The notes under the pieces were generated by a model. The model had not been told where the DNA came from, made no database searches, and worked only from the letters and a program-made list of their open reading frames with translations. DNA of 60,566 bases, counting the filler, from Sphacelaria rigidula (taxonomy: Eukaryota): the NCBI GenBank assembly GCA_964200075.2. It is 9 parts of 9 records of this genome, joined end to end, with 100 filler letters (N's around TTAATTAATTAA, not from the genome) between each part and the next. Parts side by side here need not be neighbours in the genome. Positions count along the whole stretch, not along the records: positions 1 to 6,641 come from CAXNAA020018885.1; 8 more parts are not named here. One strand, 5' to 3'. Position 1 is the stretch's first letter; every line of letters begins with the position of its first letter. Position numbers and translations under genes: made by a program. Shown here one piece after another: positions 1-60,566 of this stretch.

Positions 1-2925
1 CACGCGGTCCTCTCACGCATTACACTGAGGCCCCGGGCTCGAGTCTGAAGCGGGCGAGCTGCTGCTGCTAGTGACATATTGGTCCATCGATTTTGTGGTC
101 TACCTCTCGTGTGTGTGTGCCCTGTTTTCAACTCCTTTCCTCAACTGCCTCTCATGCGGCGCAGTTTCGGTGGGTTTCCATGTGGTTCAGGAGGCATAAT
201 GTAGGACGTACGTAAGATGGGTATGTACTGGCTGTACTGGTAGCCTCTGACGCAGTAAAATACAGGAAAACTGCCAGTTCAGGAATACTGTCAGTAGATA
301 CTGGTCCAGTCCCCAACCCTACGAATTCCAGAGCGTATCACATGCTGACTGTTGGCTGCACCAGGGTCCGAGTAGGCTGATCGGCTTTTCAGGAGAACCT
401 GGGTACAGTAGGAGCTCTTCCCCACAAAGGAGAACGGCGGAGGAAATGATGCTCCTACTGTGTGGATGACAAATACATTCACAATTGAGCCACTACGACG
501 AAGAAGATGGTCAAATGAAATCTGGGAGTCGAGAAAGGGAGGGAGAGTTCGAGGAGACGTGGCGGCGGGAAAACAAACGCCAATCGATCGGACCGTGGGG
601 AAGGCTGTTGCGAGAGCCGGCAATCGGAGTCGCCACACAGCGAACACTACAACAACAACGGCTATCGAGGACTTCAGGATGGAAATGATCACTAGAGTCA
701 CTGCTTTATATCCGACTAGTGATGAGTGGAGGAATCCGGGCTAACGAGGGAACTGGTTTACCCATGTCTTCTCTCGTCGGTCCTTGACTTTTTCTCCCTG
801 CTTGTTGTGGTCTTCCGGTGTTTATGGTTGTGCTCCTGCTGTACATTTTTAACTTTTGCGTTGGATTCCATCGCATCCGTATTTTTCGCCCTCTTCGTTG
901 TCTTGTTCTGTTTCCGGTCCATCTACTTATCTCTCGTCCCCCCCACCCCTCGTCCAAGTTCCAGTGTTCCACAGTAAGTGTGTTTGTGTAACTTCCACAT
1001 GGCTCGTCGGTGAGAGCTGAAGCTCTAAATTCTGCGGTTGCGAGAAAGCTGAGTGCGATCTATTTCCACAGTCTCTTGTCTCGTTTTGTGTATAGCGTTA
1101 GTTTTTGCCCACTGTCTTCTTCACCTATTATAGGTCGTGCTGCGGGGGGCAGGGGTCGGTGATATTTACAACGCTTCAACGCTGTGTAGAGAGCACTGCG
1201 TGCCGACAACGTTATTCTTCATAGAAAAAAACGGAATTGCAGTATAAAGCAACTCAGGCACTCCCAACGGAGATCAAACCGTCTCCACAAAGGCCTGAAG
1301 ACGCCACAGCGTAGCGACATCTTCAACACACAAGACAGAGCATGAGTTTGTTTGTGCTGCAGCACAGTGGTACAGGACATGTTCCATTCGATAATTCTTT
1401 CCCTGATTTTAGGTGGGTCCTCGAGTTTTGCCCAGGGGCGATTTTCAAACGCTCGGCCATAATCGCGCTTCGCGCGAAAATATTTTAATTCACTTTGAGT
1501 TACCCCTATCTGTGCGAGGTGATTTTTTTTTCTTTGCCATTACATCCTGGACTTTTCTAGATTCAACACTTGGCCCGAGTGTCGGGTTGTACAGTTGGTG
1601 CACCCCGAGCAAGGGTTGAAGCCTTCACTCGTGGGAATAATATGGCGTGTCTACTTCGTCAATCCGATATCACCCGGCAAAGTTACAACGGTTTCTTCAA
1701 AATCAGCAAACTGATCAAACAAGCGGGTAGTAACAGCCGGTCATCGAAATTGAGAATGGAGTTTTGGAGTTTTTCATTGACTGAGGATGAGAAGCCGGAA
1801 AATTAAAATATTCATATCCACACCAAATTTCCGAAACATGGCTCTATTCCTTCACCTACTGGTAGCTATTGACAAATATTATACGCCATTCAAATTTGGA
1901 TTTCGATGACCGACATGTTGGGGTCTTGGATGAAAAACTATTTCCGGGGAACGTCGGCGATCCGATCGGATCACATTTTTTCCTTCATTTTTTTTGTTCT
2001 TGTCTTTCGCTTTTCCTTCCTATTCCTTTTCCTGCACTTTTCTTCGATTTTTTGCTCTCTCCTTTCCCAGCCCCCCCCCCCCCCCCCCCCCTGTTTTCTT
2101 TTTCCCCCCTCCTTTTTTTCCGGGCCCCTCCCCGTTCTGTTCTCCCTTCGGCGGGGGGGGGGGNNNNNNNNNNTTTTTTTTTTTTTTGCTTTTTCTTCCC
2201 CTTCCCTTTCCCCCCCTTTTCTTCCTTTTTTTTTTCCCCCCTTCCCCCCCCCCCCCCCCCCCCCCCTCCTGTTTTATCTTCACTCTCTCGTTTATTACGG
2301 AGTCTCTCTCAGTTATGTTATCCTTCTGGCGGGGGGGGGGGCACTATATTGTGATCACAGCTGGACCCCTTGGGGGTACGCCAATGCGCGACAATGATCA
2401 AAGAGGGTGCTTGGTCGACGGCCTGCAAGTCCAAGAGCGGCTTGACTGCTTCATGTCGGTTGGGAAGCGAGTGTATGTGCGTAGGGGAAATCAATCGCAG
2501 TTTTATTTGTCGTGTCACATCGAACTGCGCATAAGTGGTTTCGTTTGCTTCTTCAATGGGTGTGAGCACTCGTCGACCCAACCGCGGTTTTCTTGCTGAG
2601 GACACAACGATGGACCTGGGTGTCAGACGGGACGTAAAAAGCAAGAGGGAGAACAGACCGATCCTACGGCTCGTCATGAAATCAGCCATAAATTTACTGC
2701 TCGACGCGGTTTCCGGTCAGCAGCCAGATGTTACAGATCCTGGATTAATAAGCCCATGAGCGACACACTTTATAAAATGAGGTTAAGGATGCCGAGGTGA
2801 GCGCGAGACGTAGCCAGAATCCCACTAGTCGAGCTCTGCTGTTGCTACCGCACGCAGTAGCTCGGCCACCTCCAAGACAATCCGGTTTCGTGACGATCCC
2901 CCGTCGCATGCTCCCGATAATACCC

Positions 2926-3427
2926 TCAGACATCGATCAATGATCTATCATCAATAATCTTCCCAATCTTGAGCTCGAGATCTTCTAACCTAGCTTCCAG
3001 CGTGGCCACTTTCCCCCTCAACAGTGTGTTCTCCTCCTCTGCCATAGTCAGTCTTGAACGATTCGATTCCTCTCGTACACGGTGACACTCGACTTCTTCT
3101 GCCCGCCTACCTGCACCAACACCCCCGCCTCGCGTCGTGTATCCCCGCCATTCGTTCGCATTGTCACCACAGCTAGAAGCTGTTGCAACCTCCGCATCAT
3201 TGCGTCGAGATTCAAGCGCATCAAGCCGCATGAGAGCTGAAGCCAGGGCTGAGTTGAGAATGGGCACAATGCGGGAGTACGCGACCACCTTGAAACCTTG
3301 CCTGTCTTCCGATACAAGCTGCGGTAAGACTTCTTCGAGCTCCTGGGCGATGAAACCGTGCTGCCGGCCCGTTAGGATTGTTCGCGACGCGTGTTGTCGA
3401 TCGCTGTTCCATGTGTAGGTTACGCCC
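2926..3427 (-). CDS. Terminal exon of a Gly-rich fibre-like protein; C-terminal half of the peptidase S74 (intramolecular chaperone) domain plus coiled coil
   Basis: After a CAG acceptor it reads (R)GVTYTWN...HGFIAQELEEVLPQLVSEDRQGFKVVAYSRIVPILNSALASALMRLDALE..., matching the S74 'GFIAQE..EV.P.LV' motif. It ends at TGA (2926), and its phase matches the upstream exon. Confidence 0.9.
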
Positions 3428-3902
3428 CTGGGTTCATCATAGGGAAGATTGTGTACAAGGGCTTCTCATTTAATTTGTTGTTTTCCGCACGCAAGAGCTC
3501 TGCGTCAGGAGCTTCGCTCGCTTGTTACTACTGCTTTGCTCGAGCCGAGCAGGCGCTGTTATTTTCACCGCAAAACAAACGAGTGCACATAGGAAAACCA
3601 AGTGCCTCCAGTCGGAAGTGGTCTGAGTCAGGTCAAGGCGTTGCGTTGCGTGGGACACTGGGTAATACTTCCTGTAAAGAAGATATTTTACTACACGTAC
3701 TCTCGCCATCATTCAAACTGGTGGCCATAAACTCGTGGTCATAGACGAAAAAGCTCACATCGTACATTCCCATAGATATGCCATCAACACGCAGTTCTTG
3801 TTGAGAAGATCCTCGCAACACCTTAAATTCACCCGCAACCGATTCATACTGTCTACTGTCTACATCAAGCTGCACCGAGCCATCACCGCTCGCGAAACTC
3901 AC

Positions 3903-4189
3903 CGCAATCGGCGAACAATGTCCACCGCGTCAACGCCCGAAATGTCCTCAATCTCCGCTTTCAACCGCGCGTCCGAGCTATCCATGTAGGGACCGCGTCC
4001 CATCACCGCTCCGGCCACGGTAACGGAGCCCTCGAACATACTGTCAGAATCCACTTTCAATGGACCTTCTATCTGCAGCCCTCCTTCCCCAATCGATAAC
4101 GAGGATAAACCAGTGATCCCACCCCCCGCCGAGAAGTTGAGGGCCGCAGACAGCAGCGCTTGACCGGCAAAGTTTACACTGCCTGTCAC
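3903..4189 (-). CDS. Internal exon of the S74 fibre-like gene, containing the autocleavage motif
   Basis: CAG acceptor and GTGAG donor. Reads VTGSVNFAGQALL...GPYMDSSDARLKAEIEDISGVDAVDIVRRL(R); S-D-x-R-L-K is the S74 Ser-Lys dyad motif. Confidence 0.9.
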
Positions 4190-4359
4190 CTGAATGGAAT
4201 TGAAGAGAAGTCGCGGGTAGCGTGAGGAACGGGGTCGCTGTGTTGGACAGAGTACACGCGTATAAAGGCGAGAACGGAAGGGATATTCGGATCCCATCAC
4301 GGGGCTCCATAGGTTCGAAAAAGTCTCCAAAGCCCCAAACATTGACCAATTGGAGCTTT

Positions 4360-4510
4360 GGGGGGGGGGGGTACTCATTTGTTGCTTGCCTTAGTCGTTC
4401 GACCATTGACCACGCATCCCTTTCGAGACGGAGCACCGGGTGTGTGAGGGGGAGAGGGTTCAGAATTTCCAGTCGAAGAAGTCCCCTGGCCCCATCATAA
4501 GTGGGGGGAG
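4360..4510 (+). repeat. Poly-G-headed dispersed repeat (copies at 6578-6641 and 13310-13382)
   Basis: G-run followed by TACTCATTTGTTGCTYGCCT..GTCGTT.GACCATTGACCACGCA.CCCTT is seen three times. Two copies end at contig breaks. Confidence 0.85.
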
Positions 4511-5289
4511 GAGACAACATTTGGAGTCGAGAGGAGAAAACGAGACGCATGTGGGCGGGGGCAGCTTGATTGGAAGAATACCGTTGAACAATTGATATCA
4601 CGGTTGAGATGTGCGAGAACTTGTACGTACTAACCTGTTGTGGTGATCGCTACTGTTTCATATTCTGCGTCTCAACATCTCGCGATCAATGGAACCGAAG
4701 TCCTCTGATATCGGGTCAAATGCTGCACACGGCGACAACCGTACAGAATGGCACAGGGTGGCTGAAAGGATAGATACATCACGCGTTTGTTCGAGGCAAG
4801 GAAAAAAGAGAAGATACCGGGGTATCAGTGCCTTCATTAGAAAAGCTCACCACGATTTTGCACAACACAGCGCGAACGACACAAATTGCACCAGGAGCAT
4901 GCGTCGCTTCGGCCTTGCCACCTATACTCTCACATCTCCCAATCTCGAGGACGTTCACGCGAGGTGGTCGCCATATTACATTGTTGATACATGGTTGTTT
5001 TTGCTAAACCCTAATCCTAACCCTAATCTCGATCCAACCCAAACCGAAAACAACGGTTGGGGGGATACATTGTATGCCATGGGCGAAGTGTGTGTTTGCA
5101 GAGCTCAAAGCGGCGCCGCGCTGTCCGGAGCACCTGGGACTGTCAGCCCCCAAAAGATCCGAGTACGATAGTCCACGCTGAAAGCAAGCATCTTCTCGCC
5201 CAACTACCTTGGCGACCAGCTCGCGTAAACTCTACAGCCCGCATCACAACGCAGTACGCAGGAGTTCCCTACGTTCGGCAGCAACTCGC

Positions 5290-5805
5290 CTCATGTCCAG
5301 CAATCTTCTGTGTCACGAACACCCCATCATCATCATCGAATCCCACGCCACGCGCCACTAGTAATTCCCCACCAGGGCCAGCAACAACCATCCTAGCCCT
5401 TGCCCCACCTCCACCTCCGATCTCCCGCCCCGCGGTAGCAAGTTCGCCAATCTTCGCTCCTCCCTCAACAACCATGTCTCCCAGCACATGCCCTCTGATA
5501 CTTGGATTTTCAAGGTAGGCGTTCTTTATTCGGTTTCCACTGGCATCGATCCCTCCCCCAAGTTCGAGCTCGCCGCCCACCGTCACACCGCCACCTATTT
5601 CAAGTTTTCCTCCTACGACGGCGGCGCCGCTGCAACGTAGCTCGCCGGCGTTGACAGGACCAGACGCTGATACGGAGGCGGCGGACAGGGTTAGGGCAGC
5701 CGGGTCCGCTGGGCCAATTAGACCGCGGGTGCCGATGGCCAGCAGGGAGTTTGTTGGCAACGAGGCGTGCGCGCTGAGGTGCAGGGCTCCGAGGACGGTG
5801 AGCTC
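5290..5805 (-). CDS. Internal exon of the S74 fibre-like gene (Gly-rich beta-strand repeats)
   Basis: Open 172-codon frame ELTVLGALHL...GGKLEIGGGVTVGGELELGGGIDASGNRIKNAYL...KIAGHE after a CAG acceptor. The donor is inferred to be non-canonical (GAG|GCGAGT), so the 3' boundary is less certain. Confidence 0.75.
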
Positions 5806-6193
5806 CTGATCGCGCGCGTGCGGACGGGGTGAGGGGTGGTTGGATGGTCAGGTGGGTGGGGGTGAGGGCGAGCTGATTGTTTGGAGTCAGTGTTGGACAT
5901 TCAACTTGGATAATTTCGATCAGGTGATTGACCGGTGGCACGGAAAGGGGGCTAGGCGGGTGGCGAAGAGGGCAAGGTATACAATGATTGTCGAAGGGGG
6001 CGTGAGGTCACATTCGTAAGGAAAATCATTATCCACATGTCTCACCATGATGTTTTTGTCGTGTGATACAATCCGTAAGTCAACGGTGATATTACGAATT
6101 CAGGACGTCACTCTGCGTGACATGATCCAACGACTTTTCGTTGTAGTAGGTATTGGTGTGTGTAACGTCTACAAAATATCTTGCCGTTATTAC

Positions 6194-6535
6194 CTCGAGC
6201 TCAGCTAAGTTCGGAACGCCTCCGCCATCAGAGTTCAACAACCGGTGCCCCGCCAGGTCTAGATTGCCTTCCAACGTCGTCGTGCCTCCAAGCTTTAAAT
6301 TCTGAATTGCACCATCCTTGAAGGCAAGGCCCCCTCCACCCCTAGCCTGGCCAAGCGTTGACGCTCGAGCCGTCGTTGTTGATCCTCTACCGTCGCCGTC
6401 TTCAATCCCGTTGCCGTTCGAAAAAACCGCAAGATATCCCTCACTTACTGGCGGTCGGCTCGAGACCGACAATTCGCCAGTGTGCAAGCGCGGTACGACC
6501 CCCCTGCGCAGAGAGGCGGTTTGACGGAGTTTAGC
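6194..6535 (-). CDS. Most 5' visible exon of the S74 fibre-like gene; the gene is 5'-truncated by the contig end
   Basis: CAG acceptor and GAG|GTAATA donor. The 114 codons include GGGGLAFKDGAIQNLKLGGTTTLEGNLDLAGHRLLN, the same repeat type as the next exon. Confidence 0.75.
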
Positions 6536-6641
6536 CTGGAATGTGGTATTTATAGTAGAAAAATTGCATTTGTAGTGGGGGGGGGGGCGTACTCATTTGT
6601 TGCTCGCCTTCGTCGTTTGACCATTGACCACGCATCCCTTT

Positions 6642-6741
6642 NNNNNNNNNNNNNNNNNNNNNNNNNNNNNNNNNNNNNNNNNNNNTTAATTAATTAANNN
6701 NNNNNNNNNNNNNNNNNNNNNNNNNNNNNNNNNNNNNNNNN
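6642..6741. other. Artificial contig linker; identical linkers at 13383, 20124, 26865, 33606, 40347, 47087 and 53827
   Basis: 44 N + TTAATTAATTAA (stop codons in all six frames) + 44 N. The intervening contigs are 6641 or 6640 bp. Confidence 0.99.
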
Positions 6742-6989
6742 AGGCGAGCCTACGTCTGTGACCACGGGTTCGCGAGATCGGACTAATGTGCGGAAATAAT
6801 AATAAGAAGAACAAGGAAAAGAAGAAGAACAAGGCACTTCCCTATTTGTTAAAAACAGCTGCCCAGAACCGCGACAGGTAGCAGCATCAACCACAAGAGT
6901 GCCATAAAGCATATAGACACGCATCAGGTGACATAACCCTTTCCTCCCCAATGTGGGGTAGGATATCATTCGGTCCTGCTCTTCGGAGG

Positions 6990-7170
6990 TGTCTTAGCGC
7001 ATTAGTTTTCGATCGAAATTGTGCGGTGGAAAAAACAAATCCGGATCTGATAGGCCGTGATTTCAACCATCTTCAAGATTTTCGACGATGGTTGAAGTGA
7101 CGGCCTATGAGATCGAAATTTTTGTTTTCCACCGCACAATGTCGATCAAAAACTAATGTGTGCTAAGACA
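6990..7170. repeat. 181-bp imperfect hairpin with TGT...ACA ends
   Basis: TGTCTTAGC...ATTGTGCGGTGGAAAA...TTCAACCATC / GATGGTTGAA...TTTTCCACCGCACAAT...GCTAAGACA. Confidence 0.8.
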
Positions 7171-7298
7171 TCGCATTAAGCTATCGCCGTAGCACAGCAG
7201 AGTGATGCTACGGTAGGAGTGCACAAATATTTTCTGTTGGGAGCCCTTCATCTCATATGAAACACGACTCATGAAATAGGTGAGGGTACGCCAGGATT

Positions 7299-7376
7299 AC
7301 TAACCCTGACCCTAACCATATGGATGTTCAAATTCCGATGCTGTCCTCAGAGCACGCGGTCCTCTCACGCATTACA
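7299..7376. mobile_element. MITE family A, truncated end (another end lies at 1-24)
   Basis: CTAACCCTGACCCTAACC...CACGCGGTCCTCTCACGCATTACA. Confidence 0.75.
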
Positions 7377-8631
7377 CTTAGTATAGTCATTCGCGTAGGG
7401 CAAACACCTTCACATCACCCACCTTCGCTCATCCGTCGGGCCCAAGACCACTACTCTCTGGAAGACAGACATCAATCGATATTGCAAGTTCTGGGACTGC
7501 TTACAGTCAGCACACCCAAGGCACAGCGCACCCACTGCGTTTGAGGAGCCATGCTACGACAGGGGGTGGGGGTTCGATTGCACGAAGACATGTGCTCATA
7601 GATGCGTCAAACGACCTAGAACACTCGCGCACCGCTTGTTTTTGGGCAAACGCCATGTAAAGCAGTATGAATATGAGCGTTATCTATCGGGGGCAAGCGC
7701 GTGCGAACACCTGTCAGCTGCTTTCAGCAATGCTTGAAGTAGAATTTCGTGGAAGAAAACGGCCCAGAATACCCCTTCCTCCGCCTCTATCGTAGAACGG
7801 CTGTTTGTTGCATACGTTAGGTATGGGGACGCTCGAGCCACCAGTGCGTGGCCGTTCCCTCCGAGGCTTTAAAGCAACACGAATCGGTCCTGTGAATAAA
7901 TGTCTCTGACATATACGAAGTATATATATATATATATATCCATGGGCGCGTCGGTATGGCAGTACTGGTGTATCGACCCAAAATGTGTAATCCAATGGCT
8001 GCCGCCTCCAATCTCAACTGTGACGCTCCATCGTGACTAACTAATCCGATGACTCCTCCCGCCATAATAATAATAATTATTATTATTATATCCGTCACAT
8101 CAGCTCGATCTCTGGAACCCGTGGATCACAGACGTAGGCTCGCCTTTCCAATACCGTCCCTTCTATTCCTTACAAGAGATGGAGCTCTCATCGTTTCTTA
8201 TGAGATTCCAAAACAAGGACAAAACACAGAAACAAAAAAAAAATCCGGAACAAATGAAAACAAGGAGAGAGGCGCCAAGAAAACAGAAGAGATAGCTTTT
8301 CTCCCGCATTAATAATCGGGGTGGGGCGAAAACAAACCCGTCAGATCTGCTCATGAAGTATACGGAAGAAAAAGCGAGAGAGAAGAAAAGACAGGAAGGA
8401 CAAGAGGGGTGAGTATATGCACCCTAAATTCGCGGGCACCCAAAGGGGCTGAGTAAGCCTTTAGATACCGAGCTGCTGAGGATTAAACCGAATTTCCGGG
8501 AGACTGCCGCTTCCATCCTTACCACCACCCCTCCCTGCGGGACGAATGTTTTCAGCGTGAAAAATTTGAGCGCTAGCAGCCTCCATCTTCTGTTTGGTAA
8601 GCATTAGCGAAGCAGCAACGACGGTGTATAC

Positions 8632-8811
8632 CTGGCGCTTGAGCATGGTTCCAGCCGCCTCCCCTTCCTCCTCCAGCAGCAACGCCTCTGTTTCGGCAGT
8701 CCAGTGCAGCTGCGACGCATTCAGGACACACATCCCCGGCCACTTTTGCATCCACTCGCAGCGGTGGCCACACAGGTAGTCTTCGATAGCCCGTTGCATG
8801 TGATCACGAAC
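8632..8811 (-). CDS. DNAH: Axonemal dynein heavy chain, third visible exon
   Basis: Reads VRDHMQRAIEDYLCGHRCEWMQKWPGMCVLNASQLHWTAETE (R..W...WPG..VL..SQ..WT motif). CAG acceptor, GT donor. Confidence 0.92.
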
Positions 8812-9583
8812 CTGTCAAAACAGGTGAAAGCCCAGAAAAATAGAAAACAAAAAGGGGGGGGGGGAAACCATGCGGAAAAAAATGAGATTGATGGCATGAA
8901 TCGGAGCACCCTAATAGTGGATGAAATATGCTCTACACATCTGTGTACTTTCGCTTGTTCCGCTTGTTCTCATAAATATATGTTTCCCCTTTCCTTTATC
9001 TGTAAAACGTCAAAGCCCAGAAGAAACAAAAAAAAAAAGAGGAACACTATGGGACAAAAAACGAAAAAAGTGGCATGCATCGGAGCATCGCGGTGACTGA
9101 AATATGCCCTGCACATGTATGTGTTTACTCCATACCCTCGACAAAAGATTACACCGTCAAAAAATGTACTGTAGTGCGTGCAGTATCGACTATTGCGCCT
9201 ATTGCAACAGACAATTGATTCCATACTGTACGCAGTACATTTTTTTAACAATAAGATCCACTGTCCAGGGTGTAGTTTCCTCTTGCTTGTTCTATTATTT
9301 TTCTGTTCATATATTTATGTTTCTCGCTTGCCAGAGTCCCCGCCAGCAAGTGTTATACCTGCATGGTTTACATCCATTTTGTGACCACGGCTGAGGTCTC
9401 CGGAAATCAGCCAACCCTCGACAATCAATCGATCATTGAATCAATATACCAACCAAAGCGGTAAATCGCCGATAGAAAGACCACCGCTGCACGCCATGCT
9501 TGCGCTAGAGCTGTGCCAGGTGTCACGTCATCTTCCATCGTACGCGGCCGACCCGGCGTTCAAAGGCGTGGTCGCGGATGAGC

Positions 9584-9797
9584 TGTAATAATGCTTGAGA
9601 GGACCGCGTGCCTGGGGGACCGCATCGGAGTTTCAACACCCCTATGGTCGAGGTTAGGGCCAGGGTCGGTGTTGGTGTTGGGGTAAGGGGTGCGGTCCCT
9701 GCAGGGACTGGCCCGATTGGTTTTGAAATCCGTTTATCCTGAGGTGTTTTGAACTACGATGCGGTCCCCTAAGCACGCGGTCCTCTCACGCATTACA
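9584..9797. mobile_element. MITE family A copy in a dynein intron (opposite orientation)
   Basis: Same TIRs and the same internal CCCTGCAGGGACTGGCCCGATTGG segment. Flanks TGAGC/TGGGC form a 5-bp TSD with one mismatch. Confidence 0.85.
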
Positions 9798-10219
9798 TGG
9801 GCACTAAGCAGCATTAAAATGGTGGAGCAAGTCATATTGACACCAGAACTACCAGATCACGTAAAAAATAGATAACTGAGCTTTTCATTGAGGATGTGAA
9901 CCCGGAGGATTAAAATCACCATCTGCACACCAAATCATCGAAATACGGTTCCATTCCTTCACCTGTTGGTGGCTATTGAAAAGTACTACACGTCAAGCGC
10001 AATTGGATTTTGATAGCCGAAATGCAAATTTGTATGGTGTGTAGCAGATGTCAATACCTACCAGTAGGTGAAGGAGTGGAGCTATCATTCGAAGATTTTT
10101 ATCCTCGGGGTTCTCATCCTCAATGATAAGCTCCACCCTCAATTTCGATGATCGGCTGTTACCACCAGATTACGTCGGAGATCGATTACAAGCACGCTCG
10201 CAGACACCTTCTTACTTAC

Positions 10220-10360
10220 CGTCAAGCGCATCTTCCCCTCGAGCTCGAGCATCCAACCTTCCACGTTCTGGCCCTTGGGGTCGATCGCTTCTACTAGCTC
10301 CAGAGACTCCCCCTCGGGTGACACCATATGAGTTATCAGTAGATCTCGATCGAACACCAC
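10220..10360 (-). CDS. DNAH: Axonemal dynein heavy chain, next exon
   Basis: Reads VVFDRDLLITHMVSPEGESLELVEAIDPKGQNVEGWMLELEGKMRLT (M.S.EGE and VE.W..LE..M motifs). TAG acceptor, GTAAGT donor, in phase with the flanking exons. Confidence 0.92.
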
Positions 10361-10547
10361 CTAGGTATTGCACACCCGCAATCGAGAATTGAGGCTCGAC
10401 GAGTCAGCAGGAGACACGGCGTCTGCACGGCCGCATTCGGCGTTGCGGCGGACATTGGTCGAAGACTGTCTCCGTGGTGGAGGAGATCCGTGGTGGATGA
10501 TAGGTTCAGCAGCCAACATGCGCCACTTATCAACGCGATATTTCACG

Positions 10548-10958
10548 AATTGAGGATGGATTATCTATTAAGGATGAGAAACCCGGAGAACTCAACTCTC
10601 CGTATACACACCAAATCTTCGAAATATATTTACACTCCTTTACTTGCTGGTAGCTACTGACAAGTACTACACGCCATACAAATTTGCATTTCGATAGCCG
10701 AAATGTTGGGGTCCTAGATGAAAAACCATTTTTGGGGAACTTCGGCGATCCGATCGGATCACCTAAATTCCCCAAATTTTTTCTTAACCTAGGACCCCAA
10801 CGTGTCGGATGTCAGGATCCAAATTTGTGTGGCGTGTAGTAGTTGTCAACAGCTACCAGTAGGTGAAGGAGTGGAACTATATTTCGAAGATTTTGTGTAG
10901 ATACGAAGGTTTTAATCCTCCGGGTTTCTCATCCTCAATAAATAATCCATCCTCAATT
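10548..10958. repeat. ~410-bp imperfect palindrome (foldback element)
   Basis: Arms AATTGAGGATGGATTAT...ATAATCCATCCTCAATT, centred on GATCCGATCGGATC. Related sequence at ~9886-10145 (also a foldback) and ~1780-1975 (one arm). Confidence 0.85.
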
Positions 10959-11491
10959 TGTAAAATCCCGTGTATATTATGTGTTGTACAGAAAGAAGCG
11001 CACGTTCGGGAGTAAAAACCCATCCCCATTTTGTAAAATCCCGTGTATGTCATATGTTGTACAGCAAGAAGCGCGCGTTCCGGAGTTAAATCAAACAGCA
11101 TGGGACCTTGTGACAACTATGACACGATGCGAGCAATCAGCAGATTTCCCAGCCGAATACAGTATTTACTCCAGACAACATGGAGGTGGAACAGCTCACA
11201 CGAGCGATTGCTCACGCTAGCGAAGGGCGTTTTATTATGTTTTTTCCACCCACTTCAGCAGAATCAACATCAGTCATTGTTGCTGATGTTTCGTACACCT
11301 CATCTGGCGAGCTCCGCAGTTAGTTGCTGCTGTCACACGCGTCGATCGTGTATATAGGTCAGGCGACCGGAAACGTAACAAGGTCCAGTGAAGGAGATCA
11401 TTTTGAGACATCACCGTTGCGTCCCATGCTAGTCACCTTGGAAGCGAGCAATGCCTAACTCCTAAAGAACAAATTCTTCCTCCGAGGTGAG

Positions 11492-11595
11492 GAGCAATGC
11501 TACGGTAGGGGTGCACTTTGTGCGCAAAATTGTGTCTGGTTCAGGGGCTCCTAAGGATTCTAGATGCACACGAATATGGGTCAGGGCATCCCTTT

Positions 11596-11630
<35 letters not shown>

Positions 11631-12115
11631 CGCACTTTAGCTGACCCCCCAGGAGTCATGATCCAGCCGTGGTATCATGATGGACGTACCCAAGAAAAAC
11701 GAAGCTGAAACACGCTCTGAGAAAAAGGAGGAACAGAGAACAAACAAAAAAAACGGGTCGAACAGAACGATATAGCAGACCAATTCGAAACAAAACAAAA
11801 AGAGAATGAAAACGTCAACACAAGCAAAACACAGAAAGAAATGGCCCACCTAAAACGAAAAAAAGGAAAGGAAGAGGAAAGTACAAAACAAATAAAATAA
11901 AATGCATTACAACGATGGAAAAAAAAAAGAAAAAAAAGAAAAAGAAGGATTTTTTTCTTCGCAAATTCATTTGGGATATCCCTAGCACATTGGAATAGTA
12001 ATCCTGGCGTACTCTCATATATTTTATGAGCCGTGTTTTGGATCAGATGAGAGTCTCCCAGAATTTATAACTTCGGAAAATAATCGTGCACCCCTACTAC
12101 TGTAGCATCGCTCTG
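11492..12115. mobile_element. MITE family B with a nested retroposon-tail insertion
   Basis: TIRs GAGCAATGCTACGGTAGGGGTGCAC...GTGCACCCCTACTACTGTAGCATCGCTC. Homologous to 30170-30345, 32985-33230 and ~7198-7302. The segment ~11592-11958 is absent from the 30170 copy. Confidence 0.8.
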
Positions 12116-12194
12116 AACCCTTTCCAAAAGCAGAGAAGTAACGCGCGGAAAAAGAGGAATCGGTAGTGCTTGCAGCGGGGAGCACCAGGCGTAC

Positions 12195-12378
12195 CTTATC
12201 AATCCCTTCGAAGCATTTCTTGAGGTGTGGCTGTACCCTGTGCACGTCCTTCGATTCCGATAAGATCGACAGCAACTCGTCGTTGGAGAGAAAGTAGAGG
12301 CGGGCGAACACAGACCGTTTGGTCTCGAGGTAGTCACTGAGGCCTTTCTGAACCTCGTCCAACAGCTGGGCCCCTTCC
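12195..12378 (-). CDS. DNAH: Axonemal dynein heavy chain, exon in the N-terminal region 2 / linker
   Basis: Reads [57 protein letters not shown], containing the diagnostic [13 protein letters not shown] and VQPHLxKCFEGI motifs. AG/GT boundaries. The paralog cannot be determined. Confidence 0.95.
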
Positions 12379-13482
12379 CTGCGTATGGACACAACATATC
12401 AAGGGTATACCGGCTGAAACTCGGGTACTTGCGAAAGTATCAAAGAGGCGTTTCATCGAGAATTACCCTTCCGGACCGTGCTTGGAACATGATTCGATAC
12501 ATCGCAGCACCAAACCGGAAAGGTTGGTACACATTCCGGTGTGGCGTATAAAGTATACCAACCGCAAATCACCGACCTTCAGGAATACCCTGCAGAACAC
12601 AACCTTGCAAGATACGATGGACTGAATAAACCTTTTTGGGACCGTTGACGGAAAAATGATGATTCATAGTTGACGTCGTTTTCTTGGGGAAGATGTTGTT
12701 GTTGTTGCTGCTGCTGTTGTCTTCACATTAAAAACCGTTCCGATATCTGCGCGGTACACTCGTAATATGGTGTGTTTTTCTTCAACTATTTACGATGCAG
12801 CCCACTAAAACGGCGCACCACTTTGTGTTCAAGTATACTACTAATGTGACAGATTCGTGCACCAAACTCTACGTGACGTTTTTTCCGGTGACGAAAGCTT
12901 GCATATTAAGGGAGTTTGCACTGTTTTTTGCGAGTTCCGAAAGGGCTAAAATGGTATACGTTGGGATAAATCGCACAGCATACAACGGAACAGAGACGTC
13001 TATTTTATGCACAGTAGTAACAGGTGTTTTTTTAATCTGTACTCCACAGAGCATTCGGATCAGTAAACATTACAATCGACACGTTCTACGACATCCCCGC
13101 CCCGAAAAAGTGGCTGATTTGGGCAGGCAAACTCTGCACATAAATCGAGATGGAAAAAGCATATCCAGCTCAACGACAAGCTAGGAATTCCCACGATTGG
13201 GTCCGTTTTCGCCAATGTCGCTCATATGAGGCGTTTTATGCAGCCTGAAACCAGACATCAAGCGCCGTATGACCATTTTCTTCGAGACAGTTTTGGCCTG
13301 GTTTGGGGAGGGGGGGGGGGGGGGGCGTACTCATTTGTTGCTTGCCTCAGTCGTTTGTGACCATTGACCACGCACCCCTTCCNNNNNNNNNNNNNNNNNN
13401 NNNNNNNNNNNNNNNNNNNNNNNNNNTTAATTAATTAANNNNNNNNNNNNNNNNNNNNNNNNNNNNNNNNNNNNNNNNNNNN

Positions 13483-14996
13483 GACACAATCCCGGGGAGC
13501 GGTTGATTCTCATTTCAAAATACGTTCTCATTTTTCTGGCAACCCTGTTAACTGGTGACGATCGATTCGAAGCTTTTGGCGTTCATGGACTATGGGAGCG
13601 ACGACGAGGTGGACAAGGTCGGGCAGGGCAGCGGGGAAAGGAAATGTGGGGAAGGAGAAGATGGGAAAAGTGATGAAGATATTCAAGGGGATGGAGGGGG
13701 GGGCTAGTGATGGGAGTACAGAAAAACGGGTGGAGCAGGACCGTGGAAAAAAACAAGGAGGATGGCACAAGGGCCAGGGTAGCGGGGACGAGGACAACGA
13801 GGACGAGGACAGTGAGTACAAGGACAGTGAAGACGAGGACGAAGACAGCTGGGAACGAAGTAGCTGAAAACGGGATTTTTCTCGTGTGGTTTCTTCAAGT
13901 CTCGTTTGCTTCGGCGCTTGTGGGTGGTTCACTGTGTAGGTCAGTAGATACAGCACTACAAGGGTTTCGTTTCGTGCGGACCCGACACGAAGTCTCGTGG
14001 CTTACAGTATGACTTACAGCATATCTCTATGGTCGTGAATGTTCTTAGATTTTGGCCCTTGTATCACGACGAATGTGTCCCCGTTTCATATTCGTTTGCA
14101 CCAACGCTTTACCTTGTGCGGTATTCAGGTGTCTTTGACAACGGGAAAGACCCGCTGACTCTGCTGGACGATGAAGACGACATGTCACCGGATGATGCAC
14201 CTATCGAGATGGTGGTTCCGGACGGCTTTCGCCTTCAACAGTCGAGACCACCTGCTCTAGGGAGTTCCTTAGTCGAACGTGGAGTGCTGTTAAGATTGAA
14301 CATGGGGTGGTTTGGTGGCCTGATCACTCGCAAGAGTCAGGAGCGCACCAAAGAATTATACGACTATCGTGTGAATCTTGAAGAAAATCAGAGCGTGCGT
14401 ACCATGAAGGTACCGTTAGCTGCATGCAGCACGGAAGCAAGCGCAGTGGGTTCGTGGGTCTTACTAGAGCCCACTAACAAGCAGCAGAGAGAGGGTACGG
14501 TCGGAAGGGGCGGGCAGAACAGCCAGCACGGAGACTCAGAAACAGGCCAAACAAACGGCAGTCAGGAGCAGGGGAAAAGTATTACCGCCCAACGTGCGTA
14601 ATATAGATCATGCCGATTGAGTGGCACTTCTGGCTACAGTAGTACAGTGCTACAGCAGTTCTGAAGTCGTCGGAGGTAGGCAACATGAACTTTTACCCCA
14701 ACAGTCCTGGAGAGCTCCGCCATAAAATGAAAATCTGGTGAAAGACAGTGTGCGTGATGGGTGTAATGTGCCATACATGATTCTTTACAAGCGCTGAGGG
14801 GAAAATGCTGTGCTGGATGTCTTTCGAAAAAGAAAACTTCAAAATTAAGAATCTGGCGTTTTGCACCTCTTCGAACATTGTTTTTCTAATTAAGCATTTC
14901 TGCAGCAATCGGACAGGAAATAAACAGCTTGACTAAAGTTTGAAAAGTTAAAATTTTGCTCCACACCAGCACATGGGTGCGGCACAGAGCCCCTTT
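13483..14996 (+). mobile_element. Probable 3' remnant of a hAT-like transposon (degenerate dimerisation motif, acidic tract, spliced terminal exon)
   Basis: The contig start reads GERLILISKYVL...LLTGDDRFEAF (degenerate ERxFS...fE motif), followed by a D/E-rich tract. An exon-like frame at ~14129-14601, after ATTCAG|G, ends ...GSWVLLEP. Confidence 0.45.
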
Positions 14997-17099
14997 GTGT
15001 GGTGCAAGCTATTCACTCCAGTGTAGTACAAGCCTATGCAGCACAACTACGTGCAGTGAAGTGCAATGCAGCATAGAGTGTTGCACAGTCTATAAAGTGT
15101 AATGGTCGGGTATAAACAGCGCCGACTGCAAAAATAATCAATACATACGGTACTGCTATAGTGCATATATCACGGTCATGTCCGAGCCATAAAGATCCAT
15201 AATGTGCGACATGCAGCCGTGGCTGATGTGAAATTCCGTCGGTTAGGTGGCACATGCAGAATGGTTTTAAACCCAATTGGTGCCTTTTTTTGCGCAACGA
15301 TTGCATGTTGGGAACCTTCATCCGGGTTCCAACGACCCCCTAGGTGAAGCAAAATCATTCGAGTGTGCGTCGACATAGAGTTCGAGTTGTGAAGTGGGAC
15401 GGTATTACAGTACGACGATCGCATGCAGCGACCATGAGATATGGGCGCGGCAAAGCAAATTTCGTCCTCATCGGATGGCGCAACATAAAACCGCACGATT
15501 GAAGAAACTTGGGATCAAACGAATTGACGTACAATCCTACACAATTCCGCTCCTTGGTACATTCGCCAACCGCAGATTGGAAGATGAAGATCTCGAAGAG
15601 TCACAGTTGCGGCGCAACATCTGGAGCAATTCCGCGACGTCGGCCGGGGCAGACCGAACGTGAGATTCGGCATCGCAATCGATCTCGAGGTAAGAGGATC
15701 ACAATATCCGTGATGCACCAATACTGCGCGAAATAGAAGTACTGCAGATCCCAGGCACCTGACTGCTTTCCCCTTGTTCCCGCTGATGATCGTGTTTTTT
15801 CACAAACGTGAGGATGCCTACCCGTGGGGATAACATCCTTTCACACGAACCCTTGACTCTTACGATCACAAACTAATAAAAACCACACGGTTAATACGTT
15901 GTGCCTGCCTATCGATGTCCCGTCTCGTCCGGACAGCTGGTGAAATGCCTGCACCACTCCCGCTGACATCCCGCCCGACAAATGCTACATCCGCGGTTGA
16001 AAGCAGATATCCACTTACGCACTCCGAACGTACAGCGTCGGCGGGAAATGTGAGGGACATCGCCGGGGGTTACACCGGGGAATGGGGCTCAGCGCTATAG
16101 TGGCTGAGCCACCCTTTGTACGGAAACGATACGGCGACTGTACGGTTCAGTGCCTCGGAGGCGTCCATCACGTCCGCTAATGACGCATCTGTAGAGAACC
16201 AGGCGTCGGAGGGATGCAACGACCGTCCAAACGCAGAACGTAGCACTATTAAATGTCAATGGGGGGGGGGGTAGGCGCGACTTTTGAAATCTCGATTACT
16301 TCGGCGTCGGAAAACAATACACGGGAGGTATCGCCATGGAATCCACCGACAGTACCTCTCAACGAAGTAGGTAAAACCTCCCGCAGAATCGGGAGAGCTT
16401 ATGACGGTAGACTCGTGGAGATACAGAATTCAACTCCGTCAACCAAGGCGAAGAAAAGACGTGCCCCACCCATCTCCGGCAGGGACACACACCCGCATGC
16501 TCACGCACGTACATCGAGACGGGAGAGGACCGCGACGAGTAGCCCGGAGGTTTGCCGAGCGTGGGGAGCATGGCATGAACAACAGAGGGCTGCGTTGCAG
16601 CACAGAAACGGGTTTAAGGAAGCTCAGGTGCTGGCAGAAGACTCTCCCAAGGAAGCGCAGGCATCCGCACCCCCATGCAATGCAGGGTTAGGTCCTCCTC
16701 GAGGGTCTCCACGAGAATTTTCCACGCCGTCGGGACACCGTAACAAGCGACGAGGCTCACCATACACTTCGCAACCAACTCCTGCAGGCGCATCAAAATC
16801 GAAGCGGAAGAAGGAAACGACTGCATAGAGGCTACCACCCCAGGGGTCGATCGGGGCCGGGTGGAAGGTGTCGGCAGCTCATCCTTGGCGACTTCGGAAC
16901 AAGAGCAGGTAGCGCCGGTGCCAACGGACGGGGTTGCCAGCAAGGTGATGAGGCACCCCGACCGCCGCACACCACTCCCCGGGACTGATGGTAGTGAACG
17001 TCGCGGGCGCGGTGAAAGAGGGAGGATGTCGAGGCAAGGCGGTAGTTCTCAAAGTCCTCCCCCGAATCGTGCTAGCTGCACGAGGGAGCTTGCCGCGTC

Positions 17100-19830
17100 G
17101 GTAGGGTGTAATCCGGTTAGTAGTATGAGGGAGCATCGAGGACGTGAGCGGGTTCGCGGTCGCGATATATGTGGCATCCAGTTCCCCGTCGTCGACGACG
17201 GATACAACACGTGCTCCTCTTGCGTTCAGATATACGACCCGGTTTCACGACTGTGCTTCGCCTGCCAGGTGTTGAAAACGCACGAATCTCGGCGTGGCAC
17301 GATCATCGGAGGCTCGGCTATTTCTGGAGTCGTGTGCGGATGGTGATAATGTACGAGAGGCTGCGCTTCTGCAAACCCGACTGCAGATTGCTCATGATGT
17401 CGGTGTTTTCTTTTTGGCGCTCCCTTGACCAACACAGGGTCACGAGTGATAGGCGGAAGGCAAAGTCCCTCCCTCCGCTTTGCTGCACACCCGCGACCGT
17501 GGGTTGAAGTCCCCTGCTAGCCCTGCCGAACCGGACTTCGTTGCAGAAGCACACCATAAAGTAATTGCGCCCGTTGAGGCGGGGCCCGTGGTGGGGCTCG
17601 AGAATGTTCAATCCTGACTGACGAAACCCAGGACTTCAGCAAACGCCCGGGTTGTTCTAGACAAGCGCACCAGGGAGCAAGCGTTGGGATTTTCCGATGC
17701 GATGGTGGCGGCTGGCACAGTCGACGCCAAGCTTGAGAAGATAAGCGGGTCGAGAGGACTGCATGCGATGGACGGTGCAAGGTCATTTATCCTGTTTCTT
17801 CGGTGGTGGCGCCCGCGGCAGCCATGGCGGCCGACGTTGAACTTCGCAACATGCGTGCCAGGGTACGAGAACTGGAGTGTTCCGTCTCCCGCCTCACCGC
17901 CCGGATCGACAATGGACAACCGGTTGAACCTGCACTCCAGCGGGTGACAGCTTCCGGTCCGGGGGAGGAGAAACGACTGTGGTCATCGCGGGTGGACGGG
18001 ATGGACATCGAGAGTGCACAAGAACTGAGGAACGTGTCCGAGAACATGGACCAGAAATATGCAGCCGATATATGGAGGAATATTCGACCCATGAATCACG
18101 TTTTGACGGATGATACGCCGCCGGCGCTATTGGCATCGCTGAGCAGTCTGTGTCGTTTTGAGTGGGTTGAGTGTTGATCCAGACTTGCTTTTTCCAACCG
18201 TGGAGGACGGAAGGAGTGCTAGGCAAGGGGATTCCTTTGCCAGCATCAGAATACGTGGATCGACACCCCGAGAAAAGGTGTTGTGCAAGAGGACGAGGAC
18301 GAGGAAGAGGCAGGTTGGGAGGCTGTGTATGCTCGCGCAAAACCTCGTGAAGACTGTTTCAGCCTGGGGACTCAGCGCAATGTACGACTTCCATTTAGCG
18401 CAGGTGTTGAAAACGCACGAACCACCAGTGGTTATCATTGACTTTGTCGCCACCCATGGATTTTGCATGACAGAGTCCATGCGTTACAAGCGGGAGCAGT
18501 TTTACGTAAAGTGGAGGTCGGACAAACATCTCATGGCCCTCGCATTGACGGCTGCTGCGATTCCTTGGGGCAACTGCGATTTTCGGCCGACGACGAGTGT
18601 TACGAGGGTCGGCGCAATTGTGAGTACGATATCGTCCACCTGTGTGGCTGTGGAAGATCTGTCGGGGCATCTGTCGCTCATACACGCGCAACACCGGCAA
18701 GGAGAGCTGGCGGCCGCGGAAATGAAGACGGGACGGCGAGCAGTGGCAGCTTTACCTCTCCATCTTCGACGATGCAGCATTCCGTTGTGCGGTGGCAAGG
18801 ATCGGAGGTGAAGGTGGCCATATCGACACGTGCGTGGAGATCGAACTCAGACAGGTGAACAGAGTAGTCAATTTTCGGATCCTCTTAGTCCGAACGTGTA
18901 CGCGAGGTTTTCGAGCTCCCTCTCTCCAGTTTTGATCGGGATATTATTGTCGGAACATGTCAACATGACGCGCCTCTGCGTGTAGCCCGGTGGCGTGACA
19001 ATATTTTGATGCTGGGGCTGAGCTCGCTTGAAGTTGAGGTTGTTTACAGATCGGTTAGTGTTCGACTGTACAGTTCTGACATGAATTCGAGGGTCCGCTG
19101 CGCCGGGATAATCCAGCTGGATTTACTCGTACGAAGTAGTTTGGAAAGCTGCGGGTTCAATAAAACCCTATGGTCGCCGTTCGTATCTTGCCTATCAGGT
19201 ATTTAGTTCCCATCGTGAAGGAACACGAGTAATCGAGTAGGAGAGGGAAAATATGTGGCAACATTTTAGAGGATGTAGGAATGCTCCTCCCACTTGAGAT
19301 GCCAGATTTAATGTCGCGTGCAGCGGTAGATATAGGGCGGTCCCACGACACCACGTGCCCATCTCGCAAAAGGGTATGAACCGAAGGTGTGAGGGAAAAA
19401 AATGCCTCACGGAGTGTATACCCCGCATCATCCGCCCTTGTTTGGTCTCATGCTCAAATTGCCTTACTAGGCGATATGATGATGCAGAGGGATCCGCAGG
19501 TGTTCAAGTACCTCGTCATGCAACTGGACGCAACGAAGAGTTGGTCCGACTCGAAGGCCACCGTCGATCGTCTAGCTGATATTCGCCGCGTGGATGAGCG
19601 GGGCGCGGCGGTGGCATGAATGGTTGCCGGCGATGAGGAAACATTGAGCTTCATGTATCATCTCATCCGGAGTAACACCGACCTCTATCACTTGCTCACA
19701 GTATACGTGGGTGACTGGCATCTTTTGTTGTACCACATGGCGAAGGCGATCATGAGCCGGTATTGGGTGGCAGGGATAGAGTCCATCGCAGAGACACTTT
19801 GTGTGAACAGAACAAACGCATCGGATCACC
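17100..19830 (+). mobile_element. Decayed Academ-like (DUF6589-type) DNA transposase with frameshifts and a stop codon; boundaries approximate
   Basis: Ordered motifs: IIDFVATHGFCM, PWGNCDF (DNxD-like with D>G), LVMQLDATKS, VAGDEET (GDQxT-like) and YVGDWHLL...AKAIMSRYW. In-frame TGA at 19617-19619. Truncated by a TA-flanked insertion at 19833. Confidence 0.6.
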
Positions 19831-19832
19831 TA

Positions 19833-20019
19833 CAGTGGGGGTCACGGTTAAAGAGAGCTCAATTAAAGAGAATTGCCGGTTTGAGAGAGGTAAAAAAAGC
19901 TCGGCACACCTCTCTCTTAAACCGAACCCTGGTTTCTCTTAAGCCGGACCCATTCTCTTAAACCGAAATCTCTTGTCTCTTAAACCGGATTCACCCCCAA
20001 ACCCCCCGTTCTTTTACTG
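19833..20019. mobile_element. TA-flanked Tc1/mariner/pogo-type MITE inserted into the Academ-like ORF
   Basis: TA|CAGT...ACTG|TA ends. Internal TCTCTTAAACCG repeats are inverted relative to CGGTTAAAGAGA. Confidence 0.6.
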
Positions 20020-20020
20020 T

Positions 20021-20123
20021 ATAGTACTGTGGTTGGTAACCTCGAAACCTTCTGACGGTTGGGTCGTGGGTTCAAATCTCGGAGTGATCTGGGATTTTTC
20101 TCACCCCATGCCCAACAGGGGAA
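20021..20123 (+). mobile_element. 5' head of a probable tRNA-derived SINE
   Basis: A-box-like TAGTACTGTGG and B-box GGTTCAAATC at tRNA-like spacing. There is no complete cloverleaf, and it is cut by the contig end. Confidence 0.55.
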
Positions 20124-20223
20124 NNNNNNNNNNNNNNNNNNNNNNNNNNNNNNNNNNNNNNNNNNNNTTAATTAATTAANNNNNNNNNNNNNNNNNNNNN
20201 NNNNNNNNNNNNNNNNNNNNNNN

Positions 20224-20567
20224 CAGGCGATTTTCTCCCGTGGATTGATTTTTCGGACCCCAGTACGTTGGACTTTGTTGGCTAGCTGTGAGGAAACCAA
20301 ATCAAGTCTCCAATTCTTTGGGCGTTACCTTTTGGTATATCACCTTCCTGCTCAAATCGGGACACTCCCGCATCTTCCCCGATTTTTTTTTAATCGGGAA
20401 AAAATCGGGGGAGGTGCGGGAGTGTCCCGATTTGAGCAGGAAGGTGACATACCAAAAGGTGACGTCCAGAGAATTGGAGACTTGATCTGGTTTCCTCACA
20501 GCTAGCCGAAAAACATTGCCCAATGGACCGGGGTCCGAAAAATCAATCCATGAGAATAAATCGCCTG
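20224..20567. repeat. ~340-bp imperfect palindrome (foldback element) in a MetRS intron
   Basis: CAGGCGATTT...AAATCGCCTG, with a long near-perfect core (TCACCTTCCTGCTCAAATCGGGACACTCCCGCA and its reverse complement). The left side is cut by the contig end. Confidence 0.88.
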
Positions 20568-20708
20568 TAGACGGGCTGAAATCCTCATATTTGTACAAAT
20601 CGAGATTGGCTGCCATAAAAGATGGGCTAAGGTGTGTATAGGGATGTCGGTGCGTTGTGTACTGAATCCCCCCGCTCGCCGTCCCCACACTCTCCAACCC
20701 CTCTGCAG

Positions 20709-20942
20709 TTGGAAGCTGTTCGGCATGTGGGCATCCTGTATCAACCATTCATGCCAACGGCCGCGGGCAAACTATTAGATCAGCTAGGTGTTCCAGACGG
20801 GGAGGCGCGAAGCTTTGCGGCGATTTCACCCGGTAGTCAAAGCGAGTACTCCTTGCGAGGCGGATCCCCATTGGAAAAACCGACTCCGGTATTCCCTCGG
20901 ATCGAAAAGGAGGAAGCAGTACCGGCACCGGCTGCGGCTTAG
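20709..20942 (+). CDS. metG: Last exon of methionyl-tRNA synthetase (anticodon-binding domain; short organellar/bacterial type)
   Basis: After a pyrimidine-rich tract and CAG it reads LEAVRHVGILYQPFMPTAAGKLLDQLGV...LEKPTPVFPRIEKE...*, the typical MetRS C-terminus (PFMP...LGV...PVFPR). Upstream exons lie outside the contig. Confidence 0.88.
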   Translation: MEAVRHVGILYQPFMPTAAGKLLDQLGVPDGEARSFAAISPGSQSEYSLRGGSPLEKPTPVFPRIEKEEAVPAPAAA

Positions 20943-23900
20943 TATGTATATCTTGCTTGTTCTACAACTTTAATTGCACTTTCAACATATGTCCGGTTAC
21001 AATTTGTTTCCAGGGGGGGGGTAGCAGAGTCAAGCGGCAGAATGCTAGCCGCAGGAAATAAAGATGTCCCGAAAGTGTAGCGTTTTCAAGTCTGAGTAGC
21101 ATATGCGGTAGTGGGTGATATGACACGTGATGTGGCACCCCAGTCCATGAGTCGTGGTGGGGTTTGTGATGGTTGAAGCGCATGAACGGTGATTCTTCCG
21201 AGCTACACAGAGAAAGTATGCCTACGATCACTCACAGTTAGGTCGTAGAGGGTTGATGTTCGCATAGATTGCCCTGTGCCCAGGGCGCTTTCAATTTCAA
21301 TATATTTCTGTGTTTATGACGGTGCGGTCTCGAATTGCGGCGGTGAAACCGGAGTGGTCTCGGCTAGGCCCTTTTTAGAAGTGGCTCTAAAATGAAGGCC
21401 TGCCGCACGCACCCGGGGTATGGTCATGTGTCGTTGCACGGAAGCGTAAAGTTGTATCGAAGCATAAATCGTGTCCGTGTTATCGCCGTCGCCCTACATT
21501 TGCAAGGGCCCGCAGCAAGCCGGCGCTGAGACGCGAGCCGTTTCCCGGCAAATTCCCGCTAGATCGTCCCGCACTAGTCCCAGCCACTACCATGCCCATT
21601 TTCAAGTACACGTACGGGACTTGTTTCCCGGTATGCCATAGACTTGAAACCTTTTTTGACCGGACCGCCAGAGCGACCCATGAGGCTGGTCAGGAATGAC
21701 GTGTCTGGCGTCTGCACGAAACAGAGGCGTGTTGCTAAAAATGCGCGTACGTAACCGCAGGATTATATGACGAAGACCGAAAGTTCTATCCAATCTATTT
21801 TCAGGTGCAGGGTGCGCACGAGGTAGTCCACATCTGACGTAGCAAGCAGTATGGGTCGTGGAAAAATGCTTCCAACAGGATGCGGCGACCGACGGGCCGT
21901 CCGCCACTTCCCCCCCTTGTTGCATGCGGCAAATTCTCTTCGAAGGGTATTAGCGTTGCGGCGCGCACGGATACAACAGAAAGTACAGTACAGTGTAGTA
22001 CGCCTCTCCAATTGAAGCAGCAGCTGCCGCTGCATACTCCCTTGCACGTTTCGGGCAGTTCTCAAGCTACCGAAATCAGCTGCCTATATACAGCTTTGTC
22101 ATCCCGTCTACAAAATACATGTGGACTGCACACTGCATGTCATCGACAGAGGGATACGCAGAATTCATTACGATAGCCCATTTTGTCTTTCCACAGCCCA
22201 CCTGGATTTCGTGCCTCGTGAAAATGACCACATTGTAGCATGCACACCACTTGACGTTTTTTTCCGCTCCACCCTGTGTTGGTGTAGATTACTATGTTTC
22301 AGTAAAGGATTGGGACCCAAAAAACGCTCCGGAAAAACTCAGGAATGGTACACTGAGTGCAAGTGATACCATCAAACTAAGCCGCGACCACCCTGGACTT
22401 GGAAACCTGGGGAGGCTTATCTGGGCGAGGAATAGGGCCCCCACACGATCTTTGCAGTGGCATCACACTCGAAAACAATCCCCGCGCTGGCCGTTCGGGT
22501 CGGATCGATGAATTTCGCCTCGCCGTAATTGGGCAAGTCGCTCGAAGACTTATTTTTTATTGTCCTACAAACACAGGACCAAGCCTGTGTTCGTGGAGGT
22601 CCGTTCCCGAAAGAGTTGAGTGGCAAACTTGTGTTTCTCGGGCAGACAGGAGACAACGTCAAGCAGCTGCACGCTGGGCCGAAGGGCTCATATCGGGAAA
22701 TGACGCCCGCCCCCCTCCACTCCCCCCAGGTCGTCCAAACCTCTTTCATGGGCCGTAGCAGAGGAGGGGGGGGGGAGGACCCCGGGGACCCTATTTGAGG
22801 AGGGGGGTACCCCCCTGATCGATGGATGATGGCGATAGTAGTTGCTGTGTGTGTGCGCATCGGTCTTGAAACACAGATCCAGGTACGGTACATGATTAAT
22901 GCCGCTTTCTGCTGTGTTGGACACTGCGTACCAACCGCAGCGTGACGCCTTCGGTGGTGCAACCTGCTCCCTGCACAACGGCAGGGTACAGGGTGACAAA
23001 GCGCATCGCAGGACGTCAGATCCTGAGCCTATTCCCGTCCTGCATTAATTTCGCGCTGTCCGATGAGTTCGCCACATCATGAACGCAGCCGCGGCCAACG
23101 TGTACGCGGAATATCATTCCTCGCTACGCGCTATATCGCCACGTCACATTCTGTAAAGCTGTCCGTGTTGCAGCTACAGCGTGCGTTTGCCCCAGGTGGC
23201 GCACGCAGCAGTTAGAGGCGGCCTCCGCCGCTGTAATGGCTACCTGTATCTTCGGCGAAGCCGTACGGTAACACAGCCGCGATGGCGCGAAAGTCGCCTG
23301 TAGCACTCCACATCGGGGGAGATTTTTACAGACTGTTGTCTCGAAGTGTAGCGTTGCAGTTACCGACTTGAAGTACGAGTACTCTTCGTCTTGTATTACA
23401 CAAGTTACAGTCGGCAATATATTCTTTGATGTGCAATTCGACCCAACGGTCCCTGGGCGAACTGCAGGTGAGGCAATCGCCGAAACATTTCCCTGCAAAC
23501 TCTGCACTGTCAGTTGATATCGCCAGAAGGATACTACCATAACCACCTTGCTGATTGCCAGACTGTCCGGACGTAGGATCCACTAGCTTTGCTGCTGTCT
23601 GTACGGGGATGTTGACCCGTTGTCAGGTACGTGGGGAGGGCCCGTGGCAGAACGCAGTGGTCGCGTCAAGCAGCTGCACGCTGCCGCGTTCTCACTCAAG
23701 ATTGGGGTTTGGAAGATGACACTAGGTAGGCAGCAGCAACTGCTGTGTGCCCAGGTGCCCCTTGGAGCAAATGCGTTTGGTTTCTGTTTGACGAGGTTTT
23801 GCCCAAAAACCAAAATCAATAGGGGTTTTATAGTCGAAAAATCTAGCAAAAAATAGTCGAAAAAGTCTAGTCGCGAAAAAACGAAAAGTCGAATTTTTAC

Positions 23901-25049
23901 CCGGAGCAGAAACCAAACTCACTTTGTGAAATTGGAAATTACACAACAGCCGCGATCTGGCGAAAAAAACGCGTGTGTTCCAGACCCTGGACAACATATA
24001 TTGCCAAAAGATGCAATAGAGGCAAAATGTACTGGGTAACGTATAGGCCCATTGCAACCATTGCCCACAAGACAATAGTTGCAGTATGCCTATACTTCAC
24101 CAGGTACATTTTCCGTCTATTGCATCTATTGACAATTTCATTTCCCGGGTGTGGTGTTTTGTCATCTTGGTGTAGCTTGTCTTCGATTGCTGTAACTTTA
24201 AATGCATCCTCACTTTGGAGAGACATGCAGAACCGAACGCCAATGCTTGCATTACTACTTCGGCGGTTTTGAGGTGAGCACCGCAATGATCGGGCTGAAA
24301 GACATCAGCCGGCGACCAAGTTTTTTTCGACCAATCAAACTGTGTTCCCAATTTTCCGCCCACTCGATCGAAAAACTGTGCACTGGATTTTCCCGATTTG
24401 AGCAACGCAACGCAAGTCATCAGGATAATCTGGCGTAACCCAAATCTCATATCTTGACCACGAGTCCAAGCAACCAGGTTGGCTGCGAAATGACGTGGGC
24501 TTGGAACCCAAGCAACTCTGTTGTTTCAGTGAGAGGCATTTATTCGCCGCAATTCCATTATTTTTCAGGGTGTGGTGAGACGTGGGTTGTACCAGATTAT
24601 AACGACGACGATAACCATCATGTACTACAACCTGTTCATGATGACAAAACATGTGTTCGTGGCATCGACCGATACAGGTCGTACCCGCAGGGGGGTTCTC
24701 ACCCGCAGGGTGGGAGGTATACACCCCACCCTTGTTCGCCATTCAAAAACAAGACTCGACACAGATACGCACACATCATCTCGTGGTCGGTACCTCTCCG
24801 CGCTCGGCCCTGAGATAAGATACGCATTCACGCGCAGCCAACGATCACCTTTACACCTCCGAAGAGCATCGCACCGCTCCCACACGTACACGCACGCTTA
24901 CGCGGGCCCTCGTGACAACAGAACGCCAAGCAACAGCACTATCTTTTTACAGAAATGCCAAAGAACAGCGCCAACACCAAAGGAGGTCAACCCGTTACCA
25001 GACATCACCGTCAGGAACCAAAGCATGTACACATATTCATACACAAACA

Positions 25050-25118
<69 letters not shown>
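25050..25118 (+). repeat. (CA)n microsatellite
   Basis: Directly visible. Confidence 0.97.
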
Positions 25119-25120
<2 letters not shown>

Positions 25121-26082
25121 CCTGCGCCATACACAACCCCTCAAAATGGTGGCACAAGACATCACCTGGTGATATTCTTACTCAAACGGCAGGTACAATA
25201 CCCTCCCCTCTCCCTACCCCCTAGCCGACATAACCTGTTATCGACACCATTTGGGACTCACCCCTGGAACATTCGCCCCTTCAGCACACACTTACCCCCG
25301 TAAGAAAAAAAATGCCGAAGAAAAACATAAGGCCATCCACCAATCGCTTTCACGCGTCGCTTACCCATGATTGTGCGATGGTGTGCAAAAAATGGAACCC
25401 GAAAAATCGTACAACAAAATTGCGATAAAATCACTAGATGTGGTGGAAAATCCAAATAAGAACACTACAGGAAACCTCCGCGGCCTTCCAGCTGCTAATC
25501 TTCGATGCCCATACCCTTTTTGACCCACTCGTACACCGTGAAGGTCGAGGCGGTTGACAATGCGGCTTTCCACATGGCGGGCACGCTGCCACGGAGTAGC
25601 GCACGAGCGCCCTCTTCTCTAATCATTGTTCTGTTTCACGTTTTGCCGCAAATATAAAAACGATCACCGGGACAGTATCGGGTGAGGGGAGAGGGAAAAG
25701 GGTAAGTGTTAGTACCATAAATGGAAACATACGAACCTAACGAATGGAACTTGGAACAGATTTCAAGTATGGAGTTGGAGTATACTTGGAGGTCGAAAAA
25801 ATGTTCAATTTTTTCTACTGTATAGTGACCATTTGGCAATAGTAAAATCTACACAAAAATCGGGCTTGTAGACCACACAGTCCGAAGGGTGCCTGCCCCA
25901 TAGACCCACAGAACTATCAAGATAGGCTCTTTGACCAGAGTACACGCAGCATCGATGCATATAAAAGTAAGTACGCGTAGCCCAAAGCAAGCGTAGACTT
26001 TCGAGCTGAAAAGATTTTCTGAGCGTCGTCCGCATTGCGGTAGTAGTCTGTTCCATGACGAGTCAATATTTTCAGGGAGGGA

Positions 26083-26370
26083 TACGTGACACGTGAACGT
26101 TAACGTGACGTGAATCACGTTCGTAAAATTTAATGTGACGTGGCACGTGACGCGTGTCACGTTCGGAAAATGTAACGTTACGTGAACGTGCCATCTGGAA
26201 ATTTAACGTGACGTGAACGTGACGTTAATCACGTTGAAAAAATTTAACGTGACGTTTCGTTACGTGTCACGTTCGAATTTAACGTTTCATTCTATGCATA
26301 TCGCGGCTCACAACAGGGTTGGAGGTGTTTTGACGTGTCGTGTAACGCGTGAAGTCACCGTGTACGTGGC
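26083..26370. repeat. Degenerate array of AACGTGACGT/ACGTGTCACGTT motifs in both orientations
   Basis: Dense recurrence of ACGT-core motifs over ~290 bp. Confidence 0.75.
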
Positions 26371-26964
26371 ACTGACGGTCGCCCATCGTATGTTTGATCG
26401 TGGGCGCATTATATGAGTGTATAACGCTTCTTTCTCTACAGTGTATCATGCATTCGTCCTTGACCGGATAAGTTTCCCCGTCTTTTCACTGTCTCATTTC
26501 AAGTTTTTAAGGTTCGAATGCTGGGCCATTCGCACGACAGCACATACTGTACATACAAAAGTTCGCAAACGAGATTGAACGCCGGCTTGAGTCTTCCTGG
26601 CATTGCCCAGACAGAACTACGTCGGTACCCTTGGTTCTACACGTGTATGACAGGTTTACACCGCCCGGCAATCTACATATTTCCCTGGCTTGACAAGCTT
26701 TTGTTTCACTGTACACAGACTGATGGATTTTCCACTTTTCCATCAGATCAAACCGCCACGAAACCAGCCGTTGGGGCAGATGCTGCAGCTGTTTTTTTAA
26801 GCACAATCTTCAACCTTCTAGGATTTCAAATTTCATTGCAGAGTTGAAGTGTTCACCGCTTCATNNNNNNNNNNNNNNNNNNNNNNNNNNNNNNNNNNNN
26901 NNNNNNNNTTAATTAATTAANNNNNNNNNNNNNNNNNNNNNNNNNNNNNNNNNNNNNNNNNNNN

Positions 26965-27364
26965 GCATGAAGGGTGAGCTGCATCCTGCTAAGATTGTTC
27001 GGCCCGAAGCCTACTGATTATCTTGCATTTGGATGGCAGGGGGGGGGCTATTCATGATCTTGCATACCGTAGTCATGAGACCATTGACCTTGCATCCATA
27101 CAAAGCTGGGACGAAGCACGCCGGGTTTTCGTCGAACCAGGCTCGCAATCAATCACCAAGCGCGAAGGGCCGTGATGTGTTCGGCGAGTCGCATTGGATG
27201 TAACCCGCATCCTGCTAAAATCTTTCGGCCCGAAGCGTGTTGATTGTTTTGCATATGGATGACAGACTCCAATGAGATGCTTCATTTTCCGCTGTCGCCT
27301 CTTGCAGAGATAGCCACGGGTTACACTGCCTTGTGGGTGTCTCACCGTTGGCGGGGGGGAGGGG
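26965..27364 (+). repeat. Related poly-G-headed repeat subfamily (copies at 36346-36650 and 33706-33845)
   Basis: Shared TCATGATCTTGC...ATCAATCACCAAG.GCGAAG...GTGATGTGTTCGGCGAGTCGCAT...GCATCCTGCTAA..T..TTCGGCCC. Confidence 0.85.
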
Positions 27365-28390
27365 CACGAGGGGCAATTCGTTGAGCCGAGTATAGTATCG
27401 ACAAATCACTCGCTTCTAGTGTACCACCGGATGAATTTCTTATTTCGGTGCAGATGCACGTTCCTTGATTTCGGCGAGGGCATCGCACTTGATATTAGCG
27501 TGCTTTTTAGTGCCCAGCAATTCCACAGCTCAACCGGTGGGTTCGTCTCGTATGTAGTGGATGTATTAGTGTCATGAGTATACTCTTGCGCGTAAAGTAC
27601 TTGAATACAGTACGAGTAGTGAACGTACATCTCCAAATGCGCATGGTCATTTTGTCATGAGTCGGGGTGACGAGCGTGGGGTTCACCTAATTTGGTCCTG
27701 ATTATTATTTCGTCCTGTGCATTTAATTTTGTTTTGTCATGTACACGAACTGGAATGACTACTGCCACATTCTCTTACTTTTACACATCGCGTACACGTG
27801 TTGCGCGCTTACTGAATGGCAGAAGGACGCTTACCCAATAACAGACGGGCCCTAGCCTAGGTAATGGGTTGTGGTGAGGAATTCGCGACTGCTTGTCTGC
27901 ACGACGTTATCTGATGTAGATCGTAATGCTGTTCGTCTGTTCACTGCTCCAACCGACGCAAGAGCCTTTTTTGCTAGAAGGCTTGGTGGTTAGCGCCTCG
28001 ACCTCTCTGCGGATACCATCGCGAAACCGATTATATGCTAGCCTTCGATCGGCGGAGTAAATGGCGCTGCTTCACCCACTACGAGGGCGTTGCTTCCCCC
28101 GCCACTCCGTCGCTGGATGCCAACGGATGAACTCCGAATATCAGGCAACGAAAGTGCTCACATGAACACACAGGGGTAGCTCGTGACCATATGTAGCTGG
28201 GCGTTGTGACAATTTGCCTAGCAATACCGGCAGAAATACATCAACACGGGCCGTAACGGAAAACAGCAGCTTCTCCCCCGAAGTGATGTGTCCCCGATCA
28301 CCCTTTCCCCCCCGTGTGTGTGCGTGTGTTAACTTTTGTGCTGGTTCTACCCTGCTGTGCTCGTTCACTTGGTAATGTGCTACCGAATAG

Positions 28391-28559
28391 CCCATCCAGT
28401 ACGGGCTAGGGGTCGGTGACCACGTCCAGCGATGGTATGCGGATTTTGCGGCGGATCTTGACGATGAGATGTTATTCGAGCTTCTGCTGGCGGCCAACTA
28501 CCTCGACCTTTCCCCGTTGCTCGAAATATGCGCGGCTACCGTTGGACTGCGGGCAATGA
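28391..28559 (+). CDS. SKP1: SKP1-like protein, penultimate exon
   Basis: Reads PIQYGLGVGDHVQRWYADFAADLDDEMLFELLLAANYLDLSPLLEICAATVGLRAM, matching the SKP1 W.A.F...LFEL.LAANY.D...LL motif. TAG acceptor, GTGAGT donor. It is absent from the supplied ORF track. Confidence 0.92.
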
Positions 28560-29062
28560 GTGAGTGATATCGCTATAGTTTGCTCGTTTGATCTTCTCAA
28601 GGTTCGGGGAGCGGTGTAAAAAGTAGAGATGCCGTGGATCAAGGCGACGAATGTCGGGTGGATTATGGCCCAGAGGTCTTATTGTTTGTTTTCTGAACGA
28701 GTTGGACACCTCTTCTTTCTTCTCGTGGTGACTGATTTTTTTTTCTTGGCCTCTGCAGCATCTCGGGAAACACATTTGCCTGATCGACGACCATGTAGTT
28801 GAATGGCGGAGGGCCCCGTCGTTCTCACGCTTACATTTGTACACAGGGAGTTTTGACGCAAACAACATCTCTGAAGCCCGGAGGTTCGGTGCCCGTGTCA
28901 CGGCGAGGCACGGGATTATTGATCTCGGCTGGTCCTCCAGCACCCTAGATGCATATCTTCTTGTGACGCGAAATCAACACTTTAATATGTACATCACTGA
29001 GTCGTCGACATTAACTCTTGCTGCGTTTTTTTTTGTCGAATTATTACTGGTGATGGACACAG

Positions 29063-29181
29063 ACAAGACACCGGAAGAGGTGGCAAGAGAGTTCAACATT
29101 ACAGAGCCATTTTCTCCTGAGGTGGAAAAGAAGCTGAGGGAGGAGAATAAGTGGAGCACAGAACCACCAGTGTCGCGCTAG
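29063..29181 (+). CDS. SKP1: SKP1-like protein, last exon
   Basis: Reads (N)KTPEEVAREFNITEPFSPEVEKKLREENKWSTEPPVSR*, the SKP1 C-terminal motif KTPEE....FNI...F.PE......EN.W. Phase-compatible with the previous exon. Confidence 0.92.
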
Positions 29182-30169
29182 TGGAGAGCTGGATAATGGC
29201 CATGATCTGCTACGATCTTGGGCTACTAACGGCTGTACTGTCTGCTGTTGGTATTGCGCCGTAGTATATGATGTGCACGGACTACTGCTTTGTTTTTTTT
29301 TTGGTCGACACGCCTGCTGCGTTGGGCGTGTCACAACAGTTTTACGACGTAACCTCGAATTTTGTACCAATGCCATGCTAGGACGAGCAAAATGTTTTCG
29401 ACCGTTACCGTGGATTTATGGAGGTGACGATGTGGTGTTTTGAGCTGGGGACATCAGCTGCCGGCCACGATATCGCTTCTCACAAGGGTGGCATTTGTAT
29501 ATAGCGCGCCGACCAACTAGCGGTGTTCGTGTGTGTAGACTCAATTTTGGCATGAAAAGCGTGGTTGAAGGATCGACGTTTGAGCGGTAACGTGCTGTCA
29601 CGATGTTTTGATGGGTGTACGTGGTGGCGTATTATCGGTGGCTGCCGTTCGTTTTTTCCCGCTTCTTTCTCTTCGCATTGTACGTAGACATCATTTTAAT
29701 GCGCGAAGACAAGTAGGACGCTATTTGGTGGAGGCAAGTGCCCACCTGGCGCTTCGGTAGGCCTGGGTGATGGCGCAATGAAGCTGTTGGCATGTGCATA
29801 CCATTTTCAAGGTCATGGTTGAAAGACATGGGAGGTGAGGGTGATCGGACTGTAGAGAGTTGGGATTCAAGTGTAAGCAAGGCACGAGTAAATCAGTAAA
29901 CCTCGTGCATTTTTTTGTGTTGGCTATGTAGATGTCAGGTGGGTGGGTTACACTGGAGACCTGGGGGGGGGGCAGAGATGGCGCCCCCCTCCGCTCTTCA
30001 CCCAGCTGACTTGTTGATGGCAATTGCTCGTCCCTCGCTTTTGTGGTGTGTTCGCGGCACGTCAAGTAGTATGCCGTTGTGGTATGGATTGGTGTGTAGC
30101 AATGCCGACCGAGGTACGCGATGTCATTTACGCCTAAACACGTGGATGTCACGATTTATTGATGGATGA

Positions 30170-30345
30170 AGAGCAATGCTACGGTAGGGGTGCACTTTTT
30201 GCGCGAAGTCGTGTCTACTTCAGGGGCTGCTGACGGTTCTAGATGCACAAGAATATGGGTCAGGGCATCCACGGTTGCAAATTCATTCGGGATATCCCCG
30301 GGACATTGAAGTAGTAATCCTGGCGTACTATTACATATTTTTATC
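30170..30345. mobile_element. MITE family B, partial copy
   Basis: Colinear with 11492-11591 plus 11960-12027. Confidence 0.8.
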
Positions 30346-32116
30346 ATCACTCTGAAGGAGATGGTCTTTGATGTCATTTAAAAAAACTTTCCCTACCCAA
30401 TTTCGCTACTTCTTCCTGTGGTGTATCACCTCTGATCACCTCGAGAACTGTAACAGCTCAAAACGCTTGGGGGAAACATGGGTAACGTATATTTTTCGCA
30501 ATGGTGTTTCGAGGAGCGCGTGAAAAAAATATTCCTGGACCCACACTCACTTTTTTCCATTTGGGGCCGATTTGGGGGGGGGGGGATAAACTTGTTGGGA
30601 TCGTGTCCGGGCTGGCTGGCTCCGGTTCTAAACTAAATCCTATATACTCAATGCAACCAAGCTCAACCACAAGTCACTTGGTTTTAGACTGTTGAACGGG
30701 GGAGAAGAGTCACTTCACTTGCAGAGCACACCCAAGCACAAGCAGCGGAAAACAAAACAGCAGTCGCGGTCTCGGCAAGTCTTGGTTTGGTGTTGGGCAT
30801 CAAGTACGCTGTGTAAGCGAACATAAACCGCTTGGTCCATTGCTTGATGCAACCTGATCATGAATCCTAGCAAGCCCAAGTGAGTCAGATGACTGGAGTT
30901 CGGCACCCTAACACCAGAACAAGCAGAGCCAAAGACTTTTCGTGAAAGCCTGGCGAGACCAAAACCTGAAACTGTCAAAAACGCGGTGGGGGGAAACGGG
31001 TTAATTGAGTTGGGGCAAAAGATCGAGGCGGGGGAGGGGGGCAGTTGCGACGAACCACAAACCCTTCACCCGTCTGTGACCGCAGCAACCACTGCAACGG
31101 CCGCACAAGTGTGGCTGAGGGGGTGTAGCCGAAGGATCTGCGTGATTTATTTGGCGCAATCATTTTTACTTGCTTGAATCATCTTGAATCATCGAAGAAC
31201 TATCGATAAACGAATCGAAAGCAACACTCAACACTGCTCACACCATTGCACACCATCCAAGTTTATTAATGAAACACACGAACAAACCACGCACGGCTCG
31301 TGCGCATTGTTTCGACAACGTGTTGCTGAGCAACTGACTCCCCCAAAGGCTGATAAACAGGGGTCTCGTTTGAGAAAAAAAAATCAAATCAGGAGCTGCT
31401 GAAGGGGAGGGGGGGGGAGGGGCCCAGAAACATTTTTTTCATGCGCCCGAGGGCATGTATCTGCGTTGCCGCCTTGTTTCTAGAGGTCGCGCAACACCTG
31501 TCCGGTACATGTCAACTGTCCGGTGGGCAGAAAAATGTACCGAACCTGCCCTGGTTGGGTTTGTTTTGACATGTTTGGCGACGATGATGGCTGCGTCGTC
31601 TCGCAGGGCACGTTGAGGCAGCATGTCAGAGCACTCGTTTCGAGCGAAGCGACTGACTGCTAACGTGCTCTCTGTTCTTGTCTGGTGGTACGGAATCTCT
31701 TGTGCGTGCGTGTTACCCGGCGTTAGCACTCGCCACGAGCAAGATCTGGGCGTTCCAACAGCAGCAGCCGCTGTCATTCGTCCGCACGGGGGAATGGAAC
31801 TTTAGGTACCAGCGCACGAGCGTGGAGCTACCTTGACCCTCCAGTTTCGGATGTATCGGGATATTGATTGTAGGAGCACTCTAACCAAAGTCATGAGTGT
31901 GCGCTACATCATATTTTCTTCCTCCGCATCGACGAATTTGGCTGTGAAAGCTCTGTTGGAACGTGCACATAGTGCTTGTGGCTGGCGCCGTTGCCGGGAA
32001 ACACGCGTAAATCAGAGATTTTCAATTTCGACAGCAAGTTATAACCGGTTGCATTGGCATGCATGGATACAAAATCATTCGCTCGTAGTCAAGGGGTTAG
32101 CTGCAGCGGTTGCCCG

Positions 32117-32205
32117 CTGGGGTGCCTACAACCTAAAATTTGGACGTTACAGACCTTGTGCAACAACGTCTGTAACGTCCAAATTTTAGGTTGTAGGCAC
32201 CCCAG
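32117..32205. repeat. Perfect 38-bp inverted repeat with a 13-nt spacer
   Basis: CTGGGGTGCCTACAACCTAAAATTTGGACGTTACAGAC and its exact reverse complement. Confidence 0.92.
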
Positions 32206-32984
32206 TGGCCACCCGTGTGCTTACTGCTGTGAAGCAGTGGTAGTGCTCTACTTCATGAAAAAAATAGTGTTCACATTCAACCCCGGCCAACGATCTTATA
32301 AACCCAGGATGCAAAATGATGATTACAACACCCCGCCCCCCGACTCGCGCGCGCTCGCGACCAAGTGCTTGCCACGCCCGTTACCTGGCGAGTGCACAGT
32401 CTTTCAGTATCATGCATCGGCATAACCGAGCCCCGTTAAACACGATTTGCGTGTTTTCTTTCATACACGGGTGCTAGCATCAGTCGGGCGAATCGATCTC
32501 TTCGACATCCTGAGGGTATACAAGTACATTGCCCCAAAGGTATGTTCGTTGGAAGGAACTACCCACTAGACCACTCCGTCCGCCAGCACTTACTCGATCC
32601 GTACTGACTGAGTGGTCTGGTGGGTAGTCCCTTCTAACGAACAAGGTGTATACCGTGTCGGAGACATGCATGGTAGTAAGCGGCCCGGTCCTCCACGTAT
32701 TCTTCGAACATCCGGTAGCACCATAGAACGTGGCCATGGTACGGGCAGCCAACCAATATGGCTTGAAGGATCAAATTCCTTCTACGACTAGGTCGGGGTC
32801 GCCTTTTTTTTCTGTACGATGGCGTTTGTAGAGTACAGCTTCCCTCCCCCCCCTCGCGCGTCTTTTGAGGTGCTCTAGTGTAAGCAAACGCTGATCATTT
32901 AAGAGTGGGACGTGGCCTTGATGCGGATTGGGCCCTCCCTACCGGAGGAGCAACTGTGCAGGCTGATTTCCACTGCCGAGTCAC

Positions 32985-33230
32985 GCTACAGTAGGGGTTG
33001 CACATTTGGGTCCAGATCTTTTTCACCCAGGGGTTCCTCATGCTTGGAGTTACGCAACGACATGGGTAAGGATATTCCCGTTTTCAAATCCGTTCGAGAT
33101 ATCCCTAGCCTGCTGGAATCGTGGCGTGCTCCCACATTTTTTTCGTTCGTTTTTTGGATGAGATAGAGGGCTCCTAACAATTACCTCAACAAATTTCTGT
33201 CTGTGTACCCCTACCGTAGCACTACACTGC
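32985..33230. mobile_element. MITE family B, diverged copy
   Basis: GCTACAGTAGGGGTTGCAC...GTACCCCTACCGTAGC TIRs, and the shared internal GATATCCCTAGC...TGGCGT segment. Confidence 0.7.
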
Positions 33231-36200
33231 CATGAAACGTGGGACCTCCCTTGACAAGAGCCGCCCTCAAGTGGGTACACCGCTTTACTGTAGTACCATT
33301 GAACCACTCCCCAAGAACTGATGATGCGTCGCGTTGAGTTCCAGAATGGAACCAAAAACTTGACTGTGGCGCTGACAACCTACATATGAAATTGAGCGTG
33401 ACAATCGCATGCTACGATAGCCCCCCATAACTAACTCCAAAACTGTCACGAAGAGAATGGTCATACAGCACATTTTGCCGCCTCAAACCAGCCACTTCTT
33501 CTCAGGGGGGGGGGGGGGGGGGGAGCACATGGTCGAGGCCCCCACCCGGCCTCCCACAGCTAATAATAATACTCATTCTTGTGTTCTCGCGAGAGGGGGG
33601 GAGTGNNNNNNNNNNNNNNNNNNNNNNNNNNNNNNNNNNNNNNNNNNNNTTAATTAATTAANNNNNNNNNNNNNNNNNNNNNNNNNNNNNNNNNNNNNNN
33701 NNNNNCTAAGATTGTTCGGCCCAAAGCCTACTGAATATCTTGCATTTGGATGACAGCTTCCAATGAGTTGCTTTAGTCTGTGGTATCGCCACTTTCTGAG
33801 ACAGCCACAGCTAGTACACTGCCTCACAGGTGCCTCACCATTGGTGTGCCAGGTGTAGCTAGACTGAAGGTGCAAGGAGGGAGTGTCCGAGAGGAAAGGC
33901 TGCTCTACGCTGTGCACGAGGTTGTGGTTCGAGTGCTGCTATTTCTCAGGAGCGGGCTGGCGGACTAGAAAGAAGGCATTACCTGAGGTGTTTGCTGTTG
34001 TGATGAGCGCCGAGTTAGGTGCTAATGTTGAGGAGCAAGTGCTGAGGTGATTGAGTGCTTGCTGAGAGTGAGAAAACACAAGATGATTGGTGTTCGCGAA
34101 TCGTTTTGACAATGATCACAGCTTGTCATTGTGTGGTTTGTGGTCATGTTTGCGCATGAAACATGGTTGTTGAGCGAGTATGATCGCATCGCGTGTTCAG
34201 GGTAAAACTCTGGCGTACACGTGGATATTTCGCATGTGTGTGTTGTGCTGATGTGGTTGGCACGGACGATGCATGGTGTTTGCTGCGAGGAAGGTGGCAT
34301 TGCATGTGCTGAGTAAAGTGTTGGCATGCATGTGCGGATTTTCATATGCTAAGTGGAATTTTGGCAGGCATGTGCGAATGTTTTATCGAATGGTACTGAT
34401 ATGAATGGTATCTGGTGACGATCTAGGGTTGGGCAGTTGTCAATATACTGCTGTATGCTAATTGAAGTGAAGCTCGTATAATTTTGTTCGCACAGGAACG
34501 CAGTCGAACCATATTTGTGCGGTTTGCACGCACTGACTGCAGGATATATGGATTGCTGCTGTTAGCGTGAAAATGAGCTGAAATATACGAAATGCGTAGG
34601 CTCGTCGCCGTTGTTAGATTGATATACACGGCTTGAAAAGCGGTTTGAGCCATGTCTTTCCTTTAATTGTCTTTATGAAATGAAGGCAAGTTGAAGCATT
34701 GAAGCTTTGACGGCGGGGAGGCATGCGATGCATACGATTTCTACGGGGTTGCAGAAGCAAGAGGCCAGGTGCGTGTTAGACGTGTTGGGTGCATATTTCC
34801 TTCTAGCGTGAGGATGATGAGTCATTTCGCTGTTGCACTCCGTTGCGCAGGTGTTGAACGTACAAAGAGTGAATTCTGTATGTTGAGAAGTACCTTGTCT
34901 CGGATGAGAGGGACGATGAGTCACGAGTGCTCTGGAATTTGACGTTTGCTGACATTTCCGGTTTCGAGCCGATGAAGAGTCAAGAAACTTGTTTTGGGCG
35001 AAGATTTGAGAATTTGGCGCGAGCTATCGCTTTGTAACTCGAAGTGGTGCAAGTAGCGTGATTGCATGTTCATGATGGACGATATTTACTTAGATCTCTT
35101 GCGAGTTGTTCGCAAGTAGGGCAAGCTTGTATGGAGCTGTTGTCGAAAGCAGCGGAAGAGATTGCTAATCTTTGCGGAAACGACGGTACTATCAGGCACC
35201 AATGATATCTGAGTTTGTCAAGCTCTGATGTAACTACTTGTTGATAGTAGAGAGCTTTGGGGGTGCTATAGACTCTAGCCACCATTGTTACCTAGGGACA
35301 TTTGTAGGTGGAGTTGCGCGTCTGATTGCCGGACTCTGTGATGGTGACCTCCATGACGAGTAGGGTTGATTTTGCCACTCTGGTGGAGAGAGGCTATGGC
35401 CATCTTCTCCCGTACTATGCTGAGGGTTAATACATAAATAACTAAAGCTGCTGAAGACCATGTGCCCGTGATGGGAAGAGTCTACATGGCAAGCTGATCT
35501 TGAGTGACAGAAGTCTATAGCTGATGATCGACACGGACACCATCCGGAGCAGAGCAACTACGTGCATAGCTATTATAGCAGCCAGACGCGATGCGAGTGC
35601 GGTTTTTCCTGCCCAGGGTGATGCTTCGACGGAGTAGCATGCCGCAACAACGACAGCGATTGCGACTACAGCAGTATGATTGCTGGTAGGGCGCAGAAGA
35701 TGTTATTTAAATAACCTGCACACAAGTGCAAGTATCAACCACCATTAGCCCACACTCATGGATGAGGCACACATTGGGCATCCGGCGCGCGCAGCCTTCG
35801 GATAGACAGCACAGTGCAGTTGGTGTGTTCATCCGGGCAATGCTGTTCTTCCTTGCTGCGACTTAGACCCGCTTTTGCCTACGTTTGTGTCGCAAAGGTC
35901 AGAACAGATTTCACAATTAAAAACTGTACATCACGCTCAGGTGCCGTTTCCATAATACAAGACCCACGAGTCCAGAAGGCCCGCAAAACGTATGTGGTGA
36001 ACTGCATGCTGACAGTAGATCAGGTTCTAAATTACGTACTGTACTACAGCGCAGGAGGAAGAGGTGAGAAAATGAAGCAAAAATACTGGAAAGTGTACCG
36101 TACCCGTCACACCACTGCCCAGAATATGACAGCTGGTCTCCTCGATACGCTTTGTTCCTTTTTGTCACACTTGATCAAGGGCATCGCCACCACCCGTTCG

Positions 36201-50000: not shown

Positions 50001-53000
50001 CTCTCGGTCGTGGCGAAGGTGCGATGAGAGTTTGTCTTCACGTCCCCAATTGTCTTTCGACCACTTCCCCCCCGTTCTCGACCCCAATGGGTCATTTGTT
50101 CATGTTCTTCATCAGTTATACCCGATCGTGTGCGTCTTTGACCTCCACACAGAAGGCGGGCTATTTCCGTCGTGCTCGTTCGTGCGGAAGGGCCCCTGGT
50201 GTTTTTGTGCCGGCCAGTCACGTCGGACCCTCGTGCGGCTGACATTCCAAATATGATGCACTTTCGAAGACGTTCGTCCTGCCGGACAAGGACCCCGCGA
50301 GCCATAGTTGATGATTGTGGATGGTCGTCTCGATACGTTTTCAGTTGGTCATCTCGAGCACATATCTGTGAAGAATATTGTTGTAGCTAGTTCACTGCTT
50401 TCTGCAAAATCCGATAACTCGCAGCAGACACCGTGAGCGCTCTTTCCTTCCTGTATTTCTGTTGGAAATCGCATCTTGACGGAAATCTACTAGCATGTAT
50501 GTACTACTCAGCTATGCGATTATCTGCGATATGAAAAGATTCGCGATGTTCTCCGCTGTAAAAATGAGTCTGAACTAGGCGAGCATTGTATGATTCCTAC
50601 TCGAACTAGACTGAGCACAGTCTTTCTAGACGCATCGAAATAGACGTCTAGATCCCTTCTGTGAGTGAGGTCCATCGAAATAGGCAAATCGGTTCTAGGC
50701 GTGTCTTTCAAAAGGTCTGAGTGAGGGGCTTCACCGCTGCAAGTCGTGTCTAGGGGCATGTGAATACCCATACAGCTAGTTAGCGGTGGTTGGGGAGACA
50801 GTAGTACCATCAACTTAAAATACGTGCAGAAGACGAGCGGCATCGGCTCTTCGTAGACTAGCTCTAGCCTGCGTGTGTCTTTACCTTGACTCACCAGGGT
50901 TCCTCGGCATGTGAAAACTGACTCGGAACCTACGAGATTTTGCCACGGTGTGAATCAGAACGGACCACATATTGCAACACGTCTACAATTATTCATCATC
51001 TGCTGCTCCAACACATCGCCCTGCAAACCAGAAAAAGATTATTGCCCGAAGCTTGGATAGATTCCCCTTGAAAGTAAGTTTATCGCTCACAGTGCTATAC
51101 TGTATAGTACACACGTGCCATGCGGATCCGACCATCGTGTAGTGCGATGTATTACTAACCTCGCATCGCCGCACCGTGGGGGGACGTGCACTGTGTCGTT
51201 TTTCCTGGAAAGTACCTACTACCGTCACCATCTATGAAATCTGGGGGGTTCTCCTACCTCTATACAAGAGTATACCCCCCCCCTCTTACCTCAGACCCGC
51301 CCATGATGAGCTTCTTACCAGCTTGGGAGACGTGGTTCACAGCCTGCAGTCGATGGTGCCGATTGGTGAGGTCCATGAAATCAGTGCAGATATGGCTTAG
51401 CACTGGTGTTAAGCAGCCTCAGGTTCAGGGTTTATCCGAACAACTCCTGCATCGCGAGTCTGTGGCAAAGCGCTCACGATTTCTTCGAGATTGTCGGACG
51501 TTCTACGACAACTCCAGACGTTCCTCAGACGTCCGTAGACGCATTATTATGGAAGATATGCTTTTTCGAACAAGTCGCAAACTTTTGAAGAGCTCCAACC
51601 GGCCTACCACTCGTATCGAGTTCTGGCGTTGCTGTTAGATCTCGACTCACTGGCACAGTGCTGATCTCGCTGCAGTGGCGAGCTACACCAACACTAGAGG
51701 CTGATGGGGAAAAACAGCAACAGAATACCAGAATAGCAATCATGGGTCTGCCCGGAGAAACAGGTCTACGGATACAGAGGCACCTGGAGGAGAGAAAGAG
51801 AGACGGAGGGAGGGAGGGAGATGAGGGGGGGGGAGACGATACAGTGGAAGAAACCACAATTATATTGCGGGAAAAGAATAAAGCACACCAAACCGAAAAG
51901 ACTCAGCGAAACACAGAACAAAGCGAATATGTGAAGATAAAGTAACAACAAAGAGGCAACCAACGGCAATAATGGACAACGGAGAATGAAACAAAGCAGT
52001 CAGCCCGGGCGAACTCCGAATGGGGGCGACGAGCGGGTCACGTGCATTCAGTTGGGTAGCTTCTTCGGATGTCTTCGTCTGTTATTTTTCGTGTATTTTT
52101 CCCACTATCGGCTCCTTCCTCGGCCACCCATATCACCATGGATTCCGTCACTCCGTCGTCTGCCCGGCCGCGCCATCGAACGCCGTTCTTGACTGTTGAA
52201 CATACCACAACCATCCAGTTTAAGCTACCAGATATGGCGGTTAATTGTACTACTCTATTTCAGTACCACAACAATCCAGCAGGAAACAACTTGTTTCAAC
52301 TACCGAACGTAAACACTTTCGGAATGCCCGCCTCGTTTGATATTTCATTGCTGCATGTTCTTGTACAATATTACCCTACTGGGGACCACCGTTTTTCGTA
52401 ATGTCGTTGCTGTTACGCGAGGCCCATCAACCTGTTACAGTACCTGTAAACGAGGCGAATGACCTGTTGAAATATAATTGGCTATCGTGGCTTGAATAAA
52501 ATACACAGTGTTCAACTGTCAGTAGACAGGAACAATCGGTTCAACTTGTGAACCCAGCTCTAACAAGAGAGCTCGCAGAGGCTGCACAGTGTTGGTTAAA
52601 CACTTGTTTGTGCGAGAGAAAGGATGCTTGAACTTGCCGCTTCATCTGGGCGTTACTTGACTCAAACACAACCAGTGTCTACTCTTAGAACACTGATAAC
52701 AAACTGGTGACTTCCTTGAGGTGGATCGCTTTGAAGAGTAAATAGCGTGGGGCTATTTCACTCTGTCAATAAAACTCTTGGACACTATAAAACTGTCAAT
52801 CCAAACTGTTGATACCTTAGACTCTTGATACTCAACCCTTCAATAATCTAACAATATACTGACTCTCTGTATACAAGCTATACAGTACATGAGCTATTCA
52901 TCATTCTACGTTAAATATCTCACACACTGCACTACTTCGGTTATTCCGACGATCTTTATTCTAACGATGAACCGTTAATGCTTTTCCCGCTAATCTCGAG

Positions 53001-56000
53001 TATGTATATTCGGAACTGTTGTTTATCAACTTCCAACAGTTGCCTCTGCCCCACTGTTAACTTGGTGCCCACAAAATACTCCACCACTGTAACGTGCAAC
53101 ATAGACATGGTGGAGTATTTGAAAATCATCATCTTCAGCGGTCGGAAAAAATGGGTGCAAGAGTTTGAGGACATGTGGCGACGCGAAGGTGAACGAGGAT
53201 CAGATTGACGTCACAAAAAAGAAGTTGCTGTGTTGAGCTATTCAGAGCAGCACACACAGGCATACCAAATTCCACGCGTACACCGGCATTTTCCAGTGAA
53301 CGCAACACGAGCACACCCGCTCTACTGCCATGCTTCATGCGCGAACAGCAACAGAAATATGACCCAAAAAGCACACCATATCAACCTTCAATCGACAGAA
53401 AACGATTCGGAAATACCAGTCATCTTGTGTTTTCTCATGCTCAACGAGTACCCTTACAAGTTCTTGCTCCTCAGCAATATCCAATCCGGAGCTCACCACT
53501 AAATCTCTCATCTCAGGTGATCCCCGCTTTGTAGGCTTCCAGTCCGCTCCTGCGAAGTAGCAGCACTGGAACCACCACCTTCTGCACACCATAGAGAAAC
53601 AATTCCTTTCGTACGGTAGCTCCTATCAGCCACCTCTAGCACCCCCATGGTGAATCTCAACATGCCATCAAACAGCATATCCTTACCGCCGAGCCAATAC
53701 AACAAATACTCTGCCTCCGCAGAAGCTTGCGCATCGACGATTTCTCCTGTTTCAGACGCTTTTTTAGGCGAAACGAGAGGTGGAACGGGAACAACCATAC
53801 AGTCCCGCATAGCAACAGCTCTCGAGNNNNNNNNNNNNNNNNNNNNNNNNNNNNNNNNNNNNNNNNNNNNTTAATTAATTAANNNNNNNNNNNNNNNNNN
53901 NNNNNNNNNNNNNNNNNNNNNNNNNNACATGTTCCTGGAAGAGAGGTGTCCACGTCAGCACGGAAAGCTGGAGCTGCAGGCAAGGCCAGTGGCTACGGCG
54001 CTCGGATGGCAAGGGATGCATGTCAACATGTACGGAGGAAGCGCTTGATATACAAGAAATATACATCCCACGCGAAAACTCGACAAAATTGGCACTGTGT
54101 TCTCGGAGCCGGTAGAACTGGACTGACTGTACGACGTGAATCACACCTGGGCAGGGCTGAAATTCCCGCTATCAATCCATAACCACTGACGCGTGCCCTC
54201 GACCCCACTTTGACAGCAAGTAAAACGAGGGAAACTCCGCGAAAAGGCCGACCAGGTGCATGTCGGTAAAAGCTCAAGATACCCGCGTGGGAGGCTGCCC
54301 GACGAACTTCGCAGCTTGAATTTGATCCTCCGGACTAGAAGACACCAGCAACCGCCCCCGTAGTGGTCACTTTGTCGTAATGTCTCCCACGCAAGCCATG
54401 GTACTGTCTGTAAGAGGACGTTATCCCCATCCAGAACGGCTTCACGGTGGTCCTTGGCATAGGAAATTGTCCTCTTCGACTCGGCTGTACGGCCACATCT
54501 AGCGCACGACGGGGTATGAAACCGAAGGCCAGCAGCCTCAACGGTGCGACGAAGTCGGACTGGTGATCGTCATCTGTGTTTCTGCGGGCGTAGCGTCAAT
54601 CGAAACGTGGTCCAACCTGAACAACTAGGCTGGCCGCTGCCTCGGCGTCGATATCGTGCCCTCCATAATCGTCGTTCGGAAGTGAAAAATCTTCCGAGCG
54701 AAGGGGCAGCATGGTGCATAATCATCCCTTCAGCTCACGCATGCAGCGTACAAACCGTCTAGGGCCGCCGATACCGTTGAGGCATAGCTACCTGCGGTCT
54801 CAACCTGTACATACTTGAAGTTTCAGTGTCATCAGACGCCAAGTGCGCTGTGTTTCAACGCCCAACCTTTCGAAATACCGCCTCTACACCGATGACAACG
54901 GAACAACACTGTGTACTGCTGTAGTACTGACTGTGACTTGTGAGGTATGCTGGAATCAATGCACTCTCTCGAGACTTCTGAGCCAGTGTGGTAGAGCTTG
55001 ATTACGTGTGTCATTCTCTGCACTAACGACCAGCCAGCAAGACGTGCTTCAGGTCGTTCGTCAGGCTGGGGCCCAAGGGGGTAAACACCATCACACCCCA
55101 TACCGTCCTACGGCACCATCCCCTAGCCTACTGCACGCACGTTTGTTCGGCAAGTTGCGACACTCCGTTACCTATAACTTGTGTGCGTTTTACACGCTGT
55201 CACAAGCGTTTTGTCTTTGTTTGACTTTGGGCGCAAATTAACCCAGATATAAGACACATACGGCATGGTGGCAGCGCTGTCACCGAAATCGTGCGCTTGG
55301 GTTTTCGGAATAATTACCATTTTGCATTGGACAGCACGGATGCAGGGTATACAACACCCGATAAGGTCCAGTACCTACATTTTGTAGATACTTCGCAGTA
55401 GGCATCTGATCGGATACTCTCAAGATCACCCCTTTTTCGGCTGTTTTTGTCCATGGTGTAAGATATCCCACCACTCACTTGATCGGATGAAACTTTCCAC
55501 ACGTTGGACAGATCATGATTCGTCCGAAAATTCCTCGTTCTCAGTATATTCATCTGGTTCACGATCCGCATCATTTGCTCCCCCTTTTTCCAATGTGGGC
55601 TCATTACAGCGCCGGGGGGCGAGCACGCCGAGTAGCATTAAGGTTGCGCTTCGGCTTTTCTGACTCCACGGCTACGTATTTTGTGTTTTTGGACAAACGG
55701 ATTCGAGAGTCTTATTTGAGCAATTGTTTCAGACAAATCATGAAATGTTCGACGTGTGACAACTTTCACGAAGTATCATTACTTGATTTTAGAGTTACAC
55801 TGACCTTCGAATCTTCAGTGGGGCCGATAGTCCCAAGTGCTCCTACCGTAGCGTGAGCAGAACGCGTTTCTGTCCCACTCGGCGCCCCAGGAACTGTTTT
55901 GAATTCTGCGATTGCACGCTTTTCCCAGAGCACCCTCTACACTCTCCTTGCCCGAGGATTCACGGTATACCTGTGGTAGGGGTCGGACTCAGCGTTATTT

Positions 56001-57371
56001 CGAGTGAAACATTTCCACGGAAGTTCTCCAACGAGCGACTCACCCAAGAGACGATACGAGCTCATGCTCTTCGACTGCGACCCCCCTTAGATGGACCCAG
56101 ACAAACCACGCCACATTTGGGGTTCAAAAAAGCTGTTTGTTCACTAAAATAGACAGTCGTTTTTTCCAAGAACATGTGGATGTCGGGCATGTATACATGG
56201 AAGATAGTCATGGAAAACCCCTGACCAATTTGAGGCCTCGCAGTAGAGTACATGTAAACTTACTATGTACCTCTGCAGATATCGGAACGGCTTTTAATGT
56301 GAAGACAACAACAACAACAACAACCTCTTCGCTGAGAAGCTTCCCGTTTTGGTGGGCACATTCTTCTTATGATCCACGAGCGGCGCACGCTGGCAGTCGT
56401 CACTGGTGCAAAATATGCAACCAACATACATCCTGTGCTATCATCCATGCTTCCGCAGCAGTCCTGGTATTGTCAGTGCAGTGCCGCCTCACCTTGAGCT
56501 CATGTGGATCATGCACGCGTGTCACATCTTCTCAACTGCCTCCCCTCTTATCTCACTGTCGGTACTGCTGCTACTCTGCCGTACATATATGATGCGAACT
56601 TTTCCCCATCAGCGGTTGAATGCGTACAACGATAGGAAACCGTCAGCGTGCCCGGGCAAGACCGGCACACCTTGAGCAAGTTCTTATCTTACACGCATGC
56701 CTCATCGTTTCAATTACGCGTGCATCTTCCGTAGTCTTCGTACTACTGCAGGTGTAGCTGATGCTGCTACTCCAGTGTAAAAAAAGCCCACGAACACAGG
56801 CCCGAACGGCATTACACGTGTTCGTTGGATCTTCATGAGCCCCGCACACAAGCATTCGCGTCCTGGATTCATCGTCGGATCTTCCGGGTCTGCGGCCCAA
56901 CCAACAGGGGGCTACAATTTTCTTGGTTGTTGGTTTTTGGCCTTTTGGCCGGATGTAATTCCCCCAAAATGAGAATGATTGTGATTGTTTTGCGGATCTT
57001 CTGCGGAGCCGGGGGTGCGGTCACCACTTGCACAAAAAAGTGTAAAAAGGGTAAAAATGGGTATGCACTTGAGCACTACAGGGGCTCACACATGAAGGAA
57101 AGAGGGCAAGGATAACTTTAGCAGAGAGCAGGGTGTACCCTCCTGGTTTGTCCACAAATGCACTCTCATGGGGTGTCCTTTTCCGCGTCGCAGTCAAGCT
57201 ACATTACGCGTCAGCACCCAAGATTCTTCTATTTTGGCTGAGTTTCGCGTCTTATTTTCTCTCCAATTTCAACACAAATGCTGAAGTCCAATTTTTCATT
57301 GAGTTCAGCACAAATGACTACGGTTCATATTCCCTCATCGAGTTAAAGACCAATGCTAACCTGTAAATTGT

Positions 57372-59452
57372 TCACACCCTGGACAATACAATATGTTTCC
57401 AAAATATATTAGCCGATCATATTGAAGTTTTGCGATATATTGCGGGCGTAATATATATATATATATATATATATTGGTACTCTTGGATCGCACACGTATT
57501 GCGCGCCCGAAATATATTAGTACCGTGGGCTTAAACACACAGTGTCTCATCAATATATATTGGGGCAGTGTGGTTGACGGCATATCGCACGACCAATTTA
57601 TATATATATATTAGGGTCGCATTGGTGAGAACATATTGACCGGTCAATTTATATATTGGATCTGCGTGGGTGTCAATGCATTGGCCGGTCAATATACAGT
57701 GTTGTAGTCCCTTTTATTCTGGGCTACACCTCTCGGTATATGTGGGGGCATCAGCCGGGGTCACACAGGAGGAAGGTCAGCACAGGAGCTTCTTCTTTTT
57801 TTCTGTCAATGTACAGTATATCGGTTATTATAAGTACGGTGCACACTTGAAGAAAGATCCAGACGCGGTGGATACCGGAGCCCGTGCAGATTGGTAAACT
57901 CTTCGAAGGGAGTGGCAGATCTGCGCGTGCATCGCTACCAAGAGTTGTCGAATTCGTTTGAATACTTTTTTTACAAGCCGCACGGGACCTGGGGCTGCGT
58001 CTTTTTTTTTTGAGGGTCTCGGTATTCTTGCCTTGCCAAGCCCTCGTGAGAATAGATCCTCTCTCGAAATGTTCATGCCCGCCGGAAACATTGCAGGACC
58101 ACCGCGATCGCGCGTTCGTTTGAACGGTCGCGAACGCATGTGTACCCCCGCACAAAGTAAAGCACGAGCCCGCTAACCGGGCCCCTAGCATTGGCATTGA
58201 CCCGAACAGTCATCTCCCGGGGCGGGTGCAAAGGAACTTGCACACTACAATCAGCAATAAATCTCGTGGACGCCTCGTTACGAAATATGCTTCACGCTCG
58301 TGAGTTCGAAATATTCTATATATTTACTATACTGGTCAGAAAATATGATGACAGAAGAAGCGATCCGATATATATACCATCTGATACCTATCTGGCCACA
58401 GGTACGGGGCCACCCATCCCCTTCACAGCATGTGATATCTCTCCCGTAAACATCACGATGACAGAAAACGCGGGTCGATATGTGCACCTTTTGGTACCCC
58501 TATGGTAGCCGGTTCTGTGTTGCTTATACCCTGGACAAAACAATGTGTTCCAATATGATACCAATACCTTGTATTGGAAACAGCGCAAGTATTGTCCTTT
58601 CAATATATGTTGTGTAGAGATATCCTCGGAGATATTGAAGCAACAACATATATATTTCGCGTCATGATCGTGAGTTATACATGACAAAATATACTGGACA
58701 TGCATTTGCTCCGGGAATAAAACATTCAATATATATTGTGCGTGTGGGCGGGGTATGTATTGAAGTTTCAATATATATTAAGTCGAACTGATGCGGAACA
58801 TATTGTTGCCATAATATAAATTGAGCGTAAACCATGCGAAAATATTTTTTTCCCAATATATATTGCGCATGCTCATCACATAGCTATTGTACGGCCGATA
58901 TATATTGAACACGCTCGCGGAAGAATATATTGAGCGTTTTCGGCATCTGGTGATACATCTTTCAATCGCGCACATAGAACTGCCCACCATCAATTCCGGT
59001 ACACCTTCCAATTTACGTGTTAAAAATTAAAATATGTTGCTACCCCAATATATATTGTGACCGCCCTTTCCCTCGTGTACTGTCCACCCAATATGTATTG
59101 GACGCATTGACGCACGACATATTGGGGCGGCAATATATATATAGGCGCTTCGGGTGTTGAGTATATTGAACCATCAATATATGTTGACCTCGTGTGGCAG
59201 CCAATAAATTACTCGAAATATACAAGTATTGGTGCCTTACCGCACCAACATACTATTCGGCCAATAAATTTTGAGGTGGCGCGTGTGGTGATATATTGTT
59301 CGGTCGATATAGATTACATGTCGCGAGCCCTGACATATTGACGGCCCAATATATATTGACCCCCCTCTCGTGCCATCGTATCACTGGCCCAATATATATC
59401 GACATATTTAGCGGGAAATATATATTACATATTGTATTGTCCAGGGTGTGAA
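57372..59452. mobile_element. Non-autonomous TIR element(s) with dense subterminal CAATATATATTG-type repeats (CACTA/EnSpm-like architecture)
   Basis: 26-bp perfect TIR TTCACACCCTGGACAATACAATATGT...ACATATTGTATTGTCCAGGGTGTGAA. A second left end lies at ~58528, with many AATATATT motifs at 57390-57700 and 58530-59430. Confidence 0.75.
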
Positions 59453-60566
59453 ATGGCTACAACACCGAAACCTTAAACCTTCAGCATCAAAATCCCATCT
59501 GCCCGGTTCTCCAGCGCTGACGCCTGCTGCAGTACAGTGTGAGAGAATTGATAAAATGGTCGGGCATACTGCCCAGACACTTGTGCGTGGGGCTGAGGAG
59601 CCGGAACGTATTTTCGAGGTGTCCAGCCTGCGTGCAGCGCCGCGCCCCAAATCGAAACATGTGCCACCCTTTCCAGTTCCAAAAGCACCAGGGTGTACCC
59701 GTTTTGGTGATTCGCCATCGAAAAAGTGCGGTGGAATAGGAAATTCGGATAGATTAATCGCTCCAACTCGTGGAATTGATATGAGCAAAAATCGCTCGTT
59801 TTTGTCGAGCTGTATCCAAGAGGATTTTCGAGCGTCGATCGAAGAAAGGCAGTGAAATTTGTGAAACGGTACTTGATCCGTTGTGTACAGTACAGACAGT
59901 CTGTACTGTCTGCACTGTTCGCATGCAGTGTGTCTATGTGTGTGCGTGCGTGTGTGTTGCGTACAGTAGGAACAACTCAAGAATAAGCGGGCAACATGCA
60001 GTACGGAGAGCGCAGGACAATCAGTTTTATTCACTCACTATGCGACGTAAGAATAACTCGTACAGCGTGCAGCTTGATACTGCCAGCACTGTCCATGAGC
60101 GCGACAACCCCCGGTTGTCCACCCTACCACGCCGTTCCATCGCTGATCCCTCCCATGAAAGAAAATACTCAGGTTTTTGCCAACAGAAATAAACAAGGCA
60201 TACCCAATTACTGCATTGTATCCATCCCTGTGCTTACTCGTGTTCTGCGCTGCAGGGTTGCGGTGATGGCTGATAATGAGATATGGAATTTGCACGGTTC
60301 AGTGGGCTGTTCTCATCTGGCGTGGTGGTCTGTAAGATAGGAGTCAAGTACCGCTTCGTGCCGTTCGACCGCATGTTTTTCGATCGAAAAAGTTTATTAT
60401 TTGTCTTCGATGTTTTTCCTCCGCGCGCCACTAGTGATAATTTCAAGTTGAAGCCTTTTGGAACAGAAATGTGGTGGACTTCACAGGCACCGTAGGGAAG
60501 GTACCGTACCGAGCGTACCCCCGGTATTTACCGGGATATCCCATACCGTGTTATGCGTAGGTATCG

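Follow-up and report, generated by a model that had tools for sequence, protein, structure and literature searches.

An ICA domain (Peptidase_S74, PF13884) forms the C-terminus of phage endosialidases, K5 lyase, the L-shaped tail fibre of T5 and the neck appendage of GA-1. In eukaryotes, MYRF and MrfA are the only ICA proteins characterised as far as the available text of PMC3742443 and PMC3828593 goes, and for the MYRF domain the accessible part of PMC8326128 gives S587 and K592 as the dyad and places the cut between P586 and S587. S74-capped fibres are described, in the available portion of PMC12220804, as ubiquitous in polinton-like viruses of most eukaryotic groups, the exceptions including ochrophytes, and the part of a preprint open to us (10.64898/2026.02.06.704369) reports them also in a raphidophyte giant virus. 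The stramenopile mastigoneme proteins PnMas1-3 have three EGF-like domains and no S74 in the description offered by the accessible section of 10.64898/2026.09.11.750887.

An initial annotation had proposed a host gene built like a viral tail fibre and ending in an S74 domain in a stretch of Sphacelaria rigidula DNA (GCA_964200075.2; 60,566 nucleotides, hereafter the window). We describe this locus as probably encoding an extracellular trimeric fibre of the host, which would be matured by Ser-Lys autocleavage and carry its self-cutting ICA domain at the end. The peptides quoted by the annotation were all recovered on the minus strand, and the features of the locus are the following:

6642-6741, no strand: artificial linker between unplaced scaffolds, N44-TTAATTAATTAA-N44
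6578-6641, no strand: dispersed high-copy repeat; the scaffold, and the gene with it, breaks off here
6194-6502, minus strand: exon A, 103 codons, holding LGGTTTLEGNLDLAGHRLLN; not the first exon of the gene
5806-6193, minus strand: intron 1, GT-AG, phase 0, with boundaries GAG/GTAATA and ATCAG/GAG
5290-5805, minus strand: exon B, 172 codons, glycine-rich shaft, predicted intertwined homotrimer
4190-5289, minus strand: intron 2 between exons B and C, GC-AG, phase 0, with donor GAG/GCGAGT
3903-4189, minus strand: exon C, 95 codons and 2 nucleotides, last shaft segment and first third of the S74 domain
3959-3976, minus strand: S-D-A-R-L-K codons, predicted Ser-Lys dyad (S-x4-K), with the cut expected just before the Ser
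3428-3902, minus strand: intron 3, GT-AG, phase 2, within the S74 domain, with boundaries CG/GTGAGT and CCCAG/G
3190-3427, minus strand: exon D, first part, the remaining S74/ICA domain with GVTYTW, GFIAQELEEVLP and a long helix
2929-3189, minus strand: exon D, second part, a variable linker and a family-specific C-terminal coiled coil, ENTLLRGKVATLEARLEDLELKIG (about 2944-3066)
2585-2925, minus strand: 3' untranslated region, minimum extent; X1 contigs cover 2585-2844 and 2900-3112

A splice-signal model placed the four minus-strand exons at 6502-6194, 5805-5290, 4189-3903 and 3427-2929, with the stop codon at 2926-2928; joined together they give 1614 nucleotides, that is 537 codons and a stop without any internal stop, and all four acceptors read CAG/G. 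The gene is transcribed and spliced: contigs of runs X1-X3, which come from one study and are regarded as RNA by guess only, confirmed two junctions exactly, 3426/3902 at intron 3 (joined by X1 record 3) and 4188/5289 at intron 2 (joined by X1 record 4), and fixed two further exon ends at 6193 and 6503, where the additional letters of the contigs lie elsewhere. Depth within the introns was zero in X1-X3, and the DNA run X5 passed through them in one piece; at intron 1, specifically, X1-X3 had no depth at 5836-6113 and X5 was continuous there. Thus the four phase-compatible spliceosomal exons and the host nature of the gene, as first annotated, are borne out by the spliced contigs and the single open frame of 537 codons. 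The first visible exon, which had been taken to begin at 6535, in fact starts at 6502/6503: its acceptor reads GCGCAG/GGG, and X1 record 6 and X2 record 14 cover 6193-6503 and continue on the 5' side for another 29-39 letters that lie elsewhere. Mapping of these RNA-like runs gave the junctions and exon ends just listed and did not recover the 5' exons. Exon A is common to 12 relatives, 4 of which extend further upstream and diverge before G-x-V-P-S-L, and in every one of the 12 a Val codon (GTN) directly follows the exon A end.

The annotation was also right that the N-terminus is missing, because the scaffold that bears the gene ends at 6641. The window is a chain of unplaced scaffolds of about 6.6 kb joined by eight linkers of this kind, which recur regularly about every 6741 nucleotides; these scaffolds are unrelated, which matters for any gene-neighbourhood reading within the window. 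The terminal repeat at 6578-6641 is 94% identical to 4360-4423, reaches a summed depth of 1e5-1e6 in all four runs, and has another copy at the end of the next scaffold (13316-13380). Since the gene's scaffold and its neighbours have two dispersed repeats in common and one of these neighbours bears an axonemal dynein exon, the scaffold appears to be of host origin. That dynein exon, an open frame at 8461-8814, was considered as a part of the fibre gene and rejected, as it lies on another scaffold. Upstream exons of the brown-algal relatives were found nowhere in the window, and an Rfam search of positions 1-6641 returned no family. The visible part is best explained as a 3' portion, amounting to two-thirds at most, of a nuclear gene that belongs to a brown alga or a close relative.

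The closest named relatives of the product are brown-algal proteins of up to 1736 amino acids with 44-48% identity, including NCBI records of Ectocarpus spp. and Hapterophycus (P0044, P0046 and P0047). Residues 1-522 of the 537 aligned to residues 1163-1712 of P0046 (44% identity, E 4e-122), and P0047 and P0044 aligned similarly; by these alignments the S. rigidula copy belongs to a brown-algal EGF-fibre-S74 family (P0044-P0047). The complete relatives are built, in order, of a hydrophobic anchor, two EGF-like modules, a stretch of about 1250 residues rich in glycine and free of cysteine, the S74 domain and a family-specific terminal coiled coil. In P0046 and P0047, the hydrophobic segment lies at about residues 14-41 (19-residue hydropathy 1.95 and 1.79), the first 242 residues hold 16 of 18 and 16 of 17 cysteines, respectively, and Pfam recognised only EGF-type modules at 40-78 and 217-243 and S74 at about 1500, with no match to NDT80. 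The S74 domains of P0044, P0046 and P0047 scored 44.6-46.2 bits over profile positions 1-57. In a protein atlas the N-terminus of P0046 led to EGF-type clusters only, and exon B gave only scores below 0.9. We assume the anchor and the EGF modules for the S. rigidula copy from these relatives, which are only 44-48% identical to it. Exon C showed 57-59% identity to brown-algal relatives, exon B had 15 related open-frame fragments, and closer relatives reached 62-74% identity per exon. A literature search, with subscription journals and supplements outside its scope, retrieved no description of the family or of host S74 fibre genes in algae, and the brown-algal family is apparently undescribed so far.

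Since the gene lies on a 6.6-kb unplaced scaffold that is cut at a repeat, we considered whether it might be a decaying or truncated paralogue, that is, a non-functional duplicate which is still transcribed. Intron 2, which contains the 64-nucleotide high-copy repeat (4360-4423) and a CCCTAA-like run, bears on this reading: at its donor all 15 relatives read GH[EKQ]V, corresponding to GTN, so that the GC donor is peculiar to the S. rigidula copy. Next to this donor, on its intron side, RNA-like contigs extend over about 5002-5289 as well. Because of this unspliced-type cover beside a unique GC donor, a part of the transcripts may stop six codons past exon B and so lack the S74 domain. The long branch of the copy relative to the Ectocarpus and Hapterophycus proteins also fits a duplicate in decay. 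However, all 537 codons are open over four exons, the dyad and the ICA motifs are intact, the GC-AG intron is spliced in X1, and the existence of closer relatives (62-74% identity per exon) means that the copy is not necessarily an orphan. We thus regard a decaying paralogue as unlikely.

The S74 domain itself is split by intron 3, in agreement with the initial annotation: Peptidase_S74 profile positions 1-24 matched the end of exon C (E 0.024, 15.3 bits, which is under the cut-off alone) and positions 24-57 the start of exon D (E 1.7e-7, 31.8 bits against a Pfam cut-off of 22), so the domain assignment holds. The spliced product aligned with bacterial S74 proteins without a break over the intron 3 junction (E 1e-20 and 7e-18), the same stretch is encoded uninterrupted in 73 of 80 viral loci, and the open frames of two relatives, P0005 and P0006, start exactly at the equivalent G-V-T-Y. 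As to the Ser-Lys dyad that had been proposed, the SDARMK of P0044 aligned with the ADLRAK of the MYRF ICA crystal chain 7dc3 (E 0.007), and through this relative the S-x4-K of the S. rigidula copy is supported as the counterpart of MYRF S587/K592 in the available text of PMC8326128. A phmmer search of PDB sequences with exons C and D returned nothing. The exon D model had a mean pLDDT of 63.8 with helices at residues 25-37, 50-85 and 106-161; used in a fold search, this model, which comprises the domain minus its first third, found no match at E <= 0.001 and had the MyRF ICA 7dc3 at rank 5 with E 1.5.

Whether the whole fibre is a domesticated viral one, as the initial annotation held, can be judged from how far the viral similarity extends. 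Similarity to phage or viral proteins spans no more than about 77 residues, all within the S74 domain, with identities of 28-49%. The first part of exon D matched 40 phage records at <60% identity, the 10 of them listed covering query residues 1-77, and 17 PHROG tail-fibre-type families matched exon D; beyond its residue 87 there was no phage or IMG/VR match. Pattern scans of exon A, which find close relatives only, gave 41 matches in IMG/VR and 147 in JGI metagenome contigs, with none confirmed in either, and the same kind of close-range, pattern-based search of IMG/VR, run with exon B and exon C as single queries, yielded no relative. Pfam and PHROGs gave nothing for exons A and B, and exon C had two marginal rows only in PHROGs (E 0.023 and 0.082). 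A viral origin of the entire fibre is therefore not supported, and at the level of sequence the resemblance to phage and viral fibres is confined to the S74 part.

These data also bear on a related alternative, in which the locus is the fibre gene of an integrated virus (a phaeovirus, another giant virus or a polinton-like virus) instead of a host gene. The S74-capped fibres of polinton-like viruses and of the raphidophyte giant virus mentioned above speak for it, as do 6 giant-virus bins among the 80 IMG/VR loci that match the ICA half. Against it, the gene has three spliceosomal introns at positions common to the relatives, host dispersed repeats lie within and beside it, the relatives have an EGF-type N-terminus, exons A, B and C have no IMG/VR relative in the scans described, and in a tree of ICA domains (78 rows, 99 columns) the four algal domains form one clade (100/99) with no resolved viral sister. 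The phylogeny, a check proposed in the annotation, thus united the algal domains without resolving their sister group, and it points to no donor of the S74 domain. A viral gene is, on this evidence, very unlikely, and the host fibre gene is the reading that we pursue below.

For the shaft upstream of the S74 domain, structure prediction points to an intertwined trimer, consistent with the trimeric fibre of the initial annotation. Three copies of exon B, to which the prediction is restricted, scored an ipSAE of 0.80 against 0.00 for the best control (3 runs, 3 controls), on a scale calibrated on two copies and on microbes; the predicted trimer had pLDDT 81-84, 969-1030 contacts and at least 88% contact agreement between runs, with interchain contacts in i/i+6 register at residues 58-80. 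As a monomer, exon B gave a poor AlphaFold model (pLDDT 53). At the other end of the protein, the terminal coiled coil is conserved in P0005 and P0006, and the linker preceding it ranges from about 45 to about 240 residues; in the exon D model, residues 121-160 of the helix at 106-161 had block-mean pLDDT values of 78-94.

Taken together, these features suggest how the protein could be made. The gene would encode a long, cysteine-free, glycine-rich fibre protein, of which three chains would be gathered by the C-terminal ICA domain, possibly assisted by the terminal coiled coil, and the shaft would then fold into an intertwined trimer. Once the trimer has formed, the Ser-Lys dyad in S-D-A-R-L-K would cut the chain just before the Ser and free a fragment of about 191 residues, consisting of ICA, linker and coiled coil, leaving the mature fibre. 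The hydrophobic signal anchor and the pair of EGF-like modules at the start of the complete relatives make it most likely that the fibre is produced by way of the secretory pathway and then either shown at the cell surface or released. For the S. rigidula copy, autocleavage and an extracellular location are both inferred, and a role in adhesion or structure, or as a decoy as the annotation also proposed, is putative. A MYRF- or MrfA-like membrane-tethered transcription factor freed by ICA cleavage is extremely unlikely, in line with the contrast to MYRF/MrfA drawn in the annotation, for although those two are the characterised eukaryotic precedents and P0044 aligns to the MYRF chain, no membrane segment follows the ICA (the highest 19-residue hydropathy, 1.42, falls in the ICA helix), exon D has no other Pfam family above cut-off, the MYRF C-terminal domain included, the complete relatives carry an N-terminal anchor and EGF modules and no NDT80 match, the shaft in front of the cut site is at least 346 residues long, and the ICA is far nearer to bacterial S74 proteins (E 1e-20) than to MYRF.

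A bolder version of the host fibre, which we consider improbable, is that phage tail-fibre assembly chemistry was taken into the brown-algal secretory pathway and there builds an unrecognised extracellular filament, a membrane-anchored or matrix-bound, EGF-footed trimeric fibre of >1200 residues whose tip is exposed by autocleavage. If this were true, the fibre might contribute to the surface coat, to the adhesive or to the apparatus of flagellar hairs in zoids; a decoy or receptor function towards phaeoviruses is also conceivable, and the freed coiled-coil fragment could itself be functional. Confirmation of the main reading, the host-encoded trimeric fibre, would provide brown-algal cell biology with a new candidate surface or matrix filament, and it would be a clear example of an assembly module from phages or bacteria having become established in a family of eukaryotic structural genes.

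Compared with the known systems, the algal domain resembles the phage ICA in its Pfam match, S-x4-K dyad, G-F-I-A-Q-E motif and long helix after the beta part, and in standing at the end of a shaft predicted to be trimeric. In contrast to the phage genes, it is encoded in the nucleus with three spliceosomal introns, one of them inside the domain; unlike in the phage and viral matches, a linker and a conserved coiled coil of some 35 residues come after the ICA, and the shaft has no detectable phage relative. The fibres of polinton-like and giant viruses of algae, in the available parts of PMC12220804 and of the Heterosigma akashiwo virus preprint, are likewise long and modular, with a single C-terminal S74, and are thought to serve attachment; those are viral genes, however, whereas the algal gene is a spliced member of a brown-algal family, set amid host repeats, and has no IMG/VR relatives outside the ICA. 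Like PnMas1-3, compared here by the accessible description only, the family would combine the secretory pathway and EGF-like modules with extracellular filaments of flagellate stramenopiles, and a link between the two is speculative. With MYRF of animals and MrfA of Dictyostelium it shares a eukaryotic intron-bearing gene, the same ICA dyad and an ICA that is not the last element, but it differs in having no NDT80 in the complete relatives and neither a membrane segment nor a MYRF C-terminal domain after the ICA. Since the hydrophobic anchor of the relatives is N-terminal, what cleavage would release is the chaperone, from the tip of the fibre, and not, as in MYRF, a factor from the membrane. 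The family would thus represent a second, independent eukaryotic use of the self-cleaving chaperone beside MYRF/MrfA, in a multicellular algal lineage, where the domain would keep its original job, the assembly of a long trimeric fibre, in an intron-bearing host gene with an EGF-type foot and an added coiled coil.

The minus strand of 2926-6592 contains four long open frames of 166, 192, 163 and 179 amino acids, within which translation located all the peptides quoted in the initial annotation. By reading splice signals we built the following model of the fibre gene, whose exons A-D, joined by script, gave 1614 nt: 537 open codons followed by a stop.

Exons and introns of the proposed fibre gene (a slash marks the splice site)
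6502-6194, minus strand: exon A, acceptor CAG/G
6193-5806, minus strand: intron 1, GAG/GTAATA ... CAG/G
5805-5290, minus strand: exon B
5289-4190, minus strand: intron 2, GAG/GCGAGT ... CAG/G, a GC-AG intron
4189-3903, minus strand: exon C
3902-3428, minus strand: intron 3, CG/GTGAGT ... CAG/G, phase 2
3427-2929, minus strand: exon D, stop at 2926-2928

Eight public runs from two studies contain the gene's stretch, none of the eight recorded as RNA, and we compared four of them on 2500-6641: X1-X3, from one study and RNA by guess, and X5, from the other. Record 3 of X1 joins 3426 to 3902 and its record 4 joins 4188 to 5289; both joints coincide with the predicted junctions if one allows for a shared G that makes their position ambiguous by one base. 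In X1-X3 the intron bins 3473-3889, 4446-5001 and 5836-6113 were empty, and single X5 contigs (2500-4386 and 4414-6601) span the intron stretches. These joints, the empty intron bins and the continuity of X5 indicate that the runs contain spliced transcripts and that the gene's DNA retains its introns, in agreement with the spliced gene first proposed; the GC-AG intron 2 is used. The first visible exon, originally placed from 6535, starts at 6502/6503, since X1 record 6 and X2 record 14 match 6193-6503 with extra letters at both ends. Read cover reaches 2585, so the 3' UTR measures at least 340 nt; further downstream of the gene's 3' end, 1997-2341 is of low complexity and rich in pyrimidines, including long runs of C and of T, and contains a gap of 10 N. 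Within intron 2, X1-X3 contigs cover the stretch next to the GC donor, at about 5002-5289, and leave the rest bare. A transcript running into this stretch would stop six codons past exon B, and the cover could reflect intron retention, a short isoform with that ending, or an antisense transcript.

Exon D matches Pfam Peptidase_S74 at profile positions 24-57 (E 1.7e-7; 31.8 bits, cut-off 22), and positions 1-24 fall at the 3' end of exon C (E 0.024), which places intron 3 inside the S74 domain, as the initial annotation had claimed. Two bacterial S74 proteins align unbroken with the spliced product (residues 274-448, E 1e-20; 333-452, E 7e-18), and the same span is uninterrupted in 73 of the best 80 of 188 confirmed IMG/VR loci. 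The S-x4-K spacing is present as S-D-A-R-L-K at 3959-3976, and its counterpart in P0044, a brown-algal relative, lines up with the dyad positions in crystal chain 7dc3 of the intramolecular chaperone (ICA) of MYRF (E 0.007). The dyad of MYRF is S587 and K592 (S911 and K916 in endoNF), with cleavage between P586 and S587 (PMC8326128). An AlphaFold model of exon D from a three-row alignment (mean pLDDT 63.8) has two helices (25-37 and 50-85) and, past a linker of low confidence, a third, confident one at 106-161; a Foldseek search with this model gave no significant match.

Exons A and B matched no family in Pfam or PHROG. The exon B monomer folds poorly (pLDDT 53); three copies together reached an ipSAE of 0.80 (runs 0.83, 0.80, 0.80) versus 0.00 for the best of three controls, on a score calibrated on two copies and microbial proteins, where a pass is not a measurement. 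With a partner pLDDT of 81-84, some 1000 contacts, and neighbouring chains whose least-error contacts keep an i/i+6 register over residues 58-80, the contact pattern predicts exon B to be an intertwined parallel trimer.

An exhaustive search with exon B returned 23 proteins at E <= 0.001, namely the window's own frame, 15 open-frame fragments of relatives (41-74% identity) and seven weak matches, including at least six long bacterial-type repeat proteins; exon A found 12 fragments of relatives and exon D two more. The fragments stop at the predicted exon ends: all 15 exon B relatives carry GH[EKQ]V, beyond which they diverge, all 12 exon A relatives diverge after E/D-V, and two fragments (P0005 and P0006) start at G-V-T-Y. 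Thus, the intron positions are old and shared. In a further fragment, P0019, the open frame continues from exon B to exon C across a short in-frame intron, and the GC donor of intron 2 is peculiar to the window copy among the 15 exon B relatives compared. A profile search for longer proteins yielded four named NCBI records, all recorded as unnamed protein products.

Longer brown-algal relatives
Hapterophycus canaliculatus: 784 amino acids
Ectocarpus sp. 8: 636 amino acids, partial
Ectocarpus sp. 12: 1727 amino acids
E. fasciculatus: 1736 amino acids

Residues 1-522 of the spliced product align with 1163-1712 of the 1727-residue protein (44% identity, E 4e-122). Going by these named relatives, the organism is probably a brown alga or close to one. 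In both complete Ectocarpus relatives (P0046 and P0047) a stretch at about residues 14-41 is hydrophobic, EGF-type matches fall at 40-78 and 217-243, and residues 1-242 contain 16 of the 17-18 cysteines. There are also some 1250 glycine-rich, nearly cysteine-free residues, the S74 domain near residue 1500 and a tail with the same terminal coiled coil. Residues 79-216, between the EGF-like matches, make up a module of about 140 residues that contains cysteines and has no Pfam family.

The upstream exons of these relatives were found nowhere else in the window, which eight N44-TTAATTAATTAA-N44 linkers cut into pieces of about 6641 nt.

Linkers and copies of a 64-nt dispersed repeat
6642-6741, 13383-13482, 20124-20223, 26865-26964, 33606-33705, 40347-40446, 47087-47186, 53827-53926: linkers
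4360-4423: repeat, in intron 2
6578-6641: repeat, at the end of the gene's scaffold
13316-13380: repeat, at the end of the next scaffold
37959-37999: repeat

The window apparently consists of unplaced scaffolds, sorted by length and chained into a pseudo-molecule, rather than one piece of chromosome, and gene neighbourhood across linkers is meaningless. The gene's N-terminus is missing because its scaffold (1-6641) ends there, in the high-copy 64-nt repeat, over which summed depth was 1e5-1e6 in all four runs. This repeat, which has no Rfam family, adjoins a G run, and scaffolds break there. A second dispersed repeat of about 25 nt (1-26, 7353-7378, 9774-9797, 45353-45376 and inverted copies) is common to the gene's scaffold and others, and such shared repeats assign the gene's scaffold to the same genome. 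An open frame at 8461-8814 (minus strand) matches axonemal dynein heavy chains at about residue 1350 (best E 1.5e-6), indicating flagellate stages in the organism; lying on the adjacent scaffold, it carries no information on the surroundings of the fibre gene, and we rejected the idea that it is part of that gene. At 29059-29154 (plus strand) there is an exon for a Skp1 dimerisation domain (PF01466, E 2.2e-9).

Phage matches are confined to the ICA half of exon D: all 40 records have less than 60% identity, and the ten listed, chiefly annotated as tail fibres, align over query residues 1-77. Of 597 pattern matches in IMG/VR, 188 proved to be true relatives, the best 80 of them at 28-49% identity and including six giant-virus bins. 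Exons A, B and C had no relatives in IMG/VR scans that pick up close relatives, and with the spliced transcripts this led us to reject a viral gene. S74-capped fibres are reported from polinton-like viruses of many protists, with ochrophytes among the exceptions (PMC12220804), and from a raphidophyte giant virus (10.64898/2026.02.06.704369). A MYRF-type factor, which would likewise carry an ICA, was rejected because Pfam found no NDT80 domain in P0046 or P0047 and no membrane-type segment occurs in the available part of the window protein (19-residue hydropathy maximum 1.42). The algal ICA is far nearer to bacterial and phage domains than to MYRF. Phylogenetic analysis of 78 ICA segments grouped the four algal sequences in one long-stemmed clade (100/99), a topology compatible with a single ICA acquisition; the tree resolves no sister group for this clade and names no donor.

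We propose that the ICA domain of this host fibre would bring three chains together, possibly assisted by the added terminal coiled coil, whose 3-4 hydrophobic spacing reads cleanly from the sequence; trimerisation of MYRF is driven by the C-terminal helix of its ICA (PMC8326128). The shaft would next zip up as an intertwined trimer, the dyad would cleave before the Ser of SDARLK, and a 191-residue C-fragment would depart. If it carries the N-terminal anchor and EGF-like modules of its complete relatives, the fibre may stand on, or be released from, the cell surface, its newly cut end pointing distally. In a literature collection with few subscription journals, searches turned up no account of algal S74 fibres encoded by the host. 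The nearest known system is the phage tail fibre with an ICA cap: the likeness is that of an ICA-capped fibre, the window protein passes the sequence tests for the domain, and judged from its sequence it may work in the same way.
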